IMG/VR virus record: IMGVR_UViG_3300023174_000087
Span: 51,202 to 115,201 of that record
Reading direction: 5' to 3' (one strand)
From: a virus
DNA length: 64,000 nucleotides
Below, in pieces: positions 1 to 64,000 of the stretch (positions are counted from its first letter, which is position 1; every line of letters begins with the position of its first letter). Position numbers and translations under genes: made by a program. The notes under the pieces are model-generated. The model worked only from the letters and a program-made list of their open reading frames with translations. It was not told the origin of the DNA and did no database searches.

Positions 1-3000
1 CATTTGGAAATACATTTTTAGGTTCAGATCTTGGTAAACAGGAAAAGAAAACATTTAAAGAAAACTCATCAAAGTTTGGTGTAGAGCAAGCAACCTCAGA
101 TCTTGCTCTTAAGTTATCTGCACAAGTCGCAGATGGAGTTCTTGGTAAAGACCAAGCAGAAAGCATCGCAGCAGCGCTTGCATTATCATTAAAAAATCAA
201 AAAATTGAAATGCAAGTAACTGGAAAAATGAGAACTATTTTGGGTCCAGATGGAGAAGATCTAAAAGATAAGCCATTAAAGACAAGAGTTTTACTTATTG
301 CTACAGCAAGACAAAGAAGCGAAAAAGCATTAAAAACAATTGAAACAAAAAGAGAAAATGGGGATAGCGCTAGAAAAGATATAGCAGCGCTTGCTGCATA
401 CAATATTAATAATCTTGAACTTGCAACAATGCAAGCAGACGCTGTTCAGTATGAATATGAAACACAAAAGAAGAAACTTGAAATTGAAATTGCTTCAACA
501 GCAAATGCTCAAAGAAAAGTAGAACTTGAAACTCAACTTGGTACACTAAACTCTAATAATCTTAAAAATACTGAAACAATGAACAACCAAGTTCTTATGA
601 ATATTAAACAAGCAGAACTTGATTTCCAAAAAGTTTATAGTGGATCTGTTTTGGGAAGTCAGGCAAATAGAGAGGACGCTTTCTTCGATGCCTCTAGAAC
701 TACAGTAACCAATGCTTATAAAGGTACAGATCAAGAAAAATCAGCATCCAATTTCTTAAAAAATACAAAGCAACTTGAGACTGGTGCAACATCTGGAACC
801 TATAATAGCAAAACAAGTTTATATGAAAAAAATGGTCTTGGAACTGCAAGAGCAGCACAAACATTCCAAGCAAAAATGGAACTATTGGTTGGCGGAAAAG
901 TAATTAGTCCAGATGAAGCAAATTCATGGATGAAGATGTTTAAGGGAAAACTAAATGAACTTGATTTAGCAATTAATACAAGCATTAAATTAAATGGCGC
1001 AGGTAAGACAAAAGAACTATTTAATATGTTCTCAGGATTTAGAAACAAAAAAGTTGCAACAAATATGATTCAACAGATTCTTTTAACAAAGAAAAATCCT
1101 GCAGAATTTGATGCAATTATGGAAACATTAAAGAATCTACAGGCACTTGATGGAACAGCAATAGATATGGAAGTTTTAATTAAATCTATTGGTTTATCTG
1201 GAGTAGATAAAATTAAAAAAGAATTTGAGCAAATTGAAGCATTAAAAGAAAAAGCAAAAAAAGAAGGCAAAAAGATAGACTTAGAAGAAGTAAAGAAAAA
1301 AGGCGGAACTGTAAATCCCGCAATTGAAGCACTTCAAAAAGATACTAAAGCCTATAAGAAATTTACTGACTTAAATGTAGAGCAACAGGGCGAGTACTTA
1401 CAAAAACTAACTGCTGCATATGCTTATCAATCACAATTAACAGACACACAACTTGAAGAAGAAGCAGCAACATGGGCTGCAGCACAGTTATGGGAAGAGG
1501 GAATTTCACAAGATGATGCAAAATACAAAGATTCATTAGCAGCAAAAATTGCAACCTATCTTTCAAAAGGACCCCAACAAAGAGCAGTTGATTCTTTAAT
1601 ACCATATCTAGATCCAACAATACCTTCAAAAACTGGAAATGGTGCAGGTGGTGGTGGTGGCGGAACAAGAGATGCAACTTATGATGATTTATTAAAGCGT
1701 TTGAGAAATGTTCGACTGGCTGCACTTAATGCAGCAGGAGGTTTTAAAGAACTTGAAAAAGCCATAGCAGCATCTGGAAGTAAAGCAATCAAGAATCAGT
1801 TTAATGGTTTAGAGCAACAACTTATTAAACTTGGAAAGTCTACTCAATTTTCTGATTATTTGGCGGGACTTGATCAAAAAGAATTAAATGTAATGGGCAA
1901 GGCTGCAACTAAAAATGGCATTGATCCAAATACAGGTAAAAAGAAAAAGGGTGTAAAGGCTGGAGACTTTATTCTTAGTGATAAAGGTCAAAAGATGGAA
2001 AAGGGCTTTGATAAAGCCGTTATAGGAGATTACAATAAAGAGCAGTTAAAATCTGTAACATTGGCCAAGCAGGAGATTGCAGCAAGAGGAAAACTTTTAG
2101 CACTGGGCTTTAAAGAAGTAGATATTCAGACAATGCTTGCAGATGAAAACTATAAGACACTTATTGCCACAGGCAAAGTAACTGATGCAGAATTAAAAAC
2201 AAATGCTGCACTAACCCAGCAAGCAAGAATTAGAAATCAAATTAATGGCGCAGTTGCTGGACAAAAAGAGTTGCAAAAAACTACAGAAAATCAAAAAAGA
2301 ATTCCAGAAGTTATAAAAATGATGCAACAGGCAGGAATGGATGCAGAAGCAATCCGTGCAGCAATATCAGATCCAGCAATGTTAGATACGTTAATAACTG
2401 GAATGGATAATTTTGCTACTTTGGCCAAAGATGCTCAAGCAGAATTTAATCATCTATTGTCACAGATTAATGAAATTCCAGAAAGAAAAATTGTTGAAAT
2501 TGCTTTTACTCAAACAAGAGAAGAAAAAATAATTAATGCTGCAAATGCCGCAGCAGAAATGTTTGATGCCTATAAGATGATTGATGAAAATACAATAAAG
2601 AATGCACAAGGAAATACTTATGCCAGCATTCAAACTCAGATGGATAACTTAAACAATCAAGCAAAAATTGTTCAAGACAGCATAAATATAACACAATCAC
2701 AGATTGATACTCTTCAGCAAGAAGTAGATAAAGATCAAAGAAATATAGAAACAAACTTTACTCGTCCAATTGAAGCAAAGCAAAGAGCAATTGAAAAACT
2801 AAATCGTACAGCAGAAATGAATTTTGTTCGTCCAATACAAACACTTCAAGATAGATCTGCTATTTTATCTCATGATTTAGAAGTAATGAGCCATGCAGCA
2901 GATCAGATTAATGAAAAATATGATAAGCAACAAGAAGCCCTTGCCAAGGTTTCTGAAATTAACCAACAAATTATTGAACAACAACAGCAACAACTTGGGT

Positions 3001-4364
3001 TAGCAGATGCATTATCCTCTGGAGATATTTCAGCAGCAGCAAAGGCTGTACAAGGAATGCGATCAACAAGTGCATCAAACTATGCACAAAATGCTGATAA
3101 GGCTTTGCAACAAGCAAGACAAAATGAAATTGATGGACTACGTGGTGGAGTAAGTGGAAAATCACAAAAAGATATTCAAGAAGAACAATATCAAATTGGG
3201 CAACAGGTTTATGATCTTGAACAAAAGAAGGCTGCCATTGATGTAGAGATACTTAAGATTCAGGATGAAATTTATAGTCTAGAGCAATCAAGACAAGTAG
3301 CACTTGATGCAATTCAAGTTAAAACAGATGCAATTGCTAAACTTCAATACGGAACACTTCTTGATCAGCAAAACCAACTTAAAACAATAAACGATCAAAA
3401 CCTTAAGTTACAGTTACAGAGTGATGTTCTTGCATTGCAAATAAGTCAAAATGATGCAAACAGAATTATTCAAGGCCAAACTAGAGCAGAGTGGGATCTT
3501 ACATTAAAAGCAGCCCAGGCCGCAGAAAAACTTGCAAAGGGGGATCTTGCTCTTGCACTTGCTGGAATCAATACGGTTTCTGGTACAGTAAAGGGCGCAT
3601 GGGACTCTATCAAATCATCTTATGATGCAATCAAAGATAAATCCATTACCATAACTCAACATATTGTTACTACATATGGAACAGCACTTGGTTTACCACC
3701 AGTCACACCAACAGTTCCACCGCCTTCAGGAGATCCAGCAAAGGCTCCAGGATCTGCTTGGGTTTCTGATGGCAACGGTGGCTGGAAGCAACCAACAAAA
3801 CCTGCTGGGGATTATGGTTGGGATGATAATCAAGGTTGGGTAAAGGGTTATTATAAAGATGATGCTAATATACCACAGCCAGGATCACAAACAGATTCAG
3901 CAGCAGAAGCAAATATGAGAGCAAAAGCACTTGAAGAAACAGCAAGAAGAGAAAAAGAAGCAGCAGACGCTAAAGTACAGGCAGAGGCTCTTGCATTGCT
4001 AAAAGCAAAAGAAGCAGCCTCAGCAAAAGCAGATCGCATTGCAACTGGATTTGGCTGGTATGGATTTGCTAAAGGTGGAATAGTTCCAAAATATTTTGCA
4101 TCAGGTGGTTTTGCTCGTGGAACAGATACAGTTCCAGCAATGCTAACCCCAGGAGAATTTGTAATGAGTAGATATGCTGTAAATAGCCATGGCATAAATA
4201 ATATGAGTGCTTTAAATTCAGGAACATCAATGGGCGATTCAGTGTATAATTATAACTTAAATGTAAGTGTAAGATCAGATGCTAGTCCAGACGAAATTGC
4301 AAGAACGGTAATGGCACAAATAAAGCAAGTAGACTCACAAAGAATTAAGGGGAATAGACTATAA
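1..4364 (+). CDS. Tail tape measure protein, C-terminal part (5'-truncated by the window)
   Basis: Frame open from base 3; long Ala/Gln/Lys coiled-coil; C-terminal FAKGG..FASGG..GTDTVPAMLTPGEFV motif typical of tape measures; followed by tail genes. Confidence 0.88.
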   Translation, partial: FGNTFLGSDLGKQEKKTFKENSSKFGVEQATSDLALKLSAQVADGVLGKDQAESIAAALALSLKNQKIEMQVTGKMRTILGPDGEDLKDKPLKTRVLLIATARQRSEKALKTIETKRENGDSARKDIAALAAYNINNLELATMQADAVQYEYETQKKKLEIEIASTANAQRKVELETQLGTLNSNNLKNTETMNNQVLMNIKQAELDFQKVYSGSVLGSQANREDAFFDASRTTVTNAYKGTDQEKSASNFLKNTKQLETGATSGTYNSKTSLYEKNGLGTARAAQTFQAKMELLVGGKVISPDEANSWMKMFKGKLNELDLAINTSIKLNGAGKTKELFNMFSGFRNKKVATNMIQQILLTKKNPAEFDAIMETLKNLQALDGTAIDMEVLIKSIGLSGVDKIKKEFEQIEALKEKAKKEGKKIDLEEVKKKGGTVNPAIEALQKDTKAYKKFTDLNVEQQGEYLQKLTAAYAYQSQLTDTQLEEEAATWAAAQLWEEGISQDDAKYKDSLAAKIATYLSKGPQQRAVDSLIPYLDPTIPSKTGNGAGGGGGGTRDATYDDLLKRLRNVRLAALNAAGGFKELEKAIAASGSKAIKNQFNGLEQQLIKLGKSTQFSDYLAGLDQKELNVMGKAATKNGIDPNTGKKKKGVKAGDFILSDKGQKMEKGFDKAVIGDYNKEQLKSVTLAKQEIAARGKLLALGFKEVDIQTMLADENYKTLIATGKVTDAELKTNAALTQQARIRNQINGAVAGQKELQKTTENQKRIPEVIKMMQQAGMDAEAIRAAISDPAMLDTLITGMDNFATLAKDAQAEFNHLLSQINEIPERKIVEIAFTQTREEKIINAANAAAEMFDAYKMIDENTIKNAQGNTYASIQTQMDNLNNQAKIVQDSINITQSQIDTLQQEVDKDQRNIETNFTRPIEAKQRAIEKLNRTAEMNFVRPIQTLQDRSAILSHDLEVMSHAADQINEKYDKQQEALAKVSEINQQIIEQQQQQLGLADALSSGDISAAAKAVQGMRSTSASNYAQNADKALQQARQNEIDGLRGGVSGKSQKDIQEEQYQIGQQVYDLEQKKAAIDVEILKIQDEIYSLEQSRQVALDAIQVKTDAIAKLQYGTLLDQQNQLKTINDQNLKLQLQSDVLALQISQNDANRIIQGQTRAEWDLTLKAAQAAEKLAKGDLALALAGINTVSGTVKGAWDSIKSSYDAIKDKSITITQHIVTTYGTALGLPPVTPTVPPPSGDPAKAPGSAWVSDGNGGWKQPTKPAGDYGWDDNQGWVKGYYKDDANIPQPGSQTDSAAEANMRAKALEETARREKEAADAKVQAEALALLKAKEAASAKADRIATGFGWYGFAKGGIVPKYFASGGFARGTDTVPAMLTPGEFVMSRYAVNSHGINNMSALNSGTSMGDSVYNYNLNVSVRSDASPDEIARTVMAQIKQVDSQRIKGNRL

Positions 4365-5023
4365 TGGCATCAGCATCATATTTATCGGGAAGAAAAAAAT
4401 ATGGCAGACCACAAGCAGCCTTATGGTCAAATAATGCTGGAACCCTAGTAAATGGTGTATATATACCAACAGGATATGAAATAGGTGCAGATCAAACTGG
4501 CGCTTTAAGTCAATCATATTTAGATCAATTTTTAATATTGTCTGATCACAATAGATCTCCAATTAATGTTGGAAATGAAAGAATTGAAAAACGTGAAAGA
4601 ATGATTAATGGAAGAATGCGCTCTTATCATGTTGCCGATAAACTTAAATTTGATTTTAGTTGGGATATGTTGCCATCCAGGTCTTATGCAGGAGTTCCTG
4701 AATTTAATAAAGATACTGGCAAAAGTTCTATGTTTGGTGGATCTGGTCTATCAACTGGGCCAGACTCAGAGTACACCATTGATGGTGGTGCAGGTGGAGC
4801 AGAATTATTAGACTGGTACGAAAATCATACTGGGTCATTTTGGATGTTTTTAGCATATGATAAATATACAAACTTTGGATCAGACGATAATGCATACGGA
4901 CATCTTGCACAGTATAATCAAATAGTTGAGGTTTTCTTTTCAAAGTTTGACTATTCTGTACAAAAAAGAGGAAATTCTAATATGGATCTTTGGAATGTAT
5001 CTGTGTCTTTGGAAGAAGTTTAA
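4364..5023 (+). CDS. Putative distal tail / minor tail protein
   Basis: Directly after tape measure (TAATG overlap); 219 aa, ERMINGRMRSYHVADK segment. Confidence 0.6.
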   Translation: MASASYLSGRKKYGRPQAALWSNNAGTLVNGVYIPTGYEIGADQTGALSQSYLDQFLILSDHNRSPINVGNERIEKRERMINGRMRSYHVADKLKFDFSWDMLPSRSYAGVPEFNKDTGKSSMFGGSGLSTGPDSEYTIDGGAGGAELLDWYENHTGSFWMFLAYDKYTNFGSDDNAYGHLAQYNQIVEVFFSKFDYSVQKRGNSNMDLWNVSVSLEEV

Positions 5024-8000
5024 TGTTTGATAACAAAGAACTTCAAGATCACTTGGAACAATCATCAACAGTAAAAACCCAATCTGCTGTAATTGCAGAG
5101 TGGAACATGAATATTCCCACAAACATTTTAAAAATCGGAAACTATAGATATAGACCAACAGTTACAGATTCAAAATACTCACTATTACCTAACACATTTG
5201 ATCCAAATGATGCTGGAAATTATTACACAGATGCTACTGATGCAGATATCACCATTGACGGCGGTATTGAAGATTCAGGGCTTCCCATATCTTTAACCAC
5301 CAAAAAAGATAAATTAAAAATGTTATATTCATTAGAGGATTGTTTTAAACAATTTAGACCTAGATCTGGAATTAATAAGGCTAAGTATTTTAGTGGATTA
5401 TTCTTGCACCATGCCAATATGCAAATGGCTGATAGACCAAGATATTATATGTCAGATAGGCAAGACATTTTTAAATATTGGACATCCTTTAGAACTGAGT
5501 CTGGCAGCGAATATGGTATTGCAAATAAAACATCTAACGGACAAAGAATAATTGAAGACTCTGTTCCATTTGTTGTTTACAAAGAAACAATTCCAGCAAA
5601 CAGAATTGTTGTGAAGATGCAAACTCATATTGGAAGCGTTGATCTTGGAAATATTGTTTATAATTCAAAATCAATACCAGACCCACTATACGGAGATGCA
5701 AATAAATCAACCCCACTTAAATGGAAGATACAGGTGCTCAAAGGTTCTAACTGGGTAGATGGTTTATCTTTTGCTGTAGGAGAACTTAGAGCAAACGGAA
5801 AACCTATAATTGGTTCAGATGGATATGTAGAACTATCGTATGGTCTAAAGATTCCACAAAAATATAAAAGCAATTTTATTTTTGCAGAAAGGCTTTCTTC
5901 AGAAACACTTTTGCCAGAAACAAATATAGATGGATATGCCTATTTAATTGTTTCAAATAGCAATACTCGTGGTACATTTCATATTTGGAATAAAACAATG
6001 TATGAAACTTTTTCTCCAGAATATACTTGGCAATTAGCAGAAGATGTTGTTGATAGTTTTACAAACTTTGTCACAGACCTTACATCCCCAGACTATTATA
6101 ATTCAACCACTGATAATTCATTAAAGTACCGTGAGTTTGAATATATTCGTGGTGTTCGAGTTGTTGTTGATTCAATGACAAAAGCAGATGCAACATTTGA
6201 TTTGATTGAAATATCTCCAAGACTTTCAGTCAATTTAACAGATAAAGTTTTACAGTATTCTGTAAATAAAAGTGCATCAGATCTTGGAGTAAGCGGTTTA
6301 CCAGTTGGACAATTACTTGCTTCAACTGGAAGCATAAAACTTTTTGACTACGATGATTCATTTAATCAAAATAACTCTAATAGTATAATTAAAAACTATG
6401 TCTCAAGGCACATACAGTTTAAGTTATACGAAGTGATTGTAGATATAAATGGATACGATTATTATGTTCCATTAAAAACTTTGTATTCTGAAGACTTTCC
6501 AAAAATATCAAATGCTGATAGAACTGTAGAACTTAGTTTAAGGGATATGTTTTTTTATCTTGAGTCTATTACTGCTCCACAAATTTTAATGACAAATGTA
6601 TCTATAAGTTCTGCAGTCTCCCTTCTTCTTGACTATGTAGGTTTTTCAAATTATTCTTTTAAAAGGGTAAACGGAGAATCTGAAGTTACAATTCCTTATT
6701 TTTTTATTCCACCCGATATGACAGTTGCACAAGTATTACAAGACCTTGCTGTATCAACACAAACAGCAATGTTCTTTGATGAATATAATAATTTTATAAT
6801 GATGAGTAAAAATTATACTATGCCTTTAGAGTCAGAGAGATCAACAAGCATAACACTTTATGGAACTAAAGACTTTGAAGATCAAGGGGTTCGTGAAAAT
6901 TACCCATTAAATAATAAACTAACAAATATTATAGAATTAAGCAATCAAGACTCAAAAGTATATAATGATGGATCAATCAATTATACTTCAAGATATATTC
7001 AAAGATCTGTTGGTTCCATAAAACAGGCGGGATTAATTGATAATGAAAAAACATGGATATATAAGCCAGTATTGCTATGGGAAGTTACGGGAACAGATAA
7101 TACAAAATCCGTAAATGGTCAAGTTGGAAATCAGTCAACATATGTTCTTGGTGCTATTGCATTAAATTCTGATCTATCAAATTTGGTGCCATATGTTTCA
7201 AACAATAAAATTTTAAATAATACTATCGACTTTGGTGAGTCAGTGTATTGGATGACAAGATATAATGGGTATTTTTATGCAAATGGAGAAGTTATTAAAT
7301 TTGATGCAGTTGAGTATAATGTTGCTGGTGTTGGAAATGTTTGGATTTCGGATGTACAGGAGTATCAGACTTATTTTTCAAAAATACCATTTAACGGAAA
7401 AATTTATCCAACAGGTCTTGTAAGAATATACTCAGAGCCAAATTATCAAGAAGTAAATGGTGTTTTAAAATTTAAAAATGGTGACGTTGCAAAACATGGA
7501 CGAGGACAGTTTGGAACATCTATTGTAAATCATTATGCTGGACTATCTACACATTGGACAGACAGTGAAAATCTTCGTGGTTGCACCATGACTGGAGATG
7601 TTCTATTTAGTTCTATTGCAACAGAACTACCACAACCAGAAACAGGGCTATCAGTTGCAGCAGCAGGTCTTTCTACTTTTATAAATAGTGGCACACCACC
7701 TGAAACTGAACAGCCAACAAGTAATTCTATTTCTCAAAAAGCAACAAGAAATGGAATCATTAAAAACTTTTTGTCTTCAACATATATTGATCAATCAGTA
7801 ACGAATAGACTGCAAAGCACACAATCTGGATCAATTCAATCATCAGCATTTGTTATGAACGGTCCAGCACTTACAACCTCTCCAAGACCAAAAGACTTTA
7901 TTTCTTATGTATACAAACCATTAGAAGATAAATTTAAGCATTTTGGAACAAGGGTTAGAATTATTGGAAAGATAGAAAACAATATGGATCGTGGTCAAAG

Positions 8001-9354
8001 TGCTATAGGCAGTTCAAACTACTATATTATTCCAGGCACGACTCCAGAAAAAAGCATTAGCATTTCTGGTGGATCTGGTGGAATGGCAGTTATGATTAAC
8101 CCAGATACAAATATCGGTTATTATTTTGAAATTGCAGCACTTGGTATTTCAGACATAAAAAAAACAGATACAAGCAATGTAAATAATGTTTTCTTTTATA
8201 AACTTTTAAAAGATGCCAATGGCAATGCTGTACCAGTAAAACTGTGGGAAGGGCTGTCAAAGATTATTGTTGATGATGGAAATTTTGTTGGTCAATATAG
8301 GGTTGCTGCTGAAGAAAATCCAACGGTATACGATCTTTCAGTTGAATACCAAGATATAGGAAAGACAAGAAGGTTTTATTTATATATAAATAATACTTTA
8401 ATTAAGACTGTTGATGATACAAACCCACTACCTATATACAAAAATATGGCTCTTTTTGTAAGAGGGGCTTCTAGACTTATGTTTGAAAATGTTTATGCAC
8501 TTACAAATAATTACTCTCAAAACACTACTTTTGCTTTAGACACACCAGTAAATTCAATATTTGATGGAAAAGAAATTAATGCCAACGACTCATTTAGAAA
8601 ATATGCTATGAGTGGAATTGTGCAAGGAACTCACCTTTCGGGAATATCTTCTTCGGAGGGGCCAAAGTACAATATATACTTTGAAGAATTTGGAACAATT
8701 ATGAGAGAGGCAGCAGCATTTAACATTCGATACGATAAGGCATATCCTGCACTTTATGCAAAAATATCTCCAACTTTTAATAGGCTCAAAGGCTATACTG
8801 TTTCTGGTTTTAGATCTGGTTCTTATGGCGCAGAATTTTTAATATTTAATGCTACAGACACTGCTCTTAGTTTAGATGAAACATCTGGAAACTATTTAAG
8901 AATTCAGGGTATTACTTTTACTCAACAATCTCAAAATATTTTAAAGGTAGATGATTATTTTTCTAAATATTCAGATTTATCAGATCCAGATGTAAGTGGA
9001 ACCACCGTTATTACATCTCCATTTAAAATAGCAAAAGATTATGAAGATATAAAATTAAGTAGAATGACTTATGGAAATAAAGCATTTAGTTTAAATGTTC
9101 CATATGTTCAAACGACAGATGATGCCAACAACCTAATGAAGTGGATGATTTCAAAAATAATGAAACCAAGAAGATCCATTGGTGTAAAGATTTTTGCTAA
9201 CCCAATGATTCAATTAGGAGATATAGTTTCAGTAGACTATACTGAAAATGAAATAAAAAAGGGTGGACCTTCTAGATATGTTGTATACAATATTGAGTAC
9301 TCAAAAGATAAAAATGGACCAAGCATGCAATTATTTTTAAGTGAGGTAGTTTAA
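5023..9354 (+). CDS. Large minor tail / baseplate hub protein
   Basis: About 1440 aa, beta-rich; C-terminal NPMIQLGDIV motif typical of hub proteins; ATG at 5023 overlaps the upstream stop. Confidence 0.65.
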   Translation: MFDNKELQDHLEQSSTVKTQSAVIAEWNMNIPTNILKIGNYRYRPTVTDSKYSLLPNTFDPNDAGNYYTDATDADITIDGGIEDSGLPISLTTKKDKLKMLYSLEDCFKQFRPRSGINKAKYFSGLFLHHANMQMADRPRYYMSDRQDIFKYWTSFRTESGSEYGIANKTSNGQRIIEDSVPFVVYKETIPANRIVVKMQTHIGSVDLGNIVYNSKSIPDPLYGDANKSTPLKWKIQVLKGSNWVDGLSFAVGELRANGKPIIGSDGYVELSYGLKIPQKYKSNFIFAERLSSETLLPETNIDGYAYLIVSNSNTRGTFHIWNKTMYETFSPEYTWQLAEDVVDSFTNFVTDLTSPDYYNSTTDNSLKYREFEYIRGVRVVVDSMTKADATFDLIEISPRLSVNLTDKVLQYSVNKSASDLGVSGLPVGQLLASTGSIKLFDYDDSFNQNNSNSIIKNYVSRHIQFKLYEVIVDINGYDYYVPLKTLYSEDFPKISNADRTVELSLRDMFFYLESITAPQILMTNVSISSAVSLLLDYVGFSNYSFKRVNGESEVTIPYFFIPPDMTVAQVLQDLAVSTQTAMFFDEYNNFIMMSKNYTMPLESERSTSITLYGTKDFEDQGVRENYPLNNKLTNIIELSNQDSKVYNDGSINYTSRYIQRSVGSIKQAGLIDNEKTWIYKPVLLWEVTGTDNTKSVNGQVGNQSTYVLGAIALNSDLSNLVPYVSNNKILNNTIDFGESVYWMTRYNGYFYANGEVIKFDAVEYNVAGVGNVWISDVQEYQTYFSKIPFNGKIYPTGLVRIYSEPNYQEVNGVLKFKNGDVAKHGRGQFGTSIVNHYAGLSTHWTDSENLRGCTMTGDVLFSSIATELPQPETGLSVAAAGLSTFINSGTPPETEQPTSNSISQKATRNGIIKNFLSSTYIDQSVTNRLQSTQSGSIQSSAFVMNGPALTTSPRPKDFISYVYKPLEDKFKHFGTRVRIIGKIENNMDRGQSAIGSSNYYIIPGTTPEKSISISGGSGGMAVMINPDTNIGYYFEIAALGISDIKKTDTSNVNNVFFYKLLKDANGNAVPVKLWEGLSKIIVDDGNFVGQYRVAAEENPTVYDLSVEYQDIGKTRRFYLYINNTLIKTVDDTNPLPIYKNMALFVRGASRLMFENVYALTNNYSQNTTFALDTPVNSIFDGKEINANDSFRKYAMSGIVQGTHLSGISSSEGPKYNIYFEEFGTIMREAAAFNIRYDKAYPALYAKISPTFNRLKGYTVSGFRSGSYGAEFLIFNATDTALSLDETSGNYLRIQGITFTQQSQNILKVDDYFSKYSDLSDPDVSGTTVITSPFKIAKDYEDIKLSRMTYGNKAFSLNVPYVQTTDDANNLMKWMISKIMKPRRSIGVKIFANPMIQLGDIVSVDYTENEIKKGGPSRYVVYNIEYSKDKNGPSMQLFLSEVV

Positions 9355-9845
9355 TGGCAACAGATGCAGTAGCAAATCAAGCAGCAAGTACTCCAAGCAC
9401 ATCTTCTAATGGAGTAAAAATTGCAACACCAGATTTATTTATCTTTAAAGATGAAGTTGTACCTATTGAAATAATGACAGATCTTATTTTTGAAAATATT
9501 GGTGGTCAAGAATTAATTACAATTTCAAGAAATGATATAATTTCTGGTCAGTCAATATATTATCAGCCAATTAAAAATATTAGTCATCTTTATATTCAAT
9601 ATAATCCACAAAATATATTAAACTTGCAAGACACATCTGCAACCTTCTTTAAAAATTATCCTATTAAATTTGAAAAATCAATCCCAATATCGGGAACTGG
9701 CCCAAACGGTGAGATTGTTTATTTAGATCCAGTAACTGGTGATCTTGTGATAAACGTAATTAATCTTGAAAGTGATGAACAGGTAGATGTTCAAATTTTG
9801 ATTGATGGCAAACTACTTAATGGTACAATATATGGGGCGGTATAA
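9354..9845 (+). CDS. Putative minor tail protein
   Basis: Coupled ORF within the tail module. Confidence 0.5.
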   Translation: MATDAVANQAASTPSTSSNGVKIATPDLFIFKDEVVPIEIMTDLIFENIGGQELITISRNDIISGQSIYYQPIKNISHLYIQYNPQNILNLQDTSATFFKNYPIKFEKSIPISGTGPNGEIVYLDPVTGDLVINVINLESDEQVDVQILIDGKLLNGTIYGAV

Positions 9846-9848
9846 AAA

Positions 9849-11006
9849 ATGATAACTAAAACAGGCAAAGGAATAATCACTAAATATCTTATTGGACAGG
9901 CACCAGCCTATGCTTCTTATGTTGCTGTAGGGTGTGGTCCTAATGCTATTAGCGGAAGTTTGGGTGATTACTCAGATCAGACATCCCTTGATTTTGAGAT
10001 GTTTCGTGTTCCAATTACATCAAGGGGTTTTGTAACTGAGGATGGCATAAATAAAGTTGTTTTGACAGCAGAACTACCTACAGAAGAAAGGTATGAAATA
10101 ACAGAAATTGGAATTTATTCTGCAGGATCAAATCCATCTGCTGGATCTTATGATAGCAGAAATCTTTTTTCTTTTACAGAAAATGAAAATTGGGAACATC
10201 ATACAAGCACGGCAGCAGGTGCAATTGATTCTATTACTACACCGTTAAATGAAGACAGTGGAAATAATACAATTACAACAACAAAAAAAGTTTTTCAAAC
10301 AAATGCAGATAATGTTGTCTTTACAAATACACAAAGACTAAACAGAAATGAAAGATGTAGGTTTTTAAATAATATTATTGTCATGTCTGGAGACTCATCT
10401 AAAATTGATTTGCTACCAAGCGGTAAACTTGATTTAGTATCTACATGGGGTACTGGACAAAATATTAAGAACTCTTCACATATACATCTTAATGGAACGC
10501 CTCCAGATTTTAATAAGCAATCTCCAAAAGATGAAATTCGTTTTGCATTTTCTGTAATTAATAAAAATGGAACAGATGGAACCAAGCCCAAAAAGATTAG
10601 ATTAATGGTAGAGTTTGCAGAAGATGATGCTTACAGCGTAGGACAATATGCAAGATTTGAAGTAGATATTTCTCATATTGATAATGATCCAGTTTATGAT
10701 TTTTCAGATAATAGATATTTTGTTGTATCTAAAAAATTAGAAGAACTAACAAAGACTTCTGCTTTTTCTTGGGGATCTATGAAACTTGTAAAAATACATG
10801 CATGCATTTTAGATCAAAACGATGAGCCATCTGAAAACTTTTTAGTTTGTCTTGATGCAATTAGATTAGAAAATACATATAGTCAAAATCCATTATATGG
10901 TCTTACAGGTTATTCTGTTGTAAAGAATACAAATGCAAGACCAATTATTAAGTCTGCAAACACATCAAATTTTATTGAGTTTAGATTTAATGTTGGTGTT
11001 GCGTAG
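9849..11006 (+). CDS. Putative tail/baseplate structural protein
   Basis: MITKTGK..YVAVGCG..ITEIGIYS N-terminus resembles tail-fibre/baseplate attachment domains. Confidence 0.55.
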   Translation: MITKTGKGIITKYLIGQAPAYASYVAVGCGPNAISGSLGDYSDQTSLDFEMFRVPITSRGFVTEDGINKVVLTAELPTEERYEITEIGIYSAGSNPSAGSYDSRNLFSFTENENWEHHTSTAAGAIDSITTPLNEDSGNNTITTTKKVFQTNADNVVFTNTQRLNRNERCRFLNNIIVMSGDSSKIDLLPSGKLDLVSTWGTGQNIKNSSHIHLNGTPPDFNKQSPKDEIRFAFSVINKNGTDGTKPKKIRLMVEFAEDDAYSVGQYARFEVDISHIDNDPVYDFSDNRYFVVSKKLEELTKTSAFSWGSMKLVKIHACILDQNDEPSENFLVCLDAIRLENTYSQNPLYGLTGYSVVKNTNARPIIKSANTSNFIEFRFNVGVA

Positions 11007-11446
11007 TGGCAGACTCAAAAATAAAAAAGGTAGTTATACCAAAATCTAAACTACCATCAGTTAGTGGAAATGAAAAGGGCTATACTGTAAGATATAGAAT
11101 TGTTTCAGAAGATAAAAATAGAACATCTCACTGGTCAGCACAATATAAACTTGGTGTACAAAATCAAACTCCAATAGATTATGCAATATCTGTTGATACT
11201 ACTGGAAAAATAATCAATGTTGTTTGGACACCACCAACTGGATCAACAAGTATTTTTGATGTATATGTTAAATGGGATAATCAAGATTGGAAATCTGTTG
11301 GTCAGGTTTTATCTCCAAACTACTCTGCCCTAGTGCCAGTTGGGTCAACATCTGTAAAAGTTGCTGTTCAGATTCCAACATTTCCAAAAAGTAGATTTGT
11401 GTTTGCCACACTGTTTGAAACAACAGCAACCTCTGTAGTGGTATAA
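11006..11446 (+). CDS. Putative minor tail protein (Ig/FN3-like)
   Basis: YTVRYRIVSEDKNRTSHWS; beta-rich; module position. Confidence 0.45.
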   Translation: MADSKIKKVVIPKSKLPSVSGNEKGYTVRYRIVSEDKNRTSHWSAQYKLGVQNQTPIDYAISVDTTGKIINVVWTPPTGSTSIFDVYVKWDNQDWKSVGQVLSPNYSALVPVGSTSVKVAVQIPTFPKSRFVFATLFETTATSVVV

Positions 11447-11447
11447 T
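11439..11447 (+). promoter_or_regulatory. Extended -10 promoter (TGgTATAAT), probably leaderless
   Basis: TATAAT 11442-11447, ATG at 11453, no SD. Confidence 0.6.
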
Positions 11448-11452
11448 AGATT

Positions 11453-11896
11453 ATGGCAAAAATTCCTGTACCTGACCGTGGTCAACCACTAGATGTTTCT
11501 TATATTTCTACATTAGCAGAAGCAGTTAATAGCCTTTCAGAGCAGATCACCCCAGCACTGTACAAGTATGTAACAGTAGACACTCCAAATGTCGGCAAGC
11601 AAAGTGTGAAGGCTTCTGAAGCACGTATTTTGGGTGGGTATGTAGAAGTTGTTAACAGTGCAGCAAAAACAAAAGGAGATACTGTAGCATTCTCATATGA
11701 TTTTGCAACAGATTTTAAGTATGCCCCGATTGCAACAGCAACACCTGTAAATATTGGAAATACATCTGCAGGTAAAAATGTTTCAGTAGTTTTAAAAACA
11801 GTAACGACATCAAAGGTTGAGGGTGTTGTTATTTTTAATGAAACTGGTGACCTAACAGTTGGAGTCAATCTAATAGTTGTTGGAATTCCTAATTAA
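11453..11896 (+). CDS. Putative tail fibre-associated protein
   Basis: C-terminal beta domain (FATDFKYAPIATAT) reminiscent of H-lectin/gp53-like tail-fibre ends. Confidence 0.4.
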   Translation: MAKIPVPDRGQPLDVSYISTLAEAVNSLSEQITPALYKYVTVDTPNVGKQSVKASEARILGGYVEVVNSAAKTKGDTVAFSYDFATDFKYAPIATATPVNIGNTSAGKNVSVVLKTVTTSKVEGVVIFNETGDLTVGVNLIVVGIPN

Positions 11897-12087
11897 TGCT
11901 AAGATGCGACAAATGCAAAGGAAGAATGTTTCTTGATAGACAATACAGTAGCCCAGGTCATCTAGAATCTTACTGCATGATGTGTGGCAATAGAAGATTC
12001 TTTAATCCACCACAGAATTCATCGGAGGGAAGATGGCTCTTAAAAAAGGAAGTATCCAGAGCGAAGGCTACAATCTCGCCCCTGTAA
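11896..12087 (+). CDS. Small zinc-ribbon protein
   Basis: CDKC...CMMC. Confidence 0.6.
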   Translation: MLRCDKCKGRMFLDRQYSSPGHLESYCMMCGNRRFFNPPQNSSEGRWLLKKEVSRAKATISPL

Positions 12088-12575
12088 TCCCAGGTAATAA
12101 AAAAGTTTGGTTTCTTAATGGAGACCTTGTTAGAGTTCATCACCTAAATAGATCTAATGGGATAATGTCTGTTTATAACATTACAAAAGATCAAATTGAA
12201 AGTTGCTTAATTGGTGATTTTAAGAAAAAAAGAGAAAGAGCATATACTGTTGGTGAAACTGCTACTCTTGTGAATAGACATAAAAAATATATGCCATCAT
12301 TAATGAAACGAGGAATCATTCCTTTTCCCACTGGGTCTCAAAAGGGAGGGGCAAGGGGATTTCAAGTAAGATCATACTATTCAGAATCACAAGTAAGGGC
12401 TATACGTGATATACTTGCTACGTACCATATTGGAAGACCAAGAAAAGATAATTTAATAACAAATGACATGACGCCAAGTGTGCAAGAGTTGACAAGGCGT
12501 ATGGGAGACGGTATACTTACATATGTAAGAACTGAAGATGGACGATTCATTCCAGTGTGGTCTGAGTCTATTTAA
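12033..12575 (+). CDS. Putative MerR-like HTH DNA-binding protein
   Basis: YTVGETATLVNRH...RGIIP...RSYYSESQV pattern. Confidence 0.55.
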   Translation: MALKKGSIQSEGYNLAPVIPGNKKVWFLNGDLVRVHHLNRSNGIMSVYNITKDQIESCLIGDFKKKRERAYTVGETATLVNRHKKYMPSLMKRGIIPFPTGSQKGGARGFQVRSYYSESQVRAIRDILATYHIGRPRKDNLITNDMTPSVQELTRRMGDGILTYVRTEDGRFIPVWSESI

Positions 12576-12588
12576 CGAAGGGTATAAA

Positions 12589-12798
12589 ATGGAAAATGAT
12601 TTAACTAAGGTATCCGTAACACTAGGATATACACTCAATTTAGGAAATTTTCAGTCTTTGAGACTTGATCTTGGAGTTATTGATTCCAAGCGTGATGGTG
12701 AAAATACAGAGCAGGCTTTTGAGCGTGTATATAAGTTTGTTGAAGACAAACTAACTGATAAGATTAAAGAAGCGCAGTTAGAAGCATCTGATTCATAA
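12589..12798 (+). CDS. Hypothetical protein
   Basis: GYTLNLGNFQSLRLD; SD-like GAAGGG upstream. Confidence 0.6.
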   Translation: MENDLTKVSVTLGYTLNLGNFQSLRLDLGVIDSKRDGENTEQAFERVYKFVEDKLTDKIKEAQLEASDS

Positions 12799-13109
12799 TG
12801 GCAGAACGCAAAGACCGAATGGCTTTGCTTTCACGCTACAGCAAGTTACATACTGCAAAGTATGAGCAAAAGCCATCACTAAATCTTAATGTGGAGCAAT
12901 GGGCTTCCGATGCACTTATTGAATCATATGGAATTGGAGCCTGCTACGATGTTCTTGACTATTACTTTAGTGTTGCTCAGTCTCCCTCTTGGAATTACTT
13001 TGCATACAATACAGAAAAAATATTACAAGCAAGACTAGATAAACAACAAGATGATAAAGAAAGAGCAGAGCGTAGACAAATGGCAAAGGAGTGGTTGAAG
13101 AGTGAATGA
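12798..13109 (+). CDS. Hypothetical protein upstream of the helicase
   Basis: Coupled ORF, 103 aa. Confidence 0.6.
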   Translation: MAERKDRMALLSRYSKLHTAKYEQKPSLNLNVEQWASDALIESYGIGACYDVLDYYFSVAQSPSWNYFAYNTEKILQARLDKQQDDKERAERRQMAKEWLKSE

Positions 13110-14322
13110 TACAGAGGCAAAATTAATTTCAGCAGTCCTAAATGATAAACAGGTTCATGTTCTTCTTCAAGCAAATGTCGATAATCTTTTAAGAACCCAT
13201 ACAGACGTATGGACATTTATTAGAAATTATTTTGAGGCTAATTCTGCAGTACCACCAACAAACCTTGTTGTTGAAAAGTTTCGTGACTTTCAGCCAATCT
13301 CTGGTGTTGGAGCAACAAAGCATCACTTAGAAGAACTTCAAACAGAATACCTAAATGATAGTTTAAAAGATATTCTTAGAAATGCTGCAGGAGAAGTTCA
13401 ACAAGGACAGGGTACAAAAGCATTAGACGAACTAATTACAAAAACATCAGAATTAAAAAAGAATACATCTGCTATTCGTGATATTGATGTTACAGACCTA
13501 GAGTCTGCAATAGCCTATTTTGAAAACATGAAAGAACAACAGGCACTTGGCAAGGTTGGAATTAAAACTAACTTACCAGGTTTTGATAACTACTTACCAG
13601 CAGGAATTATGCCAGGGCAGTTAGGAGTCTTTTTAGCATACCCAGGTATAGGAAAGTCATGGATGGCCTTATACTTTGCTGTACAGGCCTGGAAACAGGG
13701 TAAGACACCCCTTGTAATTTCACTTGAGATGTCAGAAACAGAAGTTCGTAATCGTGTTTTTACAATTATGGGTGAGGGTCTTTGGTCACATAGAAAGATA
13801 TCTAATGGGGAGATTGAGTTAGATATGTTGAAGTCGTGGCATGCTAAAAATCTTCAAGGAAAACCAGAGTTTCATATTATCTCAAATGATCAAGGTGGAG
13901 AAATAAACCCATCGGTTCTCCGTGGAAAAATTGATCAATATAAACCAGATTTTGTTATTGTTGATTACCTACAGTTAATGGCTCCAAATCAAAAGTCAGA
14001 CAATGAAACAGTACGAATGAAAAACCTTTCACGAGAACTCAAACTTATGGCTATTGGTGAAGAGGTTCCTATTATTGCTATCTCATCTGCAACTCCTGAT
14101 GATGTTAATGATCTTAGTGGTGTCCCAACACTTGGACAAACTGCTTGGTCAAGACAGATTGCATATGATGCAGACTGGGTAATTGCACTGGGTCGTGCTA
14201 CAAATAGCGATATTATTGAGTGTGCTTTTAGAAAAAACCGTAATGGATTTATGGGGGACTTTCTTGTCCAGGTGGACTTTGATAGAGGGTATTATAGATA
14301 TAAAGATTTTGAAGATAAGTAG
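13102..14322 (+). CDS. dnaB: Replicative DNA helicase (DnaB family)
   Basis: Walker A AYPGIGKS, ISLEMS, VIVDYLQLM, YDAD, KNRNG. Confidence 0.93.
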   Translation: MNDTEAKLISAVLNDKQVHVLLQANVDNLLRTHTDVWTFIRNYFEANSAVPPTNLVVEKFRDFQPISGVGATKHHLEELQTEYLNDSLKDILRNAAGEVQQGQGTKALDELITKTSELKKNTSAIRDIDVTDLESAIAYFENMKEQQALGKVGIKTNLPGFDNYLPAGIMPGQLGVFLAYPGIGKSWMALYFAVQAWKQGKTPLVISLEMSETEVRNRVFTIMGEGLWSHRKISNGEIELDMLKSWHAKNLQGKPEFHIISNDQGGEINPSVLRGKIDQYKPDFVIVDYLQLMAPNQKSDNETVRMKNLSRELKLMAIGEEVPIIAISSATPDDVNDLSGVPTLGQTAWSRQIAYDADWVIALGRATNSDIIECAFRKNRNGFMGDFLVQVDFDRGYYRYKDFEDK

Positions 14323-14334
14323 TTATAATGTGAT

Positions 14335-14661
14335 ATGGAAAACTATCACCATAAGACTATAAAAAGGTTTAACCTTAACGGCATCATTCAGGATGAGGCT
14401 AGACTTGGTAGACTAAAAAATGAATACATTAGGTTGATAGAATCAGAAATGAGACTATCTGGATATGTACCAAGGCTTGACATAGAACCAGATTTTACGA
14501 TAGACTATAATGAAAGAAAGAAATATTTTGAGTTTGAATTAACATTATACGGGGTTCACATAGGGAGAAAGAAAAGCGAATGGATAGTAGGAATAGACGG
14601 AGCAAGACCAATAGTTACACTACAGAACAGATCAAAAGAGTTCTCACAGGAACAGGCGTAA
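14335..14661 (+). CDS. Hypothetical protein
   Basis: ORF with TATAAT 5 nt upstream of ATG. Confidence 0.55.
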   Translation: MENYHHKTIKRFNLNGIIQDEARLGRLKNEYIRLIESEMRLSGYVPRLDIEPDFTIDYNERKKYFEFELTLYGVHIGRKKSEWIVGIDGARPIVTLQNRSKEFSQEQA

Positions 14662-15524
14662 CTATTGAGTCTGAGGTAGACTCCGATTATATAATTTTTT
14701 GTCCATTCCACAATAATAATAGAACACCTGCTGGTGAAATAGATAAAAGCAATGGAACGTTTTTTTGTTTTTCTTGCCACCATATTGCTGATTTAATTGA
14801 GTTTGTTATGCATATGTCTGGGCGAACATATTTTGAGGCTATTAGATTTATAAAAAGCAAAGAGGTTGAGGGCAACCTAGAAAGAGATATTAACAAGGCT
14901 TTTATTGTTAAGCCAGACTTTGTTACGTATGACGAATTAATATTAAAGCGTTTGTATAATAATTTAGTAACATCCGATAGAGCAAAAGATTACTTTAACT
15001 ATAGAAAAATCAACATCCAGTCTTGGTCAAAATTTTCTTTGGGTTATTCTGAAAAACAAGATATGGTTACCGTTCCAGTGCATAGTCCAGATGGAATGCC
15101 AATCGGATTTGTTGGCAGATCAATTGAGGGTAAAGAGTTTAAGAATACTCCAGGTTTGCCTAAATCAAAAACATTGTTTAATCTTCACAGAGTAAAAACA
15201 TCAAACAAGGTTTATGTTGTTGAATCTTCTTTTGATGCTATAAGGCTTGATCAGGTGGGTATTCCAGCAATTGCAACTTTAGGATCTAATGTTTCAAATA
15301 CACAGATAGAATTATTGCAAAAATGTTTTAATGATATAATTATAGTTGCAGATAATGATGAGGCTGGTGGTAATATGAAAACAAAAATAATTGAAAAACT
15401 TGGGTCTCGTGTGTCTGTAATACAGTTAGACAGTAAATATAAAGACATTGGCGACATGGAAGATTCTGCAATAATTAAATTAGAAAGCGATTTTACTAAA
15501 GATATTGTGGCCATGTTAAAATGA
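14580..15524 (+). CDS. dnaG: DNA primase (Zn-finger plus TOPRIM)
   Basis: CPFH...CFSC; VVESSFDA; ADNDEAG; KDIGD. Confidence 0.92.
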   Translation: MDSRNRRSKTNSYTTEQIKRVLTGTGVTIESEVDSDYIIFCPFHNNNRTPAGEIDKSNGTFFCFSCHHIADLIEFVMHMSGRTYFEAIRFIKSKEVEGNLERDINKAFIVKPDFVTYDELILKRLYNNLVTSDRAKDYFNYRKINIQSWSKFSLGYSEKQDMVTVPVHSPDGMPIGFVGRSIEGKEFKNTPGLPKSKTLFNLHRVKTSNKVYVVESSFDAIRLDQVGIPAIATLGSNVSNTQIELLQKCFNDIIIVADNDEAGGNMKTKIIEKLGSRVSVIQLDSKYKDIGDMEDSAIIKLESDFTKDIVAMLK

Positions 15525-15814
15525 AAAATAAAGCACAATGGTTTTTACCTATAAAAAATATGAAAAATAAAACATATTGGAATAAACCAAATACTGTTGA
15601 ATTTTTTGCTTTTGCTACAAAGTTAGTTATTATTTTTCCAGGTTTGCTTTTTGGTAAACAAATTTGGTGGCTTTATATTTTTGCACTAGCGTCAAGCCTA
15701 TCTCTTATTTGGTCTTCAACAATAAAAACTTTGCCATCTATTATTTTATTTAATATTGGTTGGTCTATCCTTGCTACTTTAGCAATTTTAAAACACTTTG
15801 GAGCAATACTATGA
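15521..15814 (+). CDS. Small membrane protein
   Basis: Three hydrophobic segments; ATGA overlaps on both sides. Confidence 0.6.
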   Translation: MKNKAQWFLPIKNMKNKTYWNKPNTVEFFAFATKLVIIFPGLLFGKQIWWLYIFALASSLSLIWSSTIKTLPSIILFNIGWSILATLAILKHFGAIL

Positions 15815-17331
15815 ACATTGTGGTGTTGGGGGGAGGGACTGCTGGATACATAAGTGCGTTAGCATTTAAAAAAAGATATCCAAACTATAATATAAAAATA
15901 GTTGATAGTTCAAAAATTGGAATTATTGGTGTTGGGGAATCAACAACCCCTCAGTTTGAAACAATGATCAAATATTTAGATTTGCCAATGAATGAATTTA
16001 TATCTGAAACTGGCGCAACTATTAAAAATGGTATAAAATTTACAAATTGGACAAATAACAAGCCACATTATTTTCATCCTTTCTATCAATATGTAGATAT
16101 GGATTATGTAACATATTTAGATAATGTTATGAAACAAAAAAACAAAGATAGTTTGGATTATACGTATAGAGATTTTAAGTTAAATGCTAATAAAGACTTT
16201 GTGCCTGTAATTATTAATGCACTATTGCTAGATGGAAACTTAGATAAAGTAAACCTACAAACAGAACTAAGTTATGAAAATAAAGTTTTAGATTCGGCAT
16301 ATGCTTGGCATATTGATGCAGCCCTAGTGATTAACTTTTTTAGAAAACATGCTAAGATAAGAGGCATTGATGTTATAGACGATGTACTCTTGAATGCAGA
16401 ATCAGATAATAGTGGCAATATTACAAAATTAATTTTAGAAAAACAGATTTTAAATTTAGACTTTGTTATAGATTGTTCTGGATTTTCTAGACTGCTTATT
16501 GGAAAACATTTTGATTCTGAACTTACCTATGTTTCAGATAGTTTGCCATGTGACAGTGGCATTGCTTTCCAGATGGATGGAGACCCAGTTCCATATACAG
16601 AAGCAATAGCAATGAATTATGGCTGGGCATGGAAGATACCTTTGCAACATAGGTATGGTTGTGGTTATATTTATGACTCAAAATACATTAATGATGAAGA
16701 TGCATTAGATGAAATTAAAAATAAGTTTGGCAATAACATACGTGTAATGAAAAACTATAAATTCAAGGCTGGATACTATAAAAAGCCTTGGGTAAATAAT
16801 TGTTTGGCTGTAGGAGTCGCAGCAAGTTTTTTTGAGCCACTAGAAGCAACATCACTTTTAAATTCAACAACCATGATTGAAATATTTTTAAAAGAATATT
16901 TTGATGAATACATAAAAGATAAAAAGAGTGTAGATTTAAATAAGTATAATAATTTAATTGAGCATAGGAATGAACACTTAAAGGCTTTTTTATATTTACA
17001 CTATACAACCAATAAAATAAATACTCCTTTTTGGAAAGACTTTAATCATTTAAATAAAATTCCAGAAATATTAATTTCTTTTATGGATGATATGAAAAAT
17101 CAATTTTATTCAAATAGTTTAATAGAAAAACGAGGTTCCATTTTTGGTTGGAGCAACTGGGCATCTGTTTATTTTGGCAATGAACTTTATGATTCAAGCC
17201 TGCTTAGTGATCAACTTGACAAAGATGGTGTAACAAGGTACAATATAATAAGAGAAAGAATAAATAAGTCAAAAAACTTAGGTATTCCAATTAAAGAATA
17301 TATAAACACACTAACAAAAAAAGGAGAATAA
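15811..17331 (+). CDS. Flavin-dependent halogenase (tryptophan halogenase family)
   Basis: GGGTAG FAD motif, GVGEST, TIKNGIKF (Lys at the catalytic position), IDCSGF, GWAWKIPL (WxWxIP), FFEPLEATS. Confidence 0.9.
   Translation: MNIVVLGGGTAGYISALAFKKRYPNYNIKIVDSSKIGIIGVGESTTPQFETMIKYLDLPMNEFISETGATIKNGIKFTNWTNNKPHYFHPFYQYVDMDYVTYLDNVMKQKNKDSLDYTYRDFKLNANKDFVPVIINALLLDGNLDKVNLQTELSYENKVLDSAYAWHIDAALVINFFRKHAKIRGIDVIDDVLLNAESDNSGNITKLILEKQILNLDFVIDCSGFSRLLIGKHFDSELTYVSDSLPCDSGIAFQMDGDPVPYTEAIAMNYGWAWKIPLQHRYGCGYIYDSKYINDEDALDEIKNKFGNNIRVMKNYKFKAGYYKKPWVNNCLAVGVAASFFEPLEATSLLNSTTMIEIFLKEYFDEYIKDKKSVDLNKYNNLIEHRNEHLKAFLYLHYTTNKINTPFWKDFNHLNKIPEILISFMDDMKNQFYSNSLIEKRGSIFGWSNWASVYFGNELYDSSLLSDQLDKDGVTRYNIIRERINKSKNLGIPIKEYINTLTKKGE
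17216..17244 (+). promoter_or_regulatory. Sigma70-type promoter inside the halogenase 3' end, facing ssb/dnaE
   Basis: TTGACA-17 nt-TACAAT. Confidence 0.55.
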
Positions 17332-17332
17332 T

Positions 17333-17986
17333 ATGAGCGTAATTAAGGGATTAAAAGATATCAACGCCCTGCTCGAAAAACCAAAGTATGAAGGAACAGG
17401 GCAAAAGGTTCGTTGGGTAAAGTTAGCCGATGGACAATCAGCAAAGGTTAGATTTGTTGAAGAACTAGATCAAGATTCAGCACACTATGCAGAGGCTCGT
17501 GGTCTTTCTGTTGTAGTTGCAGAACATACAAACCCAAAGGACTATAAGCGCAAGGCTGCATGCACAATGGAATCAGAGGGCCGTTGCTTTGGTTGTGAGA
17601 TGGCAAAGAAAGAACCAAAATCAGGTTGGAGAGCACGACTTCGCTTCTATTGTAATGTATTGATCAATGATGGAACAGAAGATGCTTATATTGCTGTTTG
17701 GTCACAAGGCATTTCAAAGCAATCTGCATTTAATAATATTCGTGAATATGCACTTGACACAGGTAGCATTTCAAATCTTGAGTGGAAGTTAAAGCGCAAT
17801 GGTCAGGGAACTGAAACAAACTACACACTTCTTCCAAGTAAGCCAGATACAGAGCCATTCACTTGGGATGGCTTTGAATATTTCAACCTAGAAAAGGTTG
17901 TCCGTGAGGTTCCTTACCCAGAGCAAGAAGCATTTTACTTTGGGTTTGATACTCCTTCTGTTACCAGCACCAACATCGACTGGTAA
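17333..17986 (+). CDS. Single-stranded DNA-binding protein (gp32-like)
   Basis: Zn ligands H..C..CFGC; KRNGQGTETNYTL; acidic/aromatic C-terminus (NIDW); strong SD AAGGAG. Confidence 0.7.
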   Translation: MSVIKGLKDINALLEKPKYEGTGQKVRWVKLADGQSAKVRFVEELDQDSAHYAEARGLSVVVAEHTNPKDYKRKAACTMESEGRCFGCEMAKKEPKSGWRARLRFYCNVLINDGTEDAYIAVWSQGISKQSAFNNIREYALDTGSISNLEWKLKRNGQGTETNYTLLPSKPDTEPFTWDGFEYFNLEKVVREVPYPEQEAFYFGFDTPSVTSTNIDW

Positions 17987-17989
17987 TAG

Positions 17990-20900
17990 ATGTCTTACGT
18001 AGGCTTACACGTACATACTCACTACTCGTTATTTGACGGGATTGCTACTCCAGAAGAATACATTGACCGTGCAGTTGAGTTAGGGATGACAGCAATTGCC
18101 ATCACTGACCACGGTACTTTATCTGGGCATAGGGAACTGCACCGTATTGCAAAAGCAAAGGGTATTAAGCCTATACTTGGTGTAGAAGGCTATATGTGTC
18201 AGGATAGATTTGATACAAGAGATAAGTCGGAAAGAGACGGCGATCTTGATTTAATTTATAACCATATAGTCCTTCTCGCCAAGAATCAAATTGGTTTAGA
18301 GAATCTAAATAAAATTAATGAAATTGCATGGACAGAGGGTTTTTTCAAGAAACCAAGGTTTGATTTTGAGATACTAAAAAAGTATTCAGAAGGAATTATT
18401 GTAACATCAGCATGTCCAAGTAGCGTACTTGTAAAAGCACTTGAGAACAATGAGTTTGCTATTGCAAAAAAGCATATTGAATGGTTTAAGCGTGTATTTA
18501 ATGATGACTACTACATTGAAGTAATGCCTCACAATCCTGCAGAAATTAATAAACAATTAATTGCTTTAGCAGATGAGTTTGGTGTTCAAGTTGTTGTTAC
18601 TCCTGACTGTCATCACAGTTCAACAGATCAAAAAGAAATACAGGAGTTTAAACTTCTTTTGAATACACATGTAAAGATTGACAAAGAACATACTTTTGAA
18701 AAATCTAAAAAGCACACAGACATGATGAAGCGTCTTGATTATTTGTACGGAGAAGACCGTCAGATTACTTTTAATAAGTTTGATATTCACCTTCTTTCTT
18801 ATGAAGAAATGAAGGCTGCAATGGAAGCACAAGGTGTTGACCGCCCAGATATTTATTCTAATACATTATCTATTGCTGATAAGGTAGGGGATTATGGAAT
18901 TCAAGAAGGATTAGATCTTTTACCAGTTCAATACAAGAACCCAGATAAAGAACTTAAAGAATTAGCCCTTGTTGGATTAAAAGAACGAGGAGTAGATTCA
19001 CAAGAATATCTAGATAGATTAGATGAAGAACTAAAAGTAATTAAAGATAAAAAGTTTGCACCTTACTTTTTGGTTGTTAGAAGCATGATTAACTGGGCTA
19101 AAAAAGAAGATATTATGGTTGGACCAGGCCGTGGATCTGCTGCAGGTTCATTGTTGTGTTATGCACTAAATATAACAGACATTGATCCAATAAAGCATGG
19201 TCTTTTGTTTTTCCGTTTTATTAACCCAGATCGTAACGACTTTCCAGATATTGATACTGATATCCAAGACACTCGTCGTGAAGAGGTAAAAGATTATTTG
19301 GTTAGACAGTATCGACATGTTGCATCTATTGCTACTTTTTTATCATTTAAGGATAAAGGAGTAGTAAGAGATGTTGCACGAGTTCTTAATATTCCACTTC
19401 CAGATGTAAACAAAGTATTAAAGTTGGTTGATACATGGGATGATTTTTGCAACTCAAAATCAACAAGGGAGTTTCGTGAAAAATATCCAGAGGTAGAAGT
19501 TTATGGAGAACAACTGCGTGGTCGAATTAGAGGTACTGGCATTCATGCTGCTGGTGTTGTAACTAGCAAAGAACCAATTTTTAGATTTGCTCCAATGGAA
19601 ACTAGATCTGTTACTGGCCAAGATGGAAGAATTCCTGTTGTTGCTGTTGATATGGAAGAGGCAGAGAAAATTGGATTAATTAAAATTGATGCATTAGGAT
19701 TAAAAACTCTTTCAGTGCTAAAGGACACCCTTGACATCATTAAAGAAAGAGATGGTAAAAAGATTGATCTTCTTAATATTAGTATGGACGATGCAAATGT
19801 ATATCAAATGCTTTCTGATGGATACACAAAGGGTGTGTTTCAGTGTGAAGCAGCACCATATACAAATCTTTTAGTTAAAATGGGTGTAAAAAACCTTTCA
19901 GAACTTGCTGCATCTAATGCACTTGTTCGTCCAGGTGCAATGAATACTATCGGTAAAGACTATGTTGCTATTAAGCATGGTCGCCAAAATCCAGATTATA
20001 AGCATCAAGTAATCAAATCATTTACGGAGGAAACCTATGGTTGTATTCTTTACCAAGAACAGGTTATGCAAGCATGCGTACAACTTGGTGGTATGTCCAT
20101 GTCGGAAGCAGATAAAGTTAGAAAGATCATTGGAAAGAAAAAAGATGCTAAAGAGTTTGATATCTTTAAGGATCAGTTCGTTAAAGGGGCTTCTCAATAC
20201 ATTTCGCCGAATCAAGCCCTAGATTTGTGGCACGACTTTGAGGCTCACGCAGGGTATTCATTTAACAAGTCACACGCCGTAGCATATTCAACACTATCAT
20301 ATTGGACAGCATGGTTAAAGTACCACTATCCACTAGAGTTTATGTATTCACTATTAAAAAATGAAAAGGATAAAGATGCACGTACTGAGTACCTTATTGA
20401 GGCAAAAAGAATGGGGATTGTTATTAAATTACCTCATATTAATGATTCCGATATTGATTTTAAAATTGAGGGTAAGGGCATTAGGTTTGGTCTTACTGGT
20501 ATTAAATACATTTCCGACAAGATTGCAGAAAGATATATTGCTTCTAGACCTTTCTCTACGTATGCTGAAGTTGAAGCGTTTACATTTACAAAAGGAAATG
20601 GCGTTAACTCTCGTGCTCTTCAAGCATTACGAGTTGTCGGAGCAACGACTTTTAATGACAATCCAAGAAACGATCAAGAGATTAAAGAAAATATCTACGA
20701 ATATTTAAATCTACCAGAATTTAACATAACAGTTCCATCTCATTATCATGCATTTATAACTGATACAGAAGACTATGAAGAAAAAGGTTCTTTTATTTTA
20801 ATGGGTATGGTAAAATCTATTAAAAGAGCAAAGGGTTGGTCAAGAGTAGAACTACTAGACAAAACAGGAAGCATAGGTGTATTTGATGATGAAAACACAA

Positions 20901-21262
20901 CTATCGAGGCTGGTACTTCGTATATCATTCTTGCTAATGATAATAGGATTTTATCTGCTGTGCCTGTTGATTCAATAAAGACTGCTGATAGCGCATTGAT
21001 TAAATTTTTAAACTATAAGATGTTGCCATATAAAGATGATGACATGTTTGTTGTATCATTTAAACCAAGAATTACTAAAAATGGTAAGAAGATGGCATCT
21101 CTTACACTTGCAGATGCTTCAAGAGATTTACATTCCGTTACTGTATTTCCTACAACATTTGCAAAAGCCTATATGAAACTTGAAGAGGGTAATGTGTATA
21201 AATTTAGTTTTGGAAAAACAAAAGATGGAACTGTTATATTGGAGGATATAAATGTCGGTTAG
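17990..21262 (+). CDS. dnaE: DNA polymerase III alpha subunit
   Basis: PHP HVHTHYS/TDHG; GPGRGSAAGS; PDIDTD; GIHAAG; KIDALGL; FNKSHA. Confidence 0.96.
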   Translation: MSYVGLHVHTHYSLFDGIATPEEYIDRAVELGMTAIAITDHGTLSGHRELHRIAKAKGIKPILGVEGYMCQDRFDTRDKSERDGDLDLIYNHIVLLAKNQIGLENLNKINEIAWTEGFFKKPRFDFEILKKYSEGIIVTSACPSSVLVKALENNEFAIAKKHIEWFKRVFNDDYYIEVMPHNPAEINKQLIALADEFGVQVVVTPDCHHSSTDQKEIQEFKLLLNTHVKIDKEHTFEKSKKHTDMMKRLDYLYGEDRQITFNKFDIHLLSYEEMKAAMEAQGVDRPDIYSNTLSIADKVGDYGIQEGLDLLPVQYKNPDKELKELALVGLKERGVDSQEYLDRLDEELKVIKDKKFAPYFLVVRSMINWAKKEDIMVGPGRGSAAGSLLCYALNITDIDPIKHGLLFFRFINPDRNDFPDIDTDIQDTRREEVKDYLVRQYRHVASIATFLSFKDKGVVRDVARVLNIPLPDVNKVLKLVDTWDDFCNSKSTREFREKYPEVEVYGEQLRGRIRGTGIHAAGVVTSKEPIFRFAPMETRSVTGQDGRIPVVAVDMEEAEKIGLIKIDALGLKTLSVLKDTLDIIKERDGKKIDLLNISMDDANVYQMLSDGYTKGVFQCEAAPYTNLLVKMGVKNLSELAASNALVRPGAMNTIGKDYVAIKHGRQNPDYKHQVIKSFTEETYGCILYQEQVMQACVQLGGMSMSEADKVRKIIGKKKDAKEFDIFKDQFVKGASQYISPNQALDLWHDFEAHAGYSFNKSHAVAYSTLSYWTAWLKYHYPLEFMYSLLKNEKDKDARTEYLIEAKRMGIVIKLPHINDSDIDFKIEGKGIRFGLTGIKYISDKIAERYIASRPFSTYAEVEAFTFTKGNGVNSRALQALRVVGATTFNDNPRNDQEIKENIYEYLNLPEFNITVPSHYHAFITDTEDYEEKGSFILMGMVKSIKRAKGWSRVELLDKTGSIGVFDDENTTIEAGTSYIILANDNRILSAVPVDSIKTADSALIKFLNYKMLPYKDDDMFVVSFKPRITKNGKKMASLTLADASRDLHSVTVFPTTFAKAYMKLEEGNVYKFSFGKTKDGTVILEDINVG

Positions 21263-22262
21263 TATAGAGCAAGCATTAGCACAACTTGATCCAAAGTTAA
21301 GGAAAAGACTTGGAAGTGGTGTTGGTATTAATTATGAGTATCAGCCAACTCCCAGTTTTGGTTTAAATCGTGCTTTAGGTGGTGGACTTCCTTATGGTAG
21401 ACAAGTTCTTATTTGGGGTTCAAAGTCGTCTGCAAAGTCCTCCATGTGCCTTCAGATGATTGCTCTAGCACAAGCAGAAGGAAAGTTGTGTGCATGGATT
21501 GATTCAGAAATGTCATACTCAGAAGATTGGGCTAGAACTCTTGGGGTAGATCCAGAAAAATTAATCTACTCACAAGCAAGAACTATTAGCGATATGGTTG
21601 ATGTTGGTGTTGGATTAATGAATGCTGGAGTTGACTTAATTGTGGTAGACTCTATTACATCAATGCTTCCAGCAATTTATTTTGAAAAAGATACAGATGA
21701 AATGAAAGCATTAGAAAATACTAAGCAGATTGGAGCAGAGTCCCGTGACTTTAGTAATGCATGGAAAATGCTTAATTATGCTAATAACAAGGTTAAGCCT
21801 ACTCTTCTTGTTCTTATTTCCCAGTCTCGTAATAATATTAATGCTATGTATACTAGCCAGCAGCCTTCTGGTGGTCAGGCTACTAAGTTTTATTCTTCTT
21901 GCATCATTAAGTTATTTAGTTCCGAATCCGACAATCAAGCGATTAAAGGAAAAATTCAAGTAGGAGATAAACTAATTGAAGAAAAAATTGGAAGAACTAT
22001 TCGTTGGGAACTGCAATTTTCAAAAACCTCTCCAGGGTTTCAGTCTGGTGAATATGATTTTTATTTTAGAGGTGATGATATTGGTCTTGATACCATTGGT
22101 GATTTGGTTACTACCGCAGAATTAAACGGTATTGTAGAACGCACTGGTGCTTGGTACATACTACCTGATGGATCAAAAGTTCAAGGTAAAGAAGCATTTA
22201 TTAATCGTGTTAGGGAGGATCTTGATTTGCAAGAATCAATCAAGTCTAGATTGAATGCCTAG
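21252..22262 (+). CDS. recA: RecA/UvsX-like recombinase
   Basis: GGGLPYGR; GSKSSAKS; WIDSE; IVVDSI; GGQATKFYSS; GAWY. Confidence 0.92.
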   Translation: MSVSIEQALAQLDPKLRKRLGSGVGINYEYQPTPSFGLNRALGGGLPYGRQVLIWGSKSSAKSSMCLQMIALAQAEGKLCAWIDSEMSYSEDWARTLGVDPEKLIYSQARTISDMVDVGVGLMNAGVDLIVVDSITSMLPAIYFEKDTDEMKALENTKQIGAESRDFSNAWKMLNYANNKVKPTLLVLISQSRNNINAMYTSQQPSGGQATKFYSSCIIKLFSSESDNQAIKGKIQVGDKLIEEKIGRTIRWELQFSKTSPGFQSGEYDFYFRGDDIGLDTIGDLVTTAELNGIVERTGAWYILPDGSKVQGKEAFINRVREDLDLQESIKSRLNA

Positions 22263-22431
22263 TTATACAGTATATAATGGTAAATTTGTTTGCCATGAAT
22301 GCAAGATTGAGGTCAGATCATTAAGGCTTTATGCAGAAACAAAGACTGCAACATGGATGTGTAAAGATAAACACCTAAGCACTGTTAAGTTTGGAAAACA
22401 AAAAAGGAAAAATAATGACAGAGAAGAGTGA
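22255..22431 (+). CDS. Small Cys/His protein (58 aa, below the ORF-track cutoff)
   Basis: MPSYTVYNGKFVCHEC...WMCKDKH; overlaps both neighbours. Confidence 0.55.
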   Translation: MPSYTVYNGKFVCHECKIEVRSLRLYAETKTATWMCKDKHLSTVKFGKQKRKNNDREE

Positions 22432-22699
22432 GTCAAAGAGAATAGGTGCTAAGCAGCATAAGAACTCTGGTCGTAATACTCAAAAAGGTGATGCCACTTG
22501 GAACAACTTTGTCGTAGATTTTAAAGAAGTCAGCAAATCTTTTACATTAAATAAAGATGTTTGGGCAAAAGTAACAACAGATGCTATCAAAAATAGCAAA
22601 GACCCAGCAATTATTGTTGTTCTAGGAGAGGGTAACTCAAAAGTTAGGCTTGCAATAATAGAACTAGAAACATTAGAACAATTAACAGATAGGGTATAA
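22415..22699 (+). CDS. PD-(D/E)xK Holliday junction resolvase-like protein
   Basis: NSGR..KGDA..VVDFKE. Confidence 0.7.
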   Translation: MTEKSESKRIGAKQHKNSGRNTQKGDATWNNFVVDFKEVSKSFTLNKDVWAKVTTDAIKNSKDPAIIVVLGEGNSKVRLAIIELETLEQLTDRV

Positions 22700-22706
22700 T
22701 AGTATT

Positions 22707-23432
22707 ATGGATACAGGATACGCACCAAAAAATAAGATTGTCCCCCACATTGTAAAGGGGTTCTTCACAGAAGAAGAGATTTCTGAAATTCTTGCTATTG
22801 TGGAAAGACAAAAAACAGACGAGTCATTAGATTCTTTTTATAGACCCTTTATGCTGCCAAAGATGTCAAGAATGCAAATTGAGGTAATGTACCCAGATCA
22901 TATAGTGGAAAAACTTGAACGATTTGCTTCAGAAGTTGCTGGAGAAGAATTAAAAATGTACCATAATAGTTATTTAAGTTATAACCTAGAACACACAGAA
23001 ACAAAAGATGCAAATCCAAAACTTCCTCCACACTATGATTCAGATAATTATTTTTCTAAGTTGACATTAGACTATCAATTAAATAAAACCCTTGATTGGA
23101 CAATTCATATTGAAGAAGATAAATTTGATCTTGAGTACGGAGACTTGCTTGTATTTTGGGGTGCAGGTCAGGTTCATTGGAGAAATCCAGTTTTATTTAG
23201 AGAAGGAGATAGCACAGAAGTTTTAACTATGCACTTTTCAAACAAAGAAGATTTTGAAAATTTAAATGATCTTGCAAGAAAAGTAGAGGAAAGAGAAGCA
23301 AGACTTGAAAAATGGGGTCAAATTCCAGAGTATGTAGAATACTGGCAGCAATATGAAAAACAAAATGATCTTGTTGTAAAAAGAAAAAAATTAATGCAAA
23401 TTATAAAACAAAACACCAAAACAACGGAGTAA
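22707..23432 (+). CDS. 2OG-Fe(II) oxygenase-like protein
   Basis: LPPHYD (HxD) ... QVHWR; leaderless TATAAT 6 nt upstream. Confidence 0.7.
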   Translation: MDTGYAPKNKIVPHIVKGFFTEEEISEILAIVERQKTDESLDSFYRPFMLPKMSRMQIEVMYPDHIVEKLERFASEVAGEELKMYHNSYLSYNLEHTETKDANPKLPPHYDSDNYFSKLTLDYQLNKTLDWTIHIEEDKFDLEYGDLLVFWGAGQVHWRNPVLFREGDSTEVLTMHFSNKEDFENLNDLARKVEEREARLEKWGQIPEYVEYWQQYEKQNDLVVKRKKLMQIIKQNTKTTE

Positions 23433-23437
23433 AAAAA

Positions 23438-23743
23438 ATGGAAAAAGAAGTAACAACGCTAGACATGGTAAATGGTTTAGCAGAAATTGCCGACTACATG
23501 GAAGATGAAGAACTTACTCAGGCACTAACCTTTATTGCCAAGATCATAATTAAACCAGATATACCGCTAAATGTAGCAACTGTTGAGATTGTTAGACTTC
23601 AGGCAATTGCAGCAAAGATGTCTTTTAAAGCAACCTGGATGGCCAATGTTGACAAGTCTGACAGAGGAAAGAAAAATCTTTATTACACTGCTGCTGAATC
23701 AATCAACAATCTTGTTTCTGCTCTAAAATATATAACACGCTGA
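23438..23743 (+). CDS. Hypothetical helical protein
   Basis: ORF with GGAG SD. Confidence 0.6.
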   Translation: MEKEVTTLDMVNGLAEIADYMEDEELTQALTFIAKIIIKPDIPLNVATVEIVRLQAIAAKMSFKATWMANVDKSDRGKKNLYYTAAESINNLVSALKYITR

Positions 23744-23780
23744 TATATGCTATACTTAATAGAATAGAAATGGAATAATA

Positions 23781-24575
23781 ATGACAAAAAGTTTATTGCA
23801 ACAGATTATGATAAAAAAAGATACACTTCCCGCACATCCACTAGAAGTTGATGCTTTGGTTGAAAAAATTAAAACTGGATATACAGTTAATCGCATTGAT
23901 AAGCATACTCAAAAGAAAACATTTGCGCCTTCTACTATCGCATATGGTCATGGAGAATGTCCTAGATATTGGTACCTTGCTTTTGATGGTCAAACATTTG
24001 AAGATAATGCAGATGCTTATGGAGCAGCAAATATGACTGCTGGTACAAAATCTCATGAAAGAATTCAAGATGCTATGGGAAATGTTCCAGATTTCCTTAT
24101 CGACTCTGAGTTTAAGATTACATATCCAGATCCTCCCATCTTTGGATATGGAGACGTAATGCTTAACTGGCAAGGAGAACCTTTGCTTGGCGAAATTAAA
24201 ACAATGATGAATGAGGGTTTTGAATATCGTAAAGCGCATATGAAACCAAAGACTGGTCATCTAATTCAATTATTAATTTATATGAAGATTTTAAAGAAAG
24301 CAAAAGCAGTATTAATTTATGAAAATAAAAATAACCACGAACTATTAGTTTTGCCAGTAGAAGTAAATGATCATTACCGTCAATGGGTAGATCAGGCTTT
24401 TGAGTGGATGCGGACAGTTAGAAAGGCTTGGATAGATAGAACTTTGCCCAAGAAAAACTATAGGTCTAATTCAAAGATTTGTAAAAATTGTCCAATTCAA
24501 AAGGCTTGTTCAGCAGCAGAGGTTGGGGATCTTAAAATTAATTCCTTGGAGCCTTTGACTGATGAAGCATTGTAG
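23781..24575 (+). CDS. Cas4-like exonuclease
   Basis: ECPR, GTKSHE, GYGD..GEIKT, QLLIY, CKNCPIQKAC. Confidence 0.85.
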   Translation: MTKSLLQQIMIKKDTLPAHPLEVDALVEKIKTGYTVNRIDKHTQKKTFAPSTIAYGHGECPRYWYLAFDGQTFEDNADAYGAANMTAGTKSHERIQDAMGNVPDFLIDSEFKITYPDPPIFGYGDVMLNWQGEPLLGEIKTMMNEGFEYRKAHMKPKTGHLIQLLIYMKILKKAKAVLIYENKNNHELLVLPVEVNDHYRQWVDQAFEWMRTVRKAWIDRTLPKKNYRSNSKICKNCPIQKACSAAEVGDLKINSLEPLTDEAL

Positions 24576-24846
24576 TTGGTGTGACAATCAATTTTCAACG
24601 GCAATCTCTTACCAGATATACTGTTCTCCTGAATGTAGAGAGTCAGCAACAAAAGAAAAAATTGCTGCAAGATACATGCATTCAAGAAGACAAAAAAGAA
24701 AAGGTAAGGATAGGCGTTGCAAGTCTTGTGACAAACAACTATCAATTTATAATGATGATGCATTATGTGCTGAATGTAACATAAACCCAATGGTGGTGGC
24801 AAAAGTTATTAAACAGATTAAAGGAATTGCAAATGGTAAAGAATAA
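24562..24846 (+). CDS. Zn-finger protein
   Basis: CSWC, YCSPEC, CKSC, CAEC. Confidence 0.65.
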   Translation: MKHCSWCDNQFSTAISYQIYCSPECRESATKEKIAARYMHSRRQKRKGKDRRCKSCDKQLSIYNDDALCAECNINPMVVAKVIKQIKGIANGKE

Positions 24847-25417
24847 ATGGGGTATTGAAATTATTCCACAAATTATATGCTCTATTGATGCAAGTACTAA
24901 TAATCTTGCTTTTGCTATCTTTAATACTAATAAAAAAACTTTAGAATCAGTTGGTAAGATTAATTTTGAAGGTAGTAATACCTATGAAAAAGTTATGGAT
25001 GCTGGGCAAAAAGTTAAGGCATTCCTTGACATTTATGGTGGGTTTGAAGCGATAGTTATTGAGCATACAGTATTTATGAATAGCCCTAAGACTGCTGCGG
25101 ATCTAGCATTAGTTCAAGGAGCCATTCTTGGCGCTGCAGGACAATCAGGCACTAAGGTAATAGGTAGGGTTGCTCCAATAACTTGGCAAAATTTTATTGG
25201 TAATAAAAAAATATCCAAAGATGAAAAACTATATATTCGATCACAAAATCCAGATAAGTCAGATTCATGGCTTAAGGCATATGAAAGAGAACTAAGAAAA
25301 CAAAGAACAATAAATTTTATTAATATTCAGTATGATAGAACAATAAACGACAATGATGTCGCAGATGCTTGTGGAATTGGTCACTGGGCAATGAAAAATT
25401 GGGACAAAGCAATATGA
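24833..25417 (+). CDS. RuvC-like resolvase
   Basis: SIDAST, IVIEH, DNDVADACGIG. Confidence 0.8.
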   Translation: MVKNKWGIEIIPQIICSIDASTNNLAFAIFNTNKKTLESVGKINFEGSNTYEKVMDAGQKVKAFLDIYGGFEAIVIEHTVFMNSPKTAADLALVQGAILGAAGQSGTKVIGRVAPITWQNFIGNKKISKDEKLYIRSQNPDKSDSWLKAYERELRKQRTINFINIQYDRTINDNDVADACGIGHWAMKNWDKAI

Positions 25418-26469
25418 GGATATTAGTATCAATAATTTCTTATAAAGAGGGAGATCTTCGTGGAACAGTTTTAGATTGCTACAACAAAGCAAAAAATAAA
25501 GAAGATTTAATATTTTCTATAGTAGAGGAACACTATCCAGAATTTTATTCAGATTTAAGTTTTATTCCAAAGAAACAAATAATATATAGGAAATATGATC
25601 TTTCTAAATATAGGGGAATTTTATGGGCAAGAAATTTAACAACAAAAAATATTTTTGTTAACTACGATTATGTATTATATATTTGTGGTCATACGAGGTT
25701 TGAGGAAGACTGGGATGTTACTTGTTTACAGGAATACGCAAAAGCAAAAGCAAAATCTGAAACAGGTAAAGCAATTTTAACATTTTGCAGTCCAGATTTT
25801 GAGTACAATAATGACTGGTCTATTAGATATAAAGATAAAGTTAAAACAAACTTATATCATCCGTCAATAAATGGTTACGATCCAAGGTCTCAGTCTCCAT
25901 CAGATTTTATTCCAGGCTATTGGTTTCCAATTGGTCATGCTCCACCCGAAGATGATGATGTTCATGAAAACTATTGGGTTCATTTCACTTGGTGTTTTGC
26001 AGAAAAATCTTATGTGGAGGAAGTTCCATTAGATCCAGAGATGAATTTTAATGGAGAAGAACCCTATGTTTCTTTGCAATCCTGGGGTCGTGGTTGGAGA
26101 ATGTATGCAACATCTAAAATATTTTATTATCACCATCTTTCAAGATCTTATCCAGGAGAAAAAGAAAGCAGATATAGAACTGCAAGACCATGGGCAGATG
26201 ACAAAAAGAAAGAACACTGGGAGCACTCAAGAAAGGCAATGTTAAAACTCAATATGTTATTTTCTGGAAGGTTAGATGGCAAGTATGGTGGAATATCATT
26301 AAAAACAGCAACTGAATATTGCAAAAAAAGTGGTATTAATTTAAAGTGGACAGAATATGATCCAGAGTATGACAAGATTGATGGATACCAACATATGATG
26401 TGGATAAAAAATGATGAGCCAATTAAGAGAGAAGATTTAGATTGGAAAATTCCAGAGGTTGACAAATAG
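25414..26469 (+). CDS. Glycosyltransferase, Gnt1/GT60 (GlcNAc-T)-like
   Basis: ILVSIISYKE..L..TV.DCYNKAKN; GILWAR; YICGHTRFEEDWD; VPLDPEMNFNGEEPYVSLQSWGRGW; YYHH. Confidence 0.75.
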   Translation: MRILVSIISYKEGDLRGTVLDCYNKAKNKEDLIFSIVEEHYPEFYSDLSFIPKKQIIYRKYDLSKYRGILWARNLTTKNIFVNYDYVLYICGHTRFEEDWDVTCLQEYAKAKAKSETGKAILTFCSPDFEYNNDWSIRYKDKVKTNLYHPSINGYDPRSQSPSDFIPGYWFPIGHAPPEDDDVHENYWVHFTWCFAEKSYVEEVPLDPEMNFNGEEPYVSLQSWGRGWRMYATSKIFYYHHLSRSYPGEKESRYRTARPWADDKKKEHWEHSRKAMLKLNMLFSGRLDGKYGGISLKTATEYCKKSGINLKWTEYDPEYDKIDGYQHMMWIKNDEPIKREDLDWKIPEVDK

Positions 26470-26487
26470 GATTATGGCTGCTAAACT
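26459..26487 (+). promoter_or_regulatory. Sigma70-type promoter
   Basis: TTGACA-17 nt-(TGC)TAAACT. Confidence 0.55.
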
Positions 26488-26629
26488 ATATACATCAGAA
26501 GTTTTTATGCGTAAGAGATATCTCATAGATAAAAAGACTCCAGAAGAAATTGCAAAAGAATGCGGAGTAAGTCTAGAAACTATCTATGTGTATCTTGCTA
26601 AATTTGGATTAAGGAAGTCAAGAAGATGA
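26474..26629 (+). CDS. Small HTH protein (51 aa)
   Basis: KTPEEIAKECGVSLETIYVYLAKFGL. Confidence 0.75.
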   Translation: MAAKLYTSEVFMRKRYLIDKKTPEEIAKECGVSLETIYVYLAKFGLRKSRR

Positions 26630-26748
26630 ATAAGATTCAAAAAACATTTGCTGTTATAACTATTGCTAGTGCAGTGGGAATTTCCTATGCACTATATACT
26701 CTTAGGGGTTTGCCAGAAGCATTTGATTGGGAGGAAGATGATGAATAA
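26626..26748 (+). CDS. Small membrane peptide (40 aa)
   Basis: One TM segment, acidic tail; ATGA overlap. Confidence 0.45.
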   Translation: MNKIQKTFAVITIASAVGISYALYTLRGLPEAFDWEEDDE

Positions 26749-26902
26749 AATTAAACATTTTATGTATTTTGGAAAATTAAAATTTAAGCAGATGACTTGC
26801 AAGCATTTAGATTCATCAATTTCTTCATGCCCTTTTACAGAAAGAACATATACAACATGTTTGTTGTGTTTCAAACAATTAAATGTTGAGGTTACAAAAT
26901 GA
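26738..26902 (+). CDS. Small Cys-containing protein
   Basis: CKH..SCPFT..TCLLC. Confidence 0.45.
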   Translation: MMNKIKHFMYFGKLKFKQMTCKHLDSSISSCPFTERTYTTCLLCFKQLNVEVTK

Positions 26903-27141
26903 GCAATAAGTTAAATATAACAGTTGACCAAGTAAATAATCCATTGCATTATACATCGGATCCCTCTGGCATTGAGTGCATTGAGATTACTAGACATAGA
27001 AATTTTAATGTTGGAAATGCATTTAAATATCTTTGGAGAGCAGGTCTTAAAGATGAAGCAAAAACTATTCAAGATTTAGAAAAAGCAATTTTTTACATTA
27101 AAGATGAAATTAATAGACTAGAGGGCAAGTATGTCAACTGA
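26899..27141 (+). CDS. DUF3310 / SaV-like protein
   Basis: DQVNNPLHY..GIECI..GNAFKYLWRAGLK..DLEKAIFY. Confidence 0.85.
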   Translation: MSNKLNITVDQVNNPLHYTSDPSGIECIEITRHRNFNVGNAFKYLWRAGLKDEAKTIQDLEKAIFYIKDEINRLEGKYVN

Positions 27142-27664
27142 AGATGATGTTGTTAAGCATTTAGACCAAGTAAATCTTGTTGTTGAAGAATACCTAAAGG
27201 GCAATGATCCAACACAAATATCTAAAGAACTTTCTATACCAAGACAAAGAGTTGTTGCGTATATAGATGAGTGGAAAGTTAGCGCATCAAATAATGCTGC
27301 AATTAGAGCAAGAGCAAAAGAAGCACTTGCTGGAGCAGACCAACACTACGGATTACTAATATCCAAATCGTATGAAGTTATTGATGAAGCGTCAATGACT
27401 AATAATCTTAGTGCAAAAACTGCTGCAATTAAACTTGTTATGGATATTGAATCAAAGCGAATTGATATGCTTCAAAAGGCTGGTCTTCTTGAAAATAAAG
27501 AACTTGCTGACGAAATGGTTGAAATTGAAAAGCGTCAAGAAGTTTTGGTTGGAATTCTTCGTGAAATTGCTTCATCTCATCCAGAAGTTCGTGACCTTAT
27601 CATGCGTAGGCTTTCTGATATATCAAAAGAAAATGAAGTTATAACGGTAATTGCAGATGTATGA
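27131..27664 (+). CDS. Probable terminase small subunit
   Basis: N-terminal HTH plus coiled coil, directly upstream of the large subunit. Confidence 0.55.
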   Translation: MSTEDDVVKHLDQVNLVVEEYLKGNDPTQISKELSIPRQRVVAYIDEWKVSASNNAAIRARAKEALAGADQHYGLLISKSYEVIDEASMTNNLSAKTAAIKLVMDIESKRIDMLQKAGLLENKELADEMVEIEKRQEVLVGILREIASSHPEVRDLIMRRLSDISKENEVITVIADV

Positions 27665-29426
27665 TGAATTTTTAGATGTACTTAAAGACAATAACTTTAG
27701 AGAGATGCCTGTAAATGCTAAAGCATTTGTTGAGGGTGAAAATTATTTGGGTCAGCCACCACTATCAGATATTCAGTATGACATTGTAGAAGCAATGAGT
27801 CAAATATATAAATTAGAAGATGTTATTGATATCTTGGGTGAAGCAGAAGGAACTAGGTATTATAAAAAATACACTAAAAATGAAATTATTTTACAACTTG
27901 GCAAGGGATCTGGAAAAGATTTTACATCTACGGTAGCCTGTGCATATATAGTTTATAAACTACTATGTCTTAAAGAACCAGCAAGATATTTTGGAAAACC
28001 ACATGGAGATGCTATTGATATTATCAATGTGGCTATTAATGCTCAACAAGCAAAGAATGTTTTTTTTAAAGGTTTTAAAACAAAAATTGAAAATTCTCCA
28101 TGGTTTGCAGGAAAATATAACGCAAAGGCTGAGTCTATAGAGTTTAATGATTCAATTACGGTTTACTCTGGTCATTCAGAGCGTGAGTCGCATGAAGGCT
28201 TAAACCTTATTCTTGCTGTTCTAGATGAAATATCTGGTTTTGCACAAGAGGTAGCAACTGGAAACGAACAAGGAAAGACTGCAGACAATATCTATAAGGC
28301 ATTCCGTGCATCAGTAGATTCTCGTTTTCCAGATCTTGGAAAGGTTGCTCTTCTTTCTTTTCCTAGATATCCTGGAGACTTTATTTCACAAAAGTATGAT
28401 GATGTAATTGCAGAAAAAGAAGTTATAAACTACACTCATAATTTTATTATGAATCCAGATCTTCCAGAAGATGCTACGGGAAACTCACTTGAAATCAATT
28501 GGGACGAAGACACAATCGTTTCATACAAGTACCCAGGTGTGTTTGCTTTAAAAAGACCAACATGGGTTGTAAATCCTACTAGAAAAATTGATGACTTTAA
28601 GTTAGCATTTTATACAGATCTTGGTGATGCTATGCAAAGATTTGCATGCGTACCAACATATTCTTCTGATGCATTCTTTAAACAAATTGAAAAGGTTAGG
28701 TCGTGCATGACACTTCGTAACCCATTGGATAATTTTAGAAGGTTTGATGAAACATTTAAACCAGATCCAGAAAAAATTTATTATATACATGCTGACCTAG
28801 CCCAAAAACATGATAAGTGTGCTGTTGCAATTGCACATGTTGATAAGTGGGTAAATATTCAGGTAATCAAAGATTATCAGCAAGTAGCACCAGTAGTAGT
28901 GGTAGATGCAGTTGCTTATTGGGAACCAAAAGTAGAAGGTCCAGTAAACCTATCAGAAGTTAAACAATGGATTCAAAACTTAAGAAGGCTTGGATTCAAT
29001 ATTGGGATGGTTTCTTTTGACCGTTGGCAATCATTTGATATTCAGAATGAACTAAAGCAGGTTGGAATGAGAACTGAAACTGTTTCTGTTGCCAAAAAGC
29101 ACTATGAAGATATGGCTATGCTTGTGTATGAGGAAAGACTTGCAATGCCTGCTATAGATCTTTTGTTTGAAGAACTTACAGAACTTAAGATTATGAAAAA
29201 TGACAGAGTTGACCACCCCCGCAAAAAGTCTAAAGACTTGGCAGATGCGGTTTGTGGTGCAATTTTTGGAGCAATATCACACACTCCAAAAAACATGGAT
29301 CAAGAAATTGAGATCCATACCTTTAGGGATAGACCTAAAGTTGACATGAATCAAGACAATGTGATACACTATAAACCTATGCCAGATGATGTAAAAGATT
29401 ATTTGGATAGATTTAATCTACTATAA
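27657..29426 (+). CDS. terL: Terminase large subunit
   Basis: GKGSGKD Walker A; AVLDE Walker B; IHADLA; SFDRW; DHP..SKDLADA nuclease motif. Confidence 0.9.
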   Translation: MYDEFLDVLKDNNFREMPVNAKAFVEGENYLGQPPLSDIQYDIVEAMSQIYKLEDVIDILGEAEGTRYYKKYTKNEIILQLGKGSGKDFTSTVACAYIVYKLLCLKEPARYFGKPHGDAIDIINVAINAQQAKNVFFKGFKTKIENSPWFAGKYNAKAESIEFNDSITVYSGHSERESHEGLNLILAVLDEISGFAQEVATGNEQGKTADNIYKAFRASVDSRFPDLGKVALLSFPRYPGDFISQKYDDVIAEKEVINYTHNFIMNPDLPEDATGNSLEINWDEDTIVSYKYPGVFALKRPTWVVNPTRKIDDFKLAFYTDLGDAMQRFACVPTYSSDAFFKQIEKVRSCMTLRNPLDNFRRFDETFKPDPEKIYYIHADLAQKHDKCAVAIAHVDKWVNIQVIKDYQQVAPVVVVDAVAYWEPKVEGPVNLSEVKQWIQNLRRLGFNIGMVSFDRWQSFDIQNELKQVGMRTETVSVAKKHYEDMAMLVYEERLAMPAIDLLFEELTELKIMKNDRVDHPRKKSKDLADAVCGAIFGAISHTPKNMDQEIEIHTFRDRPKVDMNQDNVIHYKPMPDDVKDYLDRFNLL

Positions 29427-29441
29427 AGAAAAGAGAAATGA

Positions 29442-30569
29442 ATGAATTCATTTAAGAAAATTGCACTAGCCATGGTTGCAGCCATGACTTTGGGCACAAT
29501 CGTAGCAACACCTGCAAGTGCTGCTGTAATGACAGTCGCTGTATCGCTTGACTCTGTAGCAAACACTACAGCATCAGCAATCGCTACACCTGCATCATTG
29601 CCAGTCCCTGCAGACAACTCTGTTGATGCTGCTGATGCACTAAAGTTCGTTGCAACAGTTGACGTAGGAACAAGCGTAACTGTTTCAGCAACAAATGCAA
29701 CAATCGTGTCTGCACTACACACATCTGCTGCACCAGTAGGAGCAACATCAGGATCATCATCTTTGACAGTTGCAACTGGTACAGGAACAACAGCAACATT
29801 TTATGTCTACACAAAGACAACAGCAATTGGTACAGTTGTAATCAACAACCAGGGAACAACTCTTACATACTATGTACAGGGAACTGCTGGTAAGATTAAC
29901 TCTCTTACAGTCTCTGCACCAACATCAGGCGCTGCTGGCACAAAGCAAGACATCACAGTAACTGCAACAGATACTTTTGGTAACAAGGTTTCTGGTAAGT
30001 CAATTACTGCAACAGTATTCGCTTCAACAGCAACACTAGATACAGCAACAGCAACAACTGGTGCTACACTTTCAGACTTTGGAGTTGCTACATTTAAGGC
30101 AACACTTCCAACAACTGGAACACGCTCACTAATCACATTTGCACCAACAACTTCAACAGATGCAACATCTGCAGATGTAGTCGGACTTCCTGCTCGTGCC
30201 CTTGCACCATTTGCAGAAATCGCAGTTCGTGATCTAGTATCAGAACTTGCTGCACAAGTTGCTGCTAAGGATGCAGCACTTGCTGCAAAGGCAATCGCAG
30301 ATGCTGCAGTTGTAAAGGCTAACGCTGATGCTTCTGCTGCTAAGGTTGCTTCAGATGCTGCTCTTGCAGCAGAAAAGGCTGCTTCTGCAAAGGCACTTGC
30401 TGATGCAAAGACTGCACATGATGCAGTTGTAGTTGCTAAAGATGCACAGATTGCAAAGTTGACTGCAGATAATGCTGCTACAATTGCAAATCTTAAGGCA
30501 TCATTTAATGCACTTGCTAAGCAGTGGAATGCAAAGAATCCAAAGGCCAAGGTTACTTTAGTTAAGTAA
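29442..30569 (+). CDS. Exported Ala/Thr-rich surface protein (Ig-like domains plus coiled coil)
   Basis: Sec signal MNSFKKIALAMVAAMTLG..ASA; TATDTFGN Ig-like motif; strongly biased codon use; own terminator. Confidence 0.7.
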   Translation: MNSFKKIALAMVAAMTLGTIVATPASAAVMTVAVSLDSVANTTASAIATPASLPVPADNSVDAADALKFVATVDVGTSVTVSATNATIVSALHTSAAPVGATSGSSSLTVATGTGTTATFYVYTKTTAIGTVVINNQGTTLTYYVQGTAGKINSLTVSAPTSGAAGTKQDITVTATDTFGNKVSGKSITATVFASTATLDTATATTGATLSDFGVATFKATLPTTGTRSLITFAPTTSTDATSADVVGLPARALAPFAEIAVRDLVSELAAQVAAKDAALAAKAIADAAVVKANADASAAKVASDAALAAEKAASAKALADAKTAHDAVVVAKDAQIAKLTADNAATIANLKASFNALAKQWNAKNPKAKVTLVK

Positions 30570-30585
30570 TTAGTCCAACATTAAA

Positions 30586-30615
30586 GGGGTTACCAATTAC
30601 GGTAGCCCCTTTTTT
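30586..30615 (+). terminator. Intrinsic terminator
   Basis: GGGGTTACC/GGTAGCCCC stem followed by T6. Confidence 0.85.
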
Positions 30616-30674
30616 GTGGAATAAAATGGTATAATCATCCTAGCAGACATCTTGTCTCTAAGGGGGAAAGGTAA

Positions 30675-32813
30675 ATTAAAAGATTAATACGCATAACAAT
30701 AGCGTCAATATTGGCTTTTGGATGGCTACTAATATCCCCACAAGATGCTCACTCTGACGATCCCTTAACAGTAGCAGCAAAACAAATTGAAAACCTCAAT
30801 AGCGCAGTAGATAAATTAGACTACAAAGATGGTCTAATAAACCTAATTGATATAGCAGAGAATAAGTTTATGTATGCTAAAAATCTACGGGATGTCAGAG
30901 ACCTAACAATTAAAAATTATGATGATGCAGTAGACGCAGAATACCTAGCATTGGAAGCAAAAGATCTTGCCCAGTCTAATGTAGATGGGCAGACAGCAAC
31001 AGTAGCCTTAGCCTTTGAACACAAGAATGATGCTTATGATGCCCTTGGGGTAGCCAACATTAATCTATCTAATGCCCAGCAAGCCTTAAATGGTGCTGGT
31101 GGAGAGGGTTTAAGATATGATGTTTATAGCCTGATTAGAGTTAATGGGCAAGCAGCCACAGATCAATTGCTATGTAGTGGTACATGGAATTCAAACTATA
31201 TGCAACTGCCAGTTTGTGGAAATCGGTATCAGAATTTCATTGTTAAATTTACTGGACAGATAACAGTTCCTTCATGGTTTACACAGGCATACTTTGCAGG
31301 ATATACAGATGATGGTTTTAGAATGTACATTGATGGGGAACTTGCCATTAATAATTGGCGGGAGCAGGGAACAACTTGGAGTGCTTATTCTCCTATATAC
31401 GATGTAACAAGTGATAAAGTTTTTGATGTAGAGATTTGGTGGTACAACGGTGGAGGACCAGGATCCTATCATCTTGGATGGGGAATTCCTGGAGGATGGA
31501 CTGGAGCAGGTTGTGACTATGCTGGAAATCCAAGAGTATGGGGACAAAACTTTAGTTGTAACTTAAACACATTTTCTTCTGGTTCTGGACCAAGTGCAAC
31601 ACAGACTGCAGAATACCAAGCAGCACTAAGTAAAAAGAATGCAGCACAGCAAGAATATAATGACAAACTAAATGTTTATAATCAAGCAGTTGCAACACTA
31701 AATTCATATAATCAAGAGTTAACTAATAAAACATCTGCGTATGAAAATGCTGTTAACGATACAGAAGATGCTTTATCTGAAAAGAATAATGCTATATCTA
31801 ATTTTAATAACGCAATCCTTGATGTTAATAGTGCCATTGATGACGCATGGCGTTACTATGATGAGCAATCACAAAGAGAAATTCAAAGAGCAATTGCTCA
31901 AGCAGCAGCCAATGCTGCAGCAAATCAACCTACACCAGAGCCAAAGCCAACTGTTGAACCAGAAAAGCCAAAGCCTTCCCCACCACCAACAGATAAGCCA
32001 GAACCAAAGCCAACTAACAATACCGCTACAGAAGAACCAGGAACAAAGCCTACACAGCCAGGACCAAAGCCTACAGAGCCTGGACCTAAACCAGAACCAA
32101 CAGACAAGCCAAAGCCAGATCCTACTGATAAGCCAAAACCAGAAGAGCCTAAGCCTACACCTTCCCCAAACCCTGAACCAAAGCCAGAGCCTACTCCAGA
32201 GCCTTCTGTAGAGCCTTCCCCAGAACCTAAACCACTTCCAAGACCAGACTTTAAGCCAGCAGAAAATATTGATCCAGTAATCAAGGATGCAGCATTAGCA
32301 GCACTTATCCCACAAAAGGGTACAGGAAATGCAGAAGATCTATCTGGGGTTATTGCAAACCTTACAAGCAAGGATAATAAATTAGTTAAACTTTCTGTAG
32401 AGCAGACTGCAGCAGTTAGTCAAACATTAAAGGCTTTAACACAGGAAGCAAAAACACAAGTCGCTGAAAACCTTGGTATTTCTGCATCAGAAGTTGCAAA
32501 GGTTGCAGATCAAATGAAATCTAACCCAGCACTTGCTGCTGCATTCGTTGCTTTTAATGATAAAGCAGAAGAAGCAGGAGATACTCCAATGCCATTTACA
32601 TTAGCAGATGCAGTAACAGAAGTACAAACAGATGAATTTTTAGCAGACCCACTTGCAGCAGTCTTTGCAGTGGATCCACTAGAACTCCTATCCAATTTCT
32701 CTGAGTTGGGTATGGACATGACAGATGATCAGAGAGAAAAAGCACAAGAAGTAATTGTCCCAGTGGTCATTGCATCACAAATTGCAGGGGCAATGATAAG
32801 GAGGAACAAATGA
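30675..32813 (+). CDS. Exported PA14-domain protein with coiled coil and Pro-rich linker
   Basis: Signal peptide; FTGQI..YTDDGFRMYIDG..WWYNGGG PA14 motif; PEPKPT repeats; start probably ATT at 30675. Confidence 0.75.
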   Translation: MKRLIRITIASILAFGWLLISPQDAHSDDPLTVAAKQIENLNSAVDKLDYKDGLINLIDIAENKFMYAKNLRDVRDLTIKNYDDAVDAEYLALEAKDLAQSNVDGQTATVALAFEHKNDAYDALGVANINLSNAQQALNGAGGEGLRYDVYSLIRVNGQAATDQLLCSGTWNSNYMQLPVCGNRYQNFIVKFTGQITVPSWFTQAYFAGYTDDGFRMYIDGELAINNWREQGTTWSAYSPIYDVTSDKVFDVEIWWYNGGGPGSYHLGWGIPGGWTGAGCDYAGNPRVWGQNFSCNLNTFSSGSGPSATQTAEYQAALSKKNAAQQEYNDKLNVYNQAVATLNSYNQELTNKTSAYENAVNDTEDALSEKNNAISNFNNAILDVNSAIDDAWRYYDEQSQREIQRAIAQAAANAAANQPTPEPKPTVEPEKPKPSPPPTDKPEPKPTNNTATEEPGTKPTQPGPKPTEPGPKPEPTDKPKPDPTDKPKPEEPKPTPSPNPEPKPEPTPEPSVEPSPEPKPLPRPDFKPAENIDPVIKDAALAALIPQKGTGNAEDLSGVIANLTSKDNKLVKLSVEQTAAVSQTLKALTQEAKTQVAENLGISASEVAKVADQMKSNPALAAAFVAFNDKAEEAGDTPMPFTLADAVTEVQTDEFLADPLAAVFAVDPLELLSNFSELGMDMTDDQREKAQEVIVPVVIASQIAGAMIRRNK
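31925..32250 (+). repeat. Low-complexity Pro-Glu/Lys-Pro-Thr coding repeats
   Basis: Imperfect CCAGAGCC/CCAAAGCC units encoding PEPKPT/PTDKPKP. Confidence 0.8.
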
Positions 32814-33037
32814 AAATAATCAATAAAGCCATCAACCTGGTAGGCAAAATGCTCAAGGGATTAATTAAATGGTTTAAAGACGCAGGAATGGAATTAATTG
32901 CACAGGCATTCACCCTCCTTGGCTTCTTTATCGCATGGCTAACTTTGACGGGATCAGCAAGAGACATTGTTGGACTTGCAGTACTTGCAACCACAGTAAT
33001 CTGGCTTATTACAATCCCGCTAAGAAAGGAGGACTAA
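32810..33037 (+). CDS. Two-TM membrane protein
   Basis: Two hydrophobic helices. Confidence 0.65.
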   Translation: MKIINKAINLVGKMLKGLIKWFKDAGMELIAQAFTLLGFFIAWLTLTGSARDIVGLAVLATTVIWLITIPLRKED

Positions 33038-33039
33038 GT

Positions 33040-33324
33040 ATGGCAACTAAAAAGGTAGTAGAGCCTCCTAAGAAAGAGCACCCACAAAAGGCAATCACAA
33101 ATATCTTGATGAGAATCGTAGCAGTCTTTGCAGCATCTGGTCTATCAGTACTTGGTGCTGGAGCAGTTGTAGGAATTGACACAGTTCAGGCAGTATTCTT
33201 AGCAGGACTATTAGGCGTAGCGACAGTCATTGAAAGACTTGCAAGGGCTTTTTTGGACGATGGAAAACTCACATTGGCAGAGATCAATGATGCGTTTAAG
33301 ACAGTAGACAAAAAGGCTAATTAG
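33040..33324 (+). CDS. Holin-like two-TM membrane protein
   Basis: Two TMs, DDGKLTLAEIN tail; SD AGGAGG. Confidence 0.5.
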   Translation: MATKKVVEPPKKEHPQKAITNILMRIVAVFAASGLSVLGAGAVVGIDTVQAVFLAGLLGVATVIERLARAFLDDGKLTLAEINDAFKTVDKKAN

Positions 33325-33373
33325 TATTTTCCCCTACTTAGATGATATACTTATTCTGAGTAGGGGAAGATAT
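33324..33373 (+). promoter_or_regulatory. Long hairpin enclosing an extended -10 and occluding the downstream SD/AUG
   Basis: GTATTTTCCCCTACTTAGA / TCTGAGTAGGGGAAGATAT arms; loop TGATATACTTAT. Confidence 0.65.
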
Positions 33374-33953
33374 GAACAAAATTATTGAGCAGCAGTTTAC
33401 AAATATATATAATAATAATAAAAATGCTGATGAAGAAACTGTTTCTGGCATTGGATCAAAAATAGAAAATGCAATAGACTTAATAAATACACTTCCAGAT
33501 ATATTAAAAAAATACGAAATATCAAGCATTTTTGATATAGGCTGTGGAGATTTTAACTGGATGAAAAATATTGACATTTCAGGAATTAATTATACTGGCG
33601 GAGAAATAGTATTAGATGTTTTTAAATCAAACAAAAAATATGAAAGTGATACGATAAACTTTATACATTTTGACATAACTTCAGATAGCATACCTAGGTC
33701 AGACCTGATTATATGTAGAGGGGTTCTTTCATTTTACAATACAAAAACAATATTAAATATAATTAATAAAATAATTAATAGTAAATCTTTGTATATCCTG
33801 TTAACAAATTTTCCAAAATCTACTGACACAAAGATAGATTTTTTGCAACCACCATATAGTTTTCCAGATCCAATAATCTCAATAAAAGATGGAGTAAACA
33901 AAGAGATTGGTTTATGGAAAATAAGTGATTTGCTAATACAAATAGATCAATGA
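33372..33953 (+). CDS. Class I SAM-dependent methyltransferase
   Basis: SGIGS; FDIGCGDFNW; DLIICR. Confidence 0.8.
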   Translation: MNKIIEQQFTNIYNNNKNADEETVSGIGSKIENAIDLINTLPDILKKYEISSIFDIGCGDFNWMKNIDISGINYTGGEIVLDVFKSNKKYESDTINFIHFDITSDSIPRSDLIICRGVLSFYNTKTILNIINKIINSKSLYILLTNFPKSTDTKIDFLQPPYSFPDPIISIKDGVNKEIGLWKISDLLIQIDQ

Positions 33954-33985
33954 TATACTTATATTACAAATGAAAGGTTTTATAT

Positions 33986-34714
33986 ATGGCAATAGAAAAT
34001 AAAAAAGTACAAGAATTGCATGGTCGTGAGCATAAGTTTTTTTATAGAGATTTAAACTTAGATCTAGATGATATAACTAAAATTTTAGAGACTGAGTATG
34101 AAAGAATCCAAAAGGGAGAAATGCGTGGTGTAACTCCAGTAAATGTAGATGTGCCAAGACAAGAAATATTTTTAGAGTCAAACTCTGTTTCTACAATTAA
34201 ATCTAGAGAGTATAATGCTTTTCAAATGTACTACCCATTTTTACACGATCTATACTCTGAGGTAGTTGATATGACAATAGAAGCATGCGAATATTATGGT
34301 ATTGATTATAATGAACAAAAATATGTCTGTCAGGCCTGGTTTAATATAAATAATACAAGCAAGGGTGGAAAGTTAGATTGGCATGACCATGTTCCAATGG
34401 GAATGCTTAGTTCCACAGCATTTCATGGTTATTATTCTGTTAGTGCAGAACCATCTAAAACTCATTACCTTATTGATGGTGTAGAAAAAATTAACAACAA
34501 TAAAAATAATCGTGCAATACTTTCAAGAGTTGGCTATCCACACGCCATGGCAGATTGGAATTGGGAAGGACAAAGAATTACAATTGCCTATGATGTTGCA
34601 CCATTAAAATATTCATTACAAAAAGATTTTTTAAAATTTAAGCAACCAGAATATGCTTCATTTTGGGAACAACATTATTTCCCATTGCCACAATTAAAAT
34701 CATTAACAAAATAA
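33986..34714 (+). CDS. Putative 2OG-Fe(II) oxygenase (paralog of 37900)
   Basis: QAWFN..LDWHDH..FHGYY..PHAM..RITIAYD. Confidence 0.7.
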   Translation: MAIENKKVQELHGREHKFFYRDLNLDLDDITKILETEYERIQKGEMRGVTPVNVDVPRQEIFLESNSVSTIKSREYNAFQMYYPFLHDLYSEVVDMTIEACEYYGIDYNEQKYVCQAWFNINNTSKGGKLDWHDHVPMGMLSSTAFHGYYSVSAEPSKTHYLIDGVEKINNNKNNRAILSRVGYPHAMADWNWEGQRITIAYDVAPLKYSLQKDFLKFKQPEYASFWEQHYFPLPQLKSLTK

Positions 34715-34730
34715 TTACTCTTAAGGTTGC

Positions 34731-34759
34731 TTGACAGTTCCCCGTAGTGATGATATACT
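34731..34759 (+). promoter_or_regulatory. Sigma70-type promoter
   Basis: TTGACA-17 nt-TATACT with TG extension. Confidence 0.75.
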
Positions 34760-34790
34760 TAAATATAAACTATTTAGAAAGGGCTTTACG

Positions 34791-35315
34791 ATGACCTGCA
34801 TTGCCGTAGTAAAACATGAAGACAAAATTTACATGGCTGGAGATCGTGGCGCATCAGATGATGGAACAATTTTAGCACTTGAAGCACCAAAAGTTTGGAA
34901 AATAGGTCCATATTTAATTGGATATGCGGGAGCAATGGACGGAGAAAGAATCCGTTACAACTTTAAACCAACCGCGCCCAACATTAAAGACACAGATAGA
35001 TTTATGCAAACAAGGTTTGTGAAAGAACTTCGTGAGTTTTATAATGAATTTTGGGTAGACACATCTAAAGATGGAGATCTTGGTTTGATTATTGCAGTTC
35101 GTGGAGAAATATACGAACATAGTTCTGCAGACATGTCTTTATCTAAATATACATTGCCATATCTTGCTATGGGATCTGGAGCAGAATATGCATTTGGTGT
35201 TTTATATGCAACAGACAAGCAAAAAAATGCAAGAAATAGAGTCATGCAAGCGGTAAATGCTGCTATTAAATTTAATCCATCATGCATGGGTCCAGTTGAC
35301 ATTGTCAGTCTTTAA
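34791..35315 (+). CDS. Ntn-hydrolase, HslV/proteasome-beta-like protease
   Basis: N-terminal MTCIA nucleophile Thr; GD; PKV; AMGSGAEYAFG. Confidence 0.8.
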   Translation: MTCIAVVKHEDKIYMAGDRGASDDGTILALEAPKVWKIGPYLIGYAGAMDGERIRYNFKPTAPNIKDTDRFMQTRFVKELREFYNEFWVDTSKDGDLGLIIAVRGEIYEHSSADMSLSKYTLPYLAMGSGAEYAFGVLYATDKQKNARNRVMQAVNAAIKFNPSCMGPVDIVSL

Positions 35316-35330
35316 GGATATACTTAATAT

Positions 35331-35534
35331 ATGAATCACACGCATGATGATTTATCACTAGAAGAACAAGAGTTTGGCATCTGGCTTTCAAATGGTATTG
35401 ACAGGGGATGGGTTACACCACCATACTGCAACACTCATGATGGCGGATATGAGTACATGAGTGAAGAAGAAAGCGATGAATGGGACCAAGGCGGAGACCC
35501 GTGTTGTCATGTCATCAGATTGATGATATCATAA
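35331..35534 (+). CDS. Hypothetical protein
   Basis: CNTHDG..GGDPCCHVIRL; leaderless -10. Confidence 0.6.
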   Translation: MNHTHDDLSLEEQEFGIWLSNGIDRGWVTPPYCNTHDGGYEYMSEEESDEWDQGGDPCCHVIRLMIS

Positions 35535-35551
35535 AAATGAAAAGGAATAAA

Positions 35552-36361
35552 ATGAAAAAGATCGTAGCATTAGTAGCAGTACTGTTTTCAGTAATCACAC
35601 CAGTGCAATCACAAGCAGCGGTTGGAGAACGAATTGTAATTATTGACAGTTATTTTGATAAGACAAAAATTTCTGGAAGCATTGAGTTTGTGTGTCTTGC
35701 ATCCGATGGTTGCGTAAAAACAGCAATCCTAAAGCCAGGAATGGGAACTGATCCTGCAAACCATGGTACAGTTATGGCAAACATTGCTCGTCAACAAAAC
35801 TTAACAGCAACATTAGTTCTTATTCAAACAGAAGAAGTTTTGGTTAGCAATAAAGGTGTTGTATCTATTACAACTCTAGATGGCTCAGACTTCATTAAGG
35901 CTTTAGAATGGGTTAATTTAAATAAAAACAATGTATCAGCAGTATCATTTTCATATAATTTAACAAATTCAAATGCCAAGGTTGGTGAGTGTAAGATTTC
36001 TGCACAAGGTGGAGCAGTTACAGTCATGGATACATCAATTAAGTCTTTGGTTGCTTCCCTAAAGTCTTCAGGCATTCCAGTTCTTGCAGCAGCAGGAAAT
36101 GATAATAAAAAGCCATTGCAGTATCCAGCATGTCTTAATGATGTTGTTTCAATTGGATCAACTGGATCTGCAGCCTATCATCAAAATAACGTAAAAATTC
36201 TTGCAACAATTATCAATCCAGATAAGGCTTCATACATGAAGTCTGTTGCTCCATGGTTTGGATCTGTAGAATTTACTACTTCTGCAGCAACTGTTGCCGT
36301 AGCATCTAACTGGAAATCAATTCCAACAGGTACTACAAAGGTAAATATTCTCTCTAACTAA
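35552..36361 (+). CDS. Secreted subtilisin-like (S8) peptidase
   Basis: Signal peptide; IIDS, NHGT, AAAGND, YPAC, TTSAAT. Confidence 0.75.
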   Translation: MKKIVALVAVLFSVITPVQSQAAVGERIVIIDSYFDKTKISGSIEFVCLASDGCVKTAILKPGMGTDPANHGTVMANIARQQNLTATLVLIQTEEVLVSNKGVVSITTLDGSDFIKALEWVNLNKNNVSAVSFSYNLTNSNAKVGECKISAQGGAVTVMDTSIKSLVASLKSSGIPVLAAAGNDNKKPLQYPACLNDVVSIGSTGSAAYHQNNVKILATIINPDKASYMKSVAPWFGSVEFTTSAATVAVASNWKSIPTGTTKVNILSN

Positions 36362-36369
36362 GAGGGTAG

Positions 36370-36442
36370 TGGCCCATAACTCAGTTGGTAGAGTGCCGAA
36401 CTGTTAATTCGGATGTCCCAGGATCGAAACCTGGTGGGCCAG
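36370..36442 (+). tRNA. tRNA-Asn(GTT)
   Basis: TGGCCCA/TGGGCCA acceptor; CCGAA-CTGTTAA-TTCGG anticodon arm; T-loop ATCGAAA. Confidence 0.9.
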
Positions 36443-36470
36443 CAAATATATAGATTGGTATAATGTTTTT

Positions 36471-37130
36471 ATGGATCCAAATAATTTTTTAAACAAGGGA
36501 AGACTTGGATCAAAATATTGGATAAACTCTGAACTAAAAACATTTGAAGAGTTGTGCAAAGATAATATCCTACAACACTCAAAATGGAAAAACTCTAAAA
36601 GTTTATTAAGTGTTGGTTTTGAAAATAAAATATTAAAACCAGCAAACGAATATGCAAGAATATTTTCAAATAAACCAGAAATAATTCAAGAAAATGATCA
36701 ACTAAGATTAAGATATAAAACCCATGCAGAAATATGGTTTGAGAAAAAGTCAGATGGATTTTATTGTTTAGACAAGGTGATGCAGCGACAATTCTATCCA
36801 TCTGAATTAGACATAAAAGTATTAAAAACAAACTTTGATGCCTTGTATAAATTTTACACGCCATGGATAATTGATTTAAATAAAAGTTTTTTAATAGAGC
36901 AAATTGATTCTTCTCCATTTTTCATACATAGCAAAGAAATTTTTTTCAATGAAATAAAAAAAGATAAAGATATTTGGGATATAGGTTTTGTTCATTTTTC
37001 TATTAAGAATATTGGAGATCACATAAAAAATTTCAATGGTGATTTTTTTGGGATAATAGATGCTCAAACACCCATGTATGATATAATCGTTGAAGATAAA
37101 GAAATAATAAAAAGGATACTAAGTGAATAA
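36471..37130 (+). CDS. Hypothetical protein
   Basis: AT-rich ORF; KFYTPW and GIIDAQTPMY weakly resemble the next gene. Confidence 0.55.
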   Translation: MDPNNFLNKGRLGSKYWINSELKTFEELCKDNILQHSKWKNSKSLLSVGFENKILKPANEYARIFSNKPEIIQENDQLRLRYKTHAEIWFEKKSDGFYCLDKVMQRQFYPSELDIKVLKTNFDALYKFYTPWIIDLNKSFLIEQIDSSPFFIHSKEIFFNEIKKDKDIWDIGFVHFSIKNIGDHIKNFNGDFFGIIDAQTPMYDIIVEDKEIIKRILSE

Positions 37131-37860
37131 AAAAAATAAAATAAAATTTTCTCCAAGTTTGCAAAATACAGAAAGTTTATCTTATCAAAATCCACCAGTT
37201 GAATCTTCAAGAGTTATACCAGATTGGTACAAAGATTTATCTGGATTTAAAAATTCATCAAGTACAAATATTAGATTTTTAAACCCAGTAAATGATCGAG
37301 GACAAGATGGTTCTGATGTATCAACAAAACTATGTCCACCATATCTAGATGCAATAATTTCTGGATACATGCACACAGCACCAGAGGATATATTTGTTGA
37401 AATTTTAGAAGAAGAAAAACCAATAATTAGTTGGAAAAGCAATGAACACCTGATTGATACAAGGCCAAAAGTTGATGTTCCTATTCCAAAAGAATGTTAT
37501 CCTGTTCAGTTTGGTTGGAAGATGACTTGGTATTATGAAACACCGCCAGGATATTCTTTATTATTTACCCATCCACTTAATAGATACGATCTTCCATTTT
37601 ACAATGCTTCAGCGATTGTAGATAGTGATATCTGGGGACTTCCAGCATTTATGCCATTTTTTTTAAAGCGAGGATTTTCTGGGGTTATTCCAAAGGGCAC
37701 ACCACTTTTTCAAATGATACCAATAAAAAGAGATAACTGGGAATTAGATATAGATATGTCTGATGAAAAATATTGGAAAAATAAAGAAAGAGAAGAAAAA
37801 AGAAGAACAGACATAACTGGACACTACAAAAAAACAACATGGCAAAAAAAGCAATACTAG
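37123..37860 (+). CDS. Conserved phage protein (dUTPase-like / DUF6065-like fold)
   Basis: KLCPPYLDA..GY; TPPGYSLLFTHPLNR; IPKGTPLFQMIPIKR. Confidence 0.5.
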   Translation: MNKKNKIKFSPSLQNTESLSYQNPPVESSRVIPDWYKDLSGFKNSSSTNIRFLNPVNDRGQDGSDVSTKLCPPYLDAIISGYMHTAPEDIFVEILEEEKPIISWKSNEHLIDTRPKVDVPIPKECYPVQFGWKMTWYYETPPGYSLLFTHPLNRYDLPFYNASAIVDSDIWGLPAFMPFFLKRGFSGVIPKGTPLFQMIPIKRDNWELDIDMSDEKYWKNKEREEKRRTDITGHYKKTTWQKKQY

Positions 37861-37899
37861 TATATGGTATAATTATTTTAACGAGAGATAGGATATAAA

Positions 37900-38559
37900 A
37901 TGCAAAACGCAATGCGTCCAATACCAAAAAGATATGACAAGCCACATAAGTTTTTTGAAAAACATCTAGACAATGATTTAGACAAGTTGGCTAACTTTTT
38001 AGAATTAAAGTACAAGCAAATAGAAGAAGCAAAAGTTCCAGGCGTAAGCAAGTTGGGCGAGAATGGAAGAGAGATTTGGCTTGAAAGCGGTAGTCTTTCA
38101 ACTGTAAAATGGAAAGAATATAATGTTTTTCAATTTTACAATGAAGAAATTTACAACCTGTTTGTGGGCATTAGAGAAACCGTAAAAGAAGCATGTGACT
38201 ACTATGGTATTGACTTTGATAAAGAAAAATATATGATTCAGGGTTGGTTTAATATTACACATAAGGGTAAGGGCAAACTAGATTGGCATGATCATGGTGG
38301 ACCATGGGCACCCTTTTTCCATGGATACTATTGTGTAAAAGCAGAACCATCATCTACATGGTACAAAATTGATAACAAAGATGAAAATGTTTTTGAAAAC
38401 AAAAATTTAGACAATCGACTTATAATTTCTGAAATGGGGCACCCACATGCGATGGCAGACTGGGACTGGGATGGATCAAGAATTACTATTGCTTATGATG
38501 TAATGCCACTAAGAGCATTACGAGGAGAAGTAAACGAACAACACTACTTCCCATTATAA
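37900..38559 (+). CDS. Putative 2OG-Fe(II) oxygenase (paralog of 33986)
   Basis: QGWFN..LDWHDH..FHGYY..PHAMADW..RITIAYD. Confidence 0.7.
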   Translation: MQNAMRPIPKRYDKPHKFFEKHLDNDLDKLANFLELKYKQIEEAKVPGVSKLGENGREIWLESGSLSTVKWKEYNVFQFYNEEIYNLFVGIRETVKEACDYYGIDFDKEKYMIQGWFNITHKGKGKLDWHDHGGPWAPFFHGYYCVKAEPSSTWYKIDNKDENVFENKNLDNRLIISEMGHPHAMADWDWDGSRITIAYDVMPLRALRGEVNEQHYFPL

Positions 38560-38560
38560 T

Positions 38561-39385
38561 ATGAACACCATCAATGTATTTATTTATTCTTATAAAGTAA
38601 AATCTTTAATAGAAAACATAACTGACATTGTTAATAAACAAAGCAATAAAAATAAAATAATATATCATATTTTTGACCAAAGCACTACTGATAAAACTAT
38701 TAGTTTTAAAAAAAGAGACAATGTTTTTTATAGATACATATCGTGGGATGACACAAAAGGGGTTCCATATTATAGAAAACATGTTTTGTTTGATCAAAGC
38801 GCTAAATACTTTTTAGAGTTGTCACCAAACATATCTTTGTCAAAAAACTGGGACAGCGTTTTAATTGAATCATTAATGCCGAATACAATAATATCTGGTA
38901 ACTCAATAAAAAAAATTAAAATAGATAAAACACATACTTATATTCATGAAGAAAAAATAGATAATATTTCTGAGTCAAACTTTATAGACACAAACTTATT
39001 ATTTTTAAAACAAAAAGATTCAATATTTTTAAATCAGTTATCATTTTTAAAATATTACGGACAAGATTTATTTGCCTCAATATTGTCTGTTGCCAGAGGT
39101 ATTAAAATTTTTTCCATGAATTCTGATTTTTATACAGTAGATTCAAAAAATATAGATATGCTATATTATCCGTATTCAAAAATGCATGGATATAATAAAA
39201 TGATTGACACCATCAATTCATTTAAAAATAACACATTTGAAAGTTTTCACAACATAAAGGTTTCAGAAATACCTAAAATGTATTATCAGGTGGATGATGT
39301 TCCTTATCATGATGCAAGAACATCTATAGATGTCTCAGCATCAACAAAATTTCATAATGGATACAATAGTATAAGGGTGCTGTAG
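38561..39385 (+). CDS. Divergent GT60-like glycosyltransferase
   Basis: INVFIYSYK..HIFDQ; GVPYYR; YFLEL..SKNWDSVLI; YYGQDLFASI..RGIKIF; collinear with 25414. Confidence 0.5.
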   Translation: MNTINVFIYSYKVKSLIENITDIVNKQSNKNKIIYHIFDQSTTDKTISFKKRDNVFYRYISWDDTKGVPYYRKHVLFDQSAKYFLELSPNISLSKNWDSVLIESLMPNTIISGNSIKKIKIDKTHTYIHEEKIDNISESNFIDTNLLFLKQKDSIFLNQLSFLKYYGQDLFASILSVARGIKIFSMNSDFYTVDSKNIDMLYYPYSKMHGYNKMIDTINSFKNNTFESFHNIKVSEIPKMYYQVDDVPYHDARTSIDVSASTKFHNGYNSIRVL

Positions 39386-39407
39386 TATAATATAATATGG
39401 TGATAAT

Positions 39408-39995
39408 ATGAACAGAATTACGGTTATTGATAATTTTATAAGCGAAAAAGATGCAAACATCTTAATCTCTGAACAGTTAAACCCAAGTGAAATAAATCAA
39501 TACCCAGAGCATTATAAAAGTAGATATGGCGGAACTGCCTTTCCATATAACAATATTGTCATGAGTATTTTAAAAAAATATGGATACCTATCTAGCGCAA
39601 AACACAAAGATTTAAATTCTTTTATTAATCCTATATATGTTTTTAAAGCATTTGGTTCTTGCTGGCTTCCAGGCACAAAGGGGGAACTTCATATTGATGC
39701 ACAAGGACCAGAGCCATGGATTGAGTTTAGTACAATTATTTATTTAAATGATGAGTTTGATGGAGGAGAACTTTATTTTCCAAATCAAAACTTAGTGTAT
39801 AAACCAAAAAAATATTCTGCTGTATTTTTTCCAAGTGCTGGTTCTGAATATATTCACGGGGTAACTACTGTTTCTTCTGGAATAAGACACACCGCTTTAT
39901 ATATGCACACAAGTTTGCCAAATAACGCAGATCCTGATTTTCATCCTAATAAAGAAAACTGGAAAGCATTGGAGCACTCGCATGTTGGATTATGA
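39408..39995 (+). CDS. Prolyl-4-hydroxylase-like 2OG-Fe(II) oxygenase
   Basis: LHID; IIYLNDEFDGGELYF; HGVTTVSSGIR. Confidence 0.85.
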   Translation: MNRITVIDNFISEKDANILISEQLNPSEINQYPEHYKSRYGGTAFPYNNIVMSILKKYGYLSSAKHKDLNSFINPIYVFKAFGSCWLPGTKGELHIDAQGPEPWIEFSTIIYLNDEFDGGELYFPNQNLVYKPKKYSAVFFPSAGSEYIHGVTTVSSGIRHTALYMHTSLPNNADPDFHPNKENWKALEHSHVGL

Positions 39996-40644
39996 AATTT
40001 TAGATCTTGGCTTAGTTTATTATAAAAATATTATTAAAAATCCAGAAAAACTCATTGAAGAGATTGAGTCTTTAGATGAAAAGTATAACAATAATATTGA
40101 AAATACAAATACACTAGTTGAGCCTTGGATAAAATGGAAATACAATTCTGGAGAAAAAGAGTTAATGTTCTGTTGGCAAAAATTTATACCACAAGTAGTT
40201 GATATTCCAGATTCTGATTTATACAAAGATGAGCAAACAAGTATCTCTTCTCAATTATTTGGAGCAATAGATAAAACTTTTGATCACTATACAAAAGAGT
40301 TGTACCCATTTGCTGAAAGAAATATAAAATCTAGAGAAAAAACCATGCACTTGTTAAAATATAATACTGCTGGACACCTACCAGCACATCAAGATCAAGG
40401 TATGAGTAGCAGAGTTTTATCAGTCCTTGTTTATTTAAACGATGATTATATAGGTGGGGATATAGAGTTTAAGCATTCTGGTGTAAGAATTAAGCCAAAG
40501 GCTGGAAGTCTATTGTTCTTTCCATCAAATTTTTTGTATGTACATGAGGTCCATCCAGTATATAAAGGTCCAAGGTATGCTCTTCCTAACTGGTTTCATA
40601 ACATACCATTTGAAAACAAAAGAGACTCTAATGGTGAAGAATGA
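39982..40644 (+). CDS. Prolyl-4-hydroxylase-like 2OG-Fe(II) oxygenase
   Basis: AHQD; VYLNDDYIGG; HEVHPVYKGPRY. Confidence 0.87.
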   Translation: MLDYEILDLGLVYYKNIIKNPEKLIEEIESLDEKYNNNIENTNTLVEPWIKWKYNSGEKELMFCWQKFIPQVVDIPDSDLYKDEQTSISSQLFGAIDKTFDHYTKELYPFAERNIKSREKTMHLLKYNTAGHLPAHQDQGMSSRVLSVLVYLNDDYIGGDIEFKHSGVRIKPKAGSLLFFPSNFLYVHEVHPVYKGPRYALPNWFHNIPFENKRDSNGEE

Positions 40645-40736
40645 AAAAAATAATAAAAAGAATTAAGTCGTATTTTATATTAAGAAAGATTAAAAAAAAT
40701 GGCAACAATGATAGATATATATACTAAGGATAAACT

Positions 40737-42161
40737 GTGATAATACTTGGAGTAAACGAAACCAGTCATGACGCCTCTGTATCTTTAATCAAAGACGGAG
40801 AGATACTTTTTGCGGGGCATGCCGAAAGATATAGCAAGCAAAAAAATGACTGGTATGTGAATGATAGTTTAATAAAAGATGCTTTACAATATGGTACACC
40901 AGATCACATAGCCTACTATGAAAAGCCTCTTCTAAAGGCCTCTAGGCTGGCTTTAAAGGGTGGTTCTGGAGAATGGAAGCCAAGGTTTGAACTTTCTGGG
41001 ATTCCAAGAAAATCTTTTACTCATCACTATTCTCACGCAGCAGCAGGGTATTATACAAGTGCATTTAATGATGCAGTGATTGTAGTTCTTGATGCAATTG
41101 GTGAATATAACACCTCCACAATTTGGGTGGGTGAAGGCGATAAAATTAAATTAAAATATAAGCAAAATTATCCTGTTAGTTTTGGATTGTTTTATTCAGC
41201 ATTTACTCAACTCATAGGTCTGATGCCAAACCAAGAAGAATATATTATGATGGGAATGGCTGCTTATGGGGACTGGACAAGATATTATAAAGAAGTAGAC
41301 GAATACTTTCCAAAATATGACAGACAAAAATATAACTTTCATAAGGGAATTAGTGACTGGGGCATTGAGATTACAGATCAGGACAGGTTTGATATTGCAG
41401 CAGCAGTTCAAGTTGTTTATGAACAAAGACTAAATGATTTTATGCGTATGGCAAAACATATTACTGGGAAAAAGAACTTAGTATTTATGGGAGGGTGTGC
41501 CCTCAACTCATCAGCAAATACATTACTTTGGAATATATTTGATATGATTTGGATCATGCCAAACCCTGGTGATGCTGGCAGTTCTTTGGGAGCAGCAGCA
41601 GCACTATACGGAAAGCATCTTGATTGGAAGACTCCATATCTTGGCTATGATCTTGGAGGAGAGTACCCTGTTCAGCAAATTGTGGACGGCATACTAAAAA
41701 ATGGAGTAGTGGCAGTAGCAACAGGAAGAGCAGAGTATGGCCCAAGAGCATTGGGTAATAGAAGTATTCTTGCTGATCCAAGAGACCCATTGATCAAAAA
41801 TAAAGTTAATCTAATTAAACAAAGAGAGTTGTTTAGACCATTTGCCCCAGTTGTTATGGAAGAGTGTGCATCTAAATGGTTTGATATGGACTTTACATCA
41901 CCATATATGCAGTACACAGTAAAGTGCTTACAGCCAGAAAAAATACCATCTGTTGTTCATGCTGATGGAACATCTAGAGTGCAAACAGTAAACAGAGATC
42001 AGCATCGTGGATTGTGGAGAACAATTAACAAGTTCTATCTTCAAACTGGCGTTCCAGTTTTATTAAATACAAGTCTTAACATTAAAGGCCAGCCATTGCT
42101 TAATGATGAAACAGATATTATTGAATGGGAAAAAGAATATAACTTCAAAATATGCAGGTAA
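40737..42161 (+). CDS. Carbamoyltransferase (CmcH/NodU/TobZ family)
   Basis: SHDAS; HHYSHAA; DAIGE; GGCALN; GDAGSSLG; EYGPRALGNRSILADP; RPFAP; LLNTSLN. Confidence 0.93.
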   Translation: MIILGVNETSHDASVSLIKDGEILFAGHAERYSKQKNDWYVNDSLIKDALQYGTPDHIAYYEKPLLKASRLALKGGSGEWKPRFELSGIPRKSFTHHYSHAAAGYYTSAFNDAVIVVLDAIGEYNTSTIWVGEGDKIKLKYKQNYPVSFGLFYSAFTQLIGLMPNQEEYIMMGMAAYGDWTRYYKEVDEYFPKYDRQKYNFHKGISDWGIEITDQDRFDIAAAVQVVYEQRLNDFMRMAKHITGKKNLVFMGGCALNSSANTLLWNIFDMIWIMPNPGDAGSSLGAAAALYGKHLDWKTPYLGYDLGGEYPVQQIVDGILKNGVVAVATGRAEYGPRALGNRSILADPRDPLIKNKVNLIKQRELFRPFAPVVMEECASKWFDMDFTSPYMQYTVKCLQPEKIPSVVHADGTSRVQTVNRDQHRGLWRTINKFYLQTGVPVLLNTSLNIKGQPLLNDETDIIEWEKEYNFKICR

Positions 42162-42198
42162 GGTGCTATAATAGATTGTATACAAAAGGAGGCCAATA

Positions 42199-42747
42199 AT
42201 GGCAGAAAAAGGAACACTACAGGCAATCGTCGAGGTTGCAAAGAAAGAAATTGGAACCATTGAAGGTCCAAAAGATAATGAAACAAAATATGGTAAGTGG
42301 ACAGGGGCAAATTTCCTTCCATGGTGCCAATCATTTGTTTCTTGGTGTGCATTTACTGCAGGACTTGATGCAAAAAAGTATCCAAAAAGCGCAGCAACAG
42401 TCGCAGCATCTGATTGGTTTAAAAAGAATAACCGTTGGTCTGATGCTCGTAATGATGATCCAACTCCAGGTGATTGGATTTATTTTGATTTTCCAGATGA
42501 TGGAGTAAATCGTATTTCACATGTTGGTTTATGTATCAAGAATAACGGCGATGGAACTATCCAAGTTATTGAAGGAAACACATCTGGAACAGCAAAGGGA
42601 GATCAACGCAACGGAGGAATGTGCGTTGAAAAAACTCGTGGTTATGTAAAGAATAACAAGAAGAAATTAATCAATGCTGTAGTTGGCTGGGGTCGTCCAG
42701 TATATGTTGGAGAAGAAGATGCTCCATTGTTAAATAAGGTTAAGTGA
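42199..42747 (+). CDS. CHAP-domain endolysin/amidase
   Basis: PWCQSFVSW; PTPGDW; SHVG; IEGNTS. Confidence 0.85.
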   Translation: MAEKGTLQAIVEVAKKEIGTIEGPKDNETKYGKWTGANFLPWCQSFVSWCAFTAGLDAKKYPKSAATVAASDWFKKNNRWSDARNDDPTPGDWIYFDFPDDGVNRISHVGLCIKNNGDGTIQVIEGNTSGTAKGDQRNGGMCVEKTRGYVKNNKKKLINAVVGWGRPVYVGEEDAPLLNKVK

Positions 42748-42965
42748 TGGAATCAAACAAAAGAAGTTTATATAAATCAATTACTTGGCCAGCAGTGCAT
42801 ATTGGATTTGTTGGCACACTAATATATTTCTTTGAAAAAGCAATTACTGGAGAAGCACACTGGGAATACGCTGGATCATTTGCATTAATTTATACAGTAT
42901 GCGAAATGATTGGTTATTTTTTACATGAAAGAGCATGGTCAAAATTTGGAAAAAAGATAAACTAA
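42747..42965 (+). CDS. DUF2061-like membrane protein
   Basis: ESNKRSLYKSITW...YFLHERAW. Confidence 0.75.
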   Translation: MESNKRSLYKSITWPAVHIGFVGTLIYFFEKAITGEAHWEYAGSFALIYTVCEMIGYFLHERAWSKFGKKIN

Positions 42966-42995
42966 TCTTTTATAAAAAATGAGAGGTTATTGTTT

Positions 42996-43583
42996 ATGAG
43001 TGAAACTTTTGATTTTATTGAAGACTTTATTGAAGAATCAATTCAAAAAGATTTTTCAGAAAAAATTTTTAATTCTAAATCTATTAAATGGAGACTTTCT
43101 AACATAAAAACATTTTTAAATAACCAAGAAAATTTTTTTATTCCAGAAAAAACACCTACAACTATTGTCTCTAAAAACTCAAAACCAATCTTTCAAATTA
43201 TTGGTGATTTAGAAAATAATGAGTATCAAGATTTATTTGCTTATTTTTGTAAAAAACATAATATTGATGTTGATACTGTATTAAGGGCAAGGGTTGTTGT
43301 TACAACAAATAGTCCTGAAAAAGAAAAACACTCTTATCCACATATAGACCATATATTAGATCATAATGTATTCCTATATTATTTAAATACAACAGATGGA
43401 GATACCGTATTCTTTGATAAAGTTTTTGGAGAAGACGTATCAGATATGAAAATAATTAAAAGGTCAACACCTACTGTTGGAAAAGCCATTAATTTTAATG
43501 GAAAAAGGTTTCATGCCCTATTTCAAACAAGCACTAAAACAATTAGGTGTATACTAAACATAGAATATAGAATAAAAAAATGA
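42996..43583 (+). CDS. 2OG-Fe(II) oxygenase-like protein
   Basis: PHIDH; LYYLNTTDGDTVFF; FHA; R.ILNI. Confidence 0.75.
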   Translation: MSETFDFIEDFIEESIQKDFSEKIFNSKSIKWRLSNIKTFLNNQENFFIPEKTPTTIVSKNSKPIFQIIGDLENNEYQDLFAYFCKKHNIDVDTVLRARVVVTTNSPEKEKHSYPHIDHILDHNVFLYYLNTTDGDTVFFDKVFGEDVSDMKIIKRSTPTVGKAINFNGKRFHALFQTSTKTIRCILNIEYRIKK

Positions 43584-43599
43584 AAGGAGGAGTTGGATT

Positions 43600-43710
43600 A
43601 TGCGTATTAAAATTATTAAGTTTGTAGTTAAAGTTTTGGGATACGAATGGGGTGGAGAAAACCTTAAGTTGCCTTATTGGACAGTTAAAGGAAAGAAAAG
43701 GAATAAGTAA
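43600..43710 (+). CDS. Small hypothetical protein (36 aa)
   Basis: Strong SD AAGGAGGAG; stop abuts the next ATG. Confidence 0.5.
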   Translation: MRIKIIKFVVKVLGYEWGGENLKLPYWTVKGKKRNK

Positions 43711-43896
43711 ATGGCTTTATATGAATATGATTGTATGCCGTGTGCAAAAAGGTATACTAAAGAAAGGTCTATCAAAGACAATGACCCTGGCTATCATTGT
43801 GAAAATTGCAATGCGCCTTTAGTTCGTGTATATTCTAATGTAGGAGCAGTTTTTAACGGCAGTGGATTTTATTCCACAGATAATAGGAAAAAATGA
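43711..43896 (+). CDS. FmdB-family zinc-ribbon protein
   Basis: YEYDC..C..CENC..FNGSGFYSTD. Confidence 0.85.
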   Translation: MALYEYDCMPCAKRYTKERSIKDNDPGYHCENCNAPLVRVYSNVGAVFNGSGFYSTDNRKK

Positions 43897-44504
43897 TAAC
43901 AAGCATACCAGAAGGACAGATCTGTCAATCGTTTGATCCAAAAATGCACCTGTCTAAAGAAATATTAGAAAGACAGGGAGTAACTGAGAACGGTAATGTG
44001 TCTTGTGTTGCCCCAGCATACGTTTACATAGAAGGAATTCACGGTAAAAAGTTTTTGTGTGATTATCATTATCATTATGAAATATATATGACTACAAATG
44101 GATACTCAGAGCCTAATATTTCTTGGAAAAACATTCAAGAGTTTGTTATTGATGAAAGAGAAAGAGTAAAAGAAACATTTGCAAAAGATGTAACAACTAC
44201 AGAAACATCAGGACACAAATGCTCATTAATTAACTCATATGATAAAAGGTTTGGGTGCACTGCTGATGCTCTTGTAAAAGTCATACCGACTGGCATTGTT
44301 CCTAATAAGATAAATTTTACAGCAATAAAAGATAAAAACAATATTTCAGAAGGTATTTTTTATTGTAATTTTCACTTTAGAAGAGAATATTATAGATATT
44401 GTAGCAATGGAGTTATTTATGAAGATTTTCATAAAATAATAGATGAAAGATATAGAATGACATTTACTCTTGCTAATGAAGCGTTAAACTTAAAGTATGT
44501 ATAG
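43893..44504 (+). CDS. Hypothetical protein with two C/C/CxxH metal-binding repeats
   Basis: CVAPAYV..LCDYH and CTADALV..YCNFH. Confidence 0.55.
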   Translation: MITSIPEGQICQSFDPKMHLSKEILERQGVTENGNVSCVAPAYVYIEGIHGKKFLCDYHYHYEIYMTTNGYSEPNISWKNIQEFVIDERERVKETFAKDVTTTETSGHKCSLINSYDKRFGCTADALVKVIPTGIVPNKINFTAIKDKNNISEGIFYCNFHFRREYYRYCSNGVIYEDFHKIIDERYRMTFTLANEALNLKYV

Positions 44505-44506
44505 CC

Positions 44507-44535
44507 TTGACATACTGGCTGTAGTAGTATATAAT
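44507..44535 (+). promoter_or_regulatory. Consensus sigma70 promoter
   Basis: TTGACA-17 nt-TATAAT. Confidence 0.8.
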
Positions 44536-44567
44536 TAAGTATACATCAAATAATTGGAAGGTATAAT

Positions 44568-44819
44568 ATGTTTACAATGATTAAAGACGAAGTTAAGCAG
44601 GAGTGGCAACTATCTCCACAGGATCGTTGCGATAAATGCAACGCTGAGGCTTTAGTAAAAATTACTGGAATTAGTGGAGACCTTTTGTTTTGTGGTCATC
44701 ACTACAATAAGATAATGTCTATTCCAGATGGATACAATAGCATGATGTCTTTCATGATTAGCATTGTTGATGAACGAGAAAAACTTGTTGAAAACAAGTC
44801 AAAGGGTAAGGACTACTAA
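44568..44819 (+). CDS. Small actinobacterial-type Zn-binding protein
   Basis: DRCDKCNAEALV..LLFCGHH..IVDERE. Confidence 0.65.
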   Translation: MFTMIKDEVKQEWQLSPQDRCDKCNAEALVKITGISGDLLFCGHHYNKIMSIPDGYNSMMSFMISIVDEREKLVENKSKGKDY

Positions 44820-45580
44820 TGATTATTCAGATTATCGGTCTTCCAGGTTCTGGGAAAACAGAATTAGCGAAGGCATTAAAAGAACGTATTAACGCTATCC
44901 ATCTCAATGCAGATGAGGTTCGTGCAACGGTAAACTCAGACCTGGGGTTTACACCAGAGGATCGACTTGAACAGGCCCGTCGCATGGGAGAGATGGCTCG
45001 CCTTATCTCTAAGCAGGGGGTTGCTCCAGTAATCGTGGACTTTGTTTGTCCTACAGAATTAACTCGTGCAGCATTTGGAAAGCCAGATGTTCTTGTCTAT
45101 ATGGATACAATTAAAGAAGGTCGTTTTGAAGATACAAACAAGATGTTCGAAGCACCTACAGAGTATGATTGGTCATTTTTAAATCACACGATAGATCCAA
45201 ATGAAAAGTCTTCTATCCTTATTGAAGAGTTTGGACTACATGATTGGTCAGCACCCACAACGCTAATGCTTGGTCGCTACCAGCCATGGCACGAAGGTCA
45301 CCATGCTCTCTACAAAGAAGCGGGAAAGAGAACAGAGCAGGTACTGCTTGGAGTCCGTAATACATACAACACAAGCGAAAAGGATCCGCTTACCTTTGAT
45401 CAAGTAAAGGGTTACATTGCTAAGGACGATTTTATGGATGGTGCATTAGTACTAAGACTACCCAATATAACAAATATTGTATATGGTCGTGATGTAGGAT
45501 ATAAGATTGAGCAAGTAGATTTAGGGGCAGATATTCATGCTATTTCTGCAACGGAAAAGCGTAAAGAACTAGGAATCTAG
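44819..45580 (+). CDS. cysC: Adenylylsulfate (APS) kinase fused to an HxGH nucleotidyltransferase domain
   Basis: GLPGSGKT; LNADEVR; DLGFTPEDRLEQARR; FVCP; FEAP; C-terminal GRYQPWHEGH..ISATEKR. Confidence 0.8.
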   Translation: MIIQIIGLPGSGKTELAKALKERINAIHLNADEVRATVNSDLGFTPEDRLEQARRMGEMARLISKQGVAPVIVDFVCPTELTRAAFGKPDVLVYMDTIKEGRFEDTNKMFEAPTEYDWSFLNHTIDPNEKSSILIEEFGLHDWSAPTTLMLGRYQPWHEGHHALYKEAGKRTEQVLLGVRNTYNTSEKDPLTFDQVKGYIAKDDFMDGALVLRLPNITNIVYGRDVGYKIEQVDLGADIHAISATEKRKELGI

Positions 45581-46218
45581 TGTTGTACTCGTCAGACCAC
45601 AAGTTTTTATTAATTAAAAACATGAAGGTTGGAAGCACATCCTTAGAGGTAGAACTTTCTAAAATTTTACCAAAGAATGCCATTGTTACAACGATTAATC
45701 CTCCAAACATGAGTCATCAGCCTAGAAACTATGGAGAGTTTAGGAATCATGAATCATTTTCTAGTATTTCATCAAAGATTGATCTATCTGGTGTAACTTC
45801 CTATGTCTTTGTAAGAAACCCTTATGAGTGTGTGTTGTCAGATTTTTTCTTTAGGCCAGACATTAAAAAACTTTCTAGTCAGTGGGAGTCTATCAAGAAG
45901 TATGAAAGAATAAAAATGGTAGACAACTACTTTAAAGGAAAACTAACATATGGGCCTTTCATGAGAAGTACAAAAATGCTTTACTCTGATGGAAACACTG
46001 TGCTTGTAGATCATTTGTTGAGGTATGAAAATGGTATAGAAAGTGAAATAAATAAATTTTTACCAATACATGGACTACCTACAATTACTATTAACACTTT
46101 TGAAAAGGCTCATAGGCCCAAACATATTATATATAGTGACATATTTACCAATAATCAAAAAGAACAAATTCAAGAGGAGTGGTTTTGGGAATTTGACAAC
46201 TTGGGGTATAATAGATAA
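45580..46218 (+). CDS. Sulfotransferase (Sulfotransfer_2-like)
   Basis: IKNMKVGSTSL (5'-PSB loop); FVRNPYECVLS (3'-PB motif); LRYEN. Confidence 0.75.
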   Translation: MLYSSDHKFLLIKNMKVGSTSLEVELSKILPKNAIVTTINPPNMSHQPRNYGEFRNHESFSSISSKIDLSGVTSYVFVRNPYECVLSDFFFRPDIKKLSSQWESIKKYERIKMVDNYFKGKLTYGPFMRSTKMLYSDGNTVLVDHLLRYENGIESEINKFLPIHGLPTITINTFEKAHRPKHIIYSDIFTNNQKEQIQEEWFWEFDNLGYNR

Positions 46219-46782
46219 ATGATAACAAAAAAAGAAGAAAGTTTTAATTTTAATTTTATTGGCTCTTACAATGTGTCTAATATTAATAAAATTATTGAGA
46301 CTTTTTCTAATGAGTGGACATTAAATACATCAAGACAGTCGATGTTTGATGAAACACATAAATATACAAATACATACTTTCTTCGTGTACTAGACAATAA
46401 ATGGGAACCAAACCAAGAACTAAGATCTTTTCCAATTGCAACAAATACACAACTTCTTGCAGAAATAGATACAATTGTTGCAGATCTTGAAAAGTATCAC
46501 AATGGCAAATGTGGCGCAGCAATGATTGTTAAACTATTTTCAGATAACAATGTTTTGCCACATTCAGATAATTCCCCATACCTGTCTGCAGCAAGAAGAC
46601 ATCATATACCGTTAAAAACAAATAAAGATGTTATATTTTTTGTAGGAGATGAAACAATGCATTTAGGTGTAGGGGAATGTTGGGAAATAAATAATAACAA
46701 AATCCATGCAGTGACAAATCATTCAGAAGAGGATAGGATACATTTAATAATTGATATTATTCCTAATAGGTTTATTAAATGA
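46219..46782 (+). CDS. Aspartyl/asparaginyl beta-hydroxylase-like 2OG oxygenase
   Basis: PHSD; RHHIPL.TN; GECWEINN..HAV.N..DRIHLIID. Confidence 0.85.
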   Translation: MITKKEESFNFNFIGSYNVSNINKIIETFSNEWTLNTSRQSMFDETHKYTNTYFLRVLDNKWEPNQELRSFPIATNTQLLAEIDTIVADLEKYHNGKCGAAMIVKLFSDNNVLPHSDNSPYLSAARRHHIPLKTNKDVIFFVGDETMHLGVGECWEINNNKIHAVTNHSEEDRIHLIIDIIPNRFIK

Positions 46783-46893
46783 TAATTTTAAAAATATTTA
46801 AATTTATTTTTCTGCAATTTAAAAAATCTTCAAAAGGAATTGCAGATGCAGAAGACAGATTTGTAGCATCTATGTTTAAAGAAAAGGATAAAG

Positions 46894-47097
46894 ATGAAAG
46901 TAACTAGGCAAAGATCATTTGTTAAATCTTTAAGTTATCGTGTATTTGGCACTCTGTCATCATTTGTAGTTGCATATGTAATTACTGGTAAGGGCAGTCT
47001 ATCTGCTCTAATTGCTATGTGGGAAACAATAGTTAAGGTTGGAATTTACTATTGGCACGAAAGAATTTGGGATAAAATTCGTTGGGGGAGAAAATAA
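46894..47097 (+). CDS. DUF2061-like membrane protein
   Basis: RSFVKSLSYR..YYWHERIWDKIRWG. Confidence 0.85.
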   Translation: MKVTRQRSFVKSLSYRVFGTLSSFVVAYVITGKGSLSALIAMWETIVKVGIYYWHERIWDKIRWGRK

Positions 47098-47504
47098 TGT
47101 ATGAATACTATGTAAGAAAAGTAGAGAATGTCGTAGATGGAGATACCATTGATGTTCTTATTGATTTAGGGTTTGATATCCTATTTGCATCTCGTGTAAG
47201 ACTGGCTGGTATTGATACCCCTGAGTCTCGCACAAAGGATCTTGCTGAGAAGGCCCTTGGTCTTGAGGCTAAGGAGTACCTAAAGAAGCATCTCAAGGAT
47301 GCTAAGTCTGTTGTAATTAAGACTGAAAAGATGGACTCATCTGAGAAGTATGGTCGTATTTTGGGCTGGGTATATGTAGATGGTAATACCATTTCCCTTA
47401 ATGACATGATGATTAACGATGGTTATGCATGGGGATACCTGGGAGATACTAAGGTTAAGGACTTTGAAGCACTTGCAAAGGCTAGAAAGAAGTCTGGAAA
47501 GTGA
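47097..47504 (+). CDS. Thermonuclease (SNase family)
   Basis: VVDGDT; RLAGIDTPE; KYGRIL; GYA. Confidence 0.9.
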   Translation: MYEYYVRKVENVVDGDTIDVLIDLGFDILFASRVRLAGIDTPESRTKDLAEKALGLEAKEYLKKHLKDAKSVVIKTEKMDSSEKYGRILGWVYVDGNTISLNDMMINDGYAWGYLGDTKVKDFEALAKARKKSGK

Positions 47505-47758
47505 AACATGTTTTATATTTTACTGCAGAATGGTGCAATCCTTGCAAAAAGGTAAAGCCAATTGTTGAAGAAATAAACCGTGAATACTCAGATGCTAAAT
47601 TTATTGTTGTTGACGCCGATTCAGAAATAGAATTAGCAAGCAACTTTGGTGTAAAATCTATTCCTACTTTTATTTTAATTAAAGATGGAGAAGAAATGTC
47701 CAGACTTACTGGAGCAAAGACAAAAGAAGAACTACTAAGTTTTATAACTGGAGAATAA
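47501..47758 (+). CDS. trxA: Thioredoxin
   Basis: FTAEWCNPC; GVKSIPT. Confidence 0.92.
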   Translation: MKHVLYFTAEWCNPCKKVKPIVEEINREYSDAKFIVVDADSEIELASNFGVKSIPTFILIKDGEEMSRLTGAKTKEELLSFITGE

Positions 47759-47759
47759 T

Positions 47760-47981
47760 ATGAATCCTAAAACTGATGCAATGATTGAGCATCTTGTTAA
47801 TCAAGGTGCAGTAGAAATGCATAGTCTTGACAATGATGGGCATATTCTTTACAGAATTACAGAAAAACTACAGCATGTTAGTCCAGAATTATATGAAGAT
47901 CTTCGTGATCAATATGAGGATCATATGTTTAAACTTATAGATAGAGGTCCGTCAACTATGGTTTGGAAATTAAATGGATGA
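47760..47981 (+). CDS. Hypothetical protein (paralog of the next gene's N-terminus)
   Basis: LVNQGAVE..ILYRITEKL..VSPELY. Confidence 0.6.
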   Translation: MNPKTDAMIEHLVNQGAVEMHSLDNDGHILYRITEKLQHVSPELYEDLRDQYEDHMFKLIDRGPSTMVWKLNG

Positions 47982-48303
47982 TGAAAAGATGTTTGAAGAT
48001 TTAATTTTATCTGGAGCAATTGAGGCTTCTGGAATAGATATAGATTCTGGAGAAATGCTTTATAACTTTACACACAAACTTGAATCAGTTAATCCAGAAC
48101 TACACAATGAGTTTTCAAGATATTTTTCAACCGAGGTTTATGGACTTTGGGAAAATGGATTTTTAGATATGGATGTTACAGATAAAAATCCTAAAATATC
48201 TATAACGCAAAAGGCTCTTGATCCAAAACAAGTTGCAAAACTTGATAAAGATAGACAGTATACGTTAAAAGAAATTATAAGAATTATTTTAGGTAAAAAA
48301 TAA
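47974..48303 (+). CDS. Hypothetical protein
   Basis: LILSGAIE..MLYNFTHKL..VNPELH. Confidence 0.6.
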   Translation: MDDEKMFEDLILSGAIEASGIDIDSGEMLYNFTHKLESVNPELHNEFSRYFSTEVYGLWENGFLDMDVTDKNPKISITQKALDPKQVAKLDKDRQYTLKEIIRIILGKK

Positions 48304-48309
48304 AGTATC

Positions 48310-48732
48310 ATGGATTTTTTATTAGGTTGCTTAATTACTTTAATTGTAACTTTTATAACATTTAAATATTATATTTATTTAGATACAATAAGATCTACAG
48401 AACAAAGGTATAAATTTTCTCAAAGTTCTTTGCATGAAATGATAAAACCTTTGCTTCCACCAGATCTTTTTAAACCTATAATAAAAAAAACTCAGTCTAG
48501 GGTATATGAAGAAAGAACAAATCTTCGTGTGATTATATTAGATGGATATGCTTATTGGATTAAAGATAATAAATTTTATAAAGCGCCAACAATAGGTCAA
48601 AACATAGACAAAGACTCTGCAGTTGTAGTTGACACAATGGGCTTAGATAGAGTACAATTAGATAAGATGTTGTTTATAATGGATAGATTAAGAGAAGGGT
48701 TAGATAATGATAGTGGGAGTACAGGGAACTAG
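48310..48732 (+). CDS. Membrane-anchored hypothetical protein
   Basis: N-terminal TM segment. Confidence 0.6.
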   Translation: MDFLLGCLITLIVTFITFKYYIYLDTIRSTEQRYKFSQSSLHEMIKPLLPPDLFKPIIKKTQSRVYEERTNLRVIILDGYAYWIKDNKFYKAPTIGQNIDKDSAVVVDTMGLDRVQLDKMLFIMDRLREGLDNDSGSTGN

Positions 48733-49057
48733 TGGTTTTAACGACTACCAGGTCTTTCTTCGTTCCATGGGTGTAGCAATGTCTATGCTAAAAGATGAAG
48801 ATAAAGAGTTTAACATTTATTCAGCAGGTCCTGGAAATATTAATGACATGGTCTCTGAGTTTACAAACCTTTCTGAGCGTGGAATGAAGTCTCGTGGGAA
48901 AAAGATTAAGTTTTATAAAGTAGCACCATCATGGATTGTTGAAAATGTAAATGATTTTAATTATATTGCATATTTATCTTTACCAAATGAAGGAAATTCA
49001 AAACTAGTTAATCAAGCACAAGATCATAAAGTTGAAGTTGGAATTTTTAAATACTAA
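48707..49057 (+). CDS. Hypothetical protein (SLOG/YspA-like Rossmannoid)
   Basis: MIVGVQGTSGFNDY N-terminus. Confidence 0.4.
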   Translation: MIVGVQGTSGFNDYQVFLRSMGVAMSMLKDEDKEFNIYSAGPGNINDMVSEFTNLSERGMKSRGKKIKFYKVAPSWIVENVNDFNYIAYLSLPNEGNSKLVNQAQDHKVEVGIFKY

Positions 49058-49068
49058 TAGGGGGAAAA

Positions 49069-49278
49069 ATGATTATTAAATCATTAGAAAAAATGGAAAA
49101 GATTGTATCAAGCAATAGTTCTTTAAGTTGGAATGGATGGACTGTTATACAGTCATATGTTTCAGATAAAGCAAGAACATCTAAAGATGGTGTACTTCGC
49201 AATGGCAAGTGGCAAATTCAAAAAAGATTTGAGCCTTCAAGAACTGGGTGGGATATACCAGATAAATTTGTGAGGTAA
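49069..49278 (+). CDS. Hypothetical protein
   Basis: LSWNGWTV; SD GGGGG. Confidence 0.6.
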   Translation: MIIKSLEKMEKIVSSNSSLSWNGWTVIQSYVSDKARTSKDGVLRNGKWQIQKRFEPSRTGWDIPDKFVR

Positions 49279-49280
49279 AA

Positions 49281-49562
49281 ATGAAACACCATTGGAAAGA
49301 CAATGCCGCATGTTTAGATTATGATACAAATTTATTTTTTGATAAATATGAAGAAGATGAGGTTCTGCGACCTGCAATAGATAAACTATGCTCAACATGC
49401 CCAGTAAGCAAGACATGCTTTGCTGTTGGAATTTCACAAAAAGAATGGGGCATTTGGGGTGGTGTATACTTAGAAGGTGGATCTATTTCAAAAGAATTTA
49501 GCAAGCACAAGAGTAAATCTGACTGGGCAAACACTTGGCAGCATTTGACAATGGAAAATTAA
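49281..49562 (+). CDS. whiB: WhiB-family Fe-S transcription factor
   Basis: W..AAC..FF..CSTCPVSKTC..WGIWGG. Confidence 0.92.
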   Translation: MKHHWKDNAACLDYDTNLFFDKYEEDEVLRPAIDKLCSTCPVSKTCFAVGISQKEWGIWGGVYLEGGSISKEFSKHKSKSDWANTWQHLTMEN

Positions 49563-49801
49563 TGTATACTGAACAAAATAAAAAAGCATTTCACTCTCTT
49601 TCACATTATTCACCAAAAGGCTTTGCTTTGCAAATAGTTGATAATGAGAATTTTTTAACAGTAAAAGCAAATGAAAAACAGTTTATGATTTTGTCTGATG
49701 ATGGCAAAAGACAAGCAATAGAGTACATGGCAAGAGTGAAAAAGGCGCTTGAAGATACAGGAGCAATTGTGCTTCTTGTTAGAGAGGGTGGAAAAGAATA
49801 A
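49562..49801 (+). CDS. Hypothetical protein
   Basis: Coupled ORF. Confidence 0.55.
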   Translation: MYTEQNKKAFHSLSHYSPKGFALQIVDNENFLTVKANEKQFMILSDDGKRQAIEYMARVKKALEDTGAIVLLVREGGKE

Positions 49802-50448
49802 TGGATATAGAAAAATTTAGAAAGCATATTGATTTAGAAAAAGATGAAGTTTATATAAACAATGTTGCAAAATTGGGAAGTTCTGCAAAAAATGTATATG
49901 TTGTAGATAATTTTTTATCTAATGAAGAGCATCAATCATTATATAACTTTGTAAATAATAATGATCAGATTTCTTGGATTAAAGAGCCATGGACTACAGA
50001 AAGAACTCCAAAAGACTCAATTCCAAAAGACATTATGAAACTTTTAGAAAAAATATTTAAAACTAGCAGATTAAAATGTATAAATTATTATGATATAGAA
50101 GTAGACGATAATTTTATCGGCGAATATCTTTTAACAAAATGGAGCAGTGGAGATGTAATGCAACCACATGTGGATACAGATTCTCAAAAACATCAACATA
50201 TTGTTTGTATGTACTATATCAATGATGAATACGATGGGGGAGAACTTGTATTTCCAGACTATAATTTAAAAATTAAACCTAAGTCAAATAGTTTGATTAT
50301 GTTCCCTGGTAATGAAAACTACCTTCACGCAGTACTTGAAGTTTCAAAAGGTTTTAGATATACTTTTGGTATGAGGTTTGCTTTTTCAGGATCTAAATTT
50401 TTAGGATCAACTGGAATTAGGGAATGGGCGGAAAAAAACTATGGCTAA
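49801..50448 (+). CDS. P4H-like 2OG-Fe(II) oxygenase
   Basis: PHVD; YYINDEYDGGEL; FPGNENYLHAV..GFRY. Confidence 0.87.
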   Translation: MDIEKFRKHIDLEKDEVYINNVAKLGSSAKNVYVVDNFLSNEEHQSLYNFVNNNDQISWIKEPWTTERTPKDSIPKDIMKLLEKIFKTSRLKCINYYDIEVDDNFIGEYLLTKWSSGDVMQPHVDTDSQKHQHIVCMYYINDEYDGGELVFPDYNLKIKPKSNSLIMFPGNENYLHAVLEVSKGFRYTFGMRFAFSGSKFLGSTGIREWAEKNYG

Positions 50449-50502
50449 CTTAATTTTTACATGTGATAGAGGCGCAATTTTTAGTAAAGTTGGAAAAGAA
50501 AA

Positions 50503-50919
50503 ATGATTTTAACAATATTTTTAGTAATTTTAATTAGCCTTTTAACATCTTTGTCTGGTTTTCTTGGTATAAAGATAATCATAATGAAAAACTATGTTGC
50601 AGAATTAAATCTTAGGGTTGCTTTAACAGAGCAAAAAATTAAAGATCAGTTTGAAAATGACCCTGGTTTAATAGAAAATACGGAAGGATTTCTTCGTTTT
50701 ATCTCAGAGTCTCGTGACTGGGCGTTTAAATATATAGAAAATGTTCAATTTGTGCTTAATAAATTTATTAAAGATATTGAGCCAGAGATTAATTATTTTA
50801 AAGAGTATGGGGATCTTGGTTCAATGGCACCTAACTACTACTCTATGAAAAAAATTACTGGGGAATATGAAGAGTTAAAGAAACTACTTCCAGAAGACTA
50901 TGGTAGAATAGATACATGA
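50503..50919 (+). CDS. Membrane-anchored hypothetical protein
   Basis: N-terminal TM; FISESRDWAFKYIE. Confidence 0.6.
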   Translation: MILTIFLVILISLLTSLSGFLGIKIIIMKNYVAELNLRVALTEQKIKDQFENDPGLIENTEGFLRFISESRDWAFKYIENVQFVLNKFIKDIEPEINYFKEYGDLGSMAPNYYSMKKITGEYEELKKLLPEDYGRIDT

Positions 50920-51524
50920 TTACTAACCCTTCAAAAAAAGATGACATCTATTTAAAAAATGTTGAAAAAATAGGAAAATCTCCAGAAAACATAAAGTTTA
51001 TAGAGGATGTACTATCTAAAGAAGAACATGCAACTTTGCTTGATTACGTAAATAAGCGTGAGTTGTGGATTCTTGAGCCTTGGGATTGCTATTCTGTTGG
51101 TATGGATCAGTTACCAGTTAATATTTTAAATATGCTAGAAAAAATATTTGCTATTGTTCACAAAAATGCTACAGAGGCTTATGGAGTAGACATTAATTAT
51201 TTTCAAAAAGAAAATATTGCATTATTTAAATTTGCAAAAGGTCTTGTTTTGCATCCACATATAGATACTGATTCCGCCGAATCAAACCATATTGCTTCAA
51301 TATATTATATTAACGATGAGTTTACTGGTGGCGAATTGTATTTTTCAGAACTTGATATAAATATTAAACCAAAGCCAAACAGTTTAGTATTTTTCCCTGG
51401 CAATGAAAACTATTTGCATGAAGTCAAAACAATTACAGGTGGAAATAGATATAGTTCGTCAATGTGGTTTCAGTTTACTGGTTCTTCTTTTAACAAGAAT
51501 GCAGAATGGTACAATAAAGAATGA
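50916..51524 (+). CDS. P4H-like 2OG-Fe(II) oxygenase
   Basis: PHID; YYINDEFTGGEL; FPGNENYLHEV..GNRY. Confidence 0.87.
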   Translation: MITNPSKKDDIYLKNVEKIGKSPENIKFIEDVLSKEEHATLLDYVNKRELWILEPWDCYSVGMDQLPVNILNMLEKIFAIVHKNATEAYGVDINYFQKENIALFKFAKGLVLHPHIDTDSAESNHIASIYYINDEFTGGELYFSELDINIKPKPNSLVFFPGNENYLHEVKTITGGNRYSSSMWFQFTGSSFNKNAEWYNKE

Positions 51525-52096
51525 TTGAAATTACCTCAGAAAATTCTATAGATAACATACAGGTTGTAGAAAATGTTTTACTAGAAGAAGAGCACAAAAA
51601 ATTGCTTGATTATGTAGTTAATGTTGAGGGGTGGCAAAAACAGCCTTGGGGTGTGAAGTTTTTTAATTCTGAAAAAGGACTATCTTCGGAGATTTCTGAC
51701 ATATTAGACAAGGCTATTCGAATTGCTTGGCAAAAATGTATAGATAAACATAATGTAAAACTTCGTGTTTTTGAAAAATCAGAAGTTCACTTAGTTAAAT
51801 TTGAAAAAGATTATTTAATGAACAAACATGTAGACACGGCTGGAGATTTTGCAGTTATTTATTATATTAATGATAACTACGATGGAGGAGAAATAAATTT
51901 CCCATGGCATAATTTAACAGTTAAGCCAAAGGCTAATAGTTTTATTTTATTCCCTAGCAACGAGCATTATTTGCATGAAGTGTTAATAAATAGTGCAGAT
52001 AGATACTCATCTCCTTTGTGGTTTAATATTGAAGGCACTCCTTATCGTGGAAATATAAATGAAACAGAAGGAACCGCTAGGACTGTTCAATATTAA
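51521..52096 (+). CDS. P4H-like 2OG-Fe(II) oxygenase
   Basis: KHVD; YYINDNYDGGEI; YLHEV..DRY. Confidence 0.87.
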   Translation: MIEITSENSIDNIQVVENVLLEEEHKKLLDYVVNVEGWQKQPWGVKFFNSEKGLSSEISDILDKAIRIAWQKCIDKHNVKLRVFEKSEVHLVKFEKDYLMNKHVDTAGDFAVIYYINDNYDGGEINFPWHNLTVKPKANSFILFPSNEHYLHEVLINSADRYSSPLWFNIEGTPYRGNINETEGTARTVQY

Positions 52097-52097
52097 A

Positions 52098-52256
52098 ATG
52101 AAAGATATTATAATGTCAATAATAACAGGTTTTGGATGTGGTGTAGTATTTGCTGCATTCAAATTGCCAGTTCCAGCACCACCAGTTTTTGCGGGAGTCG
52201 CAGGAATTATTGGGTTATGGATTGGTTTTACATTAATAACAAGAATTATATCCTAG
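52098..52256 (+). CDS. XapX / DUF1427 membrane protein
   Basis: G...G..F...KLPVPAPPVFAGVAGIIGLWIG. Confidence 0.8.
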   Translation: MKDIIMSIITGFGCGVVFAAFKLPVPAPPVFAGVAGIIGLWIGFTLITRIIS

Positions 52257-52266
52257 GAGGAATAAT

Positions 52267-52548
52267 ATGAATACAACACAACTAAAAGCAATGCTTGCAT
52301 CATACGGAAGATCAGTTCTTGGTGCTGCTATTGCTCTTTACGCTTCTGGCGTAACAGATCCAAAAACACTTGCTTATTCATTGCTTGGAGCCATCGTGCC
52401 CGTTGCATTGAGAGCGGTTAACCCTAATGATAAAGCGTTTGGCAAGTTGCCATCTGCTGAAGAAGTAGAGGTAGCCGTAAAGACTGCTAAAGTAGTCAAG
52501 AAAACTGCTAAGAAGACTCCTGCTAAAAAGGCAGCAGCAAAGAAGTAG
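52267..52548 (+). CDS. Holin-like membrane protein with Lys/Ala-rich tail
   Basis: ASYGRS; TM segments; RAVNPNDKAFG; SD AGGAGG. Confidence 0.55.
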   Translation: MNTTQLKAMLASYGRSVLGAAIALYASGVTDPKTLAYSLLGAIVPVALRAVNPNDKAFGKLPSAEEVEVAVKTAKVVKKTAKKTPAKKAAAKK

Positions 52549-52559
52549 ACCATTAGATT

Positions 52560-52591
52560 GGCAGGTCTGTTTATTTGACAGGCCTGCTTTT
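52560..52591 (+). terminator. Intrinsic terminator overlapping the hsp20 -35 box
   Basis: GCAGGTCTGT/ACAGGCCTGC stem followed by TTTT. Confidence 0.75.
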
Positions 52592-52603
52592 CTATGCTAT
52601 AAT
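52575..52603 (+). promoter_or_regulatory. Consensus promoter of hsp20
   Basis: TTGACA-17 nt-TATAAT with TG extension. Confidence 0.85.
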
Positions 52604-52660
52604 ATTTATACCTGCCCAACAGGGGGGTAAATTAACTTATTCGCTTGAAAGGGGAATAAA

Positions 52661-53065
52661 ATGGTAAAAACAGCACTGGATCTTTTTAATGATCCATTTT
52701 TTAATACCTTCTCAAATCTACAAAAAGTAACAACAACAACAAACTATCCACCTTATAATCAGATCAAACTAAATGATAAAGAGTATATTCTTTCATTTGC
52801 TTTGGCTGGCTTTTCTAAGGATGATGTCTCAGTATCGCTAGATAATCGCAAACTTACAATCAAGGGCGAGAAGCAGGACGCTGAGTTGCCAGAGGGAGCA
52901 GAGTATCTACACAAAGGCATTGCAGCCCGTAAATTTACAGATATCTTCACCCTTCCCGAGTTTGTTGAAGTTGTTGGGGCTGAATTTAAAGACGGTATCC
53001 TAGATATCAAACTTGAAAAGCAGATCCCAGAAGACAAACTTCCAAAATCTATTGAAATTCAGTAG
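52661..53065 (+). CDS. Small heat-shock protein Hsp20
   Basis: NYPPYN; ALAGF; YLHKGIAARKF; GILDI. Confidence 0.93.
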   Translation: MVKTALDLFNDPFFNTFSNLQKVTTTTNYPPYNQIKLNDKEYILSFALAGFSKDDVSVSLDNRKLTIKGEKQDAELPEGAEYLHKGIAARKFTDIFTLPEFVEVVGAEFKDGILDIKLEKQIPEDKLPKSIEIQ

Positions 53066-53077
53066 TATAATGGATAA

Positions 53078-53194
53078 CATTCCGCTATAAGACCTTAAGA
53101 AAGTTTTAGCAACGGATGCTCCTTTGAGTGGAGAGTTAGCAGGAGTCGAACCTTCGTGGCTAATAGACCTGAGCAGTCGTCTATAAACTGCTCA
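53078..53194 (+). ncRNA. Candidate structured ncRNA with a 3' pseudoknot
   Basis: TATAAT at 53066-53071; no ORF; three hairpins plus interlocking ATAGAC/GTCTAT and TGAGCAGT/ACTGCTCA pairings. Confidence 0.55.
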
Positions 53195-53198
53195 TTTA

Positions 53199-53888
53199 TT
53201 ATGAATTTCTTTTTATATATACTTCATGAAATCCAAGTTCATTTAATACAATACCGTCAACAGACCAGTTTTTGTTAAAATGTAAAAACTCGTTTACGCT
53301 TTGATATATTCCTACAGACATGTCGTAATGAATAGCATCATAATTTATGTAAGAAGTAAACCCTACAACTCCATTAACATTAACTATTTGATTACAATGT
53401 TTTAATGCATTTCTTATCATAAGCCTTCCTGATATTGCATCAAAAAGAATAAGGTCATATTTCTTATCTAAGGTAAAGAAAATATTTCTTGCATCGCCTT
53501 TTATTATAGTTATATCAGGATGATAAGAGAATTTATTTTTTATGTATTCTTCATGTGTCATTGAACTATCTTTTGGAGCAAGGCCTCCTGGATGTCTAAC
53601 TCCAGCAGCATTATCATATAAATCCATAAGATCTGCACTTTTGGCCTCTGTTGTGTCTATAAACATTTGAGCACTTTCCCCATAAGCAACACCTATTTCT
53701 AAGTACGATACATTTTTATTTAATGTTTTTGCATATTCATATTTTGAATTAAATAGTTTTGCACCGTTTAACTGATTTTGAGATATAGGTATTGCTCGTT
53801 CGATTTGGTCGTCATCGTATACATTTTTTTCGTCATACCCAATAGGCTCCATTATTTCTTTACCAGTGGACCATTTTTTATTTATCAT
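53199..53888 (-). CDS. SAM-dependent methyltransferase (Methyltransf_24-like)
   Basis: YLEIGVAYGES; IIKGDA; YDLILFDA. Confidence 0.75.
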   Translation of the reverse strand: MINKKWSTGKEIMEPIGYDEKNVYDDDQIERAIPISQNQLNGAKLFNSKYEYAKTLNKNVSYLEIGVAYGESAQMFIDTTEAKSADLMDLYDNAAGVRHPGGLAPKDSSMTHEEYIKNKFSYHPDITIIKGDARNIFFTLDKKYDLILFDAISGRLMIRNALKHCNQIVNVNGVVGFTSYINYDAIHYDMSVGIYQSVNEFLHFNKNWSVDGIVLNELGFHEVYIKRNS

Positions 53889-53960
53889 ACAGACAAGTAT
53901 ACCATTGACACCCTATAATATAGGCGTATAGCAGTCTAAACCGCATGGTATAATCATTAG

Positions 53961-54410
53961 ATGGAAGAATTAATAAACCTGTTAAAAGTCCTACTGGCAG
54001 ATAACATTACCCTTAAACTTAAGTCTCATGGGTATCACTGGAATGTAGAGGGAGATGATTTTCCTCAGTTTCATGAATTTTTTGGGGATATATATGCAGA
54101 CTACGAACAAGCAACAGACTCATATGCAGAGTTCTTACGTAAACTAGATACTTATGCACCATTTAAACTATCAAGGTTTATTCAACTAAATGAAGTTGGC
54201 GAGCCAGATATAAGTTCTGATCCAGTAGAAATGTCTAAAGATTTGCTTATGGCAAACGATATGGTTTTAACAAAATTAGTTGATGCAGTTGAACTTGCTA
54301 CAAAAAATAGACAACATGCACTTGCAAACTTCTTTGCAGAGCGTATGGACATGCACCAGAAATGGCACTGGATGCTCACTGCAGCCACCAAAGAAGTAGG
54401 TATGGACTAA
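53961..54410 (+). CDS. dps: Dps / ferritin-like DNA-protecting protein
   Basis: HGYHWNVEG..F.QFHEFF; D..AE; HQKWHWML. Confidence 0.92.
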   Translation: MEELINLLKVLLADNITLKLKSHGYHWNVEGDDFPQFHEFFGDIYADYEQATDSYAEFLRKLDTYAPFKLSRFIQLNEVGEPDISSDPVEMSKDLLMANDMVLTKLVDAVELATKNRQHALANFFAERMDMHQKWHWMLTAATKEVGMD

Positions 54411-55063
54411 TGTCTGATACACCAATGGATGTTTCTTACAATGCAATCGTAACTGATCCAACACCAGCAAACCCTTCATCAAATATTAATCCATCTGTTG
54501 GCATGAAGAAGCCACAATATAGTTTAAATCAATCAAGACCTGCAGGACCTGGAATACATAATAAGCCTGGTGTAAGTATTTGGGCTGGTTCTGCGTTTGG
54601 TAAATCAATTACTGCAGAAGTGGTTGCACCATCAACATATCAAGGGTGCGATTGCATGACTTGTAAAGAAATGAATGTGGATTGTCCAGACTGTCCTGTT
54701 TGTGCTAATCCAATTGCAGAGTCTATGGAAACGAAAGCAGATGCACCAATGCCAGAAAATCCAATAATGCCAACTAACACTTATCAAAAGTGTGAATGCG
54801 AAATGTGCATGGAACAAAACATTCCTTGCTCATCTTGCCCTGAATGTAGCGGGGGATTAGATGCAGAAACTCAAATGGCTATGTATGATTCATCAATTGG
54901 AAAAGCAGATCCATGCTGGGAAGGTTATGTTCAAAGAGGAATGAAACCAGGAGCAGATGGAAAACCAGTACCAAACTGTATACCAGTAGAAAAAACAGAA
55001 TCAATATTGTTTTCAGCAAAAGATTATACAAAACAAACACAAGTAGATAGGTTATTTAGGTAA
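54410..55063 (+). CDS. Cys-rich repeat protein with a CWxGY module
   Basis: Two CxCxxC-x6-CxxCPxC repeats; DPCWEGYVQRGMK..GKPVPNCIP. Confidence 0.65.
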   Translation: MSDTPMDVSYNAIVTDPTPANPSSNINPSVGMKKPQYSLNQSRPAGPGIHNKPGVSIWAGSAFGKSITAEVVAPSTYQGCDCMTCKEMNVDCPDCPVCANPIAESMETKADAPMPENPIMPTNTYQKCECEMCMEQNIPCSSCPECSGGLDAETQMAMYDSSIGKADPCWEGYVQRGMKPGADGKPVPNCIPVEKTESILFSAKDYTKQTQVDRLFR

Positions 55064-55200
55064 TGCCAAAAAAGAAATCACACGCATTTAATCCAATGCA
55101 AATTAAAGATGGTTGGATTGTTAGACTATATAAAGATGGTCGAATTAAATCTAAAATAGAACCATATTTACCAAAGCATAAGCCATCAACTAAAGCCTAA
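55063..55200 (+). CDS. Small basic protein (45 aa)
   Basis: MPKKK..QIKDGWIVRLYKDGRIK; TAATG overlap. Confidence 0.5.
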   Translation: MPKKKSHAFNPMQIKDGWIVRLYKDGRIKSKIEPYLPKHKPSTKA

Positions 55201-55203
55201 TTG

Positions 55204-55274
55204 CTTCCAGACATAGACTCGAACTATGATTCACGCCTTCAAAGGGCGTTGTCCTGCCATTGGACGATCTGGAA
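55204..55274 (-). tRNA. tRNA-Gln(TTG)
   Basis: TTCCAGA/TCTGGAA; ACGCC-CTTTGAA-GGCGT; TTCGAGT. Confidence 0.88.
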
Positions 55275-55278
55275 CTAG

Positions 55279-55351
55279 TATCCCCAACGGGATTCGAACC
55301 CGTGTTGCCACCGTGAAAGGGTGGAGTCCTAGGCCTCTAGACCATGGGGAC
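55279..55351 (-). tRNA. tRNA-Glu(TTC)
   Basis: GTCCCCA/TGGGGAT; CCACC-CTTTCAC-GGTGG; TTCGAAT. Confidence 0.92.
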
Positions 55352-55352
55352 T

Positions 55353-55426
55353 TGGAGCGAGTGACCAGAATCGAACTGGCACAACCAACTTGGAAGGATG
55401 GTGCACTACCATTATGCAACACTCGC
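55353..55426 (-). tRNA. tRNA-Gly(TCC)
   Basis: GCGAGTG/CACTCGC; loop CTTCCAA; CCA end encoded. Confidence 0.9.
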
Positions 55427-55430
55427 TTTG

Positions 55431-55503
55431 TACCCCTGGCAAGAATCGAACTTGCGACGCATGGCTTAGAAGTCCATCGTTCTGTCCACTGAACTACAGA
55501 GGT
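55431..55503 (-). tRNA. tRNA-Arg(TCT)
   Basis: ACCTCTG/CAGGGGT; loop CTTCTAA; TTCGATT. Confidence 0.9.
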
Positions 55504-55507
55504 TTAG

Positions 55508-55578
55508 TAGGCCTAGAAGGTAATGCTCCTTCTTCTCAGGATTAAAAGTCCTGAGCATCACTTTAATGCTTTAGGCCC
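55508..55578 (-). tRNA. tRNA-Lys(TTT) with non-canonical D and T loops
   Basis: GGGCCTA/TAGGCCT; CAGGA-CTTTTAA-TCCTG; T arm GAAGG-AGCATTA-CCTTC. Confidence 0.75.
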
Positions 55579-55582
55579 ATTG

Positions 55583-55656
55583 TACACCAGGTAGGACTTG
55601 AACCTACGATCTTCAGTATATAAGACTGATGCCTTAACCGACTTGGCTACTGGTGC
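55583..55656 (-). tRNA. tRNA-Ile(TAT)
   Basis: GCACCAG/CTGGTGT; TCAGT-CTTATAT-ACTGA; TTCAAGT; discriminator A. Confidence 0.85.
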
Positions 55657-55926
55657 TAGATATTATTTAATTAGTAATCCAAAAAATGTACCTAACAAAA
55701 AAGCACCAATTCCAACTGTCCAATGATAATACTTAAACATATAGTCTTTAATGATTGCATCTTTTACTTCTTGCTCAATATCATCAATATCAATCTTCAT
55801 TTTGATCTACTCCATATGTCATTTGAATATAACAAACAATCCATCCTGCTAAAAATGCAGGTATTAAAAATAATGCATGTACCATAATTACCTCCAGTCT
55901 ATATAATAATTATACTGAAGTAAATG

Positions 55927-56520
55927 CTAAAAGTCAAGTTGTCTTTTATATATAGCATAACGAGATTCTTCATATATATTTATTAATTCATCTAAACCAC
56001 TAATGCTATTGTATAAAATATCATAGGAACTCAAATCTTTTGATGTTGGAAATACATACATATTTTTGTTTTGAGCATAATTGAATCTAAGCATTTTTTC
56101 TACTTTTACATCAGGAAATATAAAATCTTCTTTATATCCACAATAATTTAAAAATATACTAAAACTTTTTTTAGGATTTTCAGTTATTTGCTCAAATGTA
56201 AAAGGCACTATGTTTTCAATATTGTCAACCATCAACAACATATATTTTTTAAAATCTTCAATAGATTTGGAGTGATCTATTTGTTCTAAATCTTCTTTAG
56301 AATATTTTTTATCTTGCAACCCCATAGCGATGTCGGATACAATTACATCTTTTGGGTTTCTTAGAACAGAAATAACCACAGAGTTTTCTACTTCTTTGTC
56401 TATTTTCCACCAAGGACTCTTATGTATAATCATTTTTGGGTTTATCACAGCAACATTATTAACTATAAAATTACTGGCAGATCTAGCATAACTTCTAACA
56501 AATAACTGCTTATACGTCAT
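55927..56520 (-). CDS. Sulfotransferase-like protein
   Basis: SYARSASNF; VLRNPKDVIVS; FEQITENP. Confidence 0.6.
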   Translation of the reverse strand: MTYKQLFVRSYARSASNFIVNNVAVINPKMIIHKSPWWKIDKEVENSVVISVLRNPKDVIVSDIAMGLQDKKYSKEDLEQIDHSKSIEDFKKYMLLMVDNIENIVPFTFEQITENPKKSFSIFLNYCGYKEDFIFPDVKVEKMLRFNYAQNKNMYVFPTSKDLSSYDILYNSISGLDELINIYEESRYAIYKRQLDF

Positions 56521-57082
56521 TTAATATTACACATTTCTTTAAAGCCATACTGTATAAATCATTGCATTCTGAAAGGTCTAAACTAGAAACAATAACTCTT
56601 ACTTCATTGTAATACTTAGATTTTTTAGAACTTTTTAAAAATTTTTGTTTTGGATCGTCTAAAACTATGTCTTTAAGATTATTGTTTTTAACCTCATAAC
56701 CAGTCAGTCTTGATACATACAATATAACTTCTTCAGTGTTTGCCACAATATCGTTAAAATTAATAAAGTTATTTGAATTTTTTAAAATAAAAGAATAAAA
56801 ATCGCAATACTCTTCTATTCTAATTTTAATTAAATCTTCTATAATTAAACTCTCATTAAACTCCATTTGCATAGCAACAATAGATGATATAGAGTCAACA
56901 GGATTTCTTACTAAACTAATTATATGATCATAATTTTTTAGTTTTTCTTTTTCTCCTGGCTTATTTAAATGAGAATAATAAAACATGTTAGAAAAAGCAA
57001 GTGTGAGCATAGATTGTAAATAACTTTTGCCAGATCTAGGATAAGCAATGATTATTGGATTCAAGACAAATCTCTTTTCCAA
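56510..57082 (-). CDS. Sulfotransferase-like protein
   Basis: AYPRSGKSYL; LVRNPVDSISS. Confidence 0.7.
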   Translation of the reverse strand: MEKRFVLNPIIIAYPRSGKSYLQSMLTLAFSNMFYYSHLNKPGEKEKLKNYDHIISLVRNPVDSISSIVAMQMEFNESLIIEDLIKIRIEEYCDFYSFILKNSNNFINFNDIVANTEEVILYVSRLTGYEVKNNNLKDIVLDDPKQKFLKSSKKSKYYNEVRVIVSSLDLSECNDLYSMALKKCVILNDV

Positions 57083-57273
57083 TGAAGAAAAGATTTAATA
57101 TACACAGCAGCATAAGCAATAGCCATTGCAATAAAGCCGTACTGATCTGTTGCAAGAGCATATAATATCCAAAGGCATTCATTTGCACAAAGTATAAGCC
57201 ATCCCCATATGGTCTTGCGACCAACAAGGAATATGCCTGAAACGCCTATAACGGCTAGAATCCAGGACCACAT
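57061..57273 (-). CDS. Small three-TM membrane protein (PnuC-like half)
   Basis: RKTIWGW..LWILYA..QYGF..FLHW. Confidence 0.55.
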   Translation of the reverse strand: MWSWILAVIGVSGIFLVGRKTIWGWLILCANECLWILYALATDQYGFIAMAIAYAAVYIKSFLHWKRDLS

Positions 57274-57276
57274 AAA

Positions 57277-57402
57277 CTATCCTACATGTAGTGGCATAAC
57301 GGCGTCACAGGGGCACACAATGGCTTCTGGAAGGTCATGTACGGATGTCTCAATAGTAATAACGGTTTTGCATTCTGGACAAGAATAAGAGTTTTTAGTC
57401 AT
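57277..57402 (-). CDS. Small Zn-ribbon peptide (41 aa)
   Basis: YSCPEC..VCPC; -10-like TATGAT just upstream. Confidence 0.45.
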   Translation of the reverse strand: MTKNSYSCPECKTVITIETSVHDLPEAIVCPCDAVMPLHVG

Positions 57403-57721
57403 AAGTCAATCATACCATACCTGTGCTATGATATATAAATGGAATGCATACATGAAAATAAAAAACCATATTATTATGGATATTTAAATAGTGATTTTAT
57501 TAAAAATCAATGGGACCAGTCTTCGGCATATGGGGGAACTATTTATTCAACAGATTTGCCTGAGTTTTTTTGTCCTGATTGTTTAGAAGATTTGTTTGAA
57601 TAGCCAACAACCCATCATTAATAATTTTATTTCTTATTTTTTGCTGCTGTCTTTCAAATTTAGACAAATTTTTTTTATTTGATTTTCTTTTAATATTTTT
57701 TATATGTCTTTTTTGTGTCAT

Positions 57722-58015
57722 TTACTCAAAATCCCAATAAGCCTTACCAAACTCATCATAGTCGTCCCAACCTGCACCATCTAGGTCATCTATCATTCCT
57801 TTAATATCAAGTTCGTAGTATGTGCCCCACCATGTATAAGGTTTATTAAGATACTTCCAGCATTTTGCGTGGTACTTAAACTTAAAGCCTAAATTATTAT
57901 CTTCATCCAGATTAATAGCCTTAACTAAATGATTCCCAGCGTATTCACCAAGAAAATTTCCTATCCATCGTAATGGAATAATGTTGGTTTTTTCAATCTT
58001 TATTATATTATTCAT
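57722..58015 (-). CDS. Hypothetical protein
   Basis: PLRWIGN..KPYTWWGTYY. Confidence 0.55.
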   Translation of the reverse strand: MNNIIKIEKTNIIPLRWIGNFLGEYAGNHLVKAINLDEDNNLGFKFKYHAKCWKYLNKPYTWWGTYYELDIKGMIDDLDGAGWDDYDEFGKAYWDFE

Positions 58016-59015
58016 TGTTTTGTTTTGATAGATTATAAAAAAAATCTGCCATATGCTCGTGAAAATGAATTCCTGGATGAGCACGACCAGTTACCATTTT
58101 TTTGCTGTCTACTATTGAGTAATCAGATCCAACAGTCCAGCAAATATTATCTTTAAAATCAGAGTTGTGATCTGATTTACAAGAATCTGATATAAAAGTG
58201 TTTATTTGAGTTTTTGTTTTAGGTGGAAAAAATGGTGTATAGTTTTTTAATTTAAAGTCTTTAAGTTTGACTAAGTTTTCCATAACCAAAGCACTTGCTA
58301 AGTCCCATGTTGTCCAGTTTAAATTTATATTATTTGATAAACAAAATGATTCTAAAACATAAATTGCGTTTACAGAGTTTAAAATTAATTGATGTGGAGA
58401 AACTGAGTCTTCTATATATTTTTGGTCTTCAATTTCCATAAAAATAGAATCGCTATCTAAAACGCTAACTTTTGGATTAGAAAAAGTATATGATAAATTA
58501 TTTAGTTTTTCTGCCCATTTATTTCCTTTTGTTTTATAAAATTCTTTATCTGCCACAACCATTTTTCTAAAAAAATCTGGGAATAAACAAAAAATTTCTT
58601 TTGGCATTTTATTATTTAGGCAGTATTGAATAATGTTAGCAGACATACTTTCTACAGAAGCACCAGGACTTCCTAAATTCATAATATTTTTATTGATTTT
58701 ATTACTTAGAAGACTCCCCCATCTGCCTGATTCTGGTACACCTATACCAAAAGTTATAGAGCAACCAGATACAATTATTTCAGAATCTTTGTAAGCCTTT
58801 CCACGAAAACCAAATTCATTAATATTGTATGTATTAATTTCATCAATTGTTCCAATATAGGGATCTTTTTCATTCCATTTGGAGTCAATAGCATTTTGTG
58901 CAAATGGCTGATAATATCCTAAGTTGTCTGTGTTTGTAAACATTTTTTTTAAATATAAAGTATTTGATTCATTTTCTTTATAAAAATTTAAAATATTTCT
59001 TGTAAGGGTTGTCAT
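58008..59015 (-). CDS. SGNH/GDSL-like hydrolase or acyltransferase
   Basis: INEFGFRG; GCSITFGIG; NLGSPGAS; HPGIHFH. Confidence 0.65.
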   Translation of the reverse strand: MTTLTRNILNFYKENESNTLYLKKMFTNTDNLGYYQPFAQNAIDSKWNEKDPYIGTIDEINTYNINEFGFRGKAYKDSEIIVSGCSITFGIGVPESGRWGSLLSNKINKNIMNLGSPGASVESMSANIIQYCLNNKMPKEIFCLFPDFFRKMVVADKEFYKTKGNKWAEKLNNLSYTFSNPKVSVLDSDSIFMEIEDQKYIEDSVSPHQLILNSVNAIYVLESFCLSNNINLNWTTWDLASALVMENLVKLKDFKLKNYTPFFPPKTKTQINTFISDSCKSDHNSDFKDNICWTVGSDYSIVDSKKMVTGRAHPGIHFHEHMADFFYNLSKQNNE

Positions 59016-59021
59016 AATTAA

Positions 59022-59573
59022 TTATAGCGCAATCTTTTTTTCTAAAACTTTATTGTAATAGAAATTACATAAACCAAGATCAAAACCATCTAAAAGATTT
59101 GCACTATAAGATGGCAAAACTTTGCTTGATGGAAGATATTCTTTTTCATACCAATAGTTACCTCTATCAAAAAACTTATAATCTTCTTCATTTATTTCTA
59201 GCAGGCTTATAATTTTTTTAGCAATAGAATCAGGATATGTTACAAGATCATTAAAATCTATAACATAGTCTGCATACTGATACAAAAAATTATTGAAAAG
59301 TATATATTCTGAAATGGCTTCCCTAGTCCTAGTCTTTTGAGCAGACTCAGGTGGAATATATTTTCTTAATTCGCTTGCTCTATACGATACAAGAGTGTCT
59401 ATTGGATTTCTAACTATTGTGATTATTTTTCTTTTTTTTTGATTGTTTTCATCAAAAAGTTCAGATACAAAGTGAGATTTTTCAATATGAATTCCTATCT
59501 TTTTATAAATGATTTCGTCAAAATAATGAGAACCACTTCTAGGAAATGTCAAAAGGTAGGGCAAATTTTTCAT
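59022..59573 (-). CDS. Sulfotransferase-like protein
   Basis: TFPRSGSHY; IVRNPIDTLVS; IDFNDL. Confidence 0.7.
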   Translation of the reverse strand: MKNLPYLLTFPRSGSHYFDEIIYKKIGIHIEKSHFVSELFDENNQKKRKIITIVRNPIDTLVSYRASELRKYIPPESAQKTRTREAISEYILFNNFLYQYADYVIDFNDLVTYPDSIAKKIISLLEINEEDYKFFDRGNYWYEKEYLPSSKVLPSYSANLLDGFDLGLCNFYYNKVLEKKIAL

Positions 59574-59710
59574 GATACTAAACTCATAGATAAGTGAAAA
59601 AAGCATACATCAGCAACAATATATTTCCCACAATTTACTACAATATCAAAATGAGTTGCGTCATTTTTACAAAAGAAACATTTACTTTTTTCCATATAAC
59701 AATTATATCA

Positions 59711-60262
59711 TTAAATAAAATCAAACCAGACAGGCATTATGTACCTTGATCCATTTGCGGGAGCAATATCATAAATATAATGAACATTTCCAGGAAACAT
59801 AACTAGATCACCAGTTTTGGGCTTAAATGATACTCCTTGATTGATAAAGGATAGGTCTCCGCCATCATAATTATCGTTTAAGTAAACCCATCCAGCCATG
59901 TGATTTGAGTCTTTATGACCTAAATCATCTATTGATATTGTTCTGCTATTTACATGTTGCCATTGAGCAAAGCGAGAATGCCTTGGTTTTAGGCTAACAC
60001 TATATTCTTTTTCTACAATAGAGTGAATTGTTGGAATATAGGTCTCTGCACGATGAAGTGAGTCGTAATATAACAAAGACAATATTGGATTATTAAAAGA
60101 GTCGGACTGCAATAACCTATTATTACTTGTTTCTGTTTTTTTGATTAATCCAATAATTTTGTCACACTCATACATACTTAAGTGATTGCTTATAACCTTG
60201 ATGTTATTGGGATTGCTGCCAATATTGTTAAAATTTTCTTTAGTTAATTCTGATATCTCCAT
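59711..60262 (-). CDS. P4H-like 2OG oxygenase with degenerate Fe ligands
   Basis: YLNDNYDGGDL, FPGN, GSRY present; HxD replaced by SID and distal His by Tyr. Confidence 0.7.
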   Translation of the reverse strand: MEISELTKENFNNIGSNPNNIKVISNHLSMYECDKIIGLIKKTETSNNRLLQSDSFNNPILSLLYYDSLHRAETYIPTIHSIVEKEYSVSLKPRHSRFAQWQHVNSRTISIDDLGHKDSNHMAGWVYLNDNYDGGDLSFINQGVSFKPKTGDLVMFPGNVHYIYDIAPANGSRYIMPVWFDFI

Positions 60263-60263
60263 A

Positions 60264-61115
60264 TTAATTAAACTCCCTTACTAGTTTTAATAACTGACTA
60301 ATATCTTCTTGATCTGTGTGAATCATAAAATCATATATGTTAAGTTGTCTTGACATGTGCTTTATTTGATCTATGACTTGTTGCTTTGTTCCTTTTACAT
60401 GATGGTGTTGTTTTCTTGGAGCAGCATTTTTATCATACCTAACATTTTGTTCATCTTCGGGACTATTAATAATAAGTGGATCAATGATCATGATTGGTTT
60501 AACACGACTTAGATCAATTTTTTTAAACTGTTCCCTAAACACTAAATTATCATCTACATATATATATTCACAATGCTTATTTGCTATACCAATTGTTGTA
60601 TCTGAAGAACCAACAACTGCCATATGAGTTTTGTATTGATGAGTTTTCATTAAATTTATAAAATTGTCCATCCAAACTGCAGATATTGCTACTCTTTTTT
60701 CTAAAGTATCAATCAAACTTGAATCATGCATGTAGTGATCTAAGACTAATTTTTCAGAAGGACCATTTCCTTCGTCCCCCCATCTTCCAGCAACAAGGTT
60801 CACGCCAATTCTTCCAGGTGCAAATCGATTTAAGGTATCAACAATTTTAGCAGCATAATCTGGACTTGTTCCGTATGATGGTAAAGCAATAGTCATTATT
60901 AATTGATTTGTTTCTTCTAATGCTTCTTTTATAACTAAAGAAAAATCAATGCCACCTGGACCATATGGAAGCAAAACAGATTTTACATTTGCACCGTCTA
61001 ACTCTTTTGCCATAGCCATAATCCCATTGAGATCTAGGTGTTCAGTGCTATCATTTATTTGCCAGTGCCTTCTCCACATCCAGTGAAAAGTTATAGGCTT
61101 ATTAGTGTTTTCCAT
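60264..61115 (-). CDS. LLM-class (luciferase-like) flavin monooxygenase
   Basis: PDYAAKIVDTLNRFAPGRIGVNLVAG; VGSS; GTKQQVIDQI. Confidence 0.7.
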   Translation of the reverse strand: MENTNKPITFHWMWRRHWQINDSTEHLDLNGIMAMAKELDGANVKSVLLPYGPGGIDFSLVIKEALEETNQLIMTIALPSYGTSPDYAAKIVDTLNRFAPGRIGVNLVAGRWGDEGNGPSEKLVLDHYMHDSSLIDTLEKRVAISAVWMDNFINLMKTHQYKTHMAVVGSSDTTIGIANKHCEYIYVDDNLVFREQFKKIDLSRVKPIMIIDPLIINSPEDEQNVRYDKNAAPRKQHHHVKGTKQQVIDQIKHMSRQLNIYDFMIHTDQEDISQLLKLVREFN

Positions 61116-61374
61116 TATTAACTGCTCTTCCTTTAGTTTTAAACCATGAACCTATTTTAGACTTAGATACTTTTTCACGCAAAATTTCTCCAAATGTTTC
61201 ATGAGATATATCTGATCCAAGATACTCTTGACCTGTTTCAAGGTCAATTAGTTTCCATTTGGCTGGTGCTTTTGTGTGTAAAATTAAATCAATTGGGGAA
61301 TCATAATCATTTACTTCAGATCCATCTAAAAGTTTTCTTTTCTTTTGGTTTTTCCCTGAAGCATTGTTTGTCAT
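61102..61374 (-). CDS. Hypothetical protein
   Basis: HTKAPAKWKLIDLETGQEYLG. Confidence 0.6.
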   Translation of the reverse strand: MTNNASGKNQKKRKLLDGSEVNDYDSPIDLILHTKAPAKWKLIDLETGQEYLGSDISHETFGEILREKVSKSKIGSWFKTKGRAVNNGKH

Positions 61375-61388
61375 TATTCAATTATACA

Positions 61389-62036
61389 CTATACTATTGA
61401 AAACCATAAAGCAACGGTATACCTGGTTCCAGATAAAACTTCTTTTACTTCATGCGGATAGTTGAGGCTTCCTGGAAAAATTAACAAAGAACCCACTTCG
61501 GGTTTAATGCATAAGTCATGTGTTGGAAAATTGATTTCTCCCCCCTCATAATCATCATTAAGATATATTAAAACTGCAATATTGTTGTGTGGCACATATC
61601 CAAGGTCATCGGCATGCAGGGTAAGGTATGATCCTTTATCCCATCTAACAATACTTATTCCTCTTTCTTCCACAGCCTTAATATTTTCAATTTCATATGC
61701 TTTAATAACTTCTTTTTTTACTTTATCTATAGTTTTAAAAATATCTTTCATATAATAACGATTTAGTGAAACCAGCGCTTCGCCTTTGTCATCTTTTTGA
61801 GCAACAAAGGTTGAAAATTTAGCATTAGGTATGCCACTCATTAAAAGTTGAATTTCTCTTTTATTTAAAAAATTATTAATTATTTTTATATTATTTTTAG
61901 AATCACCAATTTTACTATAAAAGTTAGAGTATGCCTGATCTCTTTCAATATTTTCAGGGTTTAATCCAATAATTTGACCATTTACCCAATAGGTGTCTTT
62001 ACGGGCACCAGTAAAATTATCACTACCATCCATCAT
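61389..62036 (-). CDS. P4H-like 2OG-Fe(II) oxygenase
   Basis: LHADD; IYLNDDYEGGEI; HEVKEVLSGTRY; leaderless TGcTATAAT. Confidence 0.87.
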   Translation of the reverse strand: MMDGSDNFTGARKDTYWVNGQIIGLNPENIERDQAYSNFYSKIGDSKNNIKIINNFLNKREIQLLMSGIPNAKFSTFVAQKDDKGEALVSLNRYYMKDIFKTIDKVKKEVIKAYEIENIKAVEERGISIVRWDKGSYLTLHADDLGYVPHNNIAVLIYLNDDYEGGEINFPTHDLCIKPEVGSLLIFPGSLNYPHEVKEVLSGTRYTVALWFSIV

Positions 62037-62043
62037 ATAATGA

Positions 62044-62661
62044 TTATAGCATATCTGGTATTGTAAACCAAACTGAAAGAGTATATCTTGTGCCAGATAC
62101 AACCTCTTTTACTTCATGCGGGTAATGCATATTGCCAGGGAAAATTATAAGATCACCCCTTTTTGGTTTAATATTTAAATTATGAGTTGGAAAACTTAAG
62201 TGTCCTCCTTCATAATCATCATTTAAATAAACAAGCGCTGGAATATGATTTTCTGTTAAATATCCAAGATCATCAACATGTAAAGACAACTTAGTTCCAG
62301 CATCCCATCTTGCTATATTAAGGCTAGTATACTTTGGCTTTATATTTTGATAATTGTATGATTTTTTAATTTCATCTAATATTTTTTTAAATATATTGTA
62401 TTTATCTATAATTCCTTCGTAGTTGTGTATCCACGATGTAGGATTACCTTCATTGTCTTTTTGAGAAACAAAACTTACCATTCTTTTTTCATCTACATGG
62501 CTCATCAAATAATCAATTTCTTTATCTGAAAGAAAGTTTGATACAACTACTATATTTTCTTTAGAGTTTCCAATTTTTTCAAAAAACTCAATATAAGATG
62601 GTGCTCTTTTAATCTCATTTGGGTGATGACCTACGGACTGATTATTAACTATGTATGGCAT
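62044..62661 (-). CDS. P4H-like 2OG-Fe(II) oxygenase
   Basis: LHVDD; VYLNDDYEGG; HEVKEVVSGTRY. Confidence 0.87.
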   Translation of the reverse strand: MPYIVNNQSVGHHPNEIKRAPSYIEFFEKIGNSKENIVVVSNFLSDKEIDYLMSHVDEKRMVSFVSQKDNEGNPTSWIHNYEGIIDKYNIFKKILDEIKKSYNYQNIKPKYTSLNIARWDAGTKLSLHVDDLGYLTENHIPALVYLNDDYEGGHLSFPTHNLNIKPKRGDLIIFPGNMHYPHEVKEVVSGTRYTLSVWFTIPDML

Positions 62662-62702
62662 ATAATTATTATACACCATAGGAAATAAAGTATAATAGAA
62701 TC

Positions 62703-63020
62703 ATGAATGAAGCCATACTTTACATACTTTATAGCCCAATACACAATGCAGTAAAGATAGGCATATCAGATATATCTGGGCAAAGATTTGCAAAACACAG
62801 AACTAAAGGTTGGTTGCTTGTATCTTATTGGCATTTTTTTCAAGGGGAAAAAGCAAGATCTGTAGAATCTAAAATACTAAAAACACTAAGAGACAAACAC
62901 GGACACTTTTTAAATAAAGAACAAATGCCACAAGGAGGTTATACTGAAACCTTTGATGCATCTAAGATAACTCGTAAAGGTTTAATTCGTATGGTCAACA
63001 AGGCTATAAAGGAGTCTTAA
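62703..63020 (+). CDS. GIY-YIG-like (T5orf172-type) protein
   Basis: LYIL..AVKIGIS..RF..H..E..GGYTETF. Confidence 0.65.
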   Translation: MNEAILYILYSPIHNAVKIGISDISGQRFAKHRTKGWLLVSYWHFFQGEKARSVESKILKTLRDKHGHFLNKEQMPQGGYTETFDASKITRKGLIRMVNKAIKES

Positions 63021-63113
63021 TGCCCTGGCATTTTGGACATTGCTTAGTAGGGTTTGCTGTTTCATAGGATACCTCAAAGGTTCCTCCACAATCAAAGCAT
63101 AGGACTATAGGCA

Positions 63114-63302
63114 TTACTTACAGTTCAAACAATAAAATGGATTTCTTAAGTTGCTTATATGAGTATATATGATTTGAGAACAGTTTGAACATTTAGCATG
63201 TGCCATATCAGGATCTGAAGTAGGAATTGAGATTTTAAAGTTTTTTGTATAATATGCCTTTGTAGCATACCAAGTAATCAATATCAAAGTTAATGTTATC
63301 AT
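63114..63302 (-). CDS. Small TM plus Zn-finger protein
   Basis: N-terminal TM; CSNC..CLNC. Confidence 0.5.
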   Translation of the reverse strand: MITLTLILITWYATKAYYTKNFKISIPTSDPDMAHAKCSNCSQIIYTHISNLRNPFYCLNCK

Positions 63303-63370
63303 TATACTATTGTATCAGAGCCATTACTCAAAGTCAACCTAAGAGTCAAACATTTTGCTATAATAGTAGT

Positions 63371-63649
63371 ATGATAATTCCAGAGTACACACCAGAAATA
63401 TTGGCTGCAAACGAACTATACAAAAATGCAATTACAAACGACGAAAAATTTGCTGCTAGACAAGCATTAAAGTTAGCATATCTTGGAACAAATCCACAAT
63501 ATAATGCAGAACAACTTGCTGCTAACGAACTTCGCAAAAATGCAATTACAAGAGAAGAAAAAGATATTGCAACAAAAGCATTAAAGTTGGCATTTTTAGG
63601 TTTAAGGCCAGGAATTGCAGCATTTACTGATGGCGAAGAAATAATTTAA
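63371..63649 (+). CDS. Helical protein with two 38-aa tandem repeats
   Basis: LAANELYKNAIT..EK..A..ALKLAYLG / LAANELRKNAIT..EK..A..ALKLAFLG; leaderless TATAAT. Confidence 0.6.
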   Translation: MIIPEYTPEILAANELYKNAITNDEKFAARQALKLAYLGTNPQYNAEQLAANELRKNAITREEKDIATKALKLAFLGLRPGIAAFTDGEEII

Positions 63650-64000
63650 TTATAATATTCTTTAAGTTTCGCCGCAAAATAGAAGTAATAAACCTTTCCA
63701 TGCCCTACACGGGCACTATCGGTGATCTGCCTTCATATGCCTGTATAGGCTATCGTGGGCAAAACCTACTCTAAAGTCCCATTCTTTCTTACAGACAGGA
63801 CAGATAATAGTTCTAGCCATTTGAATCCTCCACCTTATCTTTAGGCACCCATACTTTCTTTCCATCTTTCCATACAGGCCAATAGCCAAGGCTACGCCAG
63901 TCCATACTCATAACTTTAGGATCTTTTGGCATTTACGCACCAAATCTTTCCATCACTCATGGTCTGGTGTGCTTCCCAGAACCACTCTGATTCTTTAGAT

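Follow-up and report, generated by a model that had tools for sequence, protein, structure and literature searches.

What lies in the short tract between an hsp20 gene and a convergent methyltransferase gene in an uncultured lake phage? The tract belongs to a window of 64,000 nucleotides (positions 51,202 to 115,201 of IMG/VR record IMGVR_UViG_3300023174_000087), whose source is a freshwater (lake) actinophage, judging by its phrog_1221 protein (52% identity to Streptomyces phages; 551 records, mostly actinophages). A sequence-only reading had proposed a promoter-driven structured RNA here, and all of the features that it named are present; the tract has no conserved ORF and is relatively GC-rich, as claimed (GC 0.44 vs. 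0.338 for the window). We consider it probable that the locus is an autonomous small-RNA gene cassette of this phage, and that the predicted RNA is stable, end-sealed and probably protein-binding. The parts of the locus are listed here.

53063-53202, + strand: structured-RNA module, between hsp20 and the convergent methyltransferase gene
52661..53065, + strand: hsp20 gene, context (Pfam HSP20 1.5e-17; PHROG 432)
53199..53888, − strand: Methyltransf_24 gene, convergent, context only (Pfam 3.4e-06)
53063..53071, + strand: putative −10-type promoter word TAGTATAAT, conserved at the module 5′ border
53072..53077, + strand: variable spacer (discriminator) of 6 nt, alignment columns 8-13
53078..53118, + strand: hairpin 1, closing stem C-A-(U)-UCCG/CGGAUG, inner stem 53088-93 with 53103-08
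53119..53133, + strand: hairpin 2, CUCCU/UGGAG with a conserved GA in the loop, compensatory changes at three pairs
53135..53164, + strand: hairpin 3, lower stem GUUAGC/GCUAAU, upper stem GGAG/CUUC, apical loop UCGAAC
53165..53194, + strand: H-type pseudoknot, invariant within the RNA family, its S1 covarying in paralogues
53165-68 with 53179-82, + strand: pseudoknot S1, AGAC with GUCU, the supported core
53170-77 with 53187-94, + strand: pseudoknot S2, UGAGCA(GU) with (AC)UGCUCA
53169, 53178 and 53183-86, + strand: pseudoknot loops L1 (C53169), L2 (C53178) and L3 (A-rich)
53195..53202, + strand: U-rich tail UUUAUUAU after S2, possibly a weak intrinsic-terminator tract

We compared ~90 distinct copies of the module from uncultured lake phages, 86 distinct copies entering the pair statistics. 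The lake actinophages that carry the RNA have genomes of ~115-119 kb where contigs appear complete. The borders of the module are sharp, in that the flanks outside TAGTATAAT...UGCUCA are unrelated in at least four genomic settings: downstream of hsp20, upstream of it (after a holin-like p93 gene), after another pseudoknot that closes hsp20, and beside the start of a methyltransferase gene. Gene order around hsp20 is shuffled even among phages whose hsp20 genes are 95-99% identical. Because the methyltransferase gene is placed elsewhere or in the opposite orientation relative to the RNA in relatives, it is not the partner of the RNA, and a riboswitch or leader for the downstream gene was rejected, as that gene differs between contexts and is convergent here. 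The RNA is tightly linked to hsp20: 74 of 80 hsp20-anchored loci contain it (75 matches, always on the hsp20 strand), and among 68 copies found without reference to hsp20, 56 lie within 1.5 kb of that gene on the same strand and 43 within 150 nt downstream of it. The RNA occurs once per genome, also in this 115-kb one, where the tRNA array is ~2 kb away; a weak second match of our model in the window (40914-41020, 18 bits) falls within a coding gene and was dismissed as chance.

This tight linkage could instead reflect a role in cis, and the counts of copies close behind hsp20 fit a structured hsp20 3′ UTR, or an sRNA processed from one, that acts in cis or with hsp20, the TATAAT being no working promoter. 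(Message stability and stress control are examples of the roles such a UTR might have.) In the window, moreover, hsp20 has no end structure or pseudoknot of its own, and the module begins at its stop codon, TAG at 53063-65, which overlaps the conserved promoter word. Against a 3′ UTR stand the copies upstream of hsp20, after a separate hsp20-closing pseudoknot and beside the methyltransferase start, all of which bring the TATAAT with them. This hexamer, correctly placed by the earlier reading directly after the hsp20 stop (53066-71), is near-invariant at the module 5′ border in the 86 copies (one has TACAAT), whatever lies upstream, and the TAG of the promoter word persists where it does not serve as a stop codon, as in L053, in which it follows another pseudoknot. 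The spacer that follows is the sole poorly conserved stretch within the module, and since it varies while both of its neighbors are conserved, we favor a promoter over a UTR; the 3′ UTR reading seems to us rather unlikely.

By its letters, TAGTATAAT is a candidate promoter, with an A-rich tract upstream and no −35 box, though the −10 word might be conserved for some other reason. Start sites usually lie 6-8 nt from the −10 box. Transcription would accordingly start at ~53077-53079, and the expected +1 is also the first position of the conserved AUUCCG.

Does the tract fold beyond chance? From this sequence alone it does not, its folding energy being unremarkable (z = −1.5 for 135 nt and −1.0 for 121 nt), but by comparison across copies it does. 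Pairing holds in 95.9% of pair cells across the 86 distinct copies, vs. 38-46% with the partners slid; changes on both sides occur in 65 pair cells (22.9 ± 5 in shuffles, with 0 of 500 shuffles reaching 65) and at 11 pairs (7.2 ± 1.1 in shuffles). We scored a hand-written structure because RNAalifold, run on a MAFFT alignment whose gaps fell wrongly in hairpins 1 and 2, recovered only part of the fold. For the predicted transcript, the minimum-energy fold coincides with this comparative model. The sequence-only reading had named covariation on homologues as a check, and its absence, the last stem alone being kept as a bidirectional terminator, as a ground for giving the proposal up; covariation is present, with compensatory changes in hairpins 2 and 3. 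Sharp borders, a conserved −10 word with a variable spacer, and compensatory changes together support its proposal of a discrete, promoter-equipped, non-coding structured RNA, of ~117-120 nt.

The pairs also give the strand. Approximately 424 of 3480 pair cells (~12%) are G-U or U-G, which would be A-C mismatches on the minus strand, so that the RNA strand is plus. This bears on the notion of a decayed minus-strand tRNA gene, which arises because GGTTCGACTCC on the minus strand resembles a T arm and has a 22-nt blastn match, on that strand, to the tRNA-Pro T arm of a Bacillus phage (E = 5). No acceptor partner exists for it, however, and the module always points the same way as hsp20. Neither ARAGORN nor the Rfam tRNA and TLS models detect anything on either strand of 53066-53200, as expected from the earlier statement that the RNA is not a tRNA. 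With its wobble pairs on the plus strand only, a tRNA remnant is effectively refuted, and we give it next to no credence.

Within this fold, hairpin 1 keeps the closing stem that had been drawn for it, CAU.CCG (53078-84) with CGGAUG (53113-18), whereas the GCUA/UAGC pairing drawn inside is shared by only a few other copies. The inner stem that is conserved, 53088-93 with 53103-08, is 89% paired with few compensatory changes, and the closing words AUUCCG and CGGAU are invariant across all four body types described below. Hairpin 2, CUCC (53119-22) with GGAG (53130-33), was borne out by compensatory changes at pairs 59-74 (CG 71, UA 9, GC 6), 63-71 (CG 63, UA 11) and 64-70 (CG 19, UA 14, UG 5). 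The lower stem of hairpin 3, UUAGC (53136-40) with GCUAA (53159-63), likewise holds (pair 78-103: UA 61, UG 14, CG 10; pair 79-102: AU 59, GU 19, GC 8), but the register of its upper stem had to be revised to GGAG (53142-45) with CUUC (53152-55), since no other fits the variants of types B and C. Between the two stems lies a conserved A / GUG internal loop.

The copies fall into four "allelic" body types (A-D) that differ in their bodies but have a common promoter, 5′ closing stem and 3′ pseudoknot. Hairpin 2 or the loop word of hairpin 3 is missing from types C and D; this loop reads U-Y-G-A-A-Y in type A, CUGAAA in type B, UUU in type C and UCGCA in type D. As read from its letters, the word U-Y-G-A-A resembles a T-loop-type pentaloop (U-N-N-R-A closed by G-C), and may form one. 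For the type D body, a K-turn or C/D-box was tried and dropped because the G-A pairs could not be placed adjacent to the closing stem. No single-stranded run longer than 6 nt is conserved in the middle of the RNA.

The same middle could be read as a 20-residue peptide (consensus MSGELAGVESSWLIDLSSRL, TTG start in the window copy). In most type A copies this 20-codon ORF runs across hairpins 2 and 3, from a start in the hairpin 2 loop to a stop inside the pseudoknot. The frame is open in 52 of 86 type A/B copies, and the summed entropy by codon position (2.73 / 2.85 / 4.95) shows some third-position excess of variation. These variable third positions, however, are exactly the sites where G-U wobble preserves the stems, and the changes at positions 2-4 are non-conservative yet compensatory for hairpin 2. 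Sixteen of 72 copies have TCG, ACG, CTG or ATT at the start position, and in one copy a stop interrupts the frame; a clear Shine-Dalgarno sequence is lacking, and types B-D have no equivalent ORF. We rejected a small protein gene on the lost start, the frame absent in types B-D and the wobble positions, and hold a peptide to be very improbable.

At the 3′ end, the H-type pseudoknot proposed by the earlier reading is upheld, its stem 1 covarying in paralogous copies. Of this stem, first drawn as AUAGAC (53163-68) with GUCUAU (53179-84), the core AGAC/GUCU stands, whereas the base of hairpin 3 competes for the two outer pairs (A53163, U53164); the second, interlocked stem pairs UGAGCAGU (53170-77) with ACUGCUCA (53187-94) as proposed. 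Because neither the pseudoknot nor the closing stem of hairpin 1 varies within the RNA family, their pairing here rests on paralogues. When tested on the window copy (53165-53194), the pseudoknot proved to belong to a widespread phage post-gene family, with an S1 of 3-4 covarying pairs, a 1-nt L1 (C), S2 UGAGCA/UGCUCA and an A-rich L3. This ~30-nt motif occurs after genes in phages and MAGs of many phyla and is absent from Rfam 15. Over 55 distinct combinations the inner S1 pairs are paired in 55/55, 55/55 and 54/55, vs. 5.4/55 fully paired in shuffles, with a covariation score of 0.337 vs. 0.080. At pair 6-19 we counted AU 24, UA 14, GC 11 and CG 6, and at pair 7-18 UA 35, AU 14 and CG 7, with none unpaired at either. 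Two further copies in the same genome (S1 = UAUC/GAUG and AUUC/GAAU) do follow stop codons, whereas the window copy follows hairpin 3 of a non-coding RNA.

Compared with the widespread motif, the RNA-linked long form has an S2 lengthened by GU/AC (8 bp), an L3 cut down to 4 nt and a U-rich tract behind it. The 8 nt past S2 contain 5 or more T in 72 of 90 RNA-linked pseudoknots, vs. mostly 2-3 in stand-alone ones. Although the 8-bp S2 runs directly into UUUAUUAU, a terminator scan made no call there, because the loop is longer than the limit of the tool. Most copies have no T tract, and in the viral set 37 of 144 are followed by a tRNA gene after 3-14 nt; a motif so often placed just ahead of a tRNA gene is not generally a terminator. 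Among other phages that bear the pseudoknot, the same RNA was found in none of 100 loci (952 kb).

Plant-virus tRNA-like structures are a precedent for a pseudoknotted acceptor arm, and the three hairpins could be cast as D, anticodon and T arms in a mimic or decoy that engages tRNA enzymes or anticodon nucleases. Hairpin 3, with its U-Y-G-A-A loop closed by G-C, abuts the pseudoknot so that the helices could stack; pseudoknots of the family often adjoin tRNA genes, as just described, and in the viral set ACC(A) often follows the motif directly. PMC12710915 describes cleavage by RNase P of small pseudoknots with 3′ RCCA, which would suit such a mimic. We nevertheless think a tRNA-like mimic doubtful to a considerable degree: ARAGORN and the Rfam tRNA and TLS models fail to match, hairpin 2 (4-5 bp, 5-7 nt loop) has no constant U33, body types C and D dispense with hairpin 2 or the loop word, and the window copy lacks CCA and has an AUUU tail (AUUUAUUA after the pseudoknot; most relatives have AUUU).

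Searches for a known family agree with the earlier statement that none could be assigned. Rfam 15 gave no match even with the laxest filters, either with body types A-D or across 52000-56500 at E ≤ 10, where it found nothing except the tRNA array; the best score on 53060-53215 was ErsA at 13.4 bits, against a threshold of 50. In a DNA search of cultured phages, the locus and the element had no blastn relative among 50,697 phage records, only short chance or T-arm-like matches, and a literature search with the motif words returned only unrelated primer matches. No convincing antisense target emerged from RNAduplex on 145 translation-start regions, where the best energy of −38.8 compares with shuffled minima of −27.9 to −36.8, a result that carries little weight. 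A type III antitoxin RNA (ToxI-like) was rejected for want of a 34-45 nt tandem array or an endoribonuclease toxin neighbor; tandem repeats are absent from 52400-53900 apart from an unrelated 11-nt pair.

Several known systems resemble the cassette in part. The small stable RNAs of phage T4 (species 1 and 2, rnaC and rnaD) are short, highly structured and conserved, and their function is unknown. The lake-phage RNA is likewise phage-encoded, short, highly structured and conserved, a likeness by description for which we claim no sequence relation. The T4 RNAs are processed from a tRNA cluster transcript, whereas the lake-phage RNA has its own −10 box, an hsp20 link and a pseudoknot end. The pseudoknot of T2/T4 gene 32 mRNA, known from NMR work, lies in the 5′ leader and nucleates gp32 autoregulation. 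Ours shares its two stacked stems, its 1-nt loop 1 across a stem 2 of 6-7 bp and its longer loop across stem 1, and with this geometry the fold is sterically credible; unlike it, ours is a repeated motif outside 5′ leaders and has no sequence similarity to it. The preQ1-I riboswitch is also a small H-type pseudoknot with an A-rich 3′ tail in the stem 1 groove, and the words ...CUAUAAA(A)AC... are alike. In contrast, our motif lies 3′ of genes and of the RNA, not in 5′ leaders of queuosine genes, and 156 nt gave no Rfam PreQ1 match even at E ≤ 10; with a stem 2 of 6-8 bp and joining loops of 1 nt, it has no ligand pocket. Finally, the exoribonuclease-resistant viral RNAs (xrRNA, coremin; PMC10321173) are like ours in being a compact knot-like fold at a viral RNA end and a proposed exonuclease stop, but xrRNA blocks the eukaryotic 5′-3′ enzyme Xrn1 from the 5′ side, whereas the lake-phage cap stands at the 3′ end and would face bacterial 3′-5′ enzymes.

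Also comparable are the PeSL composite promoter-terminator cassettes of T4-type phages (PMC2839356, PMC4122927), in which conserved promoter and stem-loop signals bracket shuffled modules of hyperplastic regions. The lake-phage module similarly moves among near-identical phages and, with four contexts and unrelated flanks, qualifies as a PeSL-type mobile regulatory cassette; it differs in its actinophage setting, in having a pseudoknot instead of a plain stem-loop as its 3′ signal, and in carrying a structured RNA instead of an ORF. One could go further and suppose that the two signals merely mark recombination joints in a hyperplastic region, the RNA between them having no function. The shuffled gene order around hsp20 would fit, as would the extended −10 of the next gene (TGCTACAAT), which in many relatives follows the pseudoknot and overlaps its tail, and a stem-loop fused to a perfect promoter 5′ of hsp20 (52560-52603). 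A functionless spacer is unlikely, however, because conservation, with compensatory base-pair changes, extends over the ~90 nt that separate the signals, and the RNA is retained in 74 of 80 loci, and we rate this idea as having only a slender chance.

We return to the small-RNA gene cassette. The −10-type promoter TAGTATAAT would start transcription at ~53078, yielding an RNA of ~120 nt with a 5′-end-closing stem (AUUCCG/CGGAU), two more hairpins, a compact H-type pseudoknot and a short U-rich tract. The two constant ends would serve as a stability scaffold, the closed 5′ stem hindering 5′-end-dependent RNases and the pseudoknot defining and shielding the 3′ end; hsp20 read-through transcripts would end at the same cap. 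The middle would be the specificity part, exchangeable at the same locus (at least four types), and would most likely bind a protein or form tertiary structure, presumably acting in trans, as opposed to serving as an antisense seed. The roles put forward in the earlier reading (decoy, anti-defence or nuclease-resistant RNA) are guesses, of which nuclease resistance alone gains indirect support, from the positions that the pseudoknot family occupies. A broader version, which we advance tentatively and think distinctly less likely than not to hold, is that the RNA is one allele of a modular, end-sealed RNA "chassis" whose bodies are diversifying decoys or sponges for host factors and whose pseudoknot is a general 3′ exonuclease cap after processing. 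Candidate factors for such a chassis are a defence nuclease, a tRNA enzyme, or an hsp20-linked stress or chaperone partner, and the cap would serve prokaryotic viruses in general, in phages of many bacterial and some archaeal phyla.

To our knowledge, phage small RNAs are few, and nearly all come from cultured coliphages. Here, an abundant group of uncultured lake actinophages almost universally carries an RNA that matches no catalogued family and is under clear structural selection. Its unusual design (promoter, closed 5′ stem, exchangeable body and pseudoknot cap) suggests how phages may build long-lived RNAs, and the placement of the pseudoknot just before tRNA genes leads to the testable idea that it provides protected 3′ ends for single messages within a polycistronic phage transcript. 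Because the hosts of this phage group, as far as we know, lack Hfq-type sRNA biology, a phage RNA that is stable and binds protein would introduce a new kind of player.

The predicted structured RNA occupies the tract between hsp20 and a convergent methyltransferase gene:

52661-53065, plus strand: hsp20 (Pfam HSP20), with its stop codon TAG at 53063-65
53066-71, plus strand: TATAAT, directly 3' of the hsp20 TAG
53199-53888, minus strand: Methyltransf_24 gene, convergent, its stop bounding the RNA tract

The TATAAT thus sits where the sequence-only reading had placed it, and the ~125 nt that follow contain no conserved ORF and have a GC content of 0.44 (0.338 for the window), in agreement with the ORF-less, relatively GC-rich tract described there. 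Neither ARAGORN nor Rfam detected a tRNA in this tract, in line with the sequence-only reading that it is not one; they found 7 and 6 tRNAs, respectively, in the rest of the window. Single-sequence folding was unexceptional (z = −1.5 and −1.0), so the case for an RNA rests on comparison. Just 5' of hsp20, at 52560-52603, a stem-loop of 12 bp overlaps a perfect TTGACA-17-TATAAT promoter (with TG), and from its sequence this element is a PeSL-like composite terminator-promoter. Its tail word TTTCTATGCTATAAT resembles TTTCCTATGCTACAAT, found 3' of the RNA's pseudoknot in relatives.

A search of IMG/VR for hsp20 yielded 80 loci in which the protein is 95-99% identical. The RNA tract recurs in these loci at 80-95% identity, but its position varies: it lies directly 3' of hsp20, ~90 nt 3' of hsp20 beyond a separate stem-loop, between a holin-like p93 gene and hsp20, or adjoining the start of a methyltransferase gene. 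When copies were aligned with 40-nt flanks, conservation began exactly at (A/G)TAGTATAAT and stopped at ...ACUGCUCA(UUU), and the flanks outside these borders were mutually unrelated. Scanning for the 3' end as a DNA pattern gave at least ~90 distinct full copies. A covariance model built here produced 75 matches in 74 of the 80 loci, every one on the hsp20 strand, and a single match (145 bits) in the window's genome; it found no copy in 952 kb from other phages with the same pseudoknot. Among 68 copies gathered independently of hsp20, 56 lie no more than 1.5 kb from an hsp20 gene of the same orientation. Such tight linkage would suit a 3' UTR or processing product of hsp20, but some copies lie upstream of hsp20 and others behind a separate pseudoknot, and we consider this origin unlikely. 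Gene order near hsp20 is strongly shuffled across the 80 loci despite the near-identity of the protein; the methyltransferase, Dps-like ferritin, 2OG-Fe(II) oxygenase paralogue and p233 genes change place or orientation, or are absent. One locus (L078) has a good copy 3' of hsp20 and a second, degenerate-looking copy adjoining the methyltransferase start (2186-2309, plus strand; 27.7 bits).

Across 86 aligned copies, TATAAT is near-invariant (there is a single TACAAT), the 6-8 nt after it form the sole poorly conserved stretch, and an invariant AUUCCG begins thereafter. This is the pattern expected of a −10 box, a discriminator and a start at ~53077-53079, from which we infer that TATAAT is a −10 box with promoter activity. 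The preceding TAG is retained even where no stop codon is involved, and A-rich sequence always lies upstream of TATAAT/TAG; no −35 box was found upstream of this TATAAT.

We scored a hand-written structure on a MAFFT alignment of 86 distinct RNA copies (A1). Paired cells amounted to 95.9%, vs. 38-46% with partners slid. Covariation among homologues, proposed earlier as a check on the fold, was present: both sides had changed at 11 pairs (7.2 ± 1.1 in shuffles) and in 65 cells (22.9 ± 5.0), values reached by 0 of 500 shuffles in either case. Hairpin 2 (53119-33) contains three compensatory pairs (e.g. CG 71 / UA 9 / GC 6), and in hairpin 3 the lower stem (53135-40/53159-64) varies as UA 61 / UG 14 / CG 10 and AU 59 / GU 19 / GC 8; in hairpin 1, support for the inner stem is weak and the closing stem shows no variation. 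Together with sharp borders in four contexts, the compensatory pairs in hairpins 2 and 3 support the core of the sequence-only reading, a discrete structured RNA. All the stems it named are present where it put them. The upper stem of hairpin 3, however, is not AGG/CCU but GGAG/CUUC, bordered by a conserved A / GUG internal loop, a register fixed by body types B and C. Similarly, the 6-bp stem 1 drawn for the pseudoknot retains its four-pair core, AGAC/GUCU, whereas the two extra pairs (53163-64 with 53183-84) would form at the expense of the base of hairpin 3. Folding 53078-53198 to minimum energy reproduces the comparative model. G-U pairs fill about 424 of the 3480 cells; on the minus strand each would become a mismatch, which places the RNA on the plus strand. 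That the tract is a minus-strand tRNA remnant is barely conceivable.

Four body types, A (the window copy) to D, occupy the same position in hsp20 loci. They have in common the promoter, the AUUCCG/CGGAU closing stem and the 3' pseudoknot, and differ in the interior of hairpin 1, the presence of hairpin 2, and hairpin 3. No type matched an Rfam model, nor did the pseudoknot; the sequence-only reading had likewise assigned the RNA to no family. A 20-codon ORF (53125-53187, plus strand) begins in the loop of hairpin 2 and terminates at a UAA within the pseudoknot. The frame is open in 52 of the 86 copies, but its start is not conserved (TTG in the window copy, ATG in most relatives) and it is absent from the other body types; we regard an encoded 20-residue peptide as highly improbable.

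Both pseudoknot stems are invariant within the RNA family, partly because the search pattern fixed them. Looser searches gave a family of ~30-nt motifs, NNNC-C-UGAGCA-N-GNNN-(A-rich)-UGCUC(A), in which stem 1 changes sequence yet stays complementary (e.g. AGAC/GUCU, AGUC/GACU, AUUC/GAAU, UUUC/GAAA, ACUC/GAGU, GCAC/GUGU). Two further copies lie in the window's own genome (locus L201), outside the window:

L201:1650-1670 (genome 4649-4669), minus strand: stem 1 AUUC/GAAU, between a 340-codon phrog_1221 gene and a tRNA-Asp gene starting 3 nt later
L201:4100-4120 (genome 7099-7119), minus strand: stem 1 UAUC/GAUG, 3' of a 92-codon ORF

The second copy is without a T tract, and no promoter is visible before the next gene ~50 nt downstream. 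The phrog_1221 protein matched 551 phage records, mainly Mycobacterium, Streptomyces, Microbacterium, Arthrobacter and Gordonia phages, with the best matches in Streptomyces phages of ~131 kb (52% identity), which supports a lake actinophage as the source of the complete, 115,201-bp IMG/VR virus record, of which the window covers bases 51202-115201.

With both stem-1 arms left free, a scan returned 146 instances representing 55 different combinations. Among these 55, pairing at the three inner positions holds in 55, 55 and 54, and the full four-pair stem forms in 40, vs. 5.4 in shuffles. In the pseudoknot-family alignment (A3), stem-1 pairs vary as AU 24 / UA 14 / GC 11 / CG 6 and UA 35 / AU 14 / CG 7, with zero unpaired cells; slid, pairing is 25-38%. 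This covariation argues that the interlocked H-type fold recognized by the sequence-only reading is real. A 1-nt loop crosses the 6-7 bp stem 2 and an A-rich loop of 4-6 nt crosses stem 1, the geometry of the T2/T4 gene 32 pseudoknot, with its short loop over stem 2 and longer loop over stem 1, so the fold is sterically sound. Topology and A-rich tail also resemble those of PreQ1, but the Rfam PreQ1 model was unmatched. Exact pseudoknot words occur in MAG contigs among the GTDB genomes, assigned to numerous bacterial phyla and to some archaea (labelled Lachnospiraceae, Aminicenantes, Saccharibacteria, Patescibacteria, Bacteroidales, Planctomycetota, Lactobacillus, Thermoplasmata and others), with stem 1 formed in 83 of 88 instances; these contigs probably derive from viruses or prophages. 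In blastn, the pseudoknot part alone matched two crAss-like phages from human faeces at 85% (NC_055895.1 36910-36945; NC_055899.1 18471-18502), which hints that the motif extends to such phages.

In most cases the motif lies 0-8 nt 3' of a stop triplet, usually without a T tract. A tRNA gene begins 3-14 nt after it in 37 of 144 viral instances, 32 of them tRNA-Asp and so largely one syntenic context. These junctions are too short to hold a promoter, so transcription must continue across them, and RNase P cutting at the tRNA 5' end would leave an upstream RNA ending just beyond the pseudoknot. This speaks for a cap or mark at the 3' end more than for a general terminator. When attached to the RNA, the pseudoknot has stem 2 lengthened to 8 bp and, among the matches listed, at least 5 T in the next 8 nt in 72 of 90 copies, and may also terminate transcription. 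That promoter and 3' end amount to a bare PeSL-like promoter-terminator cassette (PMC2839356, PMC4122927) is very unlikely.

The 4 nt 3' of viral pseudoknots are biased (+1 A 65%, +2 C 51%, +3 C 47%; G only 2-3% at +2 to +4), ACCA being the commonest tetramer (12 of 144, counts that are not independent, many instances sharing one synteny). This flank recalls the RCCA that RNase P requires, according to PMC12710915, in order to cleave pseudoknots. The frequent ACC(A), the tRNA neighbours of the family and a hairpin 3 that may be T-loop-like and could stack on the pseudoknot would fit a tRNA-like mimic; the window copy lacks CCA and no model matched, making this quite unlikely.

Conserved unpaired runs never exceed 6 nt and no antisense target stood out among 145 translation-start regions, so an RNA that binds protein or adopts a tertiary fold is more likely than a base-pairing regulator. 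The predicted ends are closed, by a stem at +1 and the pseudoknot at the 3' end, and the middle is exchangeable. On this basis we favour, as the probable reading, a small RNA that is stable, protected at its ends, acts in trans and is transcribed from a promoter of its own. Transcripts reading through from hsp20 would share its pseudoknot cap, since hsp20 is without an end structure of its own in the window. Judged by comparison of sequences, the RNA is an uncatalogued phage small-RNA family of unusual modular design, whose predicted 3' end belongs to a widespread, likewise uncatalogued pseudoknot family.
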